From contig JBDRCO010000087.1 in assembly GCA_043821645.1 (NCBI GenBank), positions 128,001 through 192,000 of the forward strand: a stretch of 64,000 bases of DNA, given 5' to 3'. Shown piece after piece: positions 1-64,000 of the stretch. Every line of letters begins with the position of its first letter. Position 1 is the first letter of the stretch. Both the position numbers and the translations under genes were made by a program. Source of the stretch: Pseudomonadota bacterium. GTDB taxonomy: Bacteria; Myxococcota; JACRCW01; JAFGSX01. The notes beneath the pieces are model-generated. The model saw only the letters and a program-made list of their open reading frames with translations, was not told where the DNA came from and made no database searches.

Positions 1-5
1 GAGTC

Positions 6-1913
6 GTGACCCACGCTCAAAAACCGCTCAGCCCGGCGCAGCTCCTCACCGTCGACACCCTGGCGCGGGCGCTGATTCCTGCGGGCGAGCGTATCCCTGC
101 CGCGGACCAGATCTCCGTCGACGCCCTGTGGGAGTTCCTGGGCGCGATCTCCCCCCGCGCACCCGGGTTCTATGCCATTCTGGCCCGTTCGCTGGACCTG
201 CTGGCCCTGGCGCAGACAGGGCACCGCTTGCACCGCCTGTCCGTGGAGCAGCGCGACAGCGTGCTGGACCGCTGGCAGCAGCTGCCGGCTCTGCGCTGGC
301 TCCTGTTTGGCCTGGGCTTTCCGCTCAAGCTGGTGCACTTCGATCATCCGCGGGTCTACCAGCGCTACGACTGTCCCTATCATCGCGACGCCAAGGTGGA
401 GCCCGCGCGCTGGCTGCAGCAGATCGTGCCTGCCGCGGACTGGCAGGACGGCGACATCGAGTGCGACGCCGTGGTCATCGGCAGTGGAGCGGGTGGCGCC
501 GTCGTGGCACACGAACTCGCCGCCCGGGGGCACGCCGTGCTCATCGTCGAGCAGGGTGAGCACTACAGGCGCGATGCCTTTGACGGCAATGCCCGGCGCG
601 CGGCGCAGCGCTTCTACCTCGGCCGGGGCGGGCTCGCCTCGGTCGGCAACACAGTCATCCCCATCACCGTGGGGCGCATGGTGGGTGGCTCCACCGCGCT
701 CAACACCGCGACCTGTTTCCGGACGCCGGACTGGGTCCTCGACGAGTGGTGCGAGCGCCTGGGCTCGGACGCCCTGTCCCCGACGCGCATGGAGCCCTAC
801 TTCGAGCGCATCGAGACCGCGCTGCGCATAGCCCCGAACGAGCCGAAGTACATCGGGCCCATCGGCGACATCGTGGCGCGGGGATGCGAGCGCCTGGGCT
901 GGCATCACTTCGCGGTGCGTCGCAACGCCCCCGACTGCGATGGCCAGGGCGTGTGCGACTTCGGCTGTCCGACGGACGCGCGCCTGAGTACCAACGTCTC
1001 CTACGTGCCCTGGGCGCTGATGCGCAGTGCGCTGATGCTCACGGGCGCCCGCGCCGACCGGGTGTGGGTCGAGAACGGACGCGCTGTTGGGGTCGAGGTG
1101 ACGGCACCCGCCACCGGGCGCACGCTACGGGTGCGGGCGCGGGTCACGGTGCTTGCGGGCGGTGCGATTCCAACACCCATCTTGCTGCAGCGCCAGGGCC
1201 TGTGCACCAGGAGCGGCCAGGTCGGGCGCAACCTCTCCCTGCACCCGGCCTCGGCCCTGTCGGCGCTGTTTGACGAGGATGTGTACGGCTACAACCACAT
1301 ACCTCAGGGCTACGGCTGCGACGAGTTCCTGCGCCAGGGCATCCTGCTGCTGGGTGCCTCGGCCATGCTCGACCTGGGACCCGCGATGTTCAATCTCAGC
1401 GGGCGGCGCTTCTCGGCGCTGGTGGACCGCTACCACCAGATCGCGACCTTCGGCATCATGATCGAGGATCCCTCACGCAACGGCGTGGTGCGCCCCGGGC
1501 CCGGAGGTCGGCCCCTGATCACCTACAACCTGCAAGCCCAGGACGTGCAGCGGCTGCACCAGGGCATGACCCGGGTCATGCAGATCTTCGAGGCGGCGGG
1601 GGCGCGATCCTTCTATCCGACGCTGCCCCGACACCCCGCGTTCGAGGGTGACGATGCGATCGCGCGCTTTCGCGAGCTGCAGCTGCGCCCCAGCGACTTC
1701 ATCTGTGTCAGCTTTCACCCCATCGGCACCTGCCAGATGGGCCAGGACCCGAGGCGCAGCGTGGTAGATCTGCAGCACCAGGCCCACGACCTGCCCGGTC
1801 TGTACATCGTCGACGGGAGTGCCCTGCCCGGACCTCCCGGGGTGAACCCGCAGCTCACCATCCTGGCCGTGGCGGCTCGAGCCGCGGATGGCATCGCCAG
1901 GGAGCTGCAGTGA
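6..1913 (+). CDS. GMC family oxidoreductase with N-terminal gluconate-2-dehydrogenase subunit 3-like region
   Basis: FAD-binding VIGSGAGG, GRMVGGSTALN, Cys motif CDGQGVCDFGCP, C-terminal HPIGTC and GVNPQLTI. GTG start at 6 is close to the window edge. Confidence 0.85.
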   Translation: MTHAQKPLSPAQLLTVDTLARALIPAGERIPAADQISVDALWEFLGAISPRAPGFYAILARSLDLLALAQTGHRLHRLSVEQRDSVLDRWQQLPALRWLLFGLGFPLKLVHFDHPRVYQRYDCPYHRDAKVEPARWLQQIVPAADWQDGDIECDAVVIGSGAGGAVVAHELAARGHAVLIVEQGEHYRRDAFDGNARRAAQRFYLGRGGLASVGNTVIPITVGRMVGGSTALNTATCFRTPDWVLDEWCERLGSDALSPTRMEPYFERIETALRIAPNEPKYIGPIGDIVARGCERLGWHHFAVRRNAPDCDGQGVCDFGCPTDARLSTNVSYVPWALMRSALMLTGARADRVWVENGRAVGVEVTAPATGRTLRVRARVTVLAGGAIPTPILLQRQGLCTRSGQVGRNLSLHPASALSALFDEDVYGYNHIPQGYGCDEFLRQGILLLGASAMLDLGPAMFNLSGRRFSALVDRYHQIATFGIMIEDPSRNGVVRPGPGGRPLITYNLQAQDVQRLHQGMTRVMQIFEAAGARSFYPTLPRHPAFEGDDAIARFRELQLRPSDFICVSFHPIGTCQMGQDPRRSVVDLQHQAHDLPGLYIVDGSALPGPPGVNPQLTILAVAARAADGIARELQ

Positions 1914-2001
1914 GGCGCCGGCCTTGTCTGGCACCACCATTTCGCTACGTTGTCAGCTGTCGGCGCCTGGGCCAGGCCAGCGACCACCACCGGAGGGCTT
2001 C

Positions 2002-4896
2002 GTGACGACGACCCATGGCTTCGAACTGCAGCGCGAGCAGCACATCCTGGAGCTCAACAGCACCGCGCGGATCTACCGCCACCTGAGGACCGGCGCACGC
2101 CTGCTCTCCGTCCTCAATGACGACGAGAACAAGGTCTTCGGGGTCAGCTTTCGTACACCCGCCCAGGACTCGACAGGTGTGGCACACATCCTCGAGCACT
2201 CGGTGCTGTGTGGCTCGGACCGCTACCCGACCAAGGAGCCCTTCGTCGAGCTGCTCAAGGGTTCGCTGCAGACCTTCCTCAATGCCATGACCTACCCCGA
2301 TAAAACCTGTTACCCGGTGGCCAGCGCCAACCTGCAAGACTTCTACAACCTGGTCGACGTGTACCTGGACGCCGTGTTTCACCCGAGACTGACGCCCATG
2401 ACGCTGATGCAGGAGGGCTGGCACCACGAGGTCGATGACGACGGCACGCTGTCCTACAAGGGCGTGGTCTTCAACGAGATGAAGGGTGTCTATTCCTCGC
2501 CCGACAGCTTGCTGGCGCAGCTGTCGCAGCAGGTCCTGTTTCCGGACACGACCTATGGCCTGGAGTCGGGTGGAGATCCCAGGCACATTCCCGAGCTGAG
2601 CTGGAAGGCGTTCTCCACCTTTCACCGCACGCTCTACCATCCTTCGAACAGCTACAGCTTCTACTACGGCGACGATCCCGAGGAGCGGCGCCTGCAGATC
2701 CTGGACGCGGTCTTTTCGGGCTTCGATGCGCTCTCCGTCGACACTGCGGTGCCCCTGCAGCGTCCCTTTGCCGAGCCTCGGCAGCTCACCGCGCCCTATG
2801 TGGCCAGCGACGACAGCGGCAAGGCCCTGTTCACGCTCGGGGCCGTGGTGGGCGAGACCGCAGATGCGCACCGCAACCTGGCCTGGCAGATCCTCGAGCA
2901 CGTGCTCATTGGCCTGCCCTCGTCACCGCTGCGCAAGGCCCTGACTGACAGCGGACTGGGTGAGGACCTGTGCGGCGCCGGCCTCGAAGGGGACCTGCGC
3001 CAGCTTTACTTCTCGGTGGGGCTCAGGGGTATCGCCGTCGAGGACGTGGACCGCGCAGAGGATCTGATCCACGACACCCTGCAGCAGCTGGTCACGCAGG
3101 GGATCCCGGCCGCGGACATCGAGGCCGCCCTCAACTCGATCGAGTTCCACTTGCGCGAGCAGAACACCGGGTCGTACCCGCGCGGTCTGTCCATGATGAT
3201 GGAGGCGCTGTGTAGCTGGCTCCACGACGGGGACCCACTGGCCCTGCTGCCCTTCGAAGACTCACTGGGCACCCTGAGGCAACGTCTGGCTTCGGGTGAG
3301 CGCGTGTTCGAGGACATGCTACAGCGCGATATTTTGGACAACCCGCATTGTGCCCGGGTCACCCTGGTGCCGGACCGCGAGCTGGGGGCGCGACAGGAAG
3401 CCGAGGAGCGTGCGCGTCTCGACGCCGCCCGAGCCCAGCTCGATGATGCGGCCCTGCAGCAGCTGCGCGCCGGTGCCGAGGCCTTGCAACAACGCCAGGA
3501 GGCGCCGGACCGGCCCGAGGACCTGGCCACGATCCCGCGCCTTGGCGTCGCGGACATGCCCCTTCGCAACGTGCCCATTCCGGTGGACACGCGATCCCAT
3601 GCTGGCGTTCCCGTGCTGTGCCATCCCCTGAATACCAGGGGTATCGTCTACCTCGATCTGGGATTCGACCTGCGCGCCCTGCCCGATGCCCTGCTGCCAC
3701 TGGGTGGTCTGCTGGGGCGTGCGCTCACCGAGATGGGGACGCACCGGACCGACTTCGTTGCCCTGATGCAGCGCATCGCCAGCCGCACCGGCGGCATCGA
3801 CCCTAGGCTGCTCATCTCGGCGAGGCACGACGACAGCTCTCCCCTGGCGCGCCTGCTGCTGCGCGGCAAGGCCACCATCGACCAGGTCGAGGAGCTGTGT
3901 GCTCTGATGGGCGAGATGATCCTCGAGCCCCGGCTCGATGACGCCGAGCGATTCTCGCAGATCGCCCTCGAGTCCAAGGCAAGGCGTGAGGAGTCCCTGA
4001 TTCCGTCGGGACACCAGGCCGCGGCCACGCGGTTGCGCGCGCGGCGCGGCGAGGCGGGGACCTATGCAGAGCGCATGCACGGCGTCGAGAGCGTGTTCTT
4101 CGTGCGGCAGTTGCTCGAGCGTTGCACCGAGAACGACGCGTCGGTGCAACGCGACCTCGAGATGGTGCACCAGCACGTGGTCAGGCGCGAGGGTGCCATC
4201 GCCAACCTCACCGCGGACGAGGCCAATCTGCCCCGTGCTCTGGCAGCGCTCGAGGGGCTCATCGATGCGCTGCCGTCGCGCGACCTGTCTGGGGTGACCC
4301 GCACCCTCCTCGACAGCCCCCTGCGCGAAGGCCTGGCTTTGCCCTCGCAGGTGCACTACGTCGGCTGCGGCGGTGATGCCTACGCCGCAGGCTACCGTTA
4401 CAGCGGTGCGGCCCACGTGGTCAGTCGCTACCTGAGCACGACCTACCTGTGGGACCGCGTGCGCGTGCAGGGAGGGGCTTACGGGGCCTTCTGCATGTTC
4501 GATCGCCTGAGTGGCCACCTGGGTTTCGTGTCCTACCGCGACCCCAACACCACGCGCACCGTCGAGGCCTTTCGAGGTGCTGCCGCCTACTTGCGCGACA
4601 ATCCGCCGGTCGAGGAGGAGATGCACAAGGCCATCGTGGGCGCCATCGGCGAAATCGATCGTTACATGCTGCCCGACCAGAAGGGATTCTCGTCGCTGGC
4701 GCGACACCTCACGGGTGAGGATGAGGACTTCCGGCAGCGGGTGCGCGAGCAGGTCCTGGGGACCACGGCCAAGGATTTTGTGGACTTCGCCGTCGCTGCC
4801 CAGGCCGTGGCGGATCAGGGCGACCTGTGCGTGGTGGGCGATGAGGCGTCCCTGAGCAACAGTGGCCTGGAGCTACAGATCACGAAGGTGCTGTGA
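2002..4896 (+). CDS. M16C insulinase-family metallopeptidase (presequence protease PreP-like)
   Basis: Inverted zincin HILEH motif, FLNAMTYPDKTCYP, YKGVVFNEMKG, VRVQGGAYG, SYRDPN. GTG at 2002 follows GGAGG. Confidence 0.93.
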   Translation: MTTTHGFELQREQHILELNSTARIYRHLRTGARLLSVLNDDENKVFGVSFRTPAQDSTGVAHILEHSVLCGSDRYPTKEPFVELLKGSLQTFLNAMTYPDKTCYPVASANLQDFYNLVDVYLDAVFHPRLTPMTLMQEGWHHEVDDDGTLSYKGVVFNEMKGVYSSPDSLLAQLSQQVLFPDTTYGLESGGDPRHIPELSWKAFSTFHRTLYHPSNSYSFYYGDDPEERRLQILDAVFSGFDALSVDTAVPLQRPFAEPRQLTAPYVASDDSGKALFTLGAVVGETADAHRNLAWQILEHVLIGLPSSPLRKALTDSGLGEDLCGAGLEGDLRQLYFSVGLRGIAVEDVDRAEDLIHDTLQQLVTQGIPAADIEAALNSIEFHLREQNTGSYPRGLSMMMEALCSWLHDGDPLALLPFEDSLGTLRQRLASGERVFEDMLQRDILDNPHCARVTLVPDRELGARQEAEERARLDAARAQLDDAALQQLRAGAEALQQRQEAPDRPEDLATIPRLGVADMPLRNVPIPVDTRSHAGVPVLCHPLNTRGIVYLDLGFDLRALPDALLPLGGLLGRALTEMGTHRTDFVALMQRIASRTGGIDPRLLISARHDDSSPLARLLLRGKATIDQVEELCALMGEMILEPRLDDAERFSQIALESKARREESLIPSGHQAAATRLRARRGEAGTYAERMHGVESVFFVRQLLERCTENDASVQRDLEMVHQHVVRREGAIANLTADEANLPRALAALEGLIDALPSRDLSGVTRTLLDSPLREGLALPSQVHYVGCGGDAYAAGYRYSGAAHVVSRYLSTTYLWDRVRVQGGAYGAFCMFDRLSGHLGFVSYRDPNTTRTVEAFRGAAAYLRDNPPVEEEMHKAIVGAIGEIDRYMLPDQKGFSSLARHLTGEDEDFRQRVREQVLGTTAKDFVDFAVAAQAVADQGDLCVVGDEASLSNSGLELQITKVL

Positions 4897-4931
4897 CCCT
4901 GGGCGACCGCTGACGACGGGCCCGCGCGCGA

Positions 4932-5969
4932 TCATACCGTGCGCAGACGGAGACATGCCTCCAGGTGTCCCGACAGCAGGCCGCGATCATTGCGCACCTC
5001 GGGTCGCGCGTGGCGTTGCAGGGACGGGGGCAGGTGTGCGGGGTCGAGCACGCCAAGCTGACAGAGAACCTCGACGCAGATGGCGCCGAGTGCGCGCATG
5101 TTGCCGTCGTGGACCTTGATCGCGATGGCCAGCTCGGGCTCGGCCAGGGCGATGAGTTCGATGGCCTCGGCGCCGATCTTGGCGACCAGCCGACCCGGGA
5201 GCGCGCAGGCCAGGTCGAGGTCCAACCGCCCCTGACCCGAGACCATCTCGGGGTGCGCCAGCATGGCGCCGCGGATCCTCGCCAGGTGGGTCTGCTCGAC
5301 GCTGCGATCAGCACGGGCCCGAGCCAGCTTGAGGTAGGCCCGGGCGAGCTGCACCAGGGGCAGTGCGTAGTTGGGGGCGGAGCAACCGTCGACCGCCGGT
5401 TCGAGGGAGCTGAGCTCGACCTCGCACAGATCCGACAGCGCCTGTCGCACCTGGCGCTGGGTGGGACTGTCCGGGTCCAGATAGCGCTCGCTGGCATCGC
5501 CGAGGTGGCGCGCCAGTGCCAAAAAGCCGGAGTGCTTGCCCGAACAGTTGTGGCGCAGGGGATCGCGTTCCTCGCCGCCGGTGGGGAACAGCTTCTGCTC
5601 CTGCATCCACAGTGGCCAGTGGCTGCCACATTGCAGATGGCCCGCACCGTGCTGGCTCGCGCGCAGATTGCGATCGACGACGGCGCGATGGGCATCGGTC
5701 CCGGTGTGCGAGCCCGCCATGATGGCAAGCTGCTCGGGGGCGAGGCAGAAGTGGTCGGCAGCACCCGATGCCAGCAGCGGGAACAGTTGCAAGGGCTTGA
5801 GAGACGAACGGCCCAGGGTGACCAGATCCGGATCGCCCGCCGCGCAGCGGATCGCGCCATCGCCCTCGACCACGACGATGCTGGCGCGGTGCCAGGCCTC
5901 GACCTGGTGGCCGCGATACACCCGGGCTGCCAGCACGCCGGAGTCGCCTGGCGTTCGAATTTCGGACAT
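4932..5969 (-). CDS. L-asparaginase II family (Rhizobium etli type) protein
   Basis: RSSLKP, HNCSGKH, DGC and AKIGAE motifs. Start could be 5969 (ATG) or 5984. Confidence 0.88.
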   Translation of the reverse strand: MSEIRTPGDSGVLAARVYRGHQVEAWHRASIVVVEGDGAIRCAAGDPDLVTLGRSSLKPLQLFPLLASGAADHFCLAPEQLAIMAGSHTGTDAHRAVVDRNLRASQHGAGHLQCGSHWPLWMQEQKLFPTGGEERDPLRHNCSGKHSGFLALARHLGDASERYLDPDSPTQRQVRQALSDLCEVELSSLEPAVDGCSAPNYALPLVQLARAYLKLARARADRSVEQTHLARIRGAMLAHPEMVSGQGRLDLDLACALPGRLVAKIGAEAIELIALAEPELAIAIKVHDGNMRALGAICVEVLCQLGVLDPAHLPPSLQRHARPEVRNDRGLLSGHLEACLRLRTV

Positions 5970-6010
5970 TTCATCCACCCGCAAACTGGCGCGCTGCTAC
6001 CGCCCGCTCG

Positions 6011-7960
6011 CTACTTGGTGGGTTTCCTGGCCAGGATCGCCTCCATCTCGGCCAGGGTGCGATCCAGGAGCGCAGCCGCGGCGTTGACGGCGTCCGGTTT
6101 GGTGAGATCGACGCCGGCACCCTTGAGCAACTCGAGGGGAGGCTTCGAGTTGCCGCCGCGCAACATGTTCAGGTACGCCTCGCGTTCCTTGTCTCCGCCC
6201 TTCTGGATGCGCTCGGCGATGGCGATGCCCGACGACAGACCGGTGGCATACGAGAACATGTAGTACTTGTAGTAGAAGTGCGGGATGTACGCCCACTCGA
6301 CACCGTCGTTGGCTCCGAGGGTGAAGTCAGGACCGTAGTACTGGCGGATCAGCTTCTCGTAGGTGGCGTTGAACCAGTCGGCGGTGAGCGGGGTACCGGC
6401 TTCCGCGGCGGTGTGCGCGAGCCATTCGAACTCGGCGAAAAGCGTCTGGCGGTAGATCGTGGTGCGGATGGTCTCGACCAGCTCGTTGAGCAGGTACATC
6501 CGCTCGTCGTCCGTCTTGGCCTGCTGGTACAGGAAATCGTGCAGCAGCTTCTCGTTGCAGGTACTGGCAATCTCCGCGACGAAGGGGGCGTAGCTGGCCG
6601 TGACGTAGGGTTGCGTGGACATGGAAAGGTCGCTGTGCAAGGCGTGCCCGTACTCGTGGGCCAGGGTCGACAGGTCATCGTGCTCGTCGAAGTAGTTCAT
6701 CTTCACATAGGGATGCACCCCGAACACGCTCGAGGAGAAGGCCCCGGAGTCCTTGTCCTTGTGGGGATACACGTCGATCCAACCCTGCGCCGGATCCAGG
6801 CCCTTGCGCAGCACCTCGACGTAGGTGGTTCCCAGGGGCGCCAGGGCCTGCGGCAAGACCTGCTGCGCCACGTCGTAGGGGAAGCTCATCTTCACGCTCT
6901 TCACCATGGGCGTGTACAGATCGTAGATGTGCAGCTCGTCGACCTTCATGATGCGCTTGCGCAGCTTCACGTAGCGGTGCAGCGGCGCCAGGTTCTGATG
7001 AATGGCGTCGATCAAGTTGGTGTAGACCCTGGGATCGATGTTGTCCTTGTCGAGATACGCCGCGAGAGCGGTGTCATAGCCGCGGGACCGCGCGTAAAAG
7101 ATGTTCTGGCGAAACTGTCCGCTCAGGGTCGAGGCCAGGGCGTGCCGGTATTGCATGAGCGAGCCAAAGAAGGACTCGACCGTGTCCTTGCGCACGCGCC
7201 GGTCCGACGATGCCCTGTACTTGCCATAGCTGGAGAAGGTGAGCTGCACCGGCTTCCCCTTCTCGTCCTTGATGGTGGGCAGGGGGAGGTCCGTGAGCAG
7301 GGCACCGAAGGTCTTCTCGAGGTCCGAGGGCAGTTCGTTGAGGTCGATCTCGGCCCACAGGTTGTCGCCCGCCAGGGATAGCACGCGCTCGGCCTCGGCG
7401 TTGAGCACGCGGCTCCGTCGGCGGCGCAGTTCGTCGATGTAGGGCTTGCTGTCCTTGAGCTTGGGCTCCTTCTTGTAAGCGGCCTGCAGGGCCTTCTCGT
7501 CGAGCGCCAGCAGCTCTTGCCGGATGAACGAGGCCTGGCTCATCAGCCCATTCATGGCGTCCAGGGCACGGTCGTTGTTGGCCTGCAGCTCCGTCGAGGA
7601 CTGGGCGCTGTCGAGGCGCATGTTTGCGTACAGCGTCGCCTTGTTGGTCAGCAGCCGGGTTTCGAAGTACAGCGCCAGGCACTCGCGCAGCTTGCGCGGA
7701 CTCTTGAGAGTCCCCTTGAAGGCCGCCAGCGCCTTGCGCTTGTGTTCCAGCGACGCCAGGGCCTGGGTCAGATCGGCGTCGCTCTCGAACAGGGGCGCGA
7801 GTTGCCACTTGTAGAGGTCTGGGATGCTGCTGCGCGGCGCATTGGCGTCAGGCGTCACGCGCACCGGAGCCGCGGCATGGATTGCCGTTCGCACGGGAAG
7901 CAGGACGAGACCGCAGGTGGCGGCGGCCAGACTCAGCAGCACGAGAGGGCGTGGGGTCAT
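6011..7960 (-). CDS. pepF: Oligoendopeptidase F (M3B), with N-terminal signal peptide
   Basis: HEYGH zinc motif, FVAEIAST, WAYIPHFY, YMFSYATG. Hydrophobic N-terminus; ATG 7960 follows GGAG. Confidence 0.92.
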   Translation of the reverse strand: MTPRPLVLLSLAAATCGLVLLPVRTAIHAAAPVRVTPDANAPRSSIPDLYKWQLAPLFESDADLTQALASLEHKRKALAAFKGTLKSPRKLRECLALYFETRLLTNKATLYANMRLDSAQSSTELQANNDRALDAMNGLMSQASFIRQELLALDEKALQAAYKKEPKLKDSKPYIDELRRRRSRVLNAEAERVLSLAGDNLWAEIDLNELPSDLEKTFGALLTDLPLPTIKDEKGKPVQLTFSSYGKYRASSDRRVRKDTVESFFGSLMQYRHALASTLSGQFRQNIFYARSRGYDTALAAYLDKDNIDPRVYTNLIDAIHQNLAPLHRYVKLRKRIMKVDELHIYDLYTPMVKSVKMSFPYDVAQQVLPQALAPLGTTYVEVLRKGLDPAQGWIDVYPHKDKDSGAFSSSVFGVHPYVKMNYFDEHDDLSTLAHEYGHALHSDLSMSTQPYVTASYAPFVAEIASTCNEKLLHDFLYQQAKTDDERMYLLNELVETIRTTIYRQTLFAEFEWLAHTAAEAGTPLTADWFNATYEKLIRQYYGPDFTLGANDGVEWAYIPHFYYKYYMFSYATGLSSGIAIAERIQKGGDKEREAYLNMLRGGNSKPPLELLKGAGVDLTKPDAVNAAAALLDRTLAEMEAILARKPTK

Positions 7961-8142
7961 GGTGGGCTCCTTGGGCCGAAGCGGGATCCTGGACGATGTC
8001 GTGGAGCTGTAGCGCTTTGACGCGCTTGGCTCAAGCCCCGCATCTGTCGTGCGCAGACCCGGGTGGGGTGCCGTCACCCTTGCGCGCTCCCCGGCCGAGG
8101 CTGTTAGCATCGGGCCCATCCAACACCTTTTGCGAGGTTCGC

Positions 8143-9147
8143 ATGATCAGACCCTACCGACCCTCGGGCAAGAGTGAGCCCGGCTCGATGTTCAAGTTGC
8201 TCGTCGTCTCCTCGGTGGCCGGCGTCATGGCCGGAGCCGTCGAGGGGGTGATCATGCACCTGGGCTTCAACCTGTTCATCGTGTTCCCGGCTGCCATCGG
8301 GCTCGCGGCCGGGGCCGTGGGGTCGCGCATCATCCGCACCGGCAAGATCCGGGCCCCCGGACAGGCCGCGCTGGTGGTGGGTCTGGCCGCGTTGCTGGGG
8401 CAGGGGGTCACCCACGTCGCGTCCTACATGATGTGGAGAGGCGAGGCGCGCGCAGAGGTCACAACCATGCGCGACCGGTCTCTCGCCGACCCCGGACTGA
8501 GTGCAGAGGACCGTGCGGAGATCGAGGGCACGACAGCGGATGCTCAGGTGGATCAGTTCCTGGCGAGTGAGGTGGGCTCCACGGGCTTTTTCGGCTACCT
8601 GCGCTTCGCGGCTCAGGTTGGCGTCACCATAGGCCGCGTGGGCGAGAGCGAGGACAAGAAACCGACCCTCACCGGCGCCGGCACCTACGCGGTGTGGGGC
8701 GTGGAATTTGCCATCGCCCTGCTGGTGGGTCTGGCGATGGCCTACGGGAAGGCGCGCGAGCCCTTCTGTGAGACCTGCAAGGCGTGGTTTGATCAGACCC
8801 TCGTGCTGGCGGTGGGAGACGGCAAGAAGGCACAGCTCAAGCAGCAACAGCAGGCGCTCGAGTCCGAGCAATTCGACACGCTGCTGACCGATGCGGTCCT
8901 GGGACAGCCCGGCGCCGGCCTGAGTTCGGTGCTGGTGCTCGACCGCTGCCGCACCTGCGAGGAGCACGAACCGGTGCTCACCCTCAAGATGGTGCGCGAG
9001 ACCAAGGGCAAGGTGCAATCGACGGACAAGATCAAGACCGTGCTCCGTGCCGATGACGCGCGCCGCCTGGTGGCCCTGGCCGAGAAGCGCATGCAGACCG
9101 CGGTTGCTGCAGAGGCGCCGGCCGAAAGCTCCGAACCGGTCGCGTGA
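8143..9147 (+). CDS. Hypothetical membrane protein with two C-terminal CxxC pairs
   Basis: Several hydrophobic segments; PFCETCKAW and RCRTCEEH; ATG 8143 follows GAGG. Confidence 0.7.
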   Translation: MIRPYRPSGKSEPGSMFKLLVVSSVAGVMAGAVEGVIMHLGFNLFIVFPAAIGLAAGAVGSRIIRTGKIRAPGQAALVVGLAALLGQGVTHVASYMMWRGEARAEVTTMRDRSLADPGLSAEDRAEIEGTTADAQVDQFLASEVGSTGFFGYLRFAAQVGVTIGRVGESEDKKPTLTGAGTYAVWGVEFAIALLVGLAMAYGKAREPFCETCKAWFDQTLVLAVGDGKKAQLKQQQQALESEQFDTLLTDAVLGQPGAGLSSVLVLDRCRTCEEHEPVLTLKMVRETKGKVQSTDKIKTVLRADDARRLVALAEKRMQTAVAAEAPAESSEPVA

Positions 9148-9293
9148 ACAAGTCTTCGCGTGTCCACAGATTCACAACACTTCTTGCATAGCGTGTGATC
9201 TCTCGACTCCGCGACGTGGCCGGTGGGGCGGCCTGGCGCGTGTCTCCGCTCGCCACCCCGGGCATCGTCCGGTCTGGCTCCACGGGAGAAGGT

Positions 9294-10439
9294 GTGAATC
9301 GGTATCCCATCCTGCTGCCCTGGCACGCGAAACGCCGGCTCGGGAAAGTCGCCATGCTCTGGCTTCTCCTGGGATTCGCGATGGCGTGCGACCCACCGAC
9401 GGCGCCCGCCGTCGAGGAGCCCACGCGTCCGGTGCGGGTCGAGCTGGTCAAGTCCGAACTGCGTCCAGTGCGCCTGCGCTACATCGGTGCCACCGGCTCG
9501 CAATCCATCAAGAAGTACAGCTTCAAGGTGGCCGGACGCGTGCAAGCGGTCTTCGTCGACAAGGGACAGCCGATCCGGCGCGGCCAGCGTCTGGCCCAGC
9601 TGGACCCCCGAGACCTCCATTTTTCCCTCGAGGGTGCCCAGTTGACCCTGAACAAGGCCGAGGAGGGGCTCAAGGACGCGCGCAGCCTGCACGAAAAGAT
9701 GGAGAAGCTCTACGGGCAGCAGGCGCGGTCACAGCTTGAATACGATCGAGCCAAGCTCAACCTCGACATCAGCGAGGCCAGCTTTCGCCAGGCCCAGGTC
9801 GACGTCGAGTACAAGCAAGGTCTGCTCGGGGATACCTCCCTGCGTAGCGAGGTCGATGGCTTCGTCGTCGAGGTGCTCAACAAGCCTGGCGAGGTGGTCG
9901 GCGCGGGCTACCCGGTGGTGGTGGTTCGCAACGACGTGCAGGTGGTCCAGGTGGGCGTGGCCCAGCGCGACGTGCCCCGGCTGAAGATCGGCGGTCGGGC
10001 CCTGATCGACGTGGACGGCGTGACGATCGACGGGCGCATCAGCCAGATCGCGCAGATTCCGGACCCTCGAAGCCGGACCTACGAGGTCGAGGTGGAGATG
10101 CTGGGACCGCCGGGTGAGCGGGCGTTCTACCTCGGAGCCATCGCGCGGGTCGAGTTCGAGGTGGGCGAGGCAGAGGGCATGTGGGTCCCGATTCAATCCC
10201 TGCTCACCGACGGCGTGGATCACGTGTTCGTGGTTGAGGCCGGGCGCGCGGTTCGCCGCAACCTGGTCCTGGGCAGCATCTCCGGCACGCGGGTGCAGGT
10301 GCAGGGACTGCGCGACGGCGACCAGCTCATCGTCGAGGGTATGAAGAACCTCAAGGAGGGCTACCAGGTCGCGGTGCTGTCGGCGCCGGTTCCGGGCTCC
10401 GAGGATGCGGGCGAGAGACTGCGGTCGTCGATGCGCTGA
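9294..10439 (+). CDS. RND efflux periplasmic adaptor (membrane fusion protein)
   Basis: SFKVAGRVQAVFVDKGQ lipoyl half, coiled coil, GEVVGAGYPV, GLRDGDQLIVEG. Lipobox-like AMAC. Start GTG 9294 (after GGAGAAGG) or ATG 9354. Confidence 0.9.
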   Translation: MNRYPILLPWHAKRRLGKVAMLWLLLGFAMACDPPTAPAVEEPTRPVRVELVKSELRPVRLRYIGATGSQSIKKYSFKVAGRVQAVFVDKGQPIRRGQRLAQLDPRDLHFSLEGAQLTLNKAEEGLKDARSLHEKMEKLYGQQARSQLEYDRAKLNLDISEASFRQAQVDVEYKQGLLGDTSLRSEVDGFVVEVLNKPGEVVGAGYPVVVVRNDVQVVQVGVAQRDVPRLKIGGRALIDVDGVTIDGRISQIAQIPDPRSRTYEVEVEMLGPPGERAFYLGAIARVEFEVGEAEGMWVPIQSLLTDGVDHVFVVEAGRAVRRNLVLGSISGTRVQVQGLRDGDQLIVEGMKNLKEGYQVAVLSAPVPGSEDAGERLRSSMR

Positions 10440-10451
10440 GAGGTGGGAATC

Positions 10452-12455
10452 ATGCGATGCCATGTGCTGTCCGCCGTGCTGCTGCTGACCTGGGCTGGAG
10501 CAGGTTGCACGCGTTTCTACGAGGCCGAGATCGCGGGCTACATTCGCGACGGCGTGAGCAAGGAGGGGGTCAACCAGGCCATCGTGCAGGTCTTCTACGA
10601 GGACGATCAGCAGAGCTCGTACCAGCAGTCCTTCACACAGCGCTACGGGGACCAGGATGGCTACTTCGTGTTTCGTCGCGTGGTGTGGAGCACGGACACC
10701 CCCCTGTTCGGCGACGAAGGTGACCTGCACGACATCCGCATCACCGTCGAGCACGAGGACTACCAGCCCTTCGACCGGAACCTTCGCATCGTGTCCGGTG
10801 CCTCCAACTCGGTGGGTGACGTGTACCTGGATCGCGCCTTCTTCGTCGCCGGCCTGGTCGAGGGGCGGGTGCGCGACCGCGAGCCAGACGTGGATGGCGA
10901 GCAACCGGGGATCAACGGCCTGAACGTCGAGCTTTACGTCCCCGAGACGCCGCTTGCCGACGAGGCCGAGGCCCTGGCCTGGGTGGCGACGCACAATCCG
11001 GACGCCACGAACCTCACCCGGACCGTCGACGGGGACGATGGGGTGTACCAGTTTGCGGACGTGCAGTGGCTGGACCCGGGACGATTTCCCGCTGGTGACG
11101 ACGAGCGCGGCTCACCCTGGCGCGTGATCGTGCGGGTGCAGGATGCAGATTTCTTCGAGCTCGTGGGCTGGGATCGGGAGATCCGTTCCGGCGAGACCAC
11201 CAGTACTCTCGAGGACCTCTTCGTCGACAAGAAGGACTATCAGGGAAACCTCCGTGGCTGGGTCCGGGATCGCTCCAGCGGCGACGGCGTCAACAACGCC
11301 ACCATCGAGGTCTACGTGCCCGACACTACCCTGGTCACCCAGGCCGAGGTGGATGGCTACATCGACAGTCACGATCCCGATCTCACCGGGGGCTCGCGGA
11401 CCTTCGAAGAGCAGGACGGCTACTTCGAGATCGTCAACATAGGCTGGCACATCGAGCACGCGCCGACTGTCGACGACGCGCACCAGCGCAAGCCCGTGAT
11501 CCTGCGTGTCGTCGCCGGCGACTTCTCCACCCAGACGGTCTTCCGCGACACCACGCTGCCGCGATTCGTGCCGGAGCCGGAGCTGGTGTCGAACAGCACG
11601 GTACAGCAGCGCGATGTGCTGCTCACCCGCACCCATTTCGTGGCCAGTGCCGAGGGCTACGTCCGCAGCACCGCGGGGGCGTCGAACACCGGCATCAACG
11701 GGGTGCGCGTCTCGCTGTACTACGACCCGCAGGATCCTGCGCTCGCCGCCGTCACGGCCTTCGATCCCCTGGCGGTGGAGTTCAATGATCAGCAATCCAC
11801 GGGCAACAACGTGGTGGCCGACGAGGCATATCCTGGTTTCTTCAGGTTCACCAACATCGCCTGGGACAACGCGAACGGTGGTCGCCTGGCCGGCGGCAAG
11901 GATGCCCTCACCGTCATCCTGTACTCCAAGGATCTGGACTTCTCGGGGAACGCGAACAATACCGATCCACGCTGGCAGCGCTTCGAGCTGATCTCGGGGA
12001 GCGATGGCAATGTGTTGCCAGATCTCCTGCACCGGGACGACGCCACGGGCTTCACGGCGGCGTGCGAGGGCTACGTCCGGATGACCCCGGACGACGCGTC
12101 CAGCGGTCGCAACGGCGTGCAGATCTCGCTGTACTACGACCCGCAGGACCCGATGCTGCAGCAGCTGGCGAGCTTCGATCCGACGACGGCGCGCTTCAGT
12201 GATGTGGTGTCCACCGGCAACCAGGTGGTCGGTGATCTTGTCTACGCCGGCGCCTTTCGCTTTTCTGGCCTCGAGTGGAGCAATCCGGCGGGACCGAGCC
12301 TGGCCAGCGGAAAAGATCAACTCGCCGTGATCTTGTTCTCCGAGCACGTGGATTTCTCGAGCCACAGCGGGAACAGTGATCCGCGCTGGCAGCGCTTCGT
12401 CCTCGTCTCTGGTGACGACGGCAATGTGTTACCGGATCTGCAACACCAGCCCTGA
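10452..12455 (+). CDS. Lipoprotein with five carboxypeptidase-regulatory/prealbumin-like beta-sandwich repeats
   Basis: Lipobox AGAGC; five units starting G-[YRW]-[IV]-R...G-[VIR]-N. The last two units are 130-aa near-duplicates. Confidence 0.7.
   Translation: MRCHVLSAVLLLTWAGAGCTRFYEAEIAGYIRDGVSKEGVNQAIVQVFYEDDQQSSYQQSFTQRYGDQDGYFVFRRVVWSTDTPLFGDEGDLHDIRITVEHEDYQPFDRNLRIVSGASNSVGDVYLDRAFFVAGLVEGRVRDREPDVDGEQPGINGLNVELYVPETPLADEAEALAWVATHNPDATNLTRTVDGDDGVYQFADVQWLDPGRFPAGDDERGSPWRVIVRVQDADFFELVGWDREIRSGETTSTLEDLFVDKKDYQGNLRGWVRDRSSGDGVNNATIEVYVPDTTLVTQAEVDGYIDSHDPDLTGGSRTFEEQDGYFEIVNIGWHIEHAPTVDDAHQRKPVILRVVAGDFSTQTVFRDTTLPRFVPEPELVSNSTVQQRDVLLTRTHFVASAEGYVRSTAGASNTGINGVRVSLYYDPQDPALAAVTAFDPLAVEFNDQQSTGNNVVADEAYPGFFRFTNIAWDNANGGRLAGGKDALTVILYSKDLDFSGNANNTDPRWQRFELISGSDGNVLPDLLHRDDATGFTAACEGYVRMTPDDASSGRNGVQISLYYDPQDPMLQQLASFDPTTARFSDVVSTGNQVVGDLVYAGAFRFSGLEWSNPAGPSLASGKDQLAVILFSEHVDFSSHSGNSDPRWQRFVLVSGDDGNVLPDLQHQP
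11637..12440 (+). repeat. Intragenic duplication of a 130-codon domain (11637-12026 and 12051-12440)
   Basis: Both copies share EGYVR, SLYYDPQDP, STGN, GKD, DPRWQRF and GNVLPDL. Confidence 0.85.
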
Positions 12456-12471
12456 GAGGCGAGGGGAGTTC

Positions 12472-13986
12472 GTGCGCCATCACCCCAGACGCTTCATGCA
12501 GCGCACTTTGCGGCCTCCGGGTGTGGCGAGCATGGTCCTGCTCGCACTGCTGACCACCGCGTCGGATGCAAAGGCCCAGTCCGCACCCGTTGCGCCAGGA
12601 GAGGTCTCTCTCACTCCCGCGACGGTGGACTCGAAGACCTGGGACCTGGCGCGCTGTCTGCATTCGGCCCTGCAGCACAGCCCGCAGGTACAGCAACAGC
12701 GGCTGGTCGTGCGGGCCGCCGACGAGAAGCAGGGGGAGGCCCGCTCGCACCTGTTTCCACGGGTCACCTGGGAGAGCCAGGTCTATGCGCTGAGCCAGCT
12801 CTACGATCCCATCGTGGTGCGCAGCGGCGCCTACGGAGAGATGTTCGTGCCCTCGCCAGGGGGAAGTGGCTACATCACGAGTCTGCCGCCCAGAGACGTC
12901 GAATTGCTCGAGGCCGGACCCACCGAGTTTGCCAGCACACGGGTCCGCTTGCAGCAGCCGCTGTTCACCTGGGGCCGCATCCTGCTCGGCATGCAGCTGG
13001 CAGAACTTCAGCACCGCTTCGAGCAGGCCAACCTGCGGGCCACGGGCTACGAGACGGCCTACCTGGTGCGTCAGCTCTATCTGGGGCTCCTCCTGGCAGA
13101 TGCCTCGCTGGAGCTGCTATCCCAGATGCACGGCGAGATGGGGCGAATCCTCGACGACACAAGGGCCCTGGAAGCCCAGGGGCTGGTCACGCCCGCAGCG
13201 GCTCTCGAAGCAGCAGCCAACCTTCGCCAGATCGAGCAGGAGCAGGCGCGCACTGAAGCCGAGAAGGTGCGTGCGCGCGAAGCCTTGCGACTGCTGGTGG
13301 GCGCCAGTGACGACGATGCCATGGCGATAACGGGGCGCCTGGATTCGCTTGAGGCGATCACGCTCACTGACGAGAACGCCCTCATCGACAGTGCCCTGGC
13401 GGCACGTCCGGAACTCGAGAGCCGCACCTTGCAGCTTCACCTCGCCGAACGCCAGGTGGCGCTGCGCCAGGCCGAGGACCTTGGCCGCCCGACCCTGGCC
13501 CTGGCTGCCGAGACCGGACTCCGCGGCGATCGCCTGCCCCTGGTGCGCACCAACTGGACCATGGCCTGGGATCACTATTGGATGGCTGGGCTGGTGTTGC
13601 AGGTGCCCCTCTTTGACGGGTTCGAGGCCCACAGCAAGGTGAATCAGGCCCAGACCCAGCGCAGTCAGGCCGAGCTCGGGGTCGAGCAGACCCGCGGTCT
13701 GGTGAGGGCCGAGGTCCGCCAGCGACGAGCTCAGGTGGAAGCCAGGTTGCGTGAACAGGTGTACGCCAGGGCGCGCGAGGCCGAACGGGCCGAAAAGTAC
13801 CGCGTGGCCGAGCACAGCTACGCCAGCAACACGACCAACCGCTCGGAGTTCCTGGGCGCTCACCTCGAGTGGAGCGAGGCCCGCACCTCGGCCTTGCTCT
13901 CGACCTACCTGCTACACCTGGCGCAGCTCGAGCTGGATCACGCCTCCGGACGCCTGCCGCGAAGCCCCGGCGAGGTGTCGCGATGA
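12472..13986 (+). CDS. TolC family outer membrane efflux protein
   Basis: Signal peptide, LQQPLFTWG and LQVPLFDGF strands, helical repeats. Stop overlaps the RND gene start (ATGA). Confidence 0.88.
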   Translation: MRHHPRRFMQRTLRPPGVASMVLLALLTTASDAKAQSAPVAPGEVSLTPATVDSKTWDLARCLHSALQHSPQVQQQRLVVRAADEKQGEARSHLFPRVTWESQVYALSQLYDPIVVRSGAYGEMFVPSPGGSGYITSLPPRDVELLEAGPTEFASTRVRLQQPLFTWGRILLGMQLAELQHRFEQANLRATGYETAYLVRQLYLGLLLADASLELLSQMHGEMGRILDDTRALEAQGLVTPAAALEAAANLRQIEQEQARTEAEKVRAREALRLLVGASDDDAMAITGRLDSLEAITLTDENALIDSALAARPELESRTLQLHLAERQVALRQAEDLGRPTLALAAETGLRGDRLPLVRTNWTMAWDHYWMAGLVLQVPLFDGFEAHSKVNQAQTQRSQAELGVEQTRGLVRAEVRQRRAQVEARLREQVYARAREAERAEKYRVAEHSYASNTTNRSEFLGAHLEWSEARTSALLSTYLLHLAQLELDHASGRLPRSPGEVSR

Positions 13987-16900
13987 GTCGCGTCATCCTC
14001 GCCGCCTTGCAGTACAGGAAGATCACCCTCCTGTTCACCGTCGCCATCGCCCTGTACGGCCTGTTCAGCTACTACGTCATGCCCAAGCAGGAGAACCCGG
14101 AGACCTCTCCGCCCGTGGCGCTGATCACCACCGTGTATCCCGGAGGCGCACCCGAGGACGTCGAACAGCTCGTCTCCAAACCCATCGAGGATGCCGTCGC
14201 GGGCATCGACAGCTTCGACCACGTGATGTCCTGGTCACGCAACAGCGTGTCCATCGTGGTCGTGTGGCTGGACGTGCGCGCGGACTCGGAAAAACCCTGG
14301 CGGCAAATGCGCGAGGCCCTCGACGATCTCGAAGCGGACCTGCCCGAGCTGTGCCAGCGACCGGAGGTCAACACCAACCTCGCCGAGACCGCGGGGATGA
14401 TCATCGCGCTCTCGGGGGCGCGCTACGACTACGACCAGCTGTCGGGCTTTGCCGAGGTGTTCGAGCGAGAGCTGGCGCGGGTGGACGGCATCGCGCGCAT
14501 CGATGTGGTGGGCGCGCTCGAAAAGCAGGTCGACGTGCGTGTCGAGACCGCGCGCATCAATGGCTATGGCCTCTCGTTCGAGGATCTGGCGACGATCCTG
14601 CGGGCCCAGAACGTCGAGATCCCCTCGGGTTCGATCGAGCGAGACGGGGTGAAGCTCGCGGTCACCACACCCGGTGTCTTCGAGTCGCTCCACGACATCG
14701 AGCAGACCATCGTCGACGTTTCGCCCCAGACCGGAGCACCCGTCCGTGTGCGCGACCTCGCCACCGTGTCCATGGGCCTCGAGGACGGCAGATACAAGAT
14801 TCGCCAGAACGGAGCGCGAGCGGTGCTGCTCGCGGGATACTTCGAGTCGGGACGCAACATCGTTCTCGTCGGCAAGGACGTCCGCGCGATCCTGGATCGC
14901 GTCAAGCAGCGCTTTCCACCCGATCTCCAGGTCGACGAGGTCGTGTTCTATCCCGAGGATGTGCAGGTCGCGGTGGCCGGATTCATGCGCAACCTGTTGC
15001 AGGGTGTGCTGCTGGTGATCGTGGTGGTGTTCCTGGGCATGGGCTTCCGCAATGCCATGGTGGTGTCCCTGGCCATTCCGCTGTCCGTGCTGGTCAGCTT
15101 CGTGGTGATGAACCTGATGGGTCTGCAGATCCACCAGATCTCGACGAGTGCGCTGATCATTGCCCTGGGCATGCTGGTCGACAACGCCATCGTCATCGCC
15201 GACTCCATCCAGGTCCGCATCGATGCAGGTGTCCCCAACGAGACGGCCGCCTTCGAGGGTGCGCGGGAATCCGCCATCCCGGTGTTCACCGCCACCCTGA
15301 CCACGGTCGCGGCCTACTCGCCGCTCATGTTCCTGCCGGGCTCCGTCGGAGACTTCATCCTGACCATCCCGCAGGTCGTCATGGTCTCGCTATCCGCGTC
15401 CTACCTGGTGGCCATGCTGGTCACGCCGACGCTGGGCGCCATGTTCTTCAGACCCACGTCAGGTGGAACGGATGACAGCAGTCGCCTGAGGCGGGGCTTC
15501 GCCTTCTTGCTGGCCTGGGGCTTGCGACACAAGGCGGGGACCCTGCTGATTGCCCTCGCTGTTTTCGGCGCGGCCCTAACCCTGCAGTCCCGTCTCGGTC
15601 TCAGCTTCTTCCCCTATTCCGACAAGAACATGGCCTATGTCAACGTCGAGGGGGAGATCGCGGATTTCGATCGCACGGAGGCCCTGGCGGCCCAGGCCGA
15701 GGCCATCCTGGCCCAAACTCCCGAGATCACGAGCATCACCACCGCGATCGGCGAGGGACTGCCCAAGTTCTTTGTCTCCATGCCCCAGCACGCCCAGGCC
15801 GAGGACTATGCCCAGATCATGTTCCGCTACGATCTCGGGCGCAGTGATCGCTTCGCCAGCAACGAGGAGCTCGTCTTTTACTTGCACCAGCAACTGGGAG
15901 CCGCGATCAGCGGTGCCACGGTCTCGGTCAAGCTGCTCGAGCTGGCCGATCCCTCGGCGGCCCCCGTGGTGGTGCGGGTCAGCGGGGACGACTACGATCG
16001 GTTGCTCGAGGTGTCGCAGCAGCTGCAGGCGCGATTGAGTGAAGTCCCGGGCGCCATCGACGTGAAAGACGATGCCCTGAGCAAGGCGCTGGAGTTCCGC
16101 GTACTGGTCGACGACGACGTGGCCACCAACCTGGGCATCACCAAGTACGACATCCAGCGCCAGATCAACATCGCGCTCTACGGCGGCAAGGCCACGGTCT
16201 TTCGCAAGGCCGGCAAGGAGTACGACATCCGGGTCAAGAGTGACATCCAGAGCCTGAGCGAGCTGGAGAACCTGGCCATCAAGTCGCGGGTCGCGGGTCA
16301 CAAGGTGCTGCTCAAGCAGATCGCGCACGTCGAGCTCGCGCCGCGGGTCGAGCTGATCACGCGCTACCAGCGCGATCGATCGATCGCGGTCACGGCATTC
16401 GTGGCGCCGGGCTTCGCCTCGCCTGCCATCGAGGGCATCATCGAGCGTGACCTGTTGCCCGGGCTCAACCTCGACGGTGTGAGCATCTCCTTCGACGGTG
16501 AGCGCGAGAAGATCAAGAAGAACTTCGGCAACGTGGGCATGTCCTCGCTGGTGGCGCTGGCCGCCGTGTACCTGATCCTGCTGCTGCAGTTCAACAGCTT
16601 CCGCCAGCCCCTGATCATCCTGGTCACGGTGCCCCTGTCTGCCATCGGCTCCATCATCGGGCTGTTCCTGGTTGGCCAGTCCATGTCCTTCACAGCCCTG
16701 CTCGGCATGGCCAGCCTCATTGGCATCGTGGTCAACAATGCCATCCTGCTCATCGACTTCATCAATCGCGCGCGCGAGCGCGGCGACCTCATCGACGCGG
16801 CCTGCGTGGACGCGGTGCAGCGCAGGCTGCGGCCCATCGGTCTGAGTACGCTCACCACCGTGGTCGGGTTGACTCCCCTCATGCTCAGCAACAATCCGCT

Positions 16901-17030
16901 GTTCTATCCCATGTCGATCTCCCTGATGAGTGGCCTCGCCGTGTCGACCCTGTTGACCATGGTCGTGATCCCGGTGGTGATCAGCTTGACCCATCGCGAC
17001 GTGCCGCAGGCCCCTCGGGTGACGTCATGA
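13983..17030 (+). CDS. RND efflux transporter permease (AcrB/AcrD/AcrF family)
   Basis: TVYPGGAPEDVEQLV, LGMLVDNAIV, GIVVNNAILLID, RRLRPIGLSTLTT; about 1015 aa. Confidence 0.95.
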   Translation: MSRVILAALQYRKITLLFTVAIALYGLFSYYVMPKQENPETSPPVALITTVYPGGAPEDVEQLVSKPIEDAVAGIDSFDHVMSWSRNSVSIVVVWLDVRADSEKPWRQMREALDDLEADLPELCQRPEVNTNLAETAGMIIALSGARYDYDQLSGFAEVFERELARVDGIARIDVVGALEKQVDVRVETARINGYGLSFEDLATILRAQNVEIPSGSIERDGVKLAVTTPGVFESLHDIEQTIVDVSPQTGAPVRVRDLATVSMGLEDGRYKIRQNGARAVLLAGYFESGRNIVLVGKDVRAILDRVKQRFPPDLQVDEVVFYPEDVQVAVAGFMRNLLQGVLLVIVVVFLGMGFRNAMVVSLAIPLSVLVSFVVMNLMGLQIHQISTSALIIALGMLVDNAIVIADSIQVRIDAGVPNETAAFEGARESAIPVFTATLTTVAAYSPLMFLPGSVGDFILTIPQVVMVSLSASYLVAMLVTPTLGAMFFRPTSGGTDDSSRLRRGFAFLLAWGLRHKAGTLLIALAVFGAALTLQSRLGLSFFPYSDKNMAYVNVEGEIADFDRTEALAAQAEAILAQTPEITSITTAIGEGLPKFFVSMPQHAQAEDYAQIMFRYDLGRSDRFASNEELVFYLHQQLGAAISGATVSVKLLELADPSAAPVVVRVSGDDYDRLLEVSQQLQARLSEVPGAIDVKDDALSKALEFRVLVDDDVATNLGITKYDIQRQINIALYGGKATVFRKAGKEYDIRVKSDIQSLSELENLAIKSRVAGHKVLLKQIAHVELAPRVELITRYQRDRSIAVTAFVAPGFASPAIEGIIERDLLPGLNLDGVSISFDGEREKIKKNFGNVGMSSLVALAAVYLILLLQFNSFRQPLIILVTVPLSAIGSIIGLFLVGQSMSFTALLGMASLIGIVVNNAILLIDFINRARERGDLIDAACVDAVQRRLRPIGLSTLTTVVGLTPLMLSNNPLFYPMSISLMSGLAVSTLLTMVVIPVVISLTHRDVPQAPRVTS

Positions 17031-17725
17031 CAGCAGCGCTGCGCATCATCGTGGTCGAGGACGACGCGGCCCTGGCGGCAGGCATCGTCAAGGGTCTTCG
17101 CGGCGCGGGCTTTGACGTCGAACTATTCACGACGGGGGACCAGGCGCTGGAGCCCGTGCTCCGCGACCCTCCGGACCTGGTGGTGCTCGATCTCATGCTT
17201 CCTGGTCGCAGCGGCCTCGAACTCCTCGAGGCCTGGCAGGGCCGCAGCCAGGTGCCTGTGCTGGTGCTGACCGCCCGCACAGAGCTCGACGACAGGTTGC
17301 GCTGCTTCTCGCTGGGCGCGGCCGACTACCTGCCCAAGCCCTTCTGGATGGAGGAACTGCTGGCGCGTATTCGCACCCGCCTTCGCGTGCGCGAGGAGGC
17401 CCCGCCACGGCGGGTTGCCTGGGCCGATGTCGTTGCGGACCTCGACGGGCGGCGCGTGCTGCGCGGCGTGCAGGACCTGGGCCTGACTGCGGCAGAGTTC
17501 AATGTGCTCGCCTATCTGCTCGAGCGTCCGGGCCGAGCACTGTCACGCGGGCAGATCGCGCGCGCGGCGCTCTCGGTCGATGACGACGTGGATGAGCGCA
17601 CGGTGGACAGCCACCTGGCGCGGGTGCGCAAGAAGCTGGGGGGGGGGGCGAGCCAGGCCATCGGCACCGTGTGGGGAATCGGCTATCGTTTCCAGCCGGA
17701 ACCAGCGGTCGGGGAAAACGCGTGA
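17027..17725 (+). CDS. OmpR/PhoB family response regulator
   Basis: VVEDD, VVLDLMLPG (phospho-Asp), DYLPKPF, winged helix RTVDSHLARVRKKLG and TVWGIGYR. Confidence 0.95.
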   Translation: MTAALRIIVVEDDAALAAGIVKGLRGAGFDVELFTTGDQALEPVLRDPPDLVVLDLMLPGRSGLELLEAWQGRSQVPVLVLTARTELDDRLRCFSLGAADYLPKPFWMEELLARIRTRLRVREEAPPRRVAWADVVADLDGRRVLRGVQDLGLTAAEFNVLAYLLERPGRALSRGQIARAALSVDDDVDERTVDSHLARVRKKLGGGASQAIGTVWGIGYRFQPEPAVGENA

Positions 17726-17777
17726 GCACGGCCCCGTCCGTCGTCACATGTCGGACAGGTGACAGGCCCGGGAGCGC

Positions 17778-19178
17778 ATGGATCCACAACGCACATCGCG
17801 CCGCGGCATCGCGGGCCTGACTCCGCGCATCGTCGTCATTGCTGCGCTCAGTGCCAGCCTGGGGCTGGGCGTCATGTATCTCGCCCTCACGCGCATCATC
17901 TCTGGCCGTGTGTTCGGGCTGGCCAGCGACACCATCGTCGAGGTGATGCGCCTACAGGGTGGACTCGGCTGTGCACAGGACCCGGAACACTGGGGCTTCG
18001 TGCTCGGCGACAAGACGCGCATCGACGCTTTTGACATCGACACCTTGCGCTCCCGCAACCCCGGGGCGCCTGCCCTCGAGCCAGAGCTCGCCGGGCTTGT
18101 TCGCGCGGGCGCCACCCGGGTGTACCCGAGCCCTGTGTTTGCGGGGCAGGGGGCGGTGCTGCTGGTGAAAGTCGCGGAGCATGGGCCCTGCAGCCTGGTG
18201 CGCCTGCATCGCCAGGCGGATCCGGGCCTCACCCGCGAAGGTGTGCTGTTGCTCTCGAGCTTCTTGCTGTTCGCCCTGGTGTTGACCGGGGTGCTTGGCA
18301 TGCTGTGGGTGGTCAGACCCCTGCTCCGGCGCATCGGTGTGCTGGCGCGCGTTGCGGGCAGTGTCGGCACGCCTGACGTGTTCCCGGCCATGCAACCCAG
18401 CCGCGACGAACTCGGCGAGATCGAGCGCGGTTTGCTGCACGCGCACGACCGCATCACCTCCAGCCAGGCCGAGCTCACAGCCAAGAATCTGGCGCTGACG
18501 GGGCATCTCGCCGACGTGGCACACGATCTTCTCACACCCATCTCCTCGCTGCAGCTCGCCCTCGAGCGCCTGGCAAGCGGAGACGCTGACGTCCGCGCCG
18601 AGGCTCTGGCCGCCGCCATCGGAGATGCGGTCTATCTCGAGCACCTGACCGACAATCTGCGACTGGCCACCAAGCTTGCCGAGGGGCTGGTGGGCGACGC
18701 GGCGATGCAGCGCACGGATCTGGTCCAGGTGATCCTGCGGGTGTGCGGGCGCTTCGCCCTGCTGGCACGACAGAAGCGCATCGCTCTTGAGCGCGCACAT
18801 CCCGACGAGGCCGTGTGGCTGGTGGGCGACCCCGTGCTCCACGAGCGTGCCCTGAGCAATCTCGTGCACAACGCCCTGCGCTATGGCGAGGTCGGCGGTC
18901 ACGTCGCTGTGCTGCTCGAGGTGCAAGGAACGCGCTTCACCCTCGCCGTGCTCGACGACGGACCCGGTGTGCCGCCCGAGGACATCGGACGCCTGGCCGA
19001 GCGCACCTTCCGCAGCGATCAGGCGCGGCAGCGCGATGTCCATGGCCAGGGTCTGGGGCTGGCCATCACGTCGGAGATCTGTCGTCGTGCGGACCTGCAG
19101 CTCGCCTTCAGTGCGGTCGAACCCCGGGGGCTGCGGGTGTGCATTTCTGGCTCCACCGCGCTTGAGCCCGCGCCCTGA
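17778..19178 (+). CDS. Membrane sensor histidine kinase (HAMP-HisKA-HATPase)
   Basis: Two TM segments, H-box VAHDLLTPI, N-box LSNLVHNALRY, DDGPG, GQGLGLAI. Confidence 0.93.
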   Translation: MDPQRTSRRGIAGLTPRIVVIAALSASLGLGVMYLALTRIISGRVFGLASDTIVEVMRLQGGLGCAQDPEHWGFVLGDKTRIDAFDIDTLRSRNPGAPALEPELAGLVRAGATRVYPSPVFAGQGAVLLVKVAEHGPCSLVRLHRQADPGLTREGVLLLSSFLLFALVLTGVLGMLWVVRPLLRRIGVLARVAGSVGTPDVFPAMQPSRDELGEIERGLLHAHDRITSSQAELTAKNLALTGHLADVAHDLLTPISSLQLALERLASGDADVRAEALAAAIGDAVYLEHLTDNLRLATKLAEGLVGDAAMQRTDLVQVILRVCGRFALLARQKRIALERAHPDEAVWLVGDPVLHERALSNLVHNALRYGEVGGHVAVLLEVQGTRFTLAVLDDGPGVPPEDIGRLAERTFRSDQARQRDVHGQGLGLAITSEICRRADLQLAFSAVEPRGLRVCISGSTALEPAP

Positions 19179-19204
19179 TTCTTTTCATTCGCCCCCGAGC
19201 ACCC

Positions 19205-19432
19205 TCAGTGGTCCTCTCCTGCGGCGTCTGCAGCACCGGCATCCTCGCGCGCGAGCTCGATGCAGACACCGCCGTCGTTCTCGACAAAACCAGAGACGCA
19301 CAGGCATGTCGGTCCTCGGGCCAGGTCCGCGCACACGGCGTGGAGGGGACATTCGACCCCGTCACAGGGGTCTGGTCGCCCGCAGGCCATACCCGCGAGA
19401 GTGAGGGCGAGGAAGATCAGCCGGCGTGCCAT
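19205..19432 (-). CDS. Small lipoprotein with single EGF-like 6-Cys domain
   Basis: Lipobox GMAC; CDGVECPLHAVC..TCLCVSGF..VC; purine-rich RBS upstream. Confidence 0.7.
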   Translation of the reverse strand: MARRLIFLALTLAGMACGRPDPCDGVECPLHAVCADLARGPTCLCVSGFVENDGGVCIELAREDAGAADAAGEDH

Positions 19433-19463
19433 GGGTATGCGCTCCCTCTCTCGGTGAGACGCT

Positions 19464-22403
19464 CTACAGCGCGTAGCTCAGACTCAGGTAGAAGCTGCGG
19501 CCGGGTTGCCGCAGCGTGGTATCCGCGATGTCCTCGCCCACGGGCAGTCGATACTCCCAGTCCAGGGCATTGCGAAGGCCCGCGGCGTACTCCAGGCCCA
19601 GTGGCTGATAGCGCCCGGACAGGGTCAGATCGAGCAGGGCAATGGGTGGGAGCTGGTGATCCAGGGTGTCGCGCCGTCCGAACTCCCAGTACAGGCGGCC
19701 TGCGCCGATGAGTGCGCGCCCGGCCAGCGGGACCACTGCCTTGAGCCCGACGAGGTGCTCGGGGGAGTTGGGCAGGGTCTGCGCGCCAAGCAGATCGGTG
19801 GCCCGGGTGCGCTGGAAGGAATACTGGGCCGAGGCCAGGATGCCCTGGCTCAGCTCACGCCTCAGCTCGACCTCGGCGCCAGCCGTCCACACCGGATCCG
19901 GACTGTTGTCGTAGTAAAAAGGGTTGTTCGACACGCCCTCGCCGACCTGGGTGACCAGCTCGGTGATGTAATTGACGAACACCGCGCCGCTCAACCACAG
20001 GCGTTCCATCAGGCGCCTGTTGTACTCGAGTTCGGCGGTGATGACGGCCTCGGGCGACAGGCCAGGACTCTGGATCTGGGTCTCGCCACCATCCCAGTAG
20101 GTCAGCTCGTAGATGGACGGCGCGCGAAAGGCGCGGCCTACCATCAGCTTGATGCTGTCGTCGTCCGATGGCCTGAGCACCGCGGCCAGGCGCGGATTGA
20201 CCGAGTACAGCAAGCGTTGCTGGGACGCACTGCCCTCCGTCGTCAGGTTGGTGATCCACCAGCCATCGAAGCGCGCTCCGGCCGACAGTCGCAGCCAGCT
20301 CAGCGGGTGCAGATCGAGCACGCCATAGCCAGAACCGACGTGAAAGGGATGCTGCTCGTCGATGGCATCGCCGATCGCCGTGTTGAGAAAATGCCCCTGA
20401 TACTCTGTGCCGAGGGTCAAGCGAAGCCAGTCGAGGGGCTCGAGCTCGCCACGGATCTCCGCGCCACCCCAGGCTCCGGTGAATCGCTCCGTCAGCAGCC
20501 CGTCCTCGACCTGGTAGGGGAAGGCACCCTGGTAGGCCGCGTAATCGAGGTAGGTCCGCGCATGCAGGCGCAGCCATGACGCGAGCTCCGGCTCGTAGCG
20601 CAGGTCCAGGAAGCCTCGCTGGTCGTCCTCGTGCTCGCGCCTGTCGCCGAAGATGGTACCGAAGGCTGCGGTGGGAATCTGCTTGGCGCGGTGATTGAAG
20701 TAGCCTTGCAGGCTGAGATCCTTCCACCACCCACGCAGCAGCACGGTGCCAGCCTGGAAGTCGCCGACGCCGTGGGCGACCCCGTCCGGGGCCCAGGGTG
20801 TGCCCACGTAGGCATCGTAGGCCAGGTCGCGCGCTTGGCCGAGGGATCCGCTCGCCGCGGCCCAGAAGCCCCCTTCGTCGCCGAGGCTGTGGCCCCCATC
20901 TGCTCCGAAACCGGCACTGCCGTCACCCAGGGCGAACAGGCTGGTGCGCACCGTGTGGCGAGGTGCCGTGCGCGGCGTCACCAGGTTGAACACGCCGAGG
21001 AAGGCGTTGCTGCCGTAAAGTGCAGAACCCGGTCCGCGCACGATCTCGATGTGCTCGATGGTGCGCAGGGAGGTCATCAGGTCCTGGTCGACGAAGGAGG
21101 ATCCCACCCAGTCGCCATTCAGGGTGTGCCCGTCGAGCTGCACCAGCACGCGATTGCCGTAGCTGCCAAAGGGCTGCAGCCCGCGCACTCCGAGAGTCCG
21201 GTAGGCGCCGTCGTCGTTGGCGAACACGCTGCGTGAGCCCAGGGCCGCGTCGTACAGCGAGCTGTAGCCCATGGCATCGATCTCGGGTCGGCTGATCACG
21301 GTCACCGAGGCGGGTGCGTCCTGGATGGACTCGACGCTGCGCGAGGCTGCGGCCACCTCATCACTGGCCGCCAGGGCGATCTCGACCAGGGAGCGCGATC
21401 GCGGCGCGATGGTGACGTCCTGCTCCGCGGGGCGGTAGCCCTCGAGTTCAACACGCAGACGGTGCGTCCCTGCACGCAGGTTCTCGACCACCTCGGGGGT
21501 GAAGCCCACGGGCTGTCCGTCGAGCAGGATCAGGGCGTCGCGCTCGTCACACTGCACCACCAAGGCTCCGCGCAATTCCTCGAGCTGGATGCGCAGCGAG
21601 GTCTTCTGGTCGGCCCGCACCACCGGCGTGGCCTGCAGCGTCTCGTGCCCGTCGAGCCCGATGGCAAGCACGGCGGAACCAGGAGGCAGCGAGAGGGTCG
21701 CCGGAACCCGTCCCAGCTCCTTCCCATCTTCGGACCCGGCGCGAATCCAGGCACCCTCGGGCGCGCCCGCGATCTCGAGCGTGCCAAAGATCTGCTTCAG
21801 CTCGACGCGCACCGGTGTCTCGGTTCCCACGGCGAGCTTGACGTCCTTGACGACGACGGGCTCGAAGCCGTCGAGCTCGAGCAGGACCTGTATGGTGGCG
21901 GGTGCCAGGGCGAGATCGCGCGGTGTCGTGCCGTAGCTGCCCAGGTCGCGGCGGCCGACGTACACCGTGGCCCCGGGGGGGGTGGTCTCCACGCGCAGCA
22001 GAGCCACATGCTGGCGGACGCGTCGCATGCCCTCCGCGGCCCTGGCGCGGTCCTCGGTGGACACCCCGGACTCCGCGTACATGGAGAAGAAACGATAGGC
22101 CTCGACATACTGCTGCAGACGCTCGTAGCAGCGCGCCACGTTGAAGATCACGTTCTTGTTGGGCGCGAGTCGGTTGGAGGCCAGGTAGTGGGCGACAGCC
22201 CGTCGATACTCGCCCTGGAGGTAGGCCTCGTTGCCGAGGGTGAACAGCACCTCGGCCTCGTCGACCACTCCGGTCTCCATCTGCGCCAGGACCTCGGGGG
22301 CGCTGACCAGGAGGGTGACCCCCACCACCATGGCCCTGCACCATCCGACGGTGGTCCGGCAGCGGCGACGGCACGAGACGACGGGTTCTCTGTCCTCAGG
22401 CAC
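19464..22403 (-). CDS. TonB-dependent receptor with N-terminal TPR and PEGA domains
   Basis: TPR (FNVARCYE), three PEGA-like units, plug (DAPASVTVIS, IEIVRGPGSALYGSNA), barrel end PGRSFYLSLSYAL. GTG 22403 follows GGAGG. Confidence 0.9.
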   Translation of the reverse strand: MPEDREPVVSCRRRCRTTVGWCRAMVVGVTLLVSAPEVLAQMETGVVDEAEVLFTLGNEAYLQGEYRRAVAHYLASNRLAPNKNVIFNVARCYERLQQYVEAYRFFSMYAESGVSTEDRARAAEGMRRVRQHVALLRVETTPPGATVYVGRRDLGSYGTTPRDLALAPATIQVLLELDGFEPVVVKDVKLAVGTETPVRVELKQIFGTLEIAGAPEGAWIRAGSEDGKELGRVPATLSLPPGSAVLAIGLDGHETLQATPVVRADQKTSLRIQLEELRGALVVQCDERDALILLDGQPVGFTPEVVENLRAGTHRLRVELEGYRPAEQDVTIAPRSRSLVEIALAASDEVAAASRSVESIQDAPASVTVISRPEIDAMGYSSLYDAALGSRSVFANDDGAYRTLGVRGLQPFGSYGNRVLVQLDGHTLNGDWVGSSFVDQDLMTSLRTIEHIEIVRGPGSALYGSNAFLGVFNLVTPRTAPRHTVRTSLFALGDGSAGFGADGGHSLGDEGGFWAAASGSLGQARDLAYDAYVGTPWAPDGVAHGVGDFQAGTVLLRGWWKDLSLQGYFNHRAKQIPTAAFGTIFGDRREHEDDQRGFLDLRYEPELASWLRLHARTYLDYAAYQGAFPYQVEDGLLTERFTGAWGGAEIRGELEPLDWLRLTLGTEYQGHFLNTAIGDAIDEQHPFHVGSGYGVLDLHPLSWLRLSAGARFDGWWITNLTTEGSASQQRLLYSVNPRLAAVLRPSDDDSIKLMVGRAFRAPSIYELTYWDGGETQIQSPGLSPEAVITAELEYNRRLMERLWLSGAVFVNYITELVTQVGEGVSNNPFYYDNSPDPVWTAGAEVELRRELSQGILASAQYSFQRTRATDLLGAQTLPNSPEHLVGLKAVVPLAGRALIGAGRLYWEFGRRDTLDHQLPPIALLDLTLSGRYQPLGLEYAAGLRNALDWEYRLPVGEDIADTTLRQPGRSFYLSLSYAL

Positions 22404-22463
22404 ATGACCTCCCGTGCAGCACGCCGCTCGGACTCGGGCCGATCGAGTCAAGGGCGCGGCCTG

Positions 22464-25400
22464 TTAGGGCTGCGGGATCATCGCGGGCTGCTTGGTGCGG
22501 TAGGTGGCGTCCACGTGGCGCATCAGCTCGATGAACGCATCCTCGTACTGGCGGCCCTCGGGCAGGCCCTGGAAGTTCATGTAAAAGTTTCCGGTGTAGC
22601 AGTCGGTGGGTCCGCACTCGCCGTCGGCGAAGATCAGGATCATCTTCTGCCAGTCGCTGCGGTTCTCGGCGACCCGGTGCGGCAAGAAGGACTCCTTCAT
22701 GTTGGTGAAGAACACGATGCCCGAGATGACCAGGCCCTCGGCGTCCATGCCCTGGCCGTGCATGAAATACGCGACCGGGAAGCGCGCGTCGGGCTCGAGG
22801 TAGTAGTTGGGTGGCAGCACCAGGCCAAAGTCGAGATCGCGGCTGATGGCGGTGCTGTAGAAGCGCTCGAGGCGTGCGAAGTCCTTGATCTCGCCGCTGG
22901 GGCCGCCGAGCTGGTCGATGTCCGCATTGATGTAGCTGAAGTCGCCTCCGGGCATGCGCGCGGAGGCGAAGGTGAGCATGGTGTACAGGCGGTCCAGCAC
23001 CTGGTCGCCCGGGCCCACGTGATTACCAGAACCAAAAACCTCGTCGACACCGGGACAGACAGACGGGTCACCGTAGCGCAGGTAGGCATTCTTGCCGATG
23101 ACCGAGGGTGCGTAGTCGAGCTCGAGGAACCAGAAGCTGCTGTTCTGGCGCCAGCCCGGGACCGAGGGCTCGCCGTCGAAGGTCCGGCTCGACGGCTCAC
23201 GGGCCTTGAGGGTGCCGTACAGGTTGTTGGTGACCTGGGCCGAGTTGATGAAATCGCGCAGGCCAGCGTCCATCCACCAGTCGAGGCGGTTGAACTCGAC
23301 GTCGCTCATGGTCTGCAACTTGCGCCGCGGGCTCTGCTCGAGGGCGTGTGCCAGGTAGGGATTCTGCGAGTACAGGCCATCCCCCTCGCCGTAGTCGCCG
23401 GTGGCCGGAACCCCGTCGAGTCCGTCGTCACGGTAGGGCTCGCCGTCGTCGTAGCGGAAACTGTGCTCGGTGCCCAGCGTGTTGGCCATGTAGTCGTAGT
23501 CGTCACCGTTGGGATCGGGGTTGGTCGTGGGGTTGTAAGCGCCGCCGCCGCAGCCGCCCTGGCCGTCCTCCTGAGGTGAGGCACAGCCGTCCACCCCGAC
23601 GTCGTCGTAGCGCTCCTCGCTGTTGTCGATGACAGGCTCGCCATAGTCGCGCCGCCCGTTGCCGTTGTAGTCCACCGCCACCGAGAACTCGATGGGGATG
23701 TTGTGGGTGCTCTGGATGACGAAGCGCAGCGGTTGCTGGGGCCGTACCGAGACCGAGCCGCCAAAACCCCGCAGATGGCCGAGCTGCACGCTGCAGGTGC
23801 CCGTGCCACCATTGCACAGGGTCGAGGCGTCCACGCCGTCGACGCTGCCATTGCCGCAGCTGGGGATGCACACCGACGGGTTGCCGCTGCAGGCCCAGCC
23901 AGGATCGACGCCACACCACGGCGAGCAGCCGTCGCCCGGATTCAGGTTGCCGTCGTCACAGCGCTCGCCAGGGTTCAAGGCCCCGTTGCCGCACCGCGAG
24001 GTGGCGCAGGCCGAGGGCTGTCCGGCGCAGGTGTAACCCGGCTCCAGCGCGCACAGGTGGGTGCAGCCATCGCCGTCGGCCGTGTTGCCGTCGTCACAGA
24101 CCTCGCCGGGATCCTGGGTGCCATCACCGCAGTGCAGGACACAGGTCGAGGGCTGGCCCGTGCAGGAATACCCGGGCTCGTAGCTGCAGCCCGGAGAGCA
24201 GCCATCGCCCGCCGCGGTGTTGCCATCGTCGCAGCCCTCGCCTTCATCGACCGCACCGTCGCCACACAAGGGCGCGCACGATCCGGTGGCCGGGCAGCGA
24301 TACCCCTTCTCGACCCGGCAACCAGGGGAGCAACCATCCCCGGCCGCGGTATTTCCGTCGTCACAACGCTCGCCCGCATCGGCCGCGGCATTGCCGCAGG
24401 TGGCGGCGCAGGTCGAGGGTGCGCCCAGGCACGCGTATCCCGGCTCTATGGTGCAGTGATCCGAGCAGCCATCACCGGTGGCGGTGTTGCCGTCGTCGCA
24501 TTGCTCCGAGGGCTCCACCGCGCTGTTGCCGCAGGTATTCTGGCAGGTGGTTCCCTGGCAGGTGTACCCCGGCTCGAGCAGGCAACGCGCCGAGCAGCCG
24601 TCGCCATCGCTCTGGTTGCCGTCGTCACAGGCCTCGCCCTCGACGACGACGCGGGTTCCGCTCTCGCTGTGCGGGTGCGCTGCGCAGTGAAACTGGTAGC
24701 GTCCCGGCTCGGCAAACACCGTGGTGAAGACGCCCCCCGGCCCGAGCAGCGGACTCTCGAAGCGTCCGTCGGCGTTGTCCGCGGGTCCCGACGCCACGCG
24801 GTGCTGATCCGGCCAGAAGTCACCGGTATCGCCCTCCTCGCCGTCGCAGTAGGTGATGACCGGGTAAGACCCATCGGGATTGAACTCGAGGTTGTACAGG
24901 CCGTTGACGACGACGGGGTTGGCGCAGCGCTCGGCCCGGGCCGCGGAGCGCTCCGCCCCGGTCAGGCCCAGGGGCACCCGCCAGCTCTCGGGCACGCCCG
25001 GCGGCAGCAGCGCGTTGTCCGGGTTGTAGGTGAACACGTTGCCGTGGGCGAAGTTGAGATCATGGAAGATCTCGACCAGGCCGTTGCGGGTGAAGCCGCC
25101 GCCGCGTCCCACGTCGGGGCCGCGAAACCAGCTGTTGAAGCCCGAGGGAAAGATCTGGCACTCGGTGCCAGGGGCGGCCGGGTAATCGAGCTGCACCGGA
25201 CCACAGAAGGTGTCGGGATTCTCGGGATCGTCGACCGAATCGAGGTTGTTCAGGATCTGGCTGCGGTCGCAGAAACCGGCCATGTGGCTGTGGCGTATCA
25301 TGTGGGTGAAGAAATCGAAGTCCGAGAACGGAGTGCCCATGACCCCCACCACGTCGAACAGCTCGGGGTGGTTGGCCGCGATGCGCGAGGCCGAACCGCC

Positions 25401-25736
25401 GCCCATGCTCACCCCGGAGATGGCGCGGTAGGTCTGGCAGCGATAGCCCGTGGGGTCGGTCTGTCCGTCATAGGTGCCGGCCGGGCAGGCGCCCAGGCCC
25501 AGGCTCTCGACGTTGTGCACGCAGCTCGAGGGTTCGCCCTTGCACCACCACAGGGCCTCGGTCTGGCAGGTGGCCGAGCAGCCATCGCCCGCCGTGGTGT
25601 TGCCATCGTCGCAGGTCTCCTGGGCGCCGCGCGTGCCATTGCCACAGCGCTCGGACTCGGCGGGTGGGCAGCCGAGGCCGAAAGGGAGCACTCCCAAGCA
25701 CACCAGCATCATGGAAAAGCGCATGTTGAACCTCAT
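22464..25736 (-). CDS. Large lipoprotein: permuted alpha/beta-hydrolase (esterase) fold with Myxococcus Cys-rich (DUF4215-like) repeats
   Basis: Lipobox LGC; AISGVSMGG nucleophile elbow near the N-terminus; LPPNY..FPVAYFMHG..HVDATYRT at the C-terminus; seven CDDGN-x3-GDGC repeats. Confidence 0.75.
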   Translation of the reverse strand: MRFNMRFSMMLVCLGVLPFGLGCPPAESERCGNGTRGAQETCDDGNTTAGDGCSATCQTEALWWCKGEPSSCVHNVESLGLGACPAGTYDGQTDPTGYRCQTYRAISGVSMGGGSASRIAANHPELFDVVGVMGTPFSDFDFFTHMIRHSHMAGFCDRSQILNNLDSVDDPENPDTFCGPVQLDYPAAPGTECQIFPSGFNSWFRGPDVGRGGGFTRNGLVEIFHDLNFAHGNVFTYNPDNALLPPGVPESWRVPLGLTGAERSAARAERCANPVVVNGLYNLEFNPDGSYPVITYCDGEEGDTGDFWPDQHRVASGPADNADGRFESPLLGPGGVFTTVFAEPGRYQFHCAAHPHSESGTRVVVEGEACDDGNQSDGDGCSARCLLEPGYTCQGTTCQNTCGNSAVEPSEQCDDGNTATGDGCSDHCTIEPGYACLGAPSTCAATCGNAAADAGERCDDGNTAAGDGCSPGCRVEKGYRCPATGSCAPLCGDGAVDEGEGCDDGNTAAGDGCSPGCSYEPGYSCTGQPSTCVLHCGDGTQDPGEVCDDGNTADGDGCTHLCALEPGYTCAGQPSACATSRCGNGALNPGERCDDGNLNPGDGCSPWCGVDPGWACSGNPSVCIPSCGNGSVDGVDASTLCNGGTGTCSVQLGHLRGFGGSVSVRPQQPLRFVIQSTHNIPIEFSVAVDYNGNGRRDYGEPVIDNSEERYDDVGVDGCASPQEDGQGGCGGGAYNPTTNPDPNGDDYDYMANTLGTEHSFRYDDGEPYRDDGLDGVPATGDYGEGDGLYSQNPYLAHALEQSPRRKLQTMSDVEFNRLDWWMDAGLRDFINSAQVTNNLYGTLKAREPSSRTFDGEPSVPGWRQNSSFWFLELDYAPSVIGKNAYLRYGDPSVCPGVDEVFGSGNHVGPGDQVLDRLYTMLTFASARMPGGDFSYINADIDQLGGPSGEIKDFARLERFYSTAISRDLDFGLVLPPNYYLEPDARFPVAYFMHGQGMDAEGLVISGIVFFTNMKESFLPHRVAENRSDWQKMILIFADGECGPTDCYTGNFYMNFQGLPEGRQYEDAFIELMRHVDATYRTKQPAMIPQP
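23860..24635 (-). repeat. Six tandem Myxococcus-type Cys-rich repeats (CG[ND]..E.CDDGN...GDGC)
   Basis: Seen directly in the translation; a seventh copy lies near the N-terminus (about 25530-25650). Boundaries approximate. Confidence 0.9.
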
Positions 25737-25978
25737 GGCCCACAAGCTACCGCGTCGGCGTCGAGCTGGGCAACCGCGGCGCCGCGCCACAGGAGGGGAG
25801 ACCACGACGTGCGGGAATCTGGGGCCAGACCGGGGTGGGGGAGGGGGGGTCTGGCCAAAAAGGGAGGCCAGGGCATATAAGACAGGGCGCGAGCGATCCA
25901 TGCCGCGATGGCCAGGGCAACAACCCGGGCGATCAGGGCAGCCACCAAAGTTCATTCTCGGACACAAGGGGACGCAAC

Positions 25979-27706
25979 ATGGCAAAGATTCACGGCGGCC
26001 AGAAGAGCACCACGGCCCAGCAGAACCAGCAGCTGCGCAAGGCTGACGAACTCGGCAAGACCAAGCCCGCGGTGCAGAAGACCGAGACCAAGGGCACGCC
26101 CAAGAAGCTCGAGGCCCAGGCCAACGACGCCGCCATCGACGCCACCCGGGCCAAGGACTTCGCGTCCAGCACCCAGGGCCTCAAGACCGGCGACAACGCC
26201 CTCAACGTGCGCCTCGGCAACGCGGTTGAACAGACCCTCGACAGCGTGCTCGACAGCGTCGAGTGGTCCACGGTGTCCGTGGCCAAGAGCCTGATGAGCG
26301 ATGCCGAACTCACGGCCTTCCAGGAAGGCTCGATGTCGCCCGGGCAGCTGCTGGGGCTGCTCGCCCAGGCGCAGCAGCCCATGGCCAGCGCCGAGCTGCA
26401 GAAGCTGTATCCCGACTTCGGTGAGGTCTACGCCAGCATGACGGCCCAGGAGAAGGCCCAGTGCGACGCCGGCCAGATGACGCCGGTGAGCTTCGAGCAG
26501 GCCCAGGGCGTGATGTGGGAGAGCCATGCCGCCGACGCCGAGGCTTCGATCGAGGACCCGGGGCACGCCTCGGGCCCCCTCAAGCAGCCCGAAGACACGA
26601 AGCTTTACAAGCCCAGCGACATCCGCAACCGGGTCAAGACCGGCAAGGGCCACAATGTGATGTTCGGCGGCCAGCTCATGGACCGCGCGGTGCTGGGCAC
26701 CATGCTCGACGCCATGCAGGGCCAGGGCGACGGCCGGGTCTCGCGTGCCGACATGCACAAGGTGCTGCCCAAGATCCTCGACAGCGGCAAGATCAGCAAC
26801 GCCGAGGAAAACGCCATGCTGTTCGGGCTCAAGTACTGCCGCTTCACCAAGCCGGCGGACCGCGAGCTGGCCAAGGCCATCGGTGAGAAATTCTCGGACT
26901 CGGCCCTGGCGCGCTTCGGCAGCCTCGGCCAGCCACCGCGCTTCAAGGACTACGAGCAGTACGACATGCCCATGTTCGCCGGCCGCGAGGCCGACCTGTA
27001 CGGCGCCAAGGGCGTGATGACCCCCGAGGAGATGGGGACCTGGCAGGCCGGTGACATGACCCTGGCGCAGTTCAACAACGTGCTCAGGCGCGCCAACCAG
27101 CCCATGTCCGCCGACGCCCTGCGCGAGACCTTCGGCGCCTGGACCGCCAACGAGTCCGAGGGCGCCATGACCGACGCCGAGTTCAAGCGCTACGACGCGG
27201 GCAAGATGACGGGTGCCGAGTTCCAGAACATCCAGTACCGCGCCTGGGAGGACGAGAGCCCCTCGATGAAGGGCAAGACCCCCTACCAGGAGGACTTCAA
27301 GCCCGGCTTCAAGCCCTTCGTCGCCGACGACGTGCAGGATCCCAAGCTGCGCGGGCTCAACCAGACCCTGGTCCGCCTCAACGAGCGCCTCGACGCGGGC
27401 GACGTCGACGGCATGCTGGCCCTGTTCGATCAGAAGATCGTCAAGGAGCAGCTCAGCTTCCTGACCAGCGAAGGGCAGAGCCTGCCCGAGGCCAAGCAGC
27501 AGTTCCTGCTCGAGGCCCTGAACCTGCGCGGCGCGGTGAGCAACCTCGGCCAGGTCGAGGACATCTCGCTGGACACCTCGCGCGTCGAGCGCTTCGGCCC
27601 TGACAGCTTCAACGCCTTCGGCGTGGCCATCCTCAAGAACGGCGACACCACCTCGGCCAACGTGCTGCTCAACAACGACTACAGCCTGACCTCGGCCGTC
27701 GGCTAG
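25979..27706 (+). CDS. Hypothetical protein with low-complexity N-terminus and duplicated Met-rich domain
   Basis: ATG 25979 follows AAGGGG; strongly C/G-ending codon usage; internal duplication; no Sec signal peptide. Confidence 0.75.
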   Translation: MAKIHGGQKSTTAQQNQQLRKADELGKTKPAVQKTETKGTPKKLEAQANDAAIDATRAKDFASSTQGLKTGDNALNVRLGNAVEQTLDSVLDSVEWSTVSVAKSLMSDAELTAFQEGSMSPGQLLGLLAQAQQPMASAELQKLYPDFGEVYASMTAQEKAQCDAGQMTPVSFEQAQGVMWESHAADAEASIEDPGHASGPLKQPEDTKLYKPSDIRNRVKTGKGHNVMFGGQLMDRAVLGTMLDAMQGQGDGRVSRADMHKVLPKILDSGKISNAEENAMLFGLKYCRFTKPADRELAKAIGEKFSDSALARFGSLGQPPRFKDYEQYDMPMFAGREADLYGAKGVMTPEEMGTWQAGDMTLAQFNNVLRRANQPMSADALRETFGAWTANESEGAMTDAEFKRYDAGKMTGAEFQNIQYRAWEDESPSMKGKTPYQEDFKPGFKPFVADDVQDPKLRGLNQTLVRLNERLDAGDVDGMLALFDQKIVKEQLSFLTSEGQSLPEAKQQFLLEALNLRGAVSNLGQVEDISLDTSRVERFGPDSFNAFGVAILKNGDTTSANVLLNNDYSLTSAVG

Positions 27707-27723
27707 GCGCCGTCGCCACCTCC

Positions 27724-28665
27724 TTGTCCCTCACCACCGGCATCGAGCTCGAGCTGCTCTTGCCCCCGGGCATGACGCGGATGGATCTGCTCGAGCGGCT
27801 GCGCGCCTTCACCGGCGGTCAGGTGCAGCCCTTCGAGTTTCCGTCCAAGGTCCCGGTACCCCACCCCGCCCGCGCCGGGCTCGAGGGCGAGGCGGCCATC
27901 CAGGCGTGCCTCGCTGCCATGCAGGACATCGCCGCGCACCACCAGGCGCGCCTGCACTCTATCCGCCCCGACGGGCAGTTCTTCTACCTGTCGCATCGTT
28001 GTGGCCGCCTGGTGGATGAGCACGGCATGACCCTGCTCGAGGTGGTGCACGACAACACCCTGGCCGGTGGCGAGCGCGTGGCCGAGGTGATCACGCCGCC
28101 CCTGGCACCGGAGCAGGCGGACTGGCTTGCCGCCCTCATCGCGCAGCTGGCTGCGGTACCCGGCATCGAGGTTCCCCCGCGCGCAGCCTTGCACGTTCAC
28201 GTCGACGGAAAAGCTCTATGCGACGCCGAGACCCTGGCGCGCCTGGTCGCGCTGTATCTCGATCACGAAGCGCTGCTGCGGCGCTGGCTGCACACGCCCA
28301 CAGGTCTGCACGCCGACCGGCGCATGCCTCACGCCTTGCTGAGATCCCTGCACGCTGGCGTTGGCCAACCCTGGGAGCAGGTGCGGCCGACCCTGGCGCG
28401 GGCGCTGCCCGACAACTGCTGCGGTCTCAACCTGTACAACCTGGCTCACGACCGTCGGGACAAGCTCACCGTCGAACTCAAGCTGGCGGCGGCCAGCCTC
28501 GATCCGGCCTGGGTGCTGGCGGTGCGTGCGCTGTTCGTGGCTCTGGTCGAGCTGGCGCTGGCGTGCGATGTGGACCTGCCCCGGGATGCCGCGGCGCTGG
28601 TGCACGCCATCGACCCTGCTGACCGTATCGTGCCCGTCCTCGCTGGCGCTGCCCGCGCGCCATGA
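27724..28665 (+). CDS. Putative amidoligase (Amidoligase_2 / COOH-NH2 ligase-like)
   Basis: GIELE, EVITPPL, ALHVHVD, GLNL and TVELK motifs. Confidence 0.7.
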   Translation: MSLTTGIELELLLPPGMTRMDLLERLRAFTGGQVQPFEFPSKVPVPHPARAGLEGEAAIQACLAAMQDIAAHHQARLHSIRPDGQFFYLSHRCGRLVDEHGMTLLEVVHDNTLAGGERVAEVITPPLAPEQADWLAALIAQLAAVPGIEVPPRAALHVHVDGKALCDAETLARLVALYLDHEALLRRWLHTPTGLHADRRMPHALLRSLHAGVGQPWEQVRPTLARALPDNCCGLNLYNLAHDRRDKLTVELKLAAASLDPAWVLAVRALFVALVELALACDVDLPRDAAALVHAIDPADRIVPVLAGAARAP

Positions 28666-28784
28666 CTCCAGGCGCGTTTCGCGGTCGAAGAGCTCCAGCC
28701 AGGGATCTTCACGATCGCCGACGGGACATCTCGCGACTCATGCCTCGCGCGGTTGCAGCGGGTCGTGCACGGCAGAGCGCGCGT

Positions 28785-29438
28785 TCAGCGTGCCTTCAAC
28801 AGTTTGAAGGCGTGCCCCCAGCTGTTCGAGCGCAGGCCCGGGATGCACCACAGCATGCACAGCGGCTCGATGGCGCGGGCCGCCTGCACACCGCCCATGT
28901 CCTCATACTCCCAGCCGAAGGTGTCGAGGATGTCCTCGACCTCCTTCTTGGCTGCCTCGTCGTCTCCACAGATGAACATGGTGGGCTTGCCGGCTTCGAA
29001 AACCGGGTCGACCATGAAGGCGGAACCCACGCAACTGAAGGCCTTGACGAAGCGGGCCTTGGGTGCGGCCTGCTGCAGCCTCTCCATCAGCGAGGTCTTG
29101 AGGTCGGTGAAGAAGTGCAACACACCGTTCTCGGCGGGCTCCTCCGAGATGGGATTGGTGGCGTCGATGATCAGGCGTCCGTCGAGGAGAGACCCGAGGG
29201 AGCGCACCAGGGCCTCGGCGGCGCGGCCAGACACGGCCAGCACCACGATGTCCGCGAAGCCCGCGGCCTGCTCGAAGCTACCGACCAGGCCCTTGCCCTC
29301 GGTGCGCGTCATCCACGCGCCGAGTTTTTTCGGATCGCGGGTGCCCAGGGTGACGATGTCGCCGTGCTTGATGAAGCCCGCGCCCAGGGTCTGCGCCACC
29401 ATGCCCGAGCCCAGGATGCCGATCTTGCGCTGTGTCAC
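28785..29438 (-). CDS. NAD(P)-binding oxidoreductase (F420-dependent NADP oxidoreductase-like)
   Basis: KIGILGSGMVA, IIDATNP, RFVKAF, MFICGDDEAAK. GTG 29438 follows GAGGAGG. Confidence 0.85.
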   Translation of the reverse strand: MTQRKIGILGSGMVAQTLGAGFIKHGDIVTLGTRDPKKLGAWMTRTEGKGLVGSFEQAAGFADIVVLAVSGRAAEALVRSLGSLLDGRLIIDATNPISEEPAENGVLHFFTDLKTSLMERLQQAAPKARFVKAFSCVGSAFMVDPVFEAGKPTMFICGDDEAAKKEVEDILDTFGWEYEDMGGVQAARAIEPLCMLWCIPGLRSNSWGHAFKLLKAR

Positions 29439-29579
29439 GGGAACCTCCTCGCGGCGCTGCGGCCCCTGAGGGGGGCGCATGCCACACTCGATGCGCTACG
29501 TAGTGACCGCCACAAGCACGCGCAGGGAGTGAGACGGGGAGCTGGGTTGAGGAGAAGATTCGTCTGGTGGGCCCGGCGC

Positions 29580-30239
29580 TCAGCTGATCTCGCGCAGCAA
29601 ATCTGCCACTCCCTGGGACAGCGTGCCGTCGAGGCCGGCGAGCAAGGCCGCGAGACCGAACTCGAACTCCTCGTCGACACTGCGCGGCGTGGCCAGGGTC
29701 AGGGCTGCCGTGGTGTGGGGAAAATCCTCGCCCGCCGCTTCGAGCATGGCTGCCGCCTGGCCCAGGCTGGCCTGGGTGTCTGCATGCAACGCACAGTGGC
29801 CCACCACCAGGTGGTGGAACAGGTGCAGCGCGCTGAGAGCCTGCGCCCCGGCAAAGCCCGCCTCGCGGAACAGCGCCAGCAGCATCTCGACGAAGGGCAG
29901 GCTGCCCGGGGTGAGCACGGGCCGGGTCGAGAACAGTGGCAGGCAGCGCGGGTGCCTGAGCAGGATGAAGCGAAAGGCCCGCGCCACCGTGCGCAGGTCC
30001 TCCCGCCAGCGCCCACCCAGGGTCATGGCGGGCATCTCGCGCAGGACGACCTCGTGCACACCGTCCAGCAGGTCGTTCTTGCTGGCGACATAGCGGTACA
30101 GCGACATGGCCTCCACGCCCAGATCATCGCCGAGCTTGCGCATGCTCAGGGCATCCAGACCCTCCCGGTCCACGAAGCGCACCGCGGCTTGCAGGATCAG
30201 CGGCCGTGACAGCCCGGTCTTGACTGTTTTGCTTTCCAT
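29580..30239 (-). CDS. TetR/AcrR family regulator with TetR_C-type C-terminus
   Basis: HTH LSMRKLGDDLGVEAMSLYRYVASKNDLL; C-terminal EEFEFGLAALLAG. Confidence 0.93.
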   Translation of the reverse strand: MESKTVKTGLSRPLILQAAVRFVDREGLDALSMRKLGDDLGVEAMSLYRYVASKNDLLDGVHEVVLREMPAMTLGGRWREDLRTVARAFRFILLRHPRCLPLFSTRPVLTPGSLPFVEMLLALFREAGFAGAQALSALHLFHHLVVGHCALHADTQASLGQAAAMLEAAGEDFPHTTAALTLATPRSVDEEFEFGLAALLAGLDGTLSQGVADLLREIS

Positions 30240-30260
30240 CTTGACCTCGGCTCCGTAAGC

Positions 30261-30455
30261 GTACGCTGTATGTGACATAACCGGCCTGATTACGTATGCC
30301 TTACACTGTCTTGCTGACACTGTAAATGAGATAGATTTACGCTGTCAGGTCACTTACAGCGTCAGCCGAGATGGACTGACACACGCTGTCTGTGCACTGG
30401 CACTGCTGTGTTTACAGCGTCACGGAGGCCAAACATCGTAAGGCGATAGGTGTAA
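30261..30455. promoter_or_regulatory. Array of about 8 imperfect palindromic 11-bp boxes T(T/G)AC(A/G)N(T/C)GT(A/C)A, probable TetR operators
   Basis: Copies at 30261, 30301, 30315, 30337, 30354, 30381, 30412 and 30431, directly upstream of tetR in a lower-GC stretch. Confidence 0.6.
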
Positions 30456-30562
30456 GCCGGGCATCCCGTGGCAGCCCGCAGGCCATCGCTCGCAGGACCC
30501 ACCGTTTTGTCCCAGGCGCCAAGGGCGGTGTCGATACCAGCGGGCCGGAAGGTGGCGACTCG

Positions 30563-30916
30563 CTATGGATTCTTGAGGTCCAGGCTGTAGATGAAGCCGC
30601 TCTCGCCGGGCTGCGTCCACGCGAGCTCGACGGCCTTGTACAGCACGAAGCGCACGCAGACCTCTCCCCGGGGGTCTGTCTTGGGCGGGTCGTAACACAC
30701 GCGGGGGGTACCCTCACCCTTGCGCGGCGGGCCCAGCACCAGGGTGACCTGGCGCTCGCTCATGCCTGCCTTCACGCCCAGCACGCTGCGATCCAGGTAG
30801 CTGCGCTGCTCGCCGTTCATCTTCGCCATGGCCTGCTCGTTGGCCGTGGCGCAGCCCGTGCCCGCCAGCGTCCATGCCAGCAAGAAACCCGCGATACGCA
30901 CCATGCATGTCTTCAT
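30563..30916 (-). CDS. Small lipoprotein (SmpA/OmlA-like motif)
   Basis: Lipobox GTGC; VKAGMSERQVTLVLGPP. Confidence 0.6.
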   Translation of the reverse strand: MKTCMVRIAGFLLAWTLAGTGCATANEQAMAKMNGEQRSYLDRSVLGVKAGMSERQVTLVLGPPRKGEGTPRVCYDPPKTDPRGEVCVRFVLYKAVELAWTQPGESGFIYSLDLKNP

Positions 30917-31119
30917 GTCAGGGTCTCCATCCATCCCATGCGGGGGACATTGTGCCTGATCTCGCCACGCCGTCCAGTCCTGATGACGAGCCCCGGGCCG
31001 TCTTTGCGCCTGCGGTGTGGCAGCTTTCTTCGATCTCCTCCCTGTCAGAGCTAGAATGAATGCTCGATCGTCCTGCCGCGTCCGACAGCAGCAGTGACAT
31101 TGTGATGGGGTGGTCTGCC

Positions 31120-31965
31120 ATGAAGAAGACAATGTGGATGGGGACGGTGCTCGGACTCCTGCTCTGTGGCCCGGTGTGGGCTGGCGAGGTGGCCTACGTC
31201 GACTGGACGCGGGCCGAGTCCGACGATCTCAAGCATTCGGGCTATGCCGCCTTCGATGGCGATGAGTCCACTGCCTGGTGTTCGGGCCCGGATGGCGTGG
31301 GTGATGTGCTCACCCTGGGTTTCATCGGTACTCAGAAGGTGGACGAGATCGGTGTGATCGTGGGGTTGCTGGCCAAGGGTGAGCTCGACAAGAATTCCTC
31401 GCGGCTGCGCGAGCTCGAGGTCTCCGACGGCAAGACCAAGCAGATCCTCGTGTTCAAGGACAAGCCCACGGTGCAGAGCATCAAGATCCAGCCGGCACAG
31501 GACTCGCAGCGCATGACCTTCAGTGTGGCCAATGTCTTCGCTGGTGAGCGGCGCTCGTCTCCTGTGTGCATCACCGAGATCGTGCTGCGGCACAAGGGCC
31601 GGGCGCTGACCGGCGATGTGCTCAAGGCGAACATTCGCGGCCTCAACAGCACGCGCCAGCCCCTGGTTCACCTGTGGGTGGACCAGCCCGGCGCCCCCGA
31701 GCGCTACCTGACCCTCGGCATGGATGGAACCTTCCTGTGGGTCCATGCCCCCATTCTCGAGGGCAAGCGCGTGCGCCTGCAGGGAACCTGGAGCGCGTCA
31801 GCCAACAAGATCACGTTCAAGGCGAGCAGCGGCAAGAGCGGCACCGTCACCTACCGCATGGATCGCGTGGCCGATGGCGACAACGTGTTCTCCCAGCTGG
31901 TGCTGGAAGGAGAGGGCCTGCACGAGGCCTTCGCCGCGACCTACCAGACCACGAGCAAGCGCTGA
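31120..31965 (+). CDS. Secreted protein with discoidin/galactose-binding-like domain
   Basis: Signal peptide (PVWA); AAFDGDESTAWCSG..GVGDVLTL, NSSRLRELEV, VCITEI. Confidence 0.65.
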   Translation: MKKTMWMGTVLGLLLCGPVWAGEVAYVDWTRAESDDLKHSGYAAFDGDESTAWCSGPDGVGDVLTLGFIGTQKVDEIGVIVGLLAKGELDKNSSRLRELEVSDGKTKQILVFKDKPTVQSIKIQPAQDSQRMTFSVANVFAGERRSSPVCITEIVLRHKGRALTGDVLKANIRGLNSTRQPLVHLWVDQPGAPERYLTLGMDGTFLWVHAPILEGKRVRLQGTWSASANKITFKASSGKSGTVTYRMDRVADGDNVFSQLVLEGEGLHEAFAATYQTTSKR

Positions 31966-32075
31966 GGCTGGTATCGCTTCGTCCTCACGCGACCCGCCAG
32001 GTGGACAGGCCCCCCCTTCCATCCACACCCTGGATTCCTCCCCTCATCTCGCACTATTGTCGTCGGAGCGGATGG

Positions 32076-32435
32076 TCAGCGAAGGCCACGCACCTTGTCC
32101 GTCAGAGTGGTCTGTCCGTCGACGGTGAGGTAGGGACGGAGCCGGTCCAGGGTCTTGCGGCCAATGCCCCGCACACTCAGGAGCTGTTCCTTGCGCGTGA
32201 AGGGGGCGCGTTCCCGCTTCGCGATGATGGCCCGGGCCTTGGACTCCCCTATCCCGGGTAGCAGCATCAGTTGCTCCACCGTCGCTGTGTTGAGGTTGAC
32301 CACTCCAGGCCCCCGCGGGGATTTGCTGGCCTCGACCAGTACCACCTGCGGTGGTGCGACCTCGCTGGCCCCGCCCGGCGACGCCGCCAGCAGCAGGCAA
32401 AGGAGCAGCAGTCCGTGTAAATGTTCTCGCTGCAT
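32076..32435 (-). CDS. comEA: ComEA-like helix-hairpin-helix DNA-binding protein
   Basis: Signal peptide; VNLNTATVEQLMLLPGIGESKARAII and LLSVRGIGRKTL; ATG follows GGAGG. Confidence 0.88.
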   Translation of the reverse strand: MQREHLHGLLLLCLLLAASPGGASEVAPPQVVLVEASKSPRGPGVVNLNTATVEQLMLLPGIGESKARAIIAKRERAPFTRKEQLLSVRGIGRKTLDRLRPYLTVDGQTTLTDKVRGLR

Positions 32436-32452
32436 GATGGCACCTCCCGTCG

Positions 32453-32686
32453 TCACGAGGCCTTGCGTTCGTCGCGCTCGCTGTACTCGCGGATGTGTAG
32501 CCGGCCGTTGACCGGCAAGGCATCGAGCAGCACGGTGAGGGACTCGTCGCGATTGACGAAGGCAGCGCCGACTTGACGCCAGAAGCTTTTGCCCTCGCCG
32601 GTCTCGATGATGGTGTAGACCACCTTGCGCTGCTTGTTGCCGTTGCCGTTACCGTTGCTGGTCGGGGTCCCATTCTGACTTGCCAT
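32453..32686 (-). CDS. Small hypothetical protein (W-x-x-VGAAFVNRD..LDALP motif)
   Basis: 77 aa, GAGAGG RBS, protein-like composition; co-directional with comEA. Confidence 0.75.
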   Translation of the reverse strand: MASQNGTPTSNGNGNGNKQRKVVYTIIETGEGKSFWRQVGAAFVNRDESLTVLLDALPVNGRLHIREYSERDERKAS

Positions 32687-32766
32687 GACACACCTCTCTT
32701 GTGACGGCGCCCCATCCTGGGTGCGCCGGGGTTAACGGTCTCGTCGCTGCTCTTGTGCGGAACTAG

Positions 32767-32782
32767 TTCAGGACCCGTGCCA
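32767..32782 (-). promoter_or_regulatory. Possible sigma-54 promoter (-24 TGGCACG, atypical -12 CTGAA)
   Basis: Minus strand reads TGGCACGGGTCCTGAA about 80 nt upstream of the 32686 start. It overlaps the palindrome GAACTAGTTC (32760-32769). Confidence 0.35.
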
Positions 32783-32930
32783 GGCCGCAGGAGTCGCGAG
32801 AATCCTGGTGGAATTCGTATCAAGCGGTGCGCCGAACCGAGGCCGCTGTCGCAGATCGCATCGCGGTGATGCAGACTGCAGCGCAGGGCACAGGGCGGGC
32901 GTGGACAGGTTCAAAGATCCGAGGTGGTGC

Positions 32931-34124
32931 TCAGGCTGGCGCGGCGAGGAGCCAGGCTGCGCGCAGGTGGTGGAGCACGCCTCCTGGTTCGGTCCACGGG
33001 TGGTCCGCGCCCTGGTCACCGGGGCCCACCACGAGCACCGGCCGGGCGCAGCGCTGGCCTGCCTGCACGGCGGCCCGCTCGATGAAGTCGGGAGCCAGAC
33101 CCCGGGCATTGGCGCAGGCCAGCAGCACGCCATGCGCGGCCAGCAGCGGCAGGCACGCCTCCAGCAGGACCGGCAGATCGCGTTCCACGCGAAAGACCTG
33201 GCGGCCGCTCGCGAAGGCAGGCGGGTCGACGATGATCAGATCGTAGTGCTCGTGGCGGCGCAGCGCGCGAGCCACCCAGTCGCGCGCATCCTCGGCGAGA
33301 AAGCGGTGCCGGCGCGGGTCCTGCCCGTTGAGGACGAGGTTCTCGGCAGCCCAGCGCAGGCAGGCCTGGCTGAGATCGACGTGGTCGATGCGTGCGCAGC
33401 CACCCAGGGCCGCCGCGACGGTGAAGCCGCCGGCATGGGCGAACAGGTTGAGGACGCGCCGCCCCCGGGCCAGCTCGCGGACTCGACGCCGCTGCGCGCG
33501 CTGGTCCGCGAACAGCCCGGTGCCAAGCTGGGTGTCGTCGAGCCGTACCCGGAAGCGCATGCCTTCCTCGAGCACGATGACGTCGTGGCGAGGCGGGCCA
33601 AACCAGCGATCGAGGTCGCCGGCCCGTCCGCCGTGGCGCACCCGCTCGACCACCCGCACCGAGGGGCGCTGCCGCTGCACGGCCTGGCCCAGGGCCTCGG
33701 CATGACGGCGGTAGGCCGCGCCGTAGGTCTGCACCAGGGCGGTGTCACCGTACACGTCGACGGTCACACCCGGCAGGCCATCGGCGGCGTCGTGCACGGC
33801 GCGATACACGGTGGTATCGGGCGGCACCAGGGCGCGCCGGCGTTCAAAGGCACACTCGACCCGGGTCGCGAGAAGTTCCGGCAGGGCTCGGAGCTCGCCC
33901 ACCCCCAGATCCCAGGCCACGAGGTCCGCATCTCCCTCGACGAGGAGGAGGTGTGGCTGGTCGTCGACGGGAAAAGCGATCAGGTCGCCGGTGTGTGCAG
34001 ATCTCGGCAGGACGAGCGGGCCCAGGCGTCCCTCGCCGCGGGCGGCGGGCCGTGGCGGGCGCTGACGGGGTCCGGGGGTGCGCACGGGAGGAAGGGGCGT
34101 CGCAGGCGATCTGCGAGAGGTCAA
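32931..34124 (-). CDS. Class I SAM-dependent rRNA methyltransferase (RlmI/RlmK-like)
   Basis: DGLPGVTVDVYG, TGLFADQR, RVLNLFAHAGGF, DLIIVDPPAF. Start (TTG) uncertain. Confidence 0.85.
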   Translation of the reverse strand: MTSRRSPATPLPPVRTPGPRQRPPRPAARGEGRLGPLVLPRSAHTGDLIAFPVDDQPHLLLVEGDADLVAWDLGVGELRALPELLATRVECAFERRRALVPPDTTVYRAVHDAADGLPGVTVDVYGDTALVQTYGAAYRRHAEALGQAVQRQRPSVRVVERVRHGGRAGDLDRWFGPPRHDVIVLEEGMRFRVRLDDTQLGTGLFADQRAQRRRVRELARGRRVLNLFAHAGGFTVAAALGGCARIDHVDLSQACLRWAAENLVLNGQDPRRHRFLAEDARDWVARALRRHEHYDLIIVDPPAFASGRQVFRVERDLPVLLEACLPLLAAHGVLLACANARGLAPDFIERAAVQAGQRCARPVLVVGPGDQGADHPWTEPGGVLHHLRAAWLLAAPA

Positions 34125-34693
34125 TGCGGCGCTCCTGTCCGACGCTGGGAGCGGACCCGCGACAGCAACAGCTCGAGCATGGCGACGGGATCCTCGGGCA
34201 GGCTGCCACGCCAGTCGACCACGGCGCTCAGGGCGTGCTGTGCGGCACTGGCCGCGGTCGCGACCACGTCGTCGAGGACCAGGTCCACCGGGGCGTCCGC
34301 CAGGGCGTCCCCGGGGAGCGAGGCCTCGAGCTCCTCGAGTCTCTCACGGGCCAGGGCGTTGGCAGGATCGGCAGCCGTGATCTGACGATAGATCTCCGCG
34401 GCGCCGACGAGGTCACCCGAGTTGGCCAGGACCTCGGCCCGGGCCTCGTTGGAGGGAGGCTCGAGCACCGGGCTCCGCGCCACCACTCGCAGGCTGTCCT
34501 CGTCGGGACCCTGCTCCTCGACCAGGACACGAATGCGCGCCAGCCGCGAGGAGGCCAGGGCGCTCTCGGTGGGGTCCAGCCCGGGAAGCCGGGACAGCGA
34601 GAGATAAACGACCAGGGCCTCGTCGTGACGGCCGGAGCGCGCGAGTTGATCGCCCTCGATCAGGGTCCGCGCGAAATCGAGCGTGATGTTCAT
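34121..34693 (-). CDS. Hypothetical TPR-like protein
   Basis: AEVLANSGDLVGAAEIYRQITAADPANALARERL; stop overlaps the next gene start. Confidence 0.6.
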   Translation of the reverse strand: MNITLDFARTLIEGDQLARSGRHDEALVVYLSLSRLPGLDPTESALASSRLARIRVLVEEQGPDEDSLRVVARSPVLEPPSNEARAEVLANSGDLVGAAEIYRQITAADPANALARERLEELEASLPGDALADAPVDLVLDDVVATAASAAQHALSAVVDWRGSLPEDPVAMLELLLSRVRSQRRTGAPH

Positions 34694-34802
34694 GCTGGCC
34701 TCTTCTTCTGGGGACGGTTGGCCCGTCCCCTCGTCGGCGGGAGTGAATCCCACCGACTTCACCCCTGGCAGCACCTCGAGCTGTCGAAGGGCCGACAGTT
34801 CT

Positions 34803-35081
34803 TCAATAGAAGAATCTGGCCTTGTGGGTCAGCCGGGCTACGCCCTTGTCGTCGAGCTTGTAGACCATCACGGTCTGGCTGTCGCCGTGGTCCTTGATCG
34901 ACACCACCGTGTCCGGCGGCAGCGCCGCGACGCTGGCGGGCGGTGCCGGGGTCATCGGCGACGAGGTGGTGACACTGACCGCGGGTGCTGCTGGAACCTG
35001 GGCGTGTGCCAGGGTCCCTGCCGTAGCCAGGGCACCCAGGAGCACACCGGTCAGCACACCAAGCAGGGTCGAACGGGTCAT
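34803..35081 (-). CDS. Small secreted hypothetical protein
   Basis: Signal peptide ending AHA; start overlaps the jag stop; GGAG RBS. Confidence 0.65.
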   Translation of the reverse strand: MTRSTLLGVLTGVLLGALATAGTLAHAQVPAAPAVSVTTSSPMTPAPPASVAALPPDTVVSIKDHGDSQTVMVYKLDDKGVARLTHKARFFY

Positions 35082-36079
35082 GATGGCTCCTGGGTGTCCG
35101 GCGCCACGGGTGCCACGGGCTCCACCGGCGCGGCCTCGGGCAGCTTGGCACGCGGGACGACGAGCAACTTGCGCGCGCCACCCTCGCCCTCGCTCATGGT
35201 GACCACATCGGGATGGGTCTCCAGCGTGACGTGCACGATGCGGCGGGCGTCGGATTTCATGGGGGCCAGCGACAGCACCCGGTTGGCCTTCACGGCATGG
35301 TCGGCAAGCTTGAGGGCCATGCTGCGCAGGGCTTCTTCTTCGGGGCCAGCCAGGGTCGCGCTGCGGGGGCCACCGGCGGAGCTGCCGACGCCTGCAGCAT
35401 GCTGCACGTGCACGACCAGGCGGATGCGGTCATCGGGAAAGCGATTGACGACCTTGTTGGTCAGGAAGTTCAGAGCTGACAGGGCCGCCGAGTTCCGGGT
35501 GAACAGGGGCGCGTCCGACCCTTGCTCGCTCACCAGCACGACCACCTTGGGCTGGCCGCTCTCCTCGACCAGCTCGGCCTGGATGGTGGCCTCGCGCTGG
35601 CAGAGCTTCACGATCGCACGGCACACGTCCTCGGCACTGGCCCGCTTGACCTCGGGATCGCTCTTGAGGACGTAGTTGGTGCTGGGACCGTCGTCGTCAT
35701 CGTCGCGGCTGCGTGCGGGACGTGGCGCGCGCTCGGCGCCCGGCGCTTCGCTGCGGCCCTCAACCCGGCCGTCGCCCCGGCCGTCGCCCCGCCGCCGTCG
35801 CCGCCGTCGCCGCTTGCCCCCTGCCGGACCCTGGCCCTGGCTCGGACCCTGGCTCTGGCTCTGGCTCGGGCCTGGACGGCCACCGCCGCGGTGCTGCCGG
35901 TTGCCGATGTCATCGTCGATGTGCGGGCCCTCGTCCGTGGGGCGGCGCCGGTTGCCAATGTCATCAGCCAGGGCGTTCTCGTCGGCCTGCCTGACGCGGT
36001 TGCCGATGTTGTCGTCGGGTTCATCGTCGTGCGGGGGGCGCCGGGGTGACCCGTCATCGATGTTCTGGGCGTCGCTCAT
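35078..36079 (-). CDS. jag: Jag/KhpB (EloR)-like R3H protein with atypical N-terminus
   Basis: R3H motif PMKSDARRIVH and SEGEGGARKLLVVP; KH-like ALSALNFL; lies downstream of yidC. Confidence 0.8.
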   Translation of the reverse strand: MSDAQNIDDGSPRRPPHDDEPDDNIGNRVRQADENALADDIGNRRRPTDEGPHIDDDIGNRQHRGGGRPGPSQSQSQGPSQGQGPAGGKRRRRRRRRGDGRGDGRVEGRSEAPGAERAPRPARSRDDDDDGPSTNYVLKSDPEVKRASAEDVCRAIVKLCQREATIQAELVEESGQPKVVVLVSEQGSDAPLFTRNSAALSALNFLTNKVVNRFPDDRIRLVVHVQHAAGVGSSAGGPRSATLAGPEEEALRSMALKLADHAVKANRVLSLAPMKSDARRIVHVTLETHPDVVTMSEGEGGARKLLVVPRAKLPEAAPVEPVAPVAPDTQEPS

Positions 36080-36313
36080 GACTTGATGGCTCCTCGTCGG
36101 TCAGGTGTGCCCGGGGCCGGACCTCGACCGCTTGCGCGGGTCCACAATAGGTCCCCTCCCGGGATGGCGCTGGCGCGTCCAGGGTGCGATCGACGGCTGT
36201 TCCAGCAACCGGTGACGCGCTCGCTTGTCAGGCAGACCCGGCACCTGAAGCGCCGGACACCCGGTGGCTACGCCAATCCTGGTCTGATCTTTACTAGGGC
36301 CGTGGGCTCGGGG

Positions 36314-38029
36314 TCAACTCGCGCGCGCGGCAGGGGTGGCTGCGGGGCTCTTGGTTCCGAACTTGCGGCGGATGTAGGCCTGCTGGATGACCGTCAGCAC
36401 GCTGTTGATCAGGATGTAGATGCCAAGTCCCGCGGGGAGCTGCAGCATGATGAAGCCGAAGAAGATCGGCATGCCCCACATCATGTACTTCATGGACGGA
36501 TTGTCCTGGGGCAGGGGAGTGAAGAACTGCTGCACCAGCATGAACGCGGTCACGAGGATGGGCAGCACGTAGGTGGGGTCCTTGAACGCCAGGTTGTCGA
36601 TCCAGCCCTCGATGAAGGGTTGCTGGTACAGCTCCACCGAGGTGTAGAGCGTGCGGTACAGGGCGATCCAGATGGGCATCTGCAGCGCCATGGGTAGACA
36701 GCCGCCCAGGGGGCTGACCTTGTGCTCCTTGAACAGCTCCATCTGCTTCTGGCCCAGCATCATGCGATCGGACTTGTACTTGGCCTGCAGCTCCTTGATC
36801 AGGGGCTGCACCTTCTTCATGCGCTCCGCGCTCTCGAAGGCCTTCTGGGTCACCGGCAACAGCACCAGCTTGACCGAGAAGGTGAGCAGGATGATGGCGA
36901 GCCCGTAGTTATGCACCCAGCCGTAGAACATCACCAGCAGCCACAGCATGGGGCGGGCGATCACGCCGAACCAGCCGAAGTCGATGGCCTCGACCACGTT
37001 CGACTGCAGCTTCTCCAGCCGATCGACCTGCTTGGGGCCGAAGTAGCCGGTGCTGACCAGGCGCAGGCTCTGGCCCGGAGAGATGGTGACCGGCAGGTAG
37101 CTCACCACGACCTGCAAGCCATGCTCGCCCAGGCGGCGGGCGCTGCACGACGCGGTCTGCCCCTCACGCGGCACCATGGCTGCCAGGAAAAACTGCCGAT
37201 CGATACCGGCCCAGGACACGGTCCCGCTCCGGGTTTCGTCCTTTTCATGCTTGGCACTGAGGGTGCGGTGCGTCACGTCGGTGCGGCAGGCCCAGCTCAT
37301 CTGGTCGACCGCCGGCGTGAACATGCTGCCGCCCTCGCGCTCGCCGCTGCGCTCCTGTCCGGTCACCGAGAGCTCGAGCTGCGCCGAGTGCGCGGTCGAA
37401 CCCCGATTCTCGAAGCTGTCCTCGACCTCGAAGGAGTAGCGGCTGTCGTCGAAGCGGAAGCTGCGCGTGACCACCACCCCGGTGCCCGTATCGTGCCGCA
37501 GGATGACCTTCTCTGGAGCCTGCTCGACGACCTCGTAGGCGGCATCGGCCGGCAGGGCGAAGGTGCCAGCGGTCGATCGCAGGGCGAAGGATCTGTCTCC
37601 GGCTCCCTTGCCAGGCACCAGATCCACCGGGGGCGGTGTCTTGCCCTTCTCGCGCTTGACCTCGTCCTCGAATTCCACGAGCTGGAAGTCGACAAAGGCG
37701 GCACCCCAGGTCGACAGGCGTGCGTGCACCACGTCGCTGCGCACCTCGACGAAGGCCTCGTCCGGGCGGACCGGAGCAGAGGAGGGCGCATGCATGGCTG
37801 ACCCGCTGATCGGGGCGCCGGCCGCGGAAAGCGGCGTCGCCTGGGCGAGGATACCGCCGTCCTCGCTTGTGGGCTGCGAGGCGGCGACGGGCGGCGTGTC
37901 AGGAGGCGGCGGGGACGGGAATAGCAGCGGCCACAGCATCCACAGCCCGGCGATGAGAGCCACCGCGAGCATCAGACGCCAGGTATCGCTGCCCCGCTCC
38001 TCCCCCGGGTAGCCTGGAGGCATTGCCAT
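36314..38029 (-). CDS. yidC: Membrane protein insertase YidC
   Basis: N-terminal TM, periplasmic domain, IDFGWFG, NYGLAIILLT, PLGGCLPMALQMPIWIALY, LPAGLGIY. Confidence 0.96.
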   Translation of the reverse strand: MAMPPGYPGEERGSDTWRLMLAVALIAGLWMLWPLLFPSPPPPDTPPVAASQPTSEDGGILAQATPLSAAGAPISGSAMHAPSSAPVRPDEAFVEVRSDVVHARLSTWGAAFVDFQLVEFEDEVKREKGKTPPPVDLVPGKGAGDRSFALRSTAGTFALPADAAYEVVEQAPEKVILRHDTGTGVVVTRSFRFDDSRYSFEVEDSFENRGSTAHSAQLELSVTGQERSGEREGGSMFTPAVDQMSWACRTDVTHRTLSAKHEKDETRSGTVSWAGIDRQFFLAAMVPREGQTASCSARRLGEHGLQVVVSYLPVTISPGQSLRLVSTGYFGPKQVDRLEKLQSNVVEAIDFGWFGVIARPMLWLLVMFYGWVHNYGLAIILLTFSVKLVLLPVTQKAFESAERMKKVQPLIKELQAKYKSDRMMLGQKQMELFKEHKVSPLGGCLPMALQMPIWIALYRTLYTSVELYQQPFIEGWIDNLAFKDPTYVLPILVTAFMLVQQFFTPLPQDNPSMKYMMWGMPIFFGFIMLQLPAGLGIYILINSVLTVIQQAYIRRKFGTKSPAATPAARAS

Positions 38030-38219
38030 GTTGATTCCATCACGAGGTCGTCGAAGGGACGCCTCGCGGTTGCATTGGCAGACCGCTCGCCGCTGGCAGG
38101 ACGAGGCGGGCGCACCATAAGCACGGCCTCCGGGCCTGTCAACGTTGGCCCGGCACTGCGGCTGTGGGGGCGCTCGCGAGGCGGTTGCGCACTGGAGGCT
38201 CGCGTGAGAAGTGTCGCGC

Positions 38220-39440
38220 ATGCGCACCGCCGCCATCCTGGCCCAGGGCGAAGAGATCCTGGCCGGTACCACCCAGGACACCAACAGCAGCTGGCTGGCG
38301 CGGGAGCTGCGCGCCCGTGGTGTCGCGCCGGTGAGGCTCGCCGCCGCCGGTGACGACGCGCAGAGTCTTGCCGAGAGCCTGCGCTGGATCGCCCGCGACG
38401 TGGACCTGGTGGTGTGCAGCGGTGGTCTCGGCCCCACAGATGACGACTGCACGGCCGAGGCGGTGGCACAGGCCTTTGCCAGGCCCCTATCGCTCGATGC
38501 CACGGCGCTGGATCAGATCCAGGATCGCTTCGCGAGCTTCCATCGCCCCATGCCTCCCTCCAACCGCAAGCAGGCCCTGTTGCCGCAGGGGGCACGGCTG
38601 CTCGAGAACCTCGGCGGCACAGCCCCGGGCTTTGCCCTCGAACTCGGTTCCACCCGCCTGTTCTTCTTTCCCGGCGTCCCTCGCGAGCTGCGCGCCATGG
38701 CCCAGCAGCACCTGTTTAGCTGGCTCGAGGCCACCGGGGCCCGTCCCCTGCTGCGACACCGCATGCACGTGTGTGGCGTCGGGGAGAGCGCCCTGCAAGA
38801 CAGGCTCGCGCACCTGCGCCTGCCTCCTGGTGTGCTGTTGGGGTACCGAGCGTGGATTCCCTACAACAGCATCCTGCTCTACGCAGGGCCCGATGCTGCC
38901 GACGCCCTTGCCAGGGCGCGGTCACAGGTTCTCGAGGTGCTGGGCGAGGACTGCCTGGGAGAGGAGGAGGAGACTCTGTCCTCGGCAACCGGGGCGCGCT
39001 TGCAGGCCCGGGGCTGGCACCTGGCTGTCGCCGAGAGCTGCACGGCAGGTGGTCTGGGTGCGCTGGTGACCGAGGCGGCCGGGAGCTCGGCGTGGTTCGC
39101 GGGGGGAATCATCGCCTATGACAACAGGATCAAGCGCCAGTTGCTGCAGGTCGACGCTCGTCTTCTCGAGGTCCAGGGTGCGGTCAGCGAGGCCTGCGCT
39201 CTGGGCATGGCCGAGGGGGTGCGCACAGCCCTCGGTGTCGAGGTCGGGCTCTCCATCACCGGCGTGGCCGGGCCCGGAGGGGGCACAGCCGACAAGCCCG
39301 TGGGCACGGTCTGCCTGGGACTCACCACACCGGAGGGCCACAGCGCCCGCACGCTGCAGCTCGGTAATCGGGGGCGGGACCTGGTGCGAACCTTCAGTGC
39401 CGCCACTGCCCTGGAGTGGCTGCGCCGGCGCCTGGCCTGA
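38220..39440 (+). CDS. cinA: CinA (MoCF-biosynth domain + NMN deamidase PncC)
   Basis: GEEILAG..DTNS, GGLGPTDDD, AVAESCTAG, GAVSEACA, SITGVAGP..KPVGTV. Confidence 0.93.
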   Translation: MRTAAILAQGEEILAGTTQDTNSSWLARELRARGVAPVRLAAAGDDAQSLAESLRWIARDVDLVVCSGGLGPTDDDCTAEAVAQAFARPLSLDATALDQIQDRFASFHRPMPPSNRKQALLPQGARLLENLGGTAPGFALELGSTRLFFFPGVPRELRAMAQQHLFSWLEATGARPLLRHRMHVCGVGESALQDRLAHLRLPPGVLLGYRAWIPYNSILLYAGPDAADALARARSQVLEVLGEDCLGEEEETLSSATGARLQARGWHLAVAESCTAGGLGALVTEAAGSSAWFAGGIIAYDNRIKRQLLQVDARLLEVQGAVSEACALGMAEGVRTALGVEVGLSITGVAGPGGGTADKPVGTVCLGLTTPEGHSARTLQLGNRGRDLVRTFSAATALEWLRRRLA

Positions 39441-39443
39441 CGG

Positions 39444-40484
39444 TCAGTTGATGGCGCCGCCGGTCTCGCAACCGTAGACGAAGCGAAGCGCGGCAGAGCT
39501 CGAGTCCTCGAGGCGTGTGCACGTTGCAGGACACAGGCCGATGTTGCGCGGGTTGCGCGCGTTGTCAAAGTACCAGCCCTCGCCAGTGCCGCAGCTTGCG
39601 GCCGACGGCTTCGCAGCCAGCATCTTTTCTGGGGTGTTCAGATCGCTGTACATCACATTGACCAGATCGGGCTGCAGGACCTCGTCCCCGAGGTCAGGGA
39701 TCAGGAAGACGCAGCTTTCAACGCTGACCGAATCGCGGATCTCGGCCATGGCGGTGGTGAACTGCGAGACGTCACTGCTGACGTTGTAGGCCTGCCCGGT
39801 GCCGCCGGCCGCGGCGATCAGGTTGAGCTCGTACTCCGCAGAGGACGCCACCACGACCCCGTAGGTGGGGATTCCATGGGTGGAGTAGGCGTCGGCGGTC
39901 AGGGTGGCCACGACGTCGATGTCGCTGTAATCCTGGGGCTGGATCGGATCGTAATAGGTGTCGCACTCGCTTCCGGTTGGGGCGCCATCCCCGCTGATGA
40001 CCACCACCACCGTGTTCTCCGGAAAGCGCTGCTTGCGCTGGATGGCTGCCTGGTAGGTTCCGTCGAGGGCCCCGTACATCGGGGTGCCCCCTCCCACGGG
40101 TGTGTCGAGCTGGTCCTGCAGCCGCCGGATGTCGTAGGGCAACACGGCGAGGCGACTGCCGACGGCGCTCTGCGGAGGATCATACCAGTTGGGATCACAG
40201 GTATTGCCGATCGCTGCGGGCGCAGGGAAGAGGTTGAAGCCGACATTGATGCCCGCGGACTTGGAGTCGGAGAAGAAGGAGGTGAGGGCAGACTTGGTCG
40301 CAGCCCACAGGCTGCTCATGCTGCCCGAGCGATCCACCAGGAGGTAGATGTCAAAGGGCAGCACGTTGAGGATCTTGGCAGTTCTTGTGCAGTGCTGCGG
40401 TGGCAGGGGAGGTCGCTTGTCTTCGGGTTCGCACGCAGCGGATCCGAGGATCAAGGCGAGGAACACGATCGTCCTGGGCTTCAT
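39444..40484 (-). CDS. vWA-domain lipoprotein (myxobacterial type)
   Basis: Lipobox SAAC; MIDAS DRSGSM, GGTP, SGDG; Cys-rich C-terminus GWYFDN..LCPATC..YGC. Confidence 0.8.
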   Translation of the reverse strand: MKPRTIVFLALILGSAACEPEDKRPPLPPQHCTRTAKILNVLPFDIYLLVDRSGSMSSLWAATKSALTSFFSDSKSAGINVGFNLFPAPAAIGNTCDPNWYDPPQSAVGSRLAVLPYDIRRLQDQLDTPVGGGTPMYGALDGTYQAAIQRKQRFPENTVVVVISGDGAPTGSECDTYYDPIQPQDYSDIDVVATLTADAYSTHGIPTYGVVVASSAEYELNLIAAAGGTGQAYNVSSDVSQFTTAMAEIRDSVSVESCVFLIPDLGDEVLQPDLVNVMYSDLNTPEKMLAAKPSAASCGTGEGWYFDNARNPRNIGLCPATCTRLEDSSSAALRFVYGCETGGAIN

Positions 40485-40587
40485 CGAACTCCCTCCGCCG
40501 CTCGAAGACTCATTCACACCAAGGTGCCATGACTGCGAGAGTATCGCAACGTCGGGAGGGGAGAACGAGGGACGGGCGCGTGAATGA

Positions 40588-41928
40588 TCAGGCGCGGATA
40601 TGGCCGAGGATCTCATCGCGCAGGGTTTCCAGGTGGGCCTGGCTATCGGCCTCGCAGTTGAGCCGGATCAGGGGCTCGGTGTTGGACTTGCGCACGTTGA
40701 ACCACCAGGTGTCCGCAAAGATCGAAAGGCCGTCGATCTCGATGATCTTGCCCTTGCTGCCGTACATCGTCTTGAGCTTGGTGAGCACCGCGTCCGGATC
40801 CCGGACCGTCGAGTTGACCTCGCCGGAGATGTGGTAGTTCGCAGTCTCCTTGAGCGCCTGGGCCAGGCTCATCTTCTTGTCGGTGAGGACCTGCAGGATG
40901 AGCAGCGCGGTGAGGTTGCCGGAGTCGAAGTAGGCGCCCTCGTGCTTGTAGTAATAGTGGCCAGACACCTCGCCACCAAACTCGGCGTCGTGCTCGCGCA
41001 TGTAGTTCTTGGCATACGCGTGGCCGACCTTCCACATGGCCGAGCGGCCGCCCAGCCTCTCGACGGTGTCGCGCACGTAGTTGGAGCAGCGCACGTCGTA
41101 GACGATGAGACCGCCTGGGTGTTTCTTCAGCACAGGCTGGGACAGCAGACCGACGATGAAGTCGCCCGAGCAGAACTCTCCGTTACCGTCGACGAAGAAG
41201 GCGCGATCCGTGTCGCCATCGAGGCCGATGCCGAGGTCCGCGCCGATCTCCTTCACCTTGGCGATGAGATCGCGACGGTTCTCCTCGAGCAGCGGGTTGG
41301 CCTCGTGGTTGGGAAAGCTGCCGTCGAGTTCGTAAAACAGAGGTGTCACCTGCACCGGTGAGCCTGCGAAGAGCTTGGGCAGGATCAGTCCGCCCATTCC
41401 ATTGCCGGCGTCGATCACGACCTTGAGCGGAGCCAGAGCCGAGGGATTGACGAAGGAGTGCATGAATCGGATGAAGGCATCGAGGATGTCGACCTCGGTG
41501 ACGGTGCCCGGGGCCGCGGCAAGGCCGCCCAGGTCTCCCTCGCGCACGCGGCGCTCGATCTTGTCGAGCCCGCTTTCGAGCCCCATGGGGATGGCGTGCT
41601 CGCGCACGCACTTGATGCCATTGTACTTGCCCGGGTTGTGCGAGGCCGTGACCATGAGCCCGCCCGAGGTGTGGCGGTCGAGCACGGCGAAGTACATCAT
41701 GTCGGTGCTGGAGAGCCCGATGCTGTCGACGGCGCAGCCCGCCTCGGTGAGGCCGCGGATCAGTTCCGCCGTCAGCGGCTTCGAGTGCACACGCATGTCG
41801 TGTCCCACCGCAACGCGGGTTGCGGCGGTCTCGGCCACGTAGGCGCGCCCGACCTTGTAGGCCAGGTCCTCGGTGATGTCCTCGCCGTACACGCCCCGCA
41901 CGTCATAGGCCTTGAACGGTCCAGCCAC
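40588..41928 (-). CDS. Phosphomannomutase/phosphoglucomutase
   Basis: FKAYDVRG, TASHNP, DGDTDR, GGEVSGH, RKSNTEP. Confidence 0.95.
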   Translation of the reverse strand: MAGPFKAYDVRGVYGEDITEDLAYKVGRAYVAETAATRVAVGHDMRVHSKPLTAELIRGLTEAGCAVDSIGLSSTDMMYFAVLDRHTSGGLMVTASHNPGKYNGIKCVREHAIPMGLESGLDKIERRVREGDLGGLAAAPGTVTEVDILDAFIRFMHSFVNPSALAPLKVVIDAGNGMGGLILPKLFAGSPVQVTPLFYELDGSFPNHEANPLLEENRRDLIAKVKEIGADLGIGLDGDTDRAFFVDGNGEFCSGDFIVGLLSQPVLKKHPGGLIVYDVRCSNYVRDTVERLGGRSAMWKVGHAYAKNYMREHDAEFGGEVSGHYYYKHEGAYFDSGNLTALLILQVLTDKKMSLAQALKETANYHISGEVNSTVRDPDAVLTKLKTMYGSKGKIIEIDGLSIFADTWWFNVRKSNTEPLIRLNCEADSQAHLETLRDEILGHIRA

Positions 41929-42107
41929 GTTGTCCTCCTGCGCTACTGTCGTCGGGAAAAGCGACCCATTACCTTGTCGCCAGGACGGCTCCTTGGCAAG
42001 GCCAGAGTGCAGGTCGATAGCACTTTGCAGTCGTGCGCGTCGTCGCCATACTCCGCTACAGTCACGTCGCTGTGTGCCGTCCCGGGGGCACGCTACAGGA
42101 GCCGACG

Positions 42108-43292
<1,185 letters not shown>

Positions 43293-43315
43293 CCGTCACC
43301 CCAGGGGGGTGCTTG

Positions 43316-44575
43316 ATGCCCGTTCGTCGTGCTGCCCTGCTCGGGCTGTTGCTGGCCCTGTGGTCCCCGCCGTCCCGCGCCGATGACGGTGAGGGGCCGC
43401 GTCCGCCGGCCCAGAAGCAGGGCTTTGACTGGGGGGCGGTGCCGGTGCTGGCCTACAACTCCGACGACGGGTTGGGCTTTGGCGCCCTGGGCAACCTGTT
43501 CTGGCACGAGGGCGGTCTCGATCCCTACAAGTACTCCCTGATGGCCCAGGCCTACGTCACCACCAACTGGGTGCACGCGCACAAGCTCAAGCTCGACGCC
43601 CTCGAGCTGTTTGGCTGGCCGCTGCGGGTGTGGGGTGAGCTGGGCTACTACTCGACGCTCAATCGCACCTACTGCGGCGAGGGCAACGCGGTGACCTGCG
43701 ACCCTGCACCCGCCTCGGCGGCGGCTCGCGCACTGCACCTCGAGGGCCCGGCGCGCGAGCAGTTCGAGCGACGTTACTACCAGTTTCGCTTCATCCAGCC
43801 CTACCTGGCGCTCAACGGGCGCTACCGTCTGACCGAGTTGCCGCACAAGCTCGAGATCATGGCCGGCTGGCGCGGTCACGGCTACCTCTCGGGGGAGCTG
43901 GGGGACCCGACGCCGTACACCGGCAGCCTGTACGCGCAGCGCTTTCCCGACGGCGAGAACGGCTTCGCCAGCGTGTTGCAGCTCGGCGTCATGCTCGACG
44001 GTCGCGACTTCGAGCCCGCGCCCACCAAGGGCTACTGGGTCGAGGCCAGCGTTCGTGGCGCCAGCTGGTTGTGGGGTTCGAGCTGGAACTTCGTGGGCGG
44101 CAACGTGATCCTGCGCGGCTACGTGCCGCTGACCGCGGATCGCCGCCTGGTGCTGGCCTCGCGCTTGACCCTGGACGCCGCTGCCGGGGACATGCCCATC
44201 GAGGAGATCGTGCGCGTGGGCGGCTCCATCGACTACACGGCCCTGGGTGGCGAGTACTTCGGCCGCGGCATTCGCCTGGATCGCTACATCGGTCGCATCA
44301 AGGTGCTGTGGCAGGAGGAGCTGCGCGCCATGGTGGGCGGGGCGGTGATCCTGAACCAGCGGTTCGTACTCATGCTGCTGGGCTTTCTCGACGCCGGCAG
44401 CGTGGGGCTCGACTGGGCAGACTGGGGCGGCGACCCCGCCCGCGTGCTGTGGAGCGCCGGCGGTGGTCTGCGCCTGATGTGGAACGAGAACTTCGTGGTG
44501 CGCATCGACGTCGCGGCCAGCCCCTTCGAACGTGAGGGGCCGGGGGTCTACATCAACCTGTCGAATATCTTCTGA
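43316..44575 (+). CDS. Omp85/BamA-TamA family outer membrane beta-barrel (no POTRA domains seen)
   Basis: Signal peptide; PVLAYNSDDGLGFG, DGRDFEPAPTKG, GRGIRLDRYIG, GFLDAG, C-terminal Phe. Confidence 0.8.
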   Translation: MPVRRAALLGLLLALWSPPSRADDGEGPRPPAQKQGFDWGAVPVLAYNSDDGLGFGALGNLFWHEGGLDPYKYSLMAQAYVTTNWVHAHKLKLDALELFGWPLRVWGELGYYSTLNRTYCGEGNAVTCDPAPASAAARALHLEGPAREQFERRYYQFRFIQPYLALNGRYRLTELPHKLEIMAGWRGHGYLSGELGDPTPYTGSLYAQRFPDGENGFASVLQLGVMLDGRDFEPAPTKGYWVEASVRGASWLWGSSWNFVGGNVILRGYVPLTADRRLVLASRLTLDAAAGDMPIEEIVRVGGSIDYTALGGEYFGRGIRLDRYIGRIKVLWQEELRAMVGGAVILNQRFVLMLLGFLDAGSVGLDWADWGGDPARVLWSAGGGLRLMWNENFVVRIDVAASPFEREGPGVYINLSNIF

Positions 44576-44719
44576 CGGATCGCTCGCGGCGGGCTCCCCT
44601 CGCACCCGTGACGAGGTCGTCTCTTTGCGTGCTGGCGCCGCACAGCGCACCTTGCTGGAGTCACCAGGCGCGTGCCACAATGCCCGGCAGAGCCGCCGAC
44701 CCAGCGACGAGAACGCCAC

Positions 44720-45995
44720 ATGGCCAAGATCATCAAGAAAGAGCACAGCGGGGTGACCCGTGCGCCGTCGAGCAGCGGCGGCTCGCGCGTGATCAAGGCC
44801 GAGCACACAGGTTCGCGGAGCGCCGTGATCAAGGCCGATACCTTGAGCGGAGAGCCGGGCAGCAAGGTCCTCAAGGTCCAGCCCCCCACCGCGCCCGTCG
44901 AGGGCGACACCGATGTGGCCGTGGAGGCCGTGGACGAGTCCAGCGCCGCAGCCCTCGAAGATACCGAGGCCCTGAGCGTGCCCGACCCGGGTACGGCGGA
45001 TGATCTGGCACCGGATGGCGGCGATGCCATCGACGAGGATGAAGACGGCACTGGAGCAGCGGGCGACGCGGACGAGGACAGTGACGACGAGGATGGCGAC
45101 GCGCTCGACGACATTCCCGGTGCCGAGGACGTCCCGGAGGAGGATGCCGCCCTGCCCCGGGACGTGTTGAGTGATGCGGTGCCGGAGCACACGCCACCGC
45201 CCACCGACCCCGCGGATCCCTTCGCCGAGCCCGCGACACCCTCGGCGCTGCCTCGCGAGGGCAGTGGCATGCATCGCAACGTGCTGCCCCGGGAGAATAG
45301 CTCGCTGCACTCCAACCCCTTCGCCGAGCCCGAGGGCACACCGGCACTGCCCCGGGAGGGCAGCGGGCTGCACCGGCATGGCACGCAGGACTCCGCCAGG
45401 GAGGCTGCGGATCGGCTGGCCCTGCGCCGGGCCACCCCGCGCAACGACGAGCAGGCCGAGGGCATGGCCCGGGCCTTCATCGCCCCGCGCCCAGAGCGAC
45501 GAGCGCGCCCTGCGCGAGATCGTGGAACACGAGATCGCCAGCGCCCTGGTCGAGGCCGAGAAGCACGGTCACAGCACAGGCATGGCTCAGACCAAGCAGC
45601 TGCTGGAGCGCGTCGAGCACCTGGCCGACGGGCTGCTCAAGGAGGTCGAGCCGCAGGCGGTCGAGGCGGCCATCGCTGTGGCACGGCAACTCATCGAGGC
45701 CGAACTCGCCGAGCACCCGCGGGCCATCGTGGCGGTGGTGCGGCAGGCCCTGCTCAGTGCCCGCCAGCAACGCGATGTGTTCGTGCGCGTGAACCCGGTG
45801 CATGTCGAGACCTTGCGCGAGCACCGGCGCGAGGTGGTGGACGTGCTGGGGCGCGCCAAGGACATCGATGTGCGCGAGGATCCGGATCTGGCGCCGGGGG
45901 GTTGCATGGTCGAGACCGAGATCGGAACCATCGACGCGCGCCTGGAGACCCAGTTCGAAGCCCTGGTCCGGCACCTCACCGGTGGAGGTCGCTAG
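44720..45995 (+). pseudogene. SctL/FliH-like protein 1 with long acidic N-terminus, interrupted by a +1 frameshift at about 45485 (or an assembly indel)
   Basis: Deleting one C from the run 45483-45486 joins MAKIIKK...MARAFIA to RAQSDERALR...VRVNP..GGCMVETEIGTIDARLETQF, a 424-aa FliH/SctL-like protein. Confidence 0.75.
45215..45379 (+). repeat. Intragenic repeat with 99-nt period (PFAEP...LPREGSG.HR)
   Basis: DPFAEPATPSALPREGSGMHRN and NPFAEPEGTPALPREGSGLHRH, with a partial VLPRENSSLH between them. Confidence 0.75.
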
Positions 45996-46897
45996 TGGCG
46001 GTGCGCAAGGTCATCAAGGGCGAGGCCCCCGTCGATGCCGCCGCAGCCTCCAGCGCAGCGCTGAGTGATCGCAAGGTCATCGACCGCGAGGTCTTTCACG
46101 CCCAGCAGCGCGCCGAGCAGATCAAGCAAGAGTCGGAGGCCCAGGCCACGACCCGTCGAGCCGAGGGTCAGGCCCAGGCCGAGGAGGTTCATCAGCAGGC
46201 ATTTGCCCGGGGCAGCGCGGACGGCACCTGTCAGGCGGCGCAGCAGGTGATCGCGGGCTACCACAAGCGTGGCGAGACCCTGCGTCAGGCCGTGGACGAT
46301 TGCATCCTCCTGGCCCGGCGCATCTGTGCCAAGGTCATGGGAGCGGAGCTGAAACTCGACGACAGCGAGGTTCGGCGCATTGCCCAGCGAGAGCTGGAAC
46401 GCACCACCAGCCGGCGTCGCGTCACGGTGAGCTTTTCCCCAGATCGTCTGGCCATGCTCGAGGCGAGCGGGCCGCTGCTATGGCGCCGCATCACCTCGCT
46501 GCCGGAGTTTGCCCTGGCGGCAGACAGCGGCCTCCCCGAGGACGTGGCCCAGGTCACCAGCGACGCCGGGGAGATCTCCGTCGACGCCGATCGCGCCGAG
46601 CTCGCCCTGCGCGAGGTCCTCGAGGTCCCCGTGGACAGGGAGCCTGTGCCCGAAGCCGAGCCGGACACAGCGGATCCCCCTGGGGGCGAAGGCGAGGAGT
46701 CCTCGTCCGCCGAGGCATCCCCCGCTTTCGAAGCAAAGGCGACGCAGGAAGAAGACCTGGCCAGGTCCGGGATGCCGCTCGAGGAGCGTATCGCTGGCAG
46801 CGAAGAGGCAGACCCGCCGGAAGGGCTCGACGTCCCTCTGGCGCACGACATTGGGAACCTGGTCGCCGCCATCGACAGCGAAGAGGAGACCCCCTGA
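45995..46897 (+). CDS. SctL/FliH-like protein 2 with acidic tail
   Basis: GTG overlaps the upstream TAG; GGAGG RBS at 45984; RKVIKG N-terminus, AxxxG repeats, degenerate FliH C-terminal domain. Confidence 0.7.
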   Translation: MAVRKVIKGEAPVDAAAASSAALSDRKVIDREVFHAQQRAEQIKQESEAQATTRRAEGQAQAEEVHQQAFARGSADGTCQAAQQVIAGYHKRGETLRQAVDDCILLARRICAKVMGAELKLDDSEVRRIAQRELERTTSRRRVTVSFSPDRLAMLEASGPLLWRRITSLPEFALAADSGLPEDVAQVTSDAGEISVDADRAELALREVLEVPVDREPVPEAEPDTADPPGGEGEESSSAEASPAFEAKATQEEDLARSGMPLEERIAGSEEADPPEGLDVPLAHDIGNLVAAIDSEEETP

Positions 46898-46957
46898 GCC
46901 CGCGCCTGACCGCTGCCTTGTCGTCGACAAGGCGCTCGTGCTGGCGCGGCCTACGCG

Positions 46958-46987
46958 TTGACAATCTCCACGCACGCGTGCTAGCCA
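46958..46987 (+). promoter_or_regulatory. Candidate sigma-70 promoter of uppS-cdsA
   Basis: TTGACA at 46958, 18-nt spacer ending in TGc, then TAGCCA (imperfect -10). Confidence 0.45.
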
Positions 46988-47048
46988 GACCGCTCGCATT
47001 CGACACAGGAGCCCGTGCCCGCTCCGAGTCCAGCGGGCCAAGAGCACC

Positions 47049-47813
47049 ATGAAAAGCATCCCCCCGCCCCCACCCCCGGTGCCCCGGCATGTGGCCATCA
47101 TCATGGACGGCAACGGGCGCTGGGCGCAGGCCCGCGGGCTGCCGCGACTGGCCGGCCACCGCGAAGGTGCCAAGACCGTCCGCCGCATCGTGACCTACGC
47201 CCGAGAGGCGGGCATCCGCTACCTGACCCTGTATGCCTTCTCGAGCGAGAACTGGAAGCGCCCGCCCACCGAGGTCGCAGGGTTGATGGACCTGCTGCGT
47301 GAGTACCTGCGCGGCGAGCTCAAGACCATGCTCCAGAACGGCATCCGGCTCGACGTCATCGGCGCGGTCGAGCGCTTGCCGGAGTTCGTACGCGAACCCC
47401 TCGAAGAGGCCTGTGAGCGTACCGCCTCCCTCGATGGCATGACCCTGACCCTGGCCCTGTCCTACGGTGGTCGCGACGAGCTGCTCCGCGCGGTCCGGCA
47501 GATCGCCACCGAGGTGCGGGACGGCGATCTCTCGCTCGAGGAGATTGATGATACCTGTCTGGCCAGCCGGCTGGACACCGCCGGACTGCCCGATCCCGAC
47601 CTGCTGATCCGCACGTCCGGCGAGAGCCGCCTGTCCAACTTCTTGCTGTGGCAGGTCGCCTACTCCGAGCTGCTGGTCCTGCCTCAGCCCTGGCCTGATT
47701 TCGATGAGCAGGCCCTGCACGACGCCATCATCGAATACCAGGGCCGGGAGCGTCGCTTTGGCTTGACCGGTGAGCAGGCACGGGTTGCGGCAAGCGCGGG
47801 TGATCGCGGATGA
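47049..47813 (+). CDS. uppS: Undecaprenyl diphosphate synthase
   Basis: PRHVAIIMDGNGRWA, YAFSSENWKRP, SYGGRDE, LIRTSGESRLSNFLLWQ. Confidence 0.97.
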   Translation: MKSIPPPPPPVPRHVAIIMDGNGRWAQARGLPRLAGHREGAKTVRRIVTYAREAGIRYLTLYAFSSENWKRPPTEVAGLMDLLREYLRGELKTMLQNGIRLDVIGAVERLPEFVREPLEEACERTASLDGMTLTLALSYGGRDELLRAVRQIATEVRDGDLSLEEIDDTCLASRLDTAGLPDPDLLIRTSGESRLSNFLLWQVAYSELLVLPQPWPDFDEQALHDAIIEYQGRERRFGLTGEQARVAASAGDRG

Positions 47814-48622
47814 ACCTTCTGCTGCGCGTCGTCACGGCCGTTGTACTGCTGCCGGGCGTGCTGTACCTGGTCTGGCTCGGTCACACACCTCTGCTGATCC
47901 TGGTGCTGGTGGCCACCACCATCGCCCTGTACGAGTACTTTCACATGTGGGCCAAGGGCGACCCGCCCATGATGGCCACCGGCATGGCCTTGGGGCTGGT
48001 CCCGGCCGCAGTGTCGCTGCTGCGCCCGACCCTGCTCGGCGAGGCCATCGTCGGCGCCATGCTGCTCACGGTGCTCGGCTTCACGCTCAACCCGGGCCCC
48101 TTCGAGACCACCTGGAAGCGCATGGCGACCACGGTGCTGGGCCTCGTCTACTGTGGGGTGACCCTCTCCTTCCTGTATCGCCTGCGCATGGAGCACCCCG
48201 ACGTCGAGGGCCGTGGCTGGGTCTACCTGGTGATGATGGTGACCTGGGCCAACGATACCTGCGCGTACTTCGCGGGCCGCGCTCTGGGCAAGCACAAGTT
48301 GTTTCCACTGCTCAGCCCCAAGAAGACCTGGGAGGGTGCCGTCGGTGGCCTCGCCGGCTCGGTGGTCGGCGCTCTGGTCGGGCATTTCTGGTTCGCCACC
48401 CACATCGGCCTGGTCGAGGCGCTGGTGCTGGGTGCGGTGGCCGGCGTGCTGGCGCCGGTGGGCGACCTGGCCGAGTCCCTGGCCAAGCGCTCCTTCGACA
48501 CCAAGGACTCCGGGGCCTTGCTGCCTGGTCACGGCGGTCTGCTCGATCGCATCGACGCGATCCTGATCACGGGTCCCTTCATCTACCTGTTCGCCGCCCT
48601 GCTTCACCCGCTGTTCCGCTGA
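47810..48622 (+). CDS. cdsA: Phosphatidate cytidylyltransferase
   Basis: WANDTCAYFAG, SPKKTWEG, GDLAESLAKR, KDSGALLPGHGGLLDRID. Confidence 0.96.
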   Translation: MNLLLRVVTAVVLLPGVLYLVWLGHTPLLILVLVATTIALYEYFHMWAKGDPPMMATGMALGLVPAAVSLLRPTLLGEAIVGAMLLTVLGFTLNPGPFETTWKRMATTVLGLVYCGVTLSFLYRLRMEHPDVEGRGWVYLVMMVTWANDTCAYFAGRALGKHKLFPLLSPKKTWEGAVGGLAGSVVGALVGHFWFATHIGLVEALVLGAVAGVLAPVGDLAESLAKRSFDTKDSGALLPGHGGLLDRIDAILITGPFIYLFAALLHPLFR

Positions 48623-48700
48623 TCCCTTTTTCTCTGAACGGCGCGAATCCGTGGGCGAAACGAAGCCCGCAGCGAGCGACGACCCCGCAAGTCCCCGCGG

Positions 48701-48737
48701 AAAAGTACAAGAAGACCCGCCCCGTCGCGGGGGGGGG
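48701..48737 (-). terminator. Possible intrinsic terminator downstream of fabH
   Basis: Minus strand: C-rich/G-rich hairpin CCCCCCCCCGCGACGGGGCGGG followed by TCTTCTTGTACTTTT. Confidence 0.35.
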
Positions 48738-48770
48738 CACACCACAAACGCCGGGGCTAGAAAAATCGGT

Positions 48771-49751
48771 TCAGTACTTCACCAGAGCTGCACTCCAGGC
48801 CATGCCCGCGCCGATGGCGAGCATGAGGAGCAGATCGCCGCGCTGGATGCGGCCATCGCGCACCGCCAGGTCCAGGCTGGTGGGCACCGAGGCCGCGCTG
48901 GTGTTGCCAGTCCATTCGATGGTGAGGATGAAGCGGTCGAGGGGCAGGCGCATGCGTGCGGGCAGGGCGTCCAGGATGCGCTGGTTGGCCTGGTGGGCCA
49001 CCACCCAGCGCACGTCGTCGATGGTGACGCCGCTTTGCGCGAGCAACTCCTCGGTGATCTCGCACAGGGCGCGCACCGCGAACTTGAACACCTCGCGACC
49101 CTGCATGTGGACCGTGAAGTCCTCGACACTGCCACCGCGCTTGGCCGGGTGTGCACTGCCTCCGCCCGGGACGTGAATCCACTCCCAGTGCCTGCCGTCC
49201 GTGTGTGTGGTCACGCCGAGCAATTGCGAGCCGCTGCCGTCGTCGGGCCCCACCACCATGGCGCCGGCCGCGTCGCCGAACAGTACGCAGGTGTTGCGGT
49301 CGTGCTCGTTGACGATGCGGGTCATGCTCTCGGCGCCAACGATCAGGGCGTGTTTCACCCGACCGCTGTGCATGAACTGCGACACCACGTCGAGGGCCAC
49401 CATCGATCCCGCGCAGGCCGCCGACAGGTCAAAGGCAAAGGCCCGGTGTGCTCCCAGCTTTTCCTGCACGCGCACGGCGCAGGACGGGACGAACATATCG
49501 GGCGTGACGGTGGCGATCACGATCAGGTCCAGGTCCTGGGCTGTCAGGCCAGCGGCCTCAAGGGCCTTCTGAGCAGCGGCAACGGCCATGTCGCTGGTGC
49601 CCAGCTTGTCGTCGAGCACGCGGCGTTCACGGATCCCGGTCCGCTCCACGATCCAGGCGTCGTTGGTGTCCACGCGCTGTTCGAGCTCCGCGTTGGTCAA
49701 CCGCCGCTCGGGAAAAAAGGACCCGGTACCGAGGATGCGCAAGGAGGTCAT
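48771..49751 (-). CDS. fabH: Beta-ketoacyl-ACP synthase III
   Basis: WIVERTGIRERR; catalytic triad AACAG, HQAN, GNTSAAS; MQGREVFKFAV. Confidence 0.95.
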   Translation of the reverse strand: MTSLRILGTGSFFPERRLTNAELEQRVDTNDAWIVERTGIRERRVLDDKLGTSDMAVAAAQKALEAAGLTAQDLDLIVIATVTPDMFVPSCAVRVQEKLGAHRAFAFDLSAACAGSMVALDVVSQFMHSGRVKHALIVGAESMTRIVNEHDRNTCVLFGDAAGAMVVGPDDGSGSQLLGVTTHTDGRHWEWIHVPGGGSAHPAKRGGSVEDFTVHMQGREVFKFAVRALCEITEELLAQSGVTIDDVRWVVAHQANQRILDALPARMRLPLDRFILTIEWTGNTSAASVPTSLDLAVRDGRIQRGDLLLMLAIGAGMAWSAALVKY

Positions 49752-49806
49752 GGGGAGGATACCTCTGATGCTGCCACGTCGTCGTCGACGCTCGGGCAGC
49801 CGCGCT

Positions 49807-49836
49807 TTGACAAGGCGTCGTGCGCCTGGATAACGT
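49807..49836 (+). promoter_or_regulatory. Candidate sigma-70 promoter of Ser/Thr kinase gene
   Basis: TTGACA-N18-TAACGT, about 115 nt upstream of ATG 49951. Confidence 0.45.
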
Positions 49837-49950
49837 CATCTCGACGCAAAAGAAAGTGCCGTCGCCGAAAATCGCGTGCCGCGCTGCGCCATGGATGACG
49901 CTCCGCGGCGACAGAGCGTTCACAGTACAAAGGCGGAGCAGGCTGCGATC

Positions 49951-51762
49951 ATGAGCGAGAAGAAGGTCGAGGACCCCATCCTGAACAGCGTGGTGGCGGG
50001 TCGCTACGAGGTCTACGCCAAGCTGGGAGAGGGCGGCATGGGCGCTGTGTATGCCGCCCGGCAGGCCCCCCTGGGCCGCACCGTCGCCCTCAAGGTACTG
50101 CTCAAGCAGCTGTCCAAGGACCCCATCGCCATCAAGCGTTTCGAGAAAGAGGCGCTGGCCATCAGCAGACTGGCCCACCCCAACACCGTCACCATCTTCG
50201 ACTTCGGCACCACCGATCAGGGCCTGATGTACATCGCCATGGAGTTCCTCGAGGGACGCTCCCTGCGCGACGTGATTGGCAACGAGGCACCGCTGCGCCC
50301 TCGGCGGGTCGTGCGCATCCTGGCGCAGATGGTGCGAGCGCTCAGCGAGGCGCACCAGCGCGGCGTGATTCACCGCGACCTCAAGCCCGACAACATCATG
50401 CTGGTACCTACCGCCGGCGAGCCCGACTTCGTCAAGGTGCTCGACTTTGGCGTGGCCAAGCTGCGCGCGCCCGAAGGTGGCCCCGCGGTCAAGACCCTGA
50501 CCCAGGGCGACGTCATCTTCGGCACGCCGCGCTACATGAGCCCCGAGCAGGTCAACGGCATCATGGACGACCCCCGCAGCGATCTGTATGCGGTGGGTGC
50601 CATCGCCTACGAGATGCTGGCCAGCGTGCCTGTGTTCGATGGCGATTCGGCCATGACCATTCTCATCAAGCAGGTCCAGGACCCGCCGCGGCCCTTTGCT
50701 CGCCTGCCCAGACCCATCGAGGTGCCCGAGGCGCTCGAGGCGCTGGTGCTGCGCTTGCTATGCAAGGATCGCGAGCAGCGAATCCAGAGCGCGGATGCAC
50801 TGCTCGAGGCCCTCGACGAGTTACCTGTGCTCGGTGGCGGTCTGCGCCCTGCCTCCGGGCGTACCGAGACCATGGTCAAGCCCATGTTGACTCCCGACGC
50901 CACGCCGCGGGTGGGTACGGAGCTGATGGGGAGCAACTTCGCCCGCCCGCCAGCCCCCCTGCCGGGCGGTTCCGGCGCGGAGACAGCGGCGCTGAGTCCG
51001 CCCGCCACGGCACCGTCACCGGGGGCGGCCGAGCTGGCCGCAACCATCCCACCGAGCGAGGGGACAGCTCCGGTGCGCCGTTCTCCTGTCGCGCCGGCAC
51101 CAGCCACTTCTACCGACGACGACGTGGAGCTGCCGCGCCGCCGCGGGGGGCTGTGGCTCGCCCTGGCGGGTGGCTTGGTGCTGGTTGCTGCGGTGACGGT
51201 GTGGGCCCTGTCCGGTGACAAGGCGGCGCCGTTTCCGGACGACACCTCGGTGGCTGCACCTGCCCAGGCAGCCCTCGCGATCGTGGTCGAACCCGAGGGT
51301 GCCCTGATCACCGTCGACGGCGAACTTCGTGGTCAGGCTCCGCAGACCGTGCAGGTGTCCACCGGGCGCAGCCACCTGATCGAGGCCACGCTGGCGGGAT
51401 ATCTCCCTCAATCGAAGCAGGTGGCTGTCGAGCAGGCCACCCGCGTGGTCTTGAGCCTGCAAGCGGAGTCCCGTGACGTCGGGCCAGCGCCGGGCGAACG
51501 CGATGCAGGAGCCACCTCGCCCGGTGTCCGTCCCGGGACCGGAGCCAGGCCTGTCCCCGGCGCCACGAAAGGCAAACCCGATGCGGCGCAGGCGACGGCT
51601 GAACCGCAGCCCCAGGTCACCCCCGAGCCGAAGCCGGAGCCAAACCCGGAACCCAAGCCCGAACCCAAGCCCAAGCCGGAGGCCAAGCCGAAACCCAAGC
51701 CGGGGTTCGAGATCGACGACAGCGACTTCGAGAAGTTCGACGAGTTCAAACCCATCGAGTGA
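49951..51762 (+). CDS. Membrane Hanks-type Ser/Thr kinase with PEGA domain and EPKP-rich tail
   Basis: LGEGGMG, VALK, HRDLKPDN, DFG, GTPRYMSPE; single TM; PEGA; (EPKP)n tail. Confidence 0.93.
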   Translation: MSEKKVEDPILNSVVAGRYEVYAKLGEGGMGAVYAARQAPLGRTVALKVLLKQLSKDPIAIKRFEKEALAISRLAHPNTVTIFDFGTTDQGLMYIAMEFLEGRSLRDVIGNEAPLRPRRVVRILAQMVRALSEAHQRGVIHRDLKPDNIMLVPTAGEPDFVKVLDFGVAKLRAPEGGPAVKTLTQGDVIFGTPRYMSPEQVNGIMDDPRSDLYAVGAIAYEMLASVPVFDGDSAMTILIKQVQDPPRPFARLPRPIEVPEALEALVLRLLCKDREQRIQSADALLEALDELPVLGGGLRPASGRTETMVKPMLTPDATPRVGTELMGSNFARPPAPLPGGSGAETAALSPPATAPSPGAAELAATIPPSEGTAPVRRSPVAPAPATSTDDDVELPRRRGGLWLALAGGLVLVAAVTVWALSGDKAAPFPDDTSVAAPAQAALAIVVEPEGALITVDGELRGQAPQTVQVSTGRSHLIEATLAGYLPQSKQVAVEQATRVVLSLQAESRDVGPAPGERDAGATSPGVRPGTGARPVPGATKGKPDAAQATAEPQPQVTPEPKPEPNPEPKPEPKPKPEAKPKPKPGFEIDDSDFEKFDEFKPIE

Positions 51763-52763
51763 TCATGCGATCAGCACTGCATATCGGATTGACCGGGTGG
51801 ATGCTGCTATCGGTGGCGGGGTGTGGCCTTTTTGTCGATCGCCTGCCCGAGGGCGTGGTGCTCGATCGCACCGTGCAGGATCGCTTCGTGAACCTCGACG
51901 GCGTCAAGCATCACTACCGGGAGTGGCCAGGTCCGGGGCGCGATATCTTCCTGCAGCACGGCTTTGGCTCTTCGACCTACACTTGGGAGTGGCTGGCGCC
52001 GCAGCTCAACGCAGCGGGGTACCACGTCTGGGCCCTCGACCTGCGCGGCTTTGGCTGGTCCGACAAGCCCCAGGACGCCGCCTACGATCCCCGGGCCCTG
52101 CTCGCGGACATGCACCACTTTCTCGACGACAAGGGCCTGCGCGACCTCATCTTGATCGGGCATTCCCTGGGCGGTGGACTGGCCTGGATGACGGCCGTCG
52201 AGAGACCCGACCTGGTGCAGCGCCTGGTGCTCATCGACGCCGCTGGCTACACCGGCAGCGTGCCCGCGGTGATTCACCTGGCCAGCTGGCCTCTGGCCGA
52301 CCAGCAGATGGAGCTGGTGTTCGGACGCTGGGCTGTGCGCTGGGTGCTGGGCGAGGTCTACCAGCAGGACAGCTTGCTCACCGATGACCGCGTCGACGCC
52401 TACTACGATCGCCTGCGCACCCGGGGCATGCTGCACGCGCAGGCCGAGCTGTCTCGCAGCTTGCTCGACGAGACCATGCACCGGATGAGCCAGCGCATCC
52501 CCGAGGTGCAGCAGCCCACCTTGATCCTGTGGGGCGCTCACGACATCTGGCTCCCGCCTGAGCAGGGTCAGCGCTTTCATCAGGACATCGCGGGTTCGAG
52601 GCTGCAGGTGCTGGACTGCTGCGGTCACATGCCGCAGGAGGAATCGCCCGAGGAGGTGGCGCGACTGATCCTGGACTTCTTGCGCAGCACCGAGCCCGTC
52701 GAGGGACTGACGACGTCTGCCCCCGCTTCACAACCCTCAGGGGCCGAGGCCGAGCGTCCCTAG
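51759..52763 (+). CDS. Alpha/beta hydrolase lipoprotein
   Basis: Lipobox VAGC, HGFG, DLRGFGWS, GHSLGG, WGAHD, CGHMPQEE. Confidence 0.9.
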   Translation: MIMRSALHIGLTGWMLLSVAGCGLFVDRLPEGVVLDRTVQDRFVNLDGVKHHYREWPGPGRDIFLQHGFGSSTYTWEWLAPQLNAAGYHVWALDLRGFGWSDKPQDAAYDPRALLADMHHFLDDKGLRDLILIGHSLGGGLAWMTAVERPDLVQRLVLIDAAGYTGSVPAVIHLASWPLADQQMELVFGRWAVRWVLGEVYQQDSLLTDDRVDAYYDRLRTRGMLHAQAELSRSLLDETMHRMSQRIPEVQQPTLILWGAHDIWLPPEQGQRFHQDIAGSRLQVLDCCGHMPQEESPEEVARLILDFLRSTEPVEGLTTSAPASQPSGAEAERP

Positions 52764-53393
52764 CGCGTTCTTCGTGGCGGGCGCCTGGACCTCACCGCGG
52801 TCGATGAGCGCGGCCAGCCGCACCAGATCCTTCAGCTCGTCCACGTCGAACCAGGGCGGCAGCAGCACGGGGCGCATGCCATTGTCGACCAGCCTGCGCT
52901 GCGTGGCCTGCGCGGTCGTGGGCGCGCTCCAGGGCAGATCCGCCAGCAGTCCCGCAGGGCATCGCCTCAGTGCCAGCAGGTAAAACCCCCCGTCGTCACT
53001 GGGTCCAAGCACGGCGTCGTGTCCGGCGACAAACTCGGCACGGCACTGCTTGAGAAACGCGACCGGGAGTCCCGGTGTGTCTGCACCCAGGGCGATGGCG
53101 ACGTCGGCATCCTGCAGGGCCCGTCGCAACACGCGCTCGATGCGTGCGCCCAGATCGCCTTCACCCTGTTCCCACTGCAGGTTCGCCGGGACGCCGTCGA
53201 CGGGTCCGGTGCACGCGAGCACGCGGCGGACCCAGCTCAGTTGCCGCAGGGCCGCCCAGCTGTCGTCGAGAAAGGCCTGCGCCAGGGTGACCGCTGCATC
53301 GTCACCCAGTGGGGCAGCCAGGCGTGTCTTGACCTGCCCGGCAACGGGGGGCTTGGCAAACAGGCAGCAGGTGATGCGCGGGTCAGCGGCCAC
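52737..53393 (-). CDS. DUF2064 / CofC-like nucleotidyl- or glycosyltransferase-fold protein
   Basis: FAKPPVAGQVKTRL, QGEGDLGAR, GADTP, LGPSDDGGFYL, WFDVDE. Confidence 0.85.
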   Translation of the reverse strand: MAADPRITCCLFAKPPVAGQVKTRLAAPLGDDAAVTLAQAFLDDSWAALRQLSWVRRVLACTGPVDGVPANLQWEQGEGDLGARIERVLRRALQDADVAIALGADTPGLPVAFLKQCRAEFVAGHDAVLGPSDDGGFYLLALRRCPAGLLADLPWSAPTTAQATQRRLVDNGMRPVLLPPWFDVDELKDLVRLAALIDRGEVQAPATKNALGTLGLGP

Positions 53394-53474
53394 GTGCGCT
53401 CCGCGAACGCACCGGCGAAGCCCGGTGGCGCCCGTCGAGGCAGAACCGCGTCGCGGCCTCTCGCTGCGTGCCCT

Positions 53475-53711
53475 TCACAGCTTGGTATGGCTGCCATCGC
53501 AGTACGGCCTGTTCGCCGAGTGCTTGCAACCACACCACGCGATCTTTTTCGGAGCGTCGAGCTTGACCTCGACGGGGGTGAACTCGGTGCCCTTGTGCGC
53601 ACCACTGCAAAAGGGCTGGGTGGTCGAGCGGCCGCAGGCGCACCACCAGTAGGTGCCAGCTTGCATATCGAGCAGGTATGGCGACTTCTGCGGGACCCTT
53701 GGTTCGCTCAC
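53475..53711 (-). CDS. CDGSH iron-sulfur domain protein (two CDGSH motifs)
   Basis: WCACGRSTTQPFCSGAH and WCGCKHSANRPYCDGSH; GTG follows GGAGG. Confidence 0.92.
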   Translation of the reverse strand: MSEPRVPQKSPYLLDMQAGTYWWCACGRSTTQPFCSGAHKGTEFTPVEVKLDAPKKIAWCGCKHSANRPYCDGSHTKL

Positions 53712-53935
53712 TGTGACCTCCAGTCGAAGGGACCATGTCGGCACCTGGCAAGCACCGAGAACGCACTGCCAGGGAGACCCATAAATACCCGGCTTTGGGA
53801 TGGGAATAGTGCACTGAGAGTGTTTTCATTGATGAAGTGCTCAACTATCGCAACCCGGACCTTGCACATGGCAGATTGACGAACCATCGTCTAAATTTGC
53901 TGCTGCTGGGTTCCGAGACCACCCACGAGAGGCGA

Positions 53936-54364
53936 ATGACCGCGTTCCCGCTCCACTGCCATTCCCCGAGCCTAGCATTCCGTGTCGAAGCGGAAAGCCC
54001 GCGTTTTCTTGCTCTTTGTGCGCGAGGCACCAGCATGGCCCCAGCATTGCGCAGCGGTGACTGGCTGCTGGTCGACGTGCAGGCCTCGGCGCCTCGCCCT
54101 GGCGAGATCTGGTGCTGCCACATCACAGGGCGTGTGGTTGCGCATCGGATTGTGTCCGTGGAAGAACGAGATGGCCGGACCTGGATTCGCTCTTGCAGCG
54201 ACGGCGGTCGGCTGGACCCCTGGACCGACAGCACCATTGGCCGGGTCGTCCTCGGGCTTCGCGAGGGCAAGCTATTCGATATCCCACGGAGGCCCCTGCG
54301 ACGCCGCCTCGCCTGGCTGAGGCGAACCGTCGCGGGCGCGCGCAGCCTGGGACGGGTGGCCTGA
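53936..54364 (+). CDS. S24/S26 family (signal-peptidase-like) peptidase
   Basis: RGTSMAPALRSGD (catalytic Ser) and VVAHRIV (His); ATG follows GAGAGG; no TM segment. Confidence 0.78.
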   Translation: MTAFPLHCHSPSLAFRVEAESPRFLALCARGTSMAPALRSGDWLLVDVQASAPRPGEIWCCHITGRVVAHRIVSVEERDGRTWIRSCSDGGRLDPWTDSTIGRVVLGLREGKLFDIPRRPLRRRLAWLRRTVAGARSLGRVA

Positions 54365-54369
54365 CCACG

Positions 54370-54660
54370 ATGGCCAGGATCTCGCCACCTCGCCGCGCTG
54401 CCGACGTGTCGTGGCGCGAGATCGGTCAGGATGTGGTGGTCGTTCCCATCCGAACCTCGGTCGATCAACCTCTGTGCGTGCACACGCTCAACTCGGTGGG
54501 CGCGTTCATCTGGTTGCTGCTGGATGGAAACCTGACCGAGCACGAGATCGCCGCGCGCGTCGCCGAGCAGTTCGAGGTTGACGAGCAGCGGGCGTATGTC
54601 GACCTGCGGGACTATCTCGAGGAGCTGGCCGCCAGCGAGCTGCTGGAGTCGGACGGATGA
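54370..54660 (+). CDS. PqqD family / RiPP recognition element (RRE)
   Basis: WREIGQDVVVVP..TLNSVGAFIWLLLDG..EIAARVAEQFEVD..DLRDYLEEL; 96 aa. Confidence 0.9.
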   Translation: MARISPPRRAADVSWREIGQDVVVVPIRTSVDQPLCVHTLNSVGAFIWLLLDGNLTEHEIAARVAEQFEVDEQRAYVDLRDYLEELAASELLESDG

Positions 54661-55769
54661 GCAGCATGCTGCAGCAGCTTCCGGTTGAACCCACCTCGCC
54701 AGCCCCGGACGACGTCCTGGCTCGTGCGCTGCGGGGCACACGCGTCCCCTTCGCGGGGAACTTCGAGCTGACCCTGCGCTGCAACCTGAACTGTAGCCAC
54801 TGCTACCTTGGGCAGGACCGCGTCCGCGCCGAGCTTCCGACCGACGAGGTGCTGCGCATCCTCGACGAACTGGCCACGGCCGGTACCCTGGTGCTCGCGC
54901 TCACGGGGGGCGAGCCCCTGCTCAGGCCCGACTTCGAGATCATCTACCTGCACGCGCAGCGTCGGGGCTTCTTGCTCAGTGTGTTCAGCAACGGCATCGC
55001 CCTGACCCCACGACACGTCGAGATGTTCTGCGCTGCGCCACCGCGCGCCATCGAGATCTCCCTGTACGGGACCTCGGACGAGGACTATCTCCACGCCACG
55101 GGGTATCGCATCGCGTTCGGAAATCTTGACCGCACGCTGCGGTCCCTGCGCGACGCTCGGCTTCCGGTCCGACTCAAGACCATGGCCACGCGCACTCTCG
55201 GCCCACGCCTCGACGACATGCGCGCCTATGCCCGTGAGCTGGGCATCCCCCTGCAGTTCGGAACCGTCCTGTTCAGCGCGCGCGATGGCAGCCCGGGCGC
55301 TGATGGTGAGCGCCTCGACGCCGGGGCTGCGGTGGCCTTCGAGGCCCAGCCTGACGTCTTGTGTTACCTGGTCGAGCGCGATCGCGCCACCATGCCGACC
55401 CAGGACAGCCGGCGCGTCACCTGCGGAGCGGGGCGGGTCGCCTTCAGCATCGATCCCGCGGGGGTCATGCGCCGCTGCAGCGCCCTGCCCGTCAAGGCCA
55501 CCCCGGCTGCAAGTCTCAAGCACCTCAGCGTGCAGGAAGCCTGGCGAGCTCTCGGTGAGCAACTCGAGTGCGAGCTCCCGCGTGACCACCCGTGTCGAGG
55601 CTGCGTGCTGCGGCACCTCTGCAACCGATGCGAGGCCACGTTCTCGCCTTCCGTCCAGGTCGAGATGTGCGCGCATGCTCACGCGCGAGCGCGGCAGCTT
55701 GGCCACTGCGTGCCCGGAGACCCACCGCTACGCGCGTACCTGTCGCACGAGGAGTCTGCCGATGAGTGA
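54657..55769 (+). CDS. Radical SAM/SPASM-domain peptide maturase
   Basis: ELTLRCNLNCSHCY (CxxxCxxC), LTGGEPLLRPDF; SPASM CGAG..SIDPAG..C and CRGCVLRHLCNRC..C. Confidence 0.92.
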   Translation: MSSMLQQLPVEPTSPAPDDVLARALRGTRVPFAGNFELTLRCNLNCSHCYLGQDRVRAELPTDEVLRILDELATAGTLVLALTGGEPLLRPDFEIIYLHAQRRGFLLSVFSNGIALTPRHVEMFCAAPPRAIEISLYGTSDEDYLHATGYRIAFGNLDRTLRSLRDARLPVRLKTMATRTLGPRLDDMRAYARELGIPLQFGTVLFSARDGSPGADGERLDAGAAVAFEAQPDVLCYLVERDRATMPTQDSRRVTCGAGRVAFSIDPAGVMRRCSALPVKATPAASLKHLSVQEAWRALGEQLECELPRDHPCRGCVLRHLCNRCEATFSPSVQVEMCAHAHARARQLGHCVPGDPPLRAYLSHEESADE

Positions 55770-55938
55770 GAAGAAGAAGCAGCCAAAGCCGGCGCGGCGT
55801 CCATACCAGCGACCTCAGGTGCACAGGGTCCCCGTGTCGTCGGAAGAGGCCCTGCTGGCCGTGTGTCCTCTCAACGCGGGGGGCGGCACGCAGGGCTTCG
55901 AGGGCGCACCCTGTAGTGCCTGCTTCACGGCGAGCTAG
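55762..55938 (+). CDS. Putative RiPP precursor peptide (58 aa)
   Basis: MSEKKKQPKPARRPYQRPQVHRVPVSSEEALLAVCPLNAGGGTQGFEGAPCSACFTAS; GAGGAG RBS at 55749; overlaps the rSAM stop; YxxP leader motif and three Cys. Confidence 0.8.
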   Translation: MSEKKKQPKPARRPYQRPQVHRVPVSSEEALLAVCPLNAGGGTQGFEGAPCSACFTAS

Positions 55939-55946
55939 GTCGCGCG

Positions 55947-56840
55947 ATGAACAACCACGGCTTTACCTTGCGCCTGGGGCCATTGGGGCTGCACCTGCGG
56001 GGCGATCTCGACCCCGCCGAGCTGCCTCTGCCCGCTCGACCCTTTGTCGACGAGCCCCGCGAGGATGACCTGCTCGTCGAGACACAGCAGTTTCAGGATC
56101 GTGCGCGACAGTCCCCTAAGGGCTCCGATGCCCTGTCGTGGCGAGGTGAGCGTCGTGGCGATGAGCTGGCCTTCGCAGCCCACGCCTCGCCGGCCTCGCC
56201 GCCGCTGGCCTTGGCGACCCTGCGACCGGTGGGCGCGACCCTGCATCGTCGCCCCGAAGACAGCCGGCAGGTCGAGCCGGCCTGGTTCAACCCCCTGCTC
56301 CAGGTGCTGACGGCTCACGCTGCACCTCGCCGGCAGGGTCTTCTTCTTCACGCAGCCTGCGTCCAGCTGCGCGGTCGCGCCTGGCTGCTGGCAGGATCGT
56401 CGGGGTCGGGCAAGTCTACCCTGGCTTCGGCGCTGACCCGCCATGGCGGGCATATCCTCGCCGACGACCGCTCACTGGTCTTTGCGGGGCCACAGCCGGT
56501 CGCCTGCGGCACGCCCTGGGGTGGTGAGCCGGCTCTCAAGCGCGCCGGTACGATCGCGCTGGGGGGCATCCTCTTCGTGCAGCATGCGGATGAGGACGCT
56601 CTGCTCCCCCTCTCGCCAGTGGCGGCGAGCGCGCAGCTCCTGGCCGTGGTGCTCGGCCTGTTTTGGGACAGGACCCTGCTGGACCAGGCCATGGCCCTGG
56701 CGTGTGGGCTGGGTGGCGCGGGGCTGTGCTGGAGGTTCCGTGCTACAGTGTCCGGCCGTGCGCCTGAGTGCCTGCTCTCGCTGTGTGATCGCCTGGAGGA
56801 CCGACGAGTGCGCCAGGTCACGAACGAGGAGGCGGCATGA
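55947..56840 (+). CDS. HPr-kinase-related P-loop protein
   Basis: LLLHAACV, Walker A GSSGSGKST, ILADDRSLV, GTPWGGE. Confidence 0.82.
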   Translation: MNNHGFTLRLGPLGLHLRGDLDPAELPLPARPFVDEPREDDLLVETQQFQDRARQSPKGSDALSWRGERRGDELAFAAHASPASPPLALATLRPVGATLHRRPEDSRQVEPAWFNPLLQVLTAHAAPRRQGLLLHAACVQLRGRAWLLAGSSGSGKSTLASALTRHGGHILADDRSLVFAGPQPVACGTPWGGEPALKRAGTIALGGILFVQHADEDALLPLSPVAASAQLLAVVLGLFWDRTLLDQAMALACGLGGAGLCWRFRATVSGRAPECLLSLCDRLEDRRVRQVTNEEAA

Positions 56841-59800
56841 CCGCTACAGCTTCTCGCGCACGTCGGACAGTTCACCTCTGGTGGCTCGGCGTGGTCCTGG
56901 CTGCGTGGCCGGCAGGAGCGCACGCCCAGGTCTTCTTCACGCCGACCATCGACGGCAGCAACGCCGAGTGGGGGAGTCAGTTCCACTACCTTGACGGCAA
57001 TGAGGCCGACACGCTGATCCCGGACAATCGCGACATCCGTGTGACCTACGTCGCCAACGACGCCACCTATCTGTACTTTGGCATCGAGACCTACGCCAGC
57101 ATGGGCAACATCGATAGCTTCAACCTGTACATCGACCGCGACAACGACGGTGGGGGGTTTGACTCTAATGACCGCGTCATTGGCGTCGACGTGAACACCA
57201 CCCTCAGCTGCACGGGTCTTCGGGTGTACACGGTCGACGGCAGCGGCACCCCGACTGGAAACGGCACCAATGTTGGCTGCAACAACAACTATGCTCGAGT
57301 TGGCTCCTTTGTCGAGGTCCGGGTCCTCCTCGCCAGGATAGGCATCGGCAGTTCCCCGACCGTCGGCGTGATCTCGGCCATCCGGCCGGTGACGGGCAGC
57401 TACTTCAACGTCTCGCCCAGCCCGCCCTTTCCGACATGGATGCTGTACAACAACACCGGCACCATCACCCCGACCCTGATCCGCGTTACCGCGCTGCAAG
57501 CCAGCGCCAAGGTCGCAGGTGTGGACGTCGAGTGGAGCACATCCGGCGAGCTGCTCAGCCTCGGCACCTGGGTACTCCGGCAGACCGCGCAGGGCGAGTG
57601 GCAGCCCGTGGGCGGCGGTCCGAGCCCCACCGGAATGGCCGTGGCCGGCGCGCGCTACAGGCTGGTGGACCCAGGAGGGCAGGCCGGCGACCGCTATGCC
57701 CTGGCCGAGGTCGACGCCAGGCAGCAGGTCCTGTTCTTTGGCCCCGTCGTCGCCAGCGCGGAGGACAGCCCCGGCAGGCCCATCCGCCAGCAACAGCAGC
57801 TCTGGCGAGGCGTGCCGCACCTCGGCACCACCCGGGGCGCCCTGCGCTCTGTCGAGCCTATCGGGAGCGCGGGCCCCAGAGTCCTGAGCGCGCCGCTGCC
57901 GCCGCTCGCCATGCAATGGCCGCCGCAACGCCGGTCCGTGCCTGAATCTGTGCTGCGCGTACGCGTGTTCGAGCCCGGTCTGCATGTGGTGTGTGATGAC
58001 GACCTGTGGCGATCGGGCTGGCAAAGGGCGGTTCCCGTCGTCACCCTGCAAGACCGCCCCTTGCCGGTGTGGCGCGTACCTGCCCGGCTCGCGGGCTGCC
58101 CTGGTCACGCGTTCTATGCGGCCCAACCGGCTTCGCCCCACGCACCTTTTGAGGCGTACCAGCTCAGGCCCGCGCGCCGCGGCACCCGCTATCCTGCGCT
58201 GCCCGAACCCGGGCGACGTGCGAACGCACCAGCGCGATCCCACTCTGTGGAGCAGCGCTCGCTGCGCCTGGCAAGTCCCACCTTCATCGACATGGGCGAT
58301 GGTTCGCCCAACCGCTTCTTCAGGCAGTGGGTCGCAGGCTTTGCCCCGCTGGACCTGGCTGCCCATCTCCCCGGCGCAGTGGCTGGCGCCGACGTCGTCA
58401 TGAAGGTGGACCTAAGACCGAGTCTCGTCGAGCCCGGCAGTGTGCACGAGCTGGTCGTCACCCACGGAGGCGGCCAGGTGAGCTCCCTGGCCGAGGGACC
58501 GGGTTGGCGCACGGTCGAGCTCACCCTGCCAGGTGCGGCGAGCGAGGAGCTGGCCCTGCAGCTCACCAGTGTCGACAACGGGCTGCTGTACGGAGGCGTG
58601 CTGGTCGGCGATACCGTGCTCGAGTACCCGGGCCGGCTGGCGCTGGAGCAGGGGCGCCTGAGCTTCGAAGCGACCGGTCCTGGCTGGGCCCTGGTCGGGG
58701 ACCGCACCAGTGATCAGGTGCTGGCCCTCGACGTCAGTGACCCGCTCACGCCGCTGCCGCTGCAGGTGAACCTGGTGGGCACGGCGCAGGTCGCGGTTCA
58801 ACTGGCACCCACGCGAGGGGTGCCGAGACGGGTGCTGGTGCTGGAGTGCTCGACGCTGCCCACGGCTGTGCTCGAGCGGGTCGAGACCGATCCTGCTATC
58901 GACGCTGCTAGCACCCACGGCGAGTATCTGGTGCTCGGACACGGAGCCTTGTTGCCGTCGCTGCAGCCCCTGGTCGAGCTGCGGCGCCAGCAGGGTCTGT
59001 CGGTTCAGGTGCTGTCACTGCAGGCGGTGTACGATCGCTTCAGCTTCTCGCAGACCGATCCGCGCGCCATTGCTGCGCTGCTGGCGTGGGCGCGGGAGCA
59101 CTGGGCCGCGCCGCCGCGCTTCATGCTGCTGGTGGGCTCGACCTCCTATGACCCCTGGGGCTACCAGGTGGGCTCGCCGGCTGCCGACGCGCCCATCCAG
59201 ACGCACTGGCTTGACAGCCTCGATCACCGCGCGTGGAGCGACTCGCTGCTGGTGGCCGACGCGGCAGGTCTGCCTCGCGTGGCCGTGGGGCGTTTGCCCA
59301 GCTCGGACCCCGTGGCCCTCGCGCGCTACGTGGCCAAGGTCGTGGACTACGAGGCCAGTCTAGCCACCTTGGGGCGCACCGGGGATGTGCTGGCGCTAGC
59401 AGGCCGCTCGCAGTTTGCGGCGGACCCGGACTTTGCGGTCCTGGCCTCGGCGCTGGCGGAAACCACGGGACTGGCAGCCGTCCCCATCGCGACCGGCGCA
59501 CCTGGCGCCGCTGAACAACTGAGTGCTACATGGCCGCTAGCCGAGCTGGTGCTGTACGTGGGACACGGCGACGCACAGGGCTGGGCCGACGACGCGCTCG
59601 ACCTGCAGAGCCCGGCCACGCTGTCTTCGCAGCGTCCTCCCGTGGTGATCAGCGCCACCTGCATGGATGGCATGTTCATGCGCCCGACGGGGAGCCTGGC
59701 CTGGGCGCTGCTGGACACGGCGAGCGACACGGGCGCCTCCCTGGCCATTAGCGCGACCAGCTTGCTTGATCCCAACGTGGCCTCTGGTTTTACTCAGCGC

Positions 59801-59944
59801 TTGCTGCAAGAAGCCCAGGGTGCCACCTGGGGCGAGGCATGGCTCGCGGCCCAGCTCGCTTCCGGTGACGAGATGGCGCACAGCATGGTTCTCATCGGCG
59901 ATCCCGCGCTGACCGCGCGCCTGCCCGCACCCCAGCACCCCTGA
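56837..59944 (+). CDS. Secreted multidomain protein with C-terminal C25 (gingipain-like) cysteine peptidase
   Basis: Signal peptide AHA|Q; N-terminal DOMON/CBM9-like region; EYLV..LQPLVELRRQQG, FMLLVG, VAVGRLP, YVGHG, SATC, LIGDP. Confidence 0.82.
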   Translation: MTATASRARRTVHLWWLGVVLAAWPAGAHAQVFFTPTIDGSNAEWGSQFHYLDGNEADTLIPDNRDIRVTYVANDATYLYFGIETYASMGNIDSFNLYIDRDNDGGGFDSNDRVIGVDVNTTLSCTGLRVYTVDGSGTPTGNGTNVGCNNNYARVGSFVEVRVLLARIGIGSSPTVGVISAIRPVTGSYFNVSPSPPFPTWMLYNNTGTITPTLIRVTALQASAKVAGVDVEWSTSGELLSLGTWVLRQTAQGEWQPVGGGPSPTGMAVAGARYRLVDPGGQAGDRYALAEVDARQQVLFFGPVVASAEDSPGRPIRQQQQLWRGVPHLGTTRGALRSVEPIGSAGPRVLSAPLPPLAMQWPPQRRSVPESVLRVRVFEPGLHVVCDDDLWRSGWQRAVPVVTLQDRPLPVWRVPARLAGCPGHAFYAAQPASPHAPFEAYQLRPARRGTRYPALPEPGRRANAPARSHSVEQRSLRLASPTFIDMGDGSPNRFFRQWVAGFAPLDLAAHLPGAVAGADVVMKVDLRPSLVEPGSVHELVVTHGGGQVSSLAEGPGWRTVELTLPGAASEELALQLTSVDNGLLYGGVLVGDTVLEYPGRLALEQGRLSFEATGPGWALVGDRTSDQVLALDVSDPLTPLPLQVNLVGTAQVAVQLAPTRGVPRRVLVLECSTLPTAVLERVETDPAIDAASTHGEYLVLGHGALLPSLQPLVELRRQQGLSVQVLSLQAVYDRFSFSQTDPRAIAALLAWAREHWAAPPRFMLLVGSTSYDPWGYQVGSPAADAPIQTHWLDSLDHRAWSDSLLVADAAGLPRVAVGRLPSSDPVALARYVAKVVDYEASLATLGRTGDVLALAGRSQFAADPDFAVLASALAETTGLAAVPIATGAPGAAEQLSATWPLAELVLYVGHGDAQGWADDALDLQSPATLSSQRPPVVISATCMDGMFMRPTGSLAWALLDTASDTGASLAISATSLLDPNVASGFTQRLLQEAQGATWGEAWLAAQLASGDEMAHSMVLIGDPALTARLPAPQHP

Positions 59945-59992
59945 TCCCTCGCAGCGGCGGTCCAAGGCTCCAGCTTGCGGCCCGCACCCTGT

Positions 59993-60913
59993 TCAGATCC
60001 GCGGCCTGAGCCTTTCGACCAGCGCGGTCACGTCCTTGGCGCTGCGCTGCCAGCCGCGCGCCACCACCAGATTCTCCAGATCAAAGGCCAGGGCCTCGCA
60101 GCTGTCGTGGCGCTTGCGGCTCTTGCGCTGCAGGGCCTGGCGCAGGATGGCGTCGAGCTCGGACGGCACCTCGTCGTAGATCTTGCTGGCCGCCGGGATG
60201 TCGGCGTCGCGCACGCGCAGCGCCTGCTCCAGGTCGCTCTCTCCATCGCGCAGGGCGTAGGGCCTCAGCCCGGTGACCATCTCGTAAAGGATCAGGGCCA
60301 GGGCGAACAGGTCGGCGCGGCCGTCCAGGTGCTCGCCGCGGATCTGCTCGGGCGCCATGTAGGCGATCTTGCCCTTGACCCCGCCCAGCACCGAGGTCAC
60401 GGACTCCAGCTTGCCCAGCTTGGCGATGCCGAAGTCGGCCACCTTCACCTGGCCAGCGCGGGTCAAGAAGATGTTGTCGGGGGAGACGTCGCGGTGCACC
60501 AGCTCGAAGTGGCGCCCCGACGGGCTGCAGGCCTCATGCAGGTAGTGCAGGCCGCGACAGGCCTCGATGGCGATGTGCAGGGCCAGGGGCGTGTCGATGA
60601 TCCCGTCCTGCTCCGGACCCTCGCGCAGGGCGTGAGCCAGGTCCAGCCCGTCGATGAGCTCCATGGCAATGTAGTAGTGCCCCTGCACCTCGTCGGATTC
60701 CAGGGTGTTGACCAGGTTGGGGTGATGCAGCAGCACGCTGATGTCGGCTTCGGTCAAAAACAGGTCCAGGGCCTTGGACTGCGCTTCCATCTCTGGACGC
60801 AGGCGCTTGAGCGCCACGTCTTCGCGGTGGCCGTCCTTGCGCGCGCGGTACACGTCGCACATGCCACCCGAGCCAATGCGCTCGATCAGGTTGTAGCGGC
60901 CAAGGCGTTCCAT
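59993..60913 (-). CDS. Cytoplasmic Hanks-type Ser/Thr kinase
   Basis: IGSGGM, VALKR, VHRDVSPDN, DFGIAK, KGKIAYMAPEQ. Confidence 0.93.
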   Translation of the reverse strand: MERLGRYNLIERIGSGGMCDVYRARKDGHREDVALKRLRPEMEAQSKALDLFLTEADISVLLHHPNLVNTLESDEVQGHYYIAMELIDGLDLAHALREGPEQDGIIDTPLALHIAIEACRGLHYLHEACSPSGRHFELVHRDVSPDNIFLTRAGQVKVADFGIAKLGKLESVTSVLGGVKGKIAYMAPEQIRGEHLDGRADLFALALILYEMVTGLRPYALRDGESDLEQALRVRDADIPAASKIYDEVPSELDAILRQALQRKSRKRHDSCEALAFDLENLVVARGWQRSAKDVTALVERLRPRI

Positions 60914-61119
60914 GAGGCCGCCATGCTACCGCGAAAACCTTCAGGGAACAGGCTCAACTGAGGTGCTGTCAGATCCCCTGGAGGCCGCGTCCGTTGGCAG
61001 GGTGTAGGATCTGGCCAGGGGCCGGAAATGCCATCTCGCCCGGCTGCGGTTGTAGGTGAGACAGCCGACGTGCAAGCTCAAAGGGGAGGGACCCGGTCCC
61101 CCCGGGTGGAGGAAGAAAC

Positions 61120-62862
61120 ATGAAGCGCCACGCGATGCCGCTCCTGCTTGGCTCGACCCTGCTCTCCGCGGCCGCCCTGGCCGAACCCGGGGGCTTCTTC
61201 GACATGGGGGCCGACGACCAGCCTACCCAGGTGCTGGTGGATTTCACCGAGGTCGACGCCCAGGGCCTGAGCGAGCTGGCCAAGTCCATGGGCGTCAACC
61301 TGCGCTTCAACTCCGAGTTCAGCGACGCCGACGAGAACTTCGCGGTGGTCGAGGCCGACAGCCCCGGCATGGTGCAGCGCCTGATCTCCCTGTTCCAGGG
61401 CCGCGCCGACGTCGAGTCGGTGGAGCCCAACTACGTCTACCACGGCCTGTTCACGCCCGATGACCCCATGCTCAAGCACCAGTGGCACATGGACATGATC
61501 CACATGGCCGACGCCTGGGCCAAGGCCCGGGGCCGCGGCGTGGTGGTGGCGGTGATCGATACCGGCGTGTCCGACGGCAAGGGCAAGCTCAAGCCTGTCG
61601 AGGATCTGGACCCGGACCGCTTCGTGCCCGGCTACAACTTCGTCAGCGACAGCCCCGACGCCAGCGACGACCACGCCCACGGCACACATGTGGCTGGCAC
61701 CGTGGCCCAGAGCACGGACAACGGCAAGGGCGTGGCCGGCGTGGCCTTCGAGGCGCGCATCATGCCCATCAAGGTGCTCAGTGCCCGGGGCGGCGGCACC
61801 GTGTCCGACATCGCCGAGGGCATACGCTGGGCCGTGCGCCACGGCGCCGACGTCATCAACATGTCGCTCGGCGGACCCTTTCCGTCGCTGGCCCTGGCCC
61901 GCGCCGTGGCCTACGCGCGCTCGCACGGTGTGGTGGTGGTGTGCGCGGCCGGCAACAGCGGGCGCAAGGGTGTGGGCTATCCCGCGGCCCATTCCGGCTC
62001 CATTGCGGTCAGCGCCCTGGGGCCCGACAAGACGCTCAGCTTCTACTCGTCCTGGGGCAAGCAGGTGGCCATCGCCGCGCCCGGTGGCGATACCCGCGTG
62101 GACCTGAACAACGATGGCATTCCCGACGGCGTGCTACAGAACACGATCGTCCCGGGCGACCCCTCGCGCCAGGGCTACTTCCCCTTCCAGGGCACGTCCA
62201 TGGCCTCGCCCCACGTCGCTGGCGTGGCGGCGCTGATCATCGGCCAGGGCATCACCAGCCCCGACAAGGTGCAGGACATCCTCGAGGGCAGCGCCGAGAG
62301 CCTGGGCGACGGTGAGAAGTACGGTGCCGGCATGGTCGACGCGGCGGCCGCGGTATCGCGCGCCATCTGGCGACCTGGTCTGCTGCGTGCCCTGCTCATG
62401 GTCATCCTGGCCTGGCTACTGGCGCGCATCATCCGTACCAGCGACCGCATGTCGTCGTCGGTGGTGACGCCGGGCTTCGTGCTGGCCCTGGTTGTGGGCG
62501 CCTGCGGCCTGTTCTTCCTGCGTGGCTTCGAGACCACGCTGTGGCCGCTGTTCGTGGTCACCAGGCCCGCCCTCGAGTGGCCGGCTGCCCTGCTGGGCTG
62601 GAACTGGCACCTGAACGCTGTGGTGGGTTCGGCCTTGCCCGCCTTCGTGGTTGGTCTGCTGCTGTACGGCATCAAGCCGCTGCGGCCGCTCGCCGCGGGC
62701 TTCGCCGTAGGCGTGAGCGCCTACCTGCTGGCCTGTGCCGTCGACGGCAGTGTCAACGTGCGCTGGGTGCCGGGCGCCGGCGGTCTCTTCGATCGCGCGT
62801 GGCTGGCGGGCAATGCCCTGCTCACCTTCGGCATGGCGCGCATGATGGTTCCCCGACGCTGA
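61120..62862 (+). CDS. S8 subtilisin-like serine protease with C-terminal multi-TM anchor
   Basis: Signal peptide and prodomain; VIDTG, HGTHVAG, AAGN, GTSMASPH; about five TM helices at the C-terminus. Confidence 0.93.
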   Translation: MKRHAMPLLLGSTLLSAAALAEPGGFFDMGADDQPTQVLVDFTEVDAQGLSELAKSMGVNLRFNSEFSDADENFAVVEADSPGMVQRLISLFQGRADVESVEPNYVYHGLFTPDDPMLKHQWHMDMIHMADAWAKARGRGVVVAVIDTGVSDGKGKLKPVEDLDPDRFVPGYNFVSDSPDASDDHAHGTHVAGTVAQSTDNGKGVAGVAFEARIMPIKVLSARGGGTVSDIAEGIRWAVRHGADVINMSLGGPFPSLALARAVAYARSHGVVVVCAAGNSGRKGVGYPAAHSGSIAVSALGPDKTLSFYSSWGKQVAIAAPGGDTRVDLNNDGIPDGVLQNTIVPGDPSRQGYFPFQGTSMASPHVAGVAALIIGQGITSPDKVQDILEGSAESLGDGEKYGAGMVDAAAAVSRAIWRPGLLRALLMVILAWLLARIIRTSDRMSSSVVTPGFVLALVVGACGLFFLRGFETTLWPLFVVTRPALEWPAALLGWNWHLNAVVGSALPAFVVGLLLYGIKPLRPLAAGFAVGVSAYLLACAVDGSVNVRWVPGAGGLFDRAWLAGNALLTFGMARMMVPRR

Positions 62863-62887
62863 GGCTTCGAGCTGCTACAATCTCGTC

Positions 62888-64000
62888 ATGCAAGAAACCC
62901 AGAAATGGATGCGCGCGCTCCAGGCGAGGCCTTGCGTGGCTGGAGTGCTTCACGCGGGTGTGGCGGGTCTGCTGATCGCGCTGGGCGGCTGTCCCGAGCA
63001 AGTGCCCTCGGATCAGCAGTGCACGAGCGATGAGGCCTGTCCTACCGGCTACCGCTGCGTGGCCAGGGTCTGCGTCCAACCCCGGGACGCGAGCCAGGCC
63101 CCGGTGGATGCGGGGACTGGCGATGGCGTGGTACTGGACGTCGGTACCAGGCCGGACGCCATGCCCGACGCTGCCCAGGACGCGAACCTGCCGGATACCA
63201 TTCAGCTCGACACCACGGTGAGGGATCAGCAGTCGGCGGCAGATTCTGTCGCCCCCGGGCCAGATTCCTCGACCGGCGACGCTGTGCGCGCGGACCTGGC
63301 CACCGGCGATCTTGGACCAGCGGACCAGGGCTTGACCGACATGTCTGTCGTCGTGGATTCCATGGCAGAGGTGGATTCGCGCATGGACGGCGAAGCCGGG
63401 ATCGCCGAGGCGGGCTGTGCGACACGCGAGCTTGAACTTTCTCCCGCGGCCGACACCCAGCTGTGCCAGGGCGCGGGCGCCACCATCACCTACGGCGCGA
63501 GCCCCATCTTCAACCTGGGTGTGTGTCGCCCCGCACTGCGCTTCACCGTCGACGCCAGCTCCGCCCAGGCCCTGCGCCAGGGCCGCGTCACCCGGCTCAG
63601 GCTGGTGCTCTACCGCGTGCAGAATCACACCGACTGCGCCGGTGCCTGTCCCGCGGCCACGGGCTGGGCCTTCTTTTACCCGATGCGCAATGACTGGGTT
63701 GAGGGCACCGGACTTGCGGGCCAGGGAGCCAACTGGTTCCAGCGCGATCAGGGCGCGCCCTGGGGAGACGATGGTGCATCGGCGGATGGGACAGACCAGG
63801 ATCGCGCCCATGGTGTCTCTGCGCTGGTCAACGCCTCGGACTCCGTGCTGCAGGTGGATCTGCCGCCCGAGGGTTTTGCCGCCTCGCCATGGCTTGGGGA
63901 TGTCCCGAACCAGAGTTCGGCACAGCTCTCCGTCCTCGCCACGCCCGATACAGGATTGGTCTTCGTGATGGCATCCAAAGAGATGGGTGTCGCCCCGCCG
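62888..64000 (+). CDS. Partial lipoprotein: Cys-rich motif, Asp-rich linker, DNRLRE/CBM96-like domain (runs off the window)
   Basis: Manually translated open frame from ATG 62888 with no stop before 64000. Lipobox LGGC, CTSDEACPTGYRCVARVC, ADT..YG..RF..NDWVEG..ANW..PW..GA, MASKE. Confidence 0.7.
   Translation, partial: MQETQKWMRALQARPCVAGVLHAGVAGLLIALGGCPEQVPSDQQCTSDEACPTGYRCVARVCVQPRDASQAPVDAGTGDGVVLDVGTRPDAMPDAAQDANLPDTIQLDTTVRDQQSAADSVAPGPDSSTGDAVRADLATGDLGPADQGLTDMSVVVDSMAEVDSRMDGEAGIAEAGCATRELELSPAADTQLCQGAGATITYGASPIFNLGVCRPALRFTVDASSAQALRQGRVTRLRLVLYRVQNHTDCAGACPAATGWAFFYPMRNDWVEGTGLAGQGANWFQRDQGAPWGDDGASADGTDQDRAHGVSALVNASDSVLQVDLPPEGFAASPWLGDVPNQSSAQLSVLATPDTGLVFVMASKEMGVAPP

Follow-up and report, generated by a model that had tools for sequence, protein, structure and literature searches.

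The window, which is the whole stretch of DNA that was analysed (64,000 nucleotides), contains a tightly packed operon encoding a signal-peptidase-I-like (SpI-like) protease, a discrete PqqD-type RiPP recognition element (RRE), a radical SAM (rSAM)/SPASM enzyme, a short peptide, an HprK-like kinase, and a secreted C25 peptidase, all on the forward (+) strand. The protease (53837..54364) is of the S24/S26 clan and archaeal/SipW type and is the presumed leader peptidase; its start codon is uncertain, with GTG (53837) and an internal ATG (53936) as candidates. The RRE (54370..54660; 96 aa) belongs to the PqqD family (Pfam PqqD, E 6.8e-15), and the rSAM/SPASM peptide maturase (54657..55769; 370 aa) carries no fused RRE (Pfam Radical_SAM, E 5.5e-22). 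These genes are followed by the precursor peptide gene (55762..55938; 58 aa and a TAG stop), which was assigned from its translation, its codon composition, a family alignment (A1), a profile search, and pN/pS. Downstream lie an HprK-related P-loop kinase (55947..56840; 297 aa; TIGR04352 HprK_rel_A, E 4.1e-10, below cut-off) and an accessory secreted C25-family cysteine peptidase (56837..59944; 1035 aa; Pfam Peptidase_C25, E 6e-38), the ATG of which overlaps the kinase stop.

The precursor gene and its family

The 58-aa ORF has a GAGGAG ribosome-binding site (55749..55754, +; read directly) 7 nt before its ATG, and the ATG forms an 8-nt overlap with the TGA stop of the rSAM gene (55767-55769). 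The predicted leader comprises residues 1-33 (55762-55860, +) and the predicted core residues 34-58 (55861-55935, +). On translation, the leader contains Y15-Q-R-P18-Q-V20 (55804..55821, +), a [Y/W]xxPx[L/V/I] motif of the RRE-binding type, and ends in E28-E-A-L-L-A33, after which the core opens with V34-C35. The first core Cys, Cys35 (55864..55866, +), lies exactly 20 residues past Tyr15 and is followed by the C-x2-C pair Cys51 and Cys54 (55912..55923, +), which gives a C-x15-C-x2-C spacing. The C-terminal residue, Ser58 (55933..55935, +), is the proposed phosphorylation site. The sole acidic residue of the predicted core is E47, at core position 14, and the first hydroxyl residue is T43, with no Ser or Thr within eight residues of the predicted cleavage site. 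The original prediction had described the ORF and its ribosome-binding site, hidden as the tail of a 270-aa frame, together with the leader motif, the EEALLA/VC junction, the three Cys, and the terminal Ser, and all of these are present in the sequence.

In the ORF list, the frame appears solely as 55126..55938, 270 aa from a TTG. A 58-aa ORF in such a setting could be a chance open frame, the untranslated tail of a spurious longer one, as spurious long frames abound in high-GC DNA (here, 100 ORFs of 40 aa or more within 12 kb). Codon composition argues against this: GC1/2/3 was 0.64/0.56/0.80 in the 58-aa part, resembling the neighbour genes, and 0.55/0.81/0.75 in the upstream part of the 270-aa frame, which is of the non-coding type. 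The ORF is under purifying selection, with a pN/pS of 0.18-0.26 in four close pairs of precursor homologues, in which third codon positions and the N-terminal part before the motif took most of the changes. Three DNA sequencing runs over 55600-56100 gave identical contigs, with partial cover, and one RNA run yielded no contig there, which speaks neither for nor against expression.

A search for short ORFs beside homologous rSAM genes, as the original prediction had suggested, recovered a homologous small ORF adjoining the rSAM homologue in 27/30 same-phylum loci. Two of the other three loci end at contig edges 63 and 135 nt past the rSAM gene, and the third (L032) has different neighbours. A second cassette is present in the same genome, which holds exactly two copies. 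A precursor profile searched against 1.84 billion proteins matched 1813 representatives of clusters at 50% identity at E<=1e-3, and 77 at E<=1e-10. Using one 9-residue pattern, at least 517 loci were confirmed in species-representative genomes of Acidobacteriota, Myxococcota, and others, the hosts being mostly uncultured Acidobacteriota and Polyangia. This pattern was derived from an alignment of mainstream members, and the 80 loci listed with it, every one from a MAG, represent the mainstream subfamily, exclusive of the window's subgroup. Two other searches returned little: the single 58-aa peptide in a word-indexed search found itself alone, and an order-level search of two genomes gave no match beyond the window's own genome. 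Pfam and NCBIfam hold no model for the precursor, and the peptides are annotated as "hypothetical" or are uncalled.

The precursor gene is strictly linked to the four enzyme genes across hundreds of genomes. In a set of 69 loci anchored on the peptide and spanning 11 kb or more, rSAM and HprK genes were each found in 68, PqqD in 67, the SpI-like protease in 65, and C25 in 26; near the cassette, C25 was seen in 12/16 same-phylum loci. The upstream neighbours were unrelated housekeeping genes in the three loci scanned upstream. On the downstream side of the window operon, an ORF at 59975-60961 (+) was dropped in favour of 59993-60913 (-), a frame with similarity to Ser/Thr kinases and a GC3 of 0.92. 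The sequence, position, and length of the short ORF are conserved across phyla, and its translation, ribosome-binding site, stop/start overlap, codon composition, homologues, second cassette, and pN/pS together establish that the 58-aa gene exists; at the level of sequence comparison, it is confirmed as a genuine precursor-type gene. A chance frame is already contradicted by family conservation, profile matches, linkage, and pN/pS, and we regard it as extremely improbable.

Motif statistics were taken from the best 148 short profile matches. YxxP occurs in all 148 (Tyr and Pro each 100%) and is, in these alignments, the most conserved feature of the family. The position five residues past Tyr is L, I, or V in 97%, the position at +18 is G, A, or S in 82%, and the consensus between +6 and +18 reads x-x-[VI]-x-L-x-x-[ED]-E-A-V-L-G. 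The distance from Tyr to Cys1 is 20 in 141/148, and three Cys follow the motif in 134/148, so that the conservation of YxxP and Cys on which the original prediction depended is seen across the family. The last residue is Ser in 140 and Thr in four more; in the same-phylum loci, 25/27 end in Ser and the other two in Ala or Thr. Alignment A1 shows no variation at P18 and a conservation of 90% or more at Y15, E29, and C35. The cores are highly variable in sequence and length, save for the Cys and a G-S end, and contain 2% Asp, 1% Glu, and 0% Tyr. Within the family, the window peptide is atypical: Pro replaces the Lys found directly after Cys1 in 138/148, the Cys spacings are x15 and x2 rather than the usual x12 and x5, and the peptide ends in TAS, not GS.

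Enzymes of the cassette and a proposed pathway

The adjoining RRE was compared with proteins of known structure. Its best single-sequence PDB match was TbiB1 (6.2e-6), and the RRE profile (A2) matched TbiB1 at 1.5e-14, 9x90 at 9.4e-10, 9x8z at 6.5e-9, TfuB1 at 6.7e-8, and PqqD at 1.8e-4. The four best PDB matches of the family were TbiB1, PbaB1, LppB (9x8z), and TfuB1, all of which were crystallised with [Y/W]xxP leaders (PMC13381572). In the RRE family, D78 never varies, an aromatic residue (Y here) occupies position 82, and L86 shows a conservation of 90% or more; D78, Y/F82, and L86 align with D70, F74, and M78 of LppB, which contact the leader Tyr and Pro (PMC13381572). The NCBIfam lasso_PqqD models matched below cut-off (26.8 bits vs. 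70). Placement of the RRE in the lasso-B1/LPP clade is supported by these alignments. The role of YxxP-type motifs in lasso and LPP leaders has been described (PMC13381572, PMC10368454), and the earlier proposal that YxxP is a lasso-type recognition sequence agrees with both the invariance of its Tyr and Pro and the kinship of the RRE. In a first step, the discrete RRE would probably bind the leader via P-Y15-x-x-P18-x-V20 and the next beta-strand, in the manner of lasso B1 proteins and LppB.

The rSAM enzyme contains CNLNCSHC, a C-x12-G-x4-C segment, C-x2-C-x5-C-x2-C, and a later Cys; among its homologues, CxxxCxxC and the SPASM Cys pattern were each present in 74/77. Its best NCBIfam matches were all far below their cut-offs (MftC at 78 bits, PqqE, NirJ, SkfB, AlbA), the best scores going to cofactor and heme enzymes (MftC, AhbD, NirJ, PqqE), and its best PDB match was SkfB (2.7e-12). 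The curated sactipeptide and ranthipeptide models (AlbA, SkfB, StsB, PapB) gave 47-79 bits vs. cut-offs of 300-850. The cassette has in common with these systems an rSAM/SPASM enzyme with full auxiliary-cluster Cys and an adjoining precursor whose core contains Cys, here three conserved ones, which may point to a core of the sacti-/ranthipeptide type. Unlike in those systems, the RRE stands here as a lasso-type protein of its own instead of forming the N-terminal domain of the rSAM enzyme, and the operon also encodes a kinase and an SpI-like peptidase. Of the earlier idea of a lasso-type recognition sequence attached to a sacti-/ranthipeptide-type Cys core, the recognition part and the conserved Cys held, whereas no curated sactipeptide or ranthipeptide model was passed. 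In a second step, the RRE-bound precursor would go to the rSAM/SPASM enzyme, and the Gly/Ser-rich core would be modified on, or by way of, the three conserved Cys. The family cores show no conserved acceptor residue; thioether cross-links would be the most likely outcome, a proposal that we hold with about even confidence.

The kinase matched further HprK-type models below cut-off (TIGR04355, 2.8e-8; ScmC, 4.3e-8), and its GSSGSGKS and ILADDR motifs align to HprK/P of L. casei. A kinase profile searched against PDB sequences gave mostly P-loop matches to ABC transporters, and a fold search was more informative: with the AlphaFold model (pLDDT 83.8), all listed Foldseek matches were ATP-dependent PEPCK or HprK/P. 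Walker A is present in 72/76 kinase homologues, and [SA]D[DE] in 72/72 of those. In the GTPWHG motif, the His shared by 90% or more of its relatives is replaced by Gly in the window kinase.

Kinases that phosphorylate the C-terminal Ser of linear precursors have been described (PMC8498205, PMC6993621), and lasso-type HprK kinases recognise this residue with little regard for the remaining peptide (PMC8498205). By analogy with the paeninodin-type kinases, the HprK-like kinase would, in a third step, phosphorylate the Ser58 hydroxyl, possibly repeatedly, a reading towards which we lean slightly. A real precursor could also be phosphorylated as in LPP, on a Ser/Thr just past the cleavage site or on another internal hydroxyl, the terminal Ser being kept for some other reason, such as recognition by the rSAM enzyme, the peptidase, or the export machinery. 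As a counter-point to terminal phosphorylation, LppK, from the only characterised SpI/RRE/HprK system, targets core Ser3 (PMC13381572), and the residue two places past Cys1 is Thr or Ser in 53% of the 148 members. That position is not conserved, however; no conserved Ser follows the junction, in contrast to the phospho-Ser at LPP core position 3, and the window core has no hydroxyl residue before T43. The sole near-invariant hydroxyl of the family is the last residue (Ser and Thr together, 144/148), which is also the one that lasso-type kinases recognise (PMC8498205). An internal phosphosite is accordingly a rather unlikely alternative, and Ser58 is retained as the candidate site.

The SpI-like protease passed the cut-off of Pfam PF00717 (E 3.2e-6, 27.2 bits) and matched NCBIfam TIGR02228 sigpep_I_arch below cut-off (E 9.7e-4). 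Its homologues matched TIGR02228 at 6/6 related loci (7e-16 to 1e-7), two of them above cut-off. The window protein carries the motifs GTSMAP, AHRIV, and SDGG, and in the family G.SM.P and H[RK][VILM] are each found in 72/72 and [RTK]GD in 61/72. The junction proposed earlier, EEALLA/VC, fits the -3/-1 rule of signal peptidase I, with L31 at -3 and A33 at -1, and the SpI-like gene stands in the same operon. LppS offers a precedent for an RRE-assisted leader peptidase (PMC13381572). In a fourth step, by the same analogy, the Ser-His-Asp peptidase might cut the leader off after A33 with help from the RRE, a proposal for which our confidence is evenly balanced.

Relation to known systems and nature of the product

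Taken together, the ORF most likely encodes the precursor of a conserved, unnamed RiPP cassette consisting of an SpI-like peptidase, an RRE, an rSAM/SPASM enzyme, the precursor, an HprK-like kinase, and an optional C25 peptidase. Among described systems, the linear polyphosphorylated peptides (LPP; LppA/B/K/S) of Bacillota come closest (Popov et al., Nat Commun 2026, PMC13381572). Common to the two are a discrete lasso-type RRE, a YxxPx[V/L/I] leader, an HprK-like kinase, and an archaeal-type SpI-like leader peptidase with Ser-His-Asp motifs, and both are without a lasso cyclase or B2 peptidase (PMC13381572). The archaeal-type SpI-like peptidase, the discrete RRE, and the HprK-like kinase are also found here in one cluster, as in LPP. 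Unlike LPP, the cassette has an rSAM/SPASM enzyme as a core member (68/69 loci); the words "radical", "SPASM", and "C25" are absent from the main text of PMC13381572. The core here is about 25 aa, Gly/Ser-rich, with three conserved Cys and a Ser end, whereas LPP cores are variable, with their phosphosite at Ser3, and of the LPP leader consensus YxxPxVLxHQxIxFETxxS just YxxPx[LIV] is common to the cassette, VLxHQxIxFETxxS being absent (PMC13381572). Neither the NTP transferase nor the MsbA-like exporter, both LPP core genes, was found in the operon or in four further loci. An upstream DUF2064/TIGR04282 gene was considered as an LppN-like NTP transferase and is not a member of the cassette, since it lies on the opposite strand and has a counterpart in 0/16 related loci. 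LPP has been called restricted to Bacillota (PMC13381572), although Supplementary Data 1-2 of that paper could list non-Bacillota SpI-RRE clusters.

The paeninodin-type lasso peptides (PadeK, PsmK, BsfK) have in common with the cassette a [Y/W]xxPxL leader, a discrete B1 RRE, and a precursor ending in Ser, and in them an HprK homologue places phosphate on the C-terminal Ser side chain of the precursor ahead of folding (PMC8498205, PMC6993621). Accordingly, the lasso-type features present here are the [Y/W]xxPx[L/V/I] leader motif and, by its PDB relatives, the B1-type RRE. In contrast to the paeninodin type, the operon lacks a macrolactam synthetase (C) and a B2 peptidase, neither of which was found among 13 ORFs from 49.9 to 62.9 kb, and the core has no ring-forming Asp/Glu at positions 7-9. 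PF13471 gave no match above cut-off genome-wide (94.7% complete), and the cyclase family was sought in the 13 window ORFs. The kinase is only distantly related to that of the paeninodin type (TIGR04352, 39 bits vs. a cut-off of 200). The original prediction had not mentioned the HprK-like kinase, the near-invariance of the C-terminal Ser, the signal-peptidase-like protease, or the strong kinship with LPP and paeninodin.

By their model descriptions, the SynChlorMet cassette (ScmC/D/E/F) and the GeoRSP system also combine PqqD-like, rSAM/SPASM, and HprK-like proteins in one cassette. The window proteins did not reach the SynChlorMet models (ScmC 33 vs. 125 bits, ScmD 23 vs. 100, ScmE 50 vs. 400, ScmF 43 vs. 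400) or the GeoRSP rSAM model (53 bits vs. 400), and, in contrast to SynChlorMet, the cassette has one rSAM enzyme, not two, and an SpI-like peptidase. To our knowledge, no precursor is known for the SynChlorMet cassette or the GeoRSP system.

Instead of a secreted natural product, the peptide could also give rise to a cofactor or small redox factor that works inside the cell, as mycofactocin and PQQ do, with the rSAM enzyme acting at the conserved C-terminal G-S or on Cys and the RRE serving as in MftB/PqqD. The best NCBIfam matches of the window rSAM include MftC (7.1e-22) and PqqE, and mainstream members score 95-105 bits with MftC over nearly the full length. No exporter was found among the 13 window ORFs (49.9 to 62.9 kb) or at four other loci, and no immunity gene in the window operon or at those four loci. 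There are one or two cassette copies per genome in many soil phyla, and the C-terminal dipeptide is conserved, as in MftA-type precursors. In these, the target is the C-terminal Val-Tyr, and in the PQQ precursor it is Glu-x3-Tyr. However, the scores remain far below cut-offs (MftC 78 bits in the window and up to 105 in mainstream members vs. 265; PqqE 69 vs. 381), the core is without Tyr, and outside the Cys and the G-S end it is highly variable, which cofactor precursors are not. The RRE falls in the lasso/LPP clade, with PqqD scoring 10 orders of magnitude worse, and the core genes include a kinase and a leader peptidase of the paeninodin/LPP toolkit. In addition, a large secreted protein (C25, LamG, or DUF11) usually lies 3' of the cassette. 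We therefore consider a cofactor precursor improbable and favour a modified RiPP.

A more far-reaching and decidedly tentative possibility is that the locus is the founding example of a new RiPP class from soil and groundwater Acidobacteriota and Myxococcota, in which one short Cys3 core, brought to both enzymes by a lasso/LPP-type RRE, would undergo rSAM/SPASM cross-linking and C-terminal Ser (poly)phosphorylation, before a signal-peptidase-like enzyme guided by the RRE took off the leader. If so, no characterised RiPP would resemble the resulting peptide, with its cross-links and C-terminal phosphate, and a functional tie to the large secreted C25, LamG, or DUF11 protein is conceivable. The cassette is abundant yet invisible to annotation, and we found it covered by no paper, source name, or Pfam or NCBIfam model. 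The open-access main texts searched included no paper joining an HprK-type kinase, an RRE, and radical SAM/SPASM in one RiPP cluster. The main texts of RRE-Finder (PMC7470986) and of PMC12710340 contain no mention of HPr, kinase, or Acidobacteria, nor, respectively, of Myxococc and signal peptidase. The [Y/W]xxP/RRE module, the HprK kinase, and the SpI-like peptidase, parts known until now from lasso peptides and the 2026 LPP family alone, are here linked to radical SAM chemistry as well, and far beyond Bacillota. The exact precursor, the predicted cleavage site, and the candidate modified residues make the proposal directly testable. As for the accessory C25 protein of the window, it gave weak PorU-like matches, and its signal peptide ends in AHA before Q.

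The precursor gene and its operon

Translation of 55762–55938 on the forward strand gives MSEKKKQPKPARRPYQRPQVHRVPVSSEEALLAVCPLNAGGGTQGFEGAPCSACFTAS, followed by a TAG stop. Y15, P18, C35, C51, C54 and S58, the residues named in the original prediction, were all found at these positions, and the ribosome binding site it had proposed, GAGGAG, lies at 55749–55754 with the ATG 7 nt further on. In the ORF list, a mechanical listing, this frame appears solely within a 270-aa ORF that starts with the TTG at 55126, as had been noted. Codon-position GC of the 58-aa part (0.64/0.56/0.80) was like that of the neighbouring genes, unlike that of the same frame upstream (0.55/0.81/0.75) and of the overlapping alternative frames.

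The operon, which lies on the forward strand, was delimited by scanning 13 ORFs against Pfam and NCBIfam and reading starts and stops. No intergenic gap exceeds 8 nt, and at three junctions the genes overlap. It begins with an S24/S26-clan peptidase (53837–54364; PF00717, E 3.2e-6; a weak match to TIGR02228, archaeal-type signal peptidase I) and a discrete 96-aa PqqD-family RiPP recognition element (RRE; 54370–54660; Pfam PqqD, E 6.8e-15). A radical SAM (rSAM)/SPASM enzyme follows (54657–55769), with CNLNCSHC, the full SPASM Cys set and no fused RRE; its TGA overlaps the peptide ATG by 8 nt. The peptide gene, assigned by translation, ribosome binding site and codon composition, is followed by an HprK-related P-loop kinase (55947–56840; GSSGSGKS and ILADDR, aligned to L. 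casei HprK/P) and a 1035-aa C25 peptidase with a Sec signal peptide (56837–59944). The secreted C25 peptidase is accessory to the cassette. Neither a lasso cyclase nor a B2 peptidase was found among the 13 scanned ORFs, and PF13471 gave nothing above cut-off across the window's whole genome (94.7% complete).

Several neighbouring genes were also noted. A DUF2064/TIGR04282 nucleotidyltransferase-like gene (52737–53393, reverse strand) is divergent from the operon; reading it as an LppN-like NTP transferase is tempting and was rejected, with a counterpart in 0 of 16 related loci. Ser/Thr protein kinase genes lie on both sides of the cassette (49876–51762, forward; 59993–60913, reverse), one with a PEGA domain, and no more than a few kb away in three other same-phylum loci (L042, L043, L049). 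The reverse-strand gene at 59993–60913 has a GC3 of 0.92, and the forward ORF opposite it (59975–60961) is probably spurious. About 1.2 kb past the operon is an S8 subtilase (61120–62862, forward) with a C-terminal DUF5942 domain and a mycosin-like TIGR03921 match (E 1.6e-59, below cut-off); an S8 gene is near the cassette in L050 too.

Conservation of the peptide and linkage to the enzymes

A word-indexed search with the single peptide returned no match except itself, and when the window's genome was searched in all six frames, contig C3 yielded a second, weak match (E 0.003), directly downstream of an rSAM paralogue. Against 401 genomes of the phylum, the rSAM protein matched in 26 genomes and 30 loci (E ≤ 1e-30). 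Short ORFs beside rSAM homologues were sought by reading the flanks, and 27 of the 30 loci had a homologous small ORF, which immediately follows the rSAM gene in 24 and immediately precedes it in three (L019–L021, one genus). Two of the three loci without it reach a contig end 63 and 135 nt past the rSAM gene; the other, L032, has different neighbours. In the upstream arrangement (L019:1285–1467, L020:2502–2684, L021:1287–1469), the precursor gene lies ~20 nt before the rSAM gene and directly after the apparent end of a C25-type gene.

The predicted YxxP and Cys features were conserved in these loci. Across 27 aligned peptides, P18 was invariant, Y15 (Trp in one peptide), E29 and C35 were at least 90% conserved, and the last residue was Ser in 25, Thr in one and Ala in one. 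Four close pairs of peptide genes had pN/pS values of 0.18–0.26 and a fifth, more diverged pair 0.48, with nucleotide changes mostly at third codon positions and ahead of the YxxP motif.

A profile built from this alignment was searched against 1.84 billion representative proteins and gave 77 matches at E ≤ 1e-10, several of the top ones being its own input sequences, and 1813 at E ≤ 1e-3, an upper estimate. Among the top matches are two long proteins full of repeats, P0002 (945 aa) and P0007 (1938 aa), which score via many short stretches; they look unrelated, and the loose-threshold count therefore includes false positives, at least these two. Among the 148 listed matches of up to 115 aa, all carry Y..P, 141 have the first Cys exactly 20 residues past the Tyr, 138 a Lys after that Cys and 134 exactly three Cys past the motif; the C-terminus is Ser in 140 (Gly-Ser in 118) and Thr in four. 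The Tyr-anchored consensus is [RK]-[KR]-P-Y-x-x-P-x-[LIV]-x-x-[VI]-x-L-x-x-[ED]-E-A-V-L-G-x-C-K, with a core spacing of C-x12-C-x5-C-x3-G-S. The cores contain much Gly, Ser, Ala, Thr and Pro, little Asp (2%) or Glu (1%), and neither Tyr nor Trp. The window peptide (Cys spacings x15 and x2, ending T-A-S) and its three closest relatives (L009–L011) form a divergent subgroup that has no Lys after the first Cys. Some family members are on contigs labelled Bathyarchaeia, Patescibacteria group and Eubacteriales MAGs (L060, L130, L104), which could reflect binning error or real spread.

By this profile, the window's genome has exactly two copies. The second belongs to a paralogous cassette (G000:C3:8889–10180; loci L036, L041, L134) with an RRE, an rSAM ~33–35% identical to the window's, an HprK-like gene and, ~4 kb further, a C25 gene; its 61-aa peptide, which has Cys-Lys and a C-terminal Gly-Ser, is a mainstream one.

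Linkage was examined from both sides, in counts drawn from related genomes and not representing independent events. With window proteins as tblastn queries, 16 same-phylum loci contained rSAM (16), HprK (16), PqqD (15), C25 (12) and S24-like (7) homologues, the last an underestimate owing to the divergent window query. An independent set was anchored on the peptide: a single 9-residue pattern, taken from a narrower alignment of mainstream peptides, retrieved no fewer than 517 confirmed loci from species-representative genomes. The 80 top-ranking loci, used for context, were all from MAGs, mostly Acidobacteriota and Polyangia/Myxococcales, and represent the mainstream subfamily without the window's subgroup. 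Of these 80, 69 span at least 11 kb; by profile search, 68 of the 69 have rSAM, 68 HprK, 67 PqqD, 65 S24-like and 26 C25 genes, and the genes are ordered RRE, rSAM, peptide, kinase, peptidase. In three loci, the genes upstream of the cassette were unrelated housekeeping genes (cytochrome bd and PGI; urease; TonB receptor/PfkB/DeoR), and neither an exporter nor an NTP transferase was found in four loci that were inspected. The cassette is often followed by a large protein of secreted type with DUF11/CARDB, LamG or C25 domains, such as a LamG/Stig1 protein in L089 and a 1512-aa LamG-C25 protein in L055. In several Acidobacteriota (L058:6996–12179, L065:6851–12175, L114:6844–12177; also L059, L067, L097), no stop codon separates the frame of the signal peptidase I (SpI)-like peptidase from a stretch of DUF11/CARDB/integrin-Ig repeats, over 1700 aa long and extending beyond the locus; the two parts are either fused or belong to separate genes in one frame.

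Proposed leader recognition and maturation

We propose that the RRE binds the leader via P-Y15-x-x-P18-x-V20 and the following beta-strand. A profile of 16 RREs matched best in the PDB to TbiB1 (1.5e-14), 9x90_B (9.4e-10), 9x8z_B (6.5e-9) and TfuB1 (6.7e-8), with PqqD proteins ranking after these (1.8e-4 and worse). Entries 9x8z and 9x90 are the LppB–LppA leader and PbaB1–PbaA leader complexes; these RREs are described as winged helix-turn-helix folds in which two hydrophobic pockets hold a [Y/W]xxPx[L/V] leader, LppB D70 being hydrogen-bonded to the leader Tyr, F74 packing against the Pro and M78 lying in the second pocket (PMC13381572). In the HMM alignment, these three residues correspond to window RRE D78 (invariant among the 16), Y82 (Phe in most relatives) and L86 (at least 90%), which gives indirect support, from sequence, to the same leader-binding mode. 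Lasso leaders carry YxxPxL at positions −17 to −12 (PMC10368454).

The original prediction had joined a lasso-type recognition sequence to a ranthipeptide/sactipeptide-type Cys core. The first part was supported, the RRE profile being closest to TbiB1, PbaB1, LppB and TfuB1; the second is a tentative reading, with no curated sacti-/ranthipeptide model fitting the rSAM and no acceptor residue conserved in the core across the family. The rSAM/SPASM enzyme, with CxxxCxxC in 74 of 77 homologues, might act on the three-Cys core; for such pairs, thioether formation is the commonest chemistry.

The kinase would phosphorylate Ser58, given that the terminal Ser is nearly invariant, that lasso systems offer a precedent and that the window peptide has no Ser/Thr near its predicted junction. 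[quoted passage not shown] Sequence matches of the window kinase to HprK models were weak and centred on the P-loop region. All listed Foldseek PDB matches of its AlphaFold model (mean pLDDT 83.8, 10-sequence alignment) were ATP-dependent PEPCK or HprK/P, at E 9e-6 to 5e-4 and modest TM scores (0.23–0.52). Walker A was present in 72 of 76 homologues, followed in all 72 by [SA]D[DE]; residue 192 is Gly in the window kinase and His (GTPWHG motif) in at least 90% of relatives.

The leader would be cut after A33 by the SpI-like peptidase, in agreement with the EEALLA|VC junction first proposed. G, A or S occupies position Tyr+18 in 82% of members, with V or L at −3, a pattern that matches the −3/−1 rule of signal peptidases. 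Peptidase homologues retain G.SM.P (72/72), H[RK][VILM] (72/72) and [RTK]GD (61/72); six of six S24-like homologues matched TIGR02228 (7e-16 to 1e-7), two passing the curated cut-off.

Relation to known systems

We rated the cassette an RRE-dependent RiPP system in which both the enzyme combination and the precursor family are new. This rating rests on four observations: the peptide falls under no Pfam or NCBIfam model, none of the rSAM, RRE and kinase reached a curated cut-off, the source annotation names are all 'hypothetical protein', and no description of the cassette was found in the literature searched, largely the main text of openly available papers.

[quoted passage not shown] 2026, PMC13381572). 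There, LppK polyphosphorylates core Ser3 and LppS (S29/H68/D93) removes the leader only with LppB (PMC13381572). The authors term LPP and paeninodins restricted to Bacillota, and the main text contains none of the terms "radical", "SPASM", "C25" and "Myxococc" (PMC13381572). By their defining features, the cassette is no member of the LPP, paeninodin or sacti-/ranthipeptide families. It shares recognition, kinase and leader-peptidase parts with LPP and paeninodin-type systems, and its rSAM/SPASM enzyme and Cys core recall sacti-/ranthipeptides; it works like a hybrid of the two.
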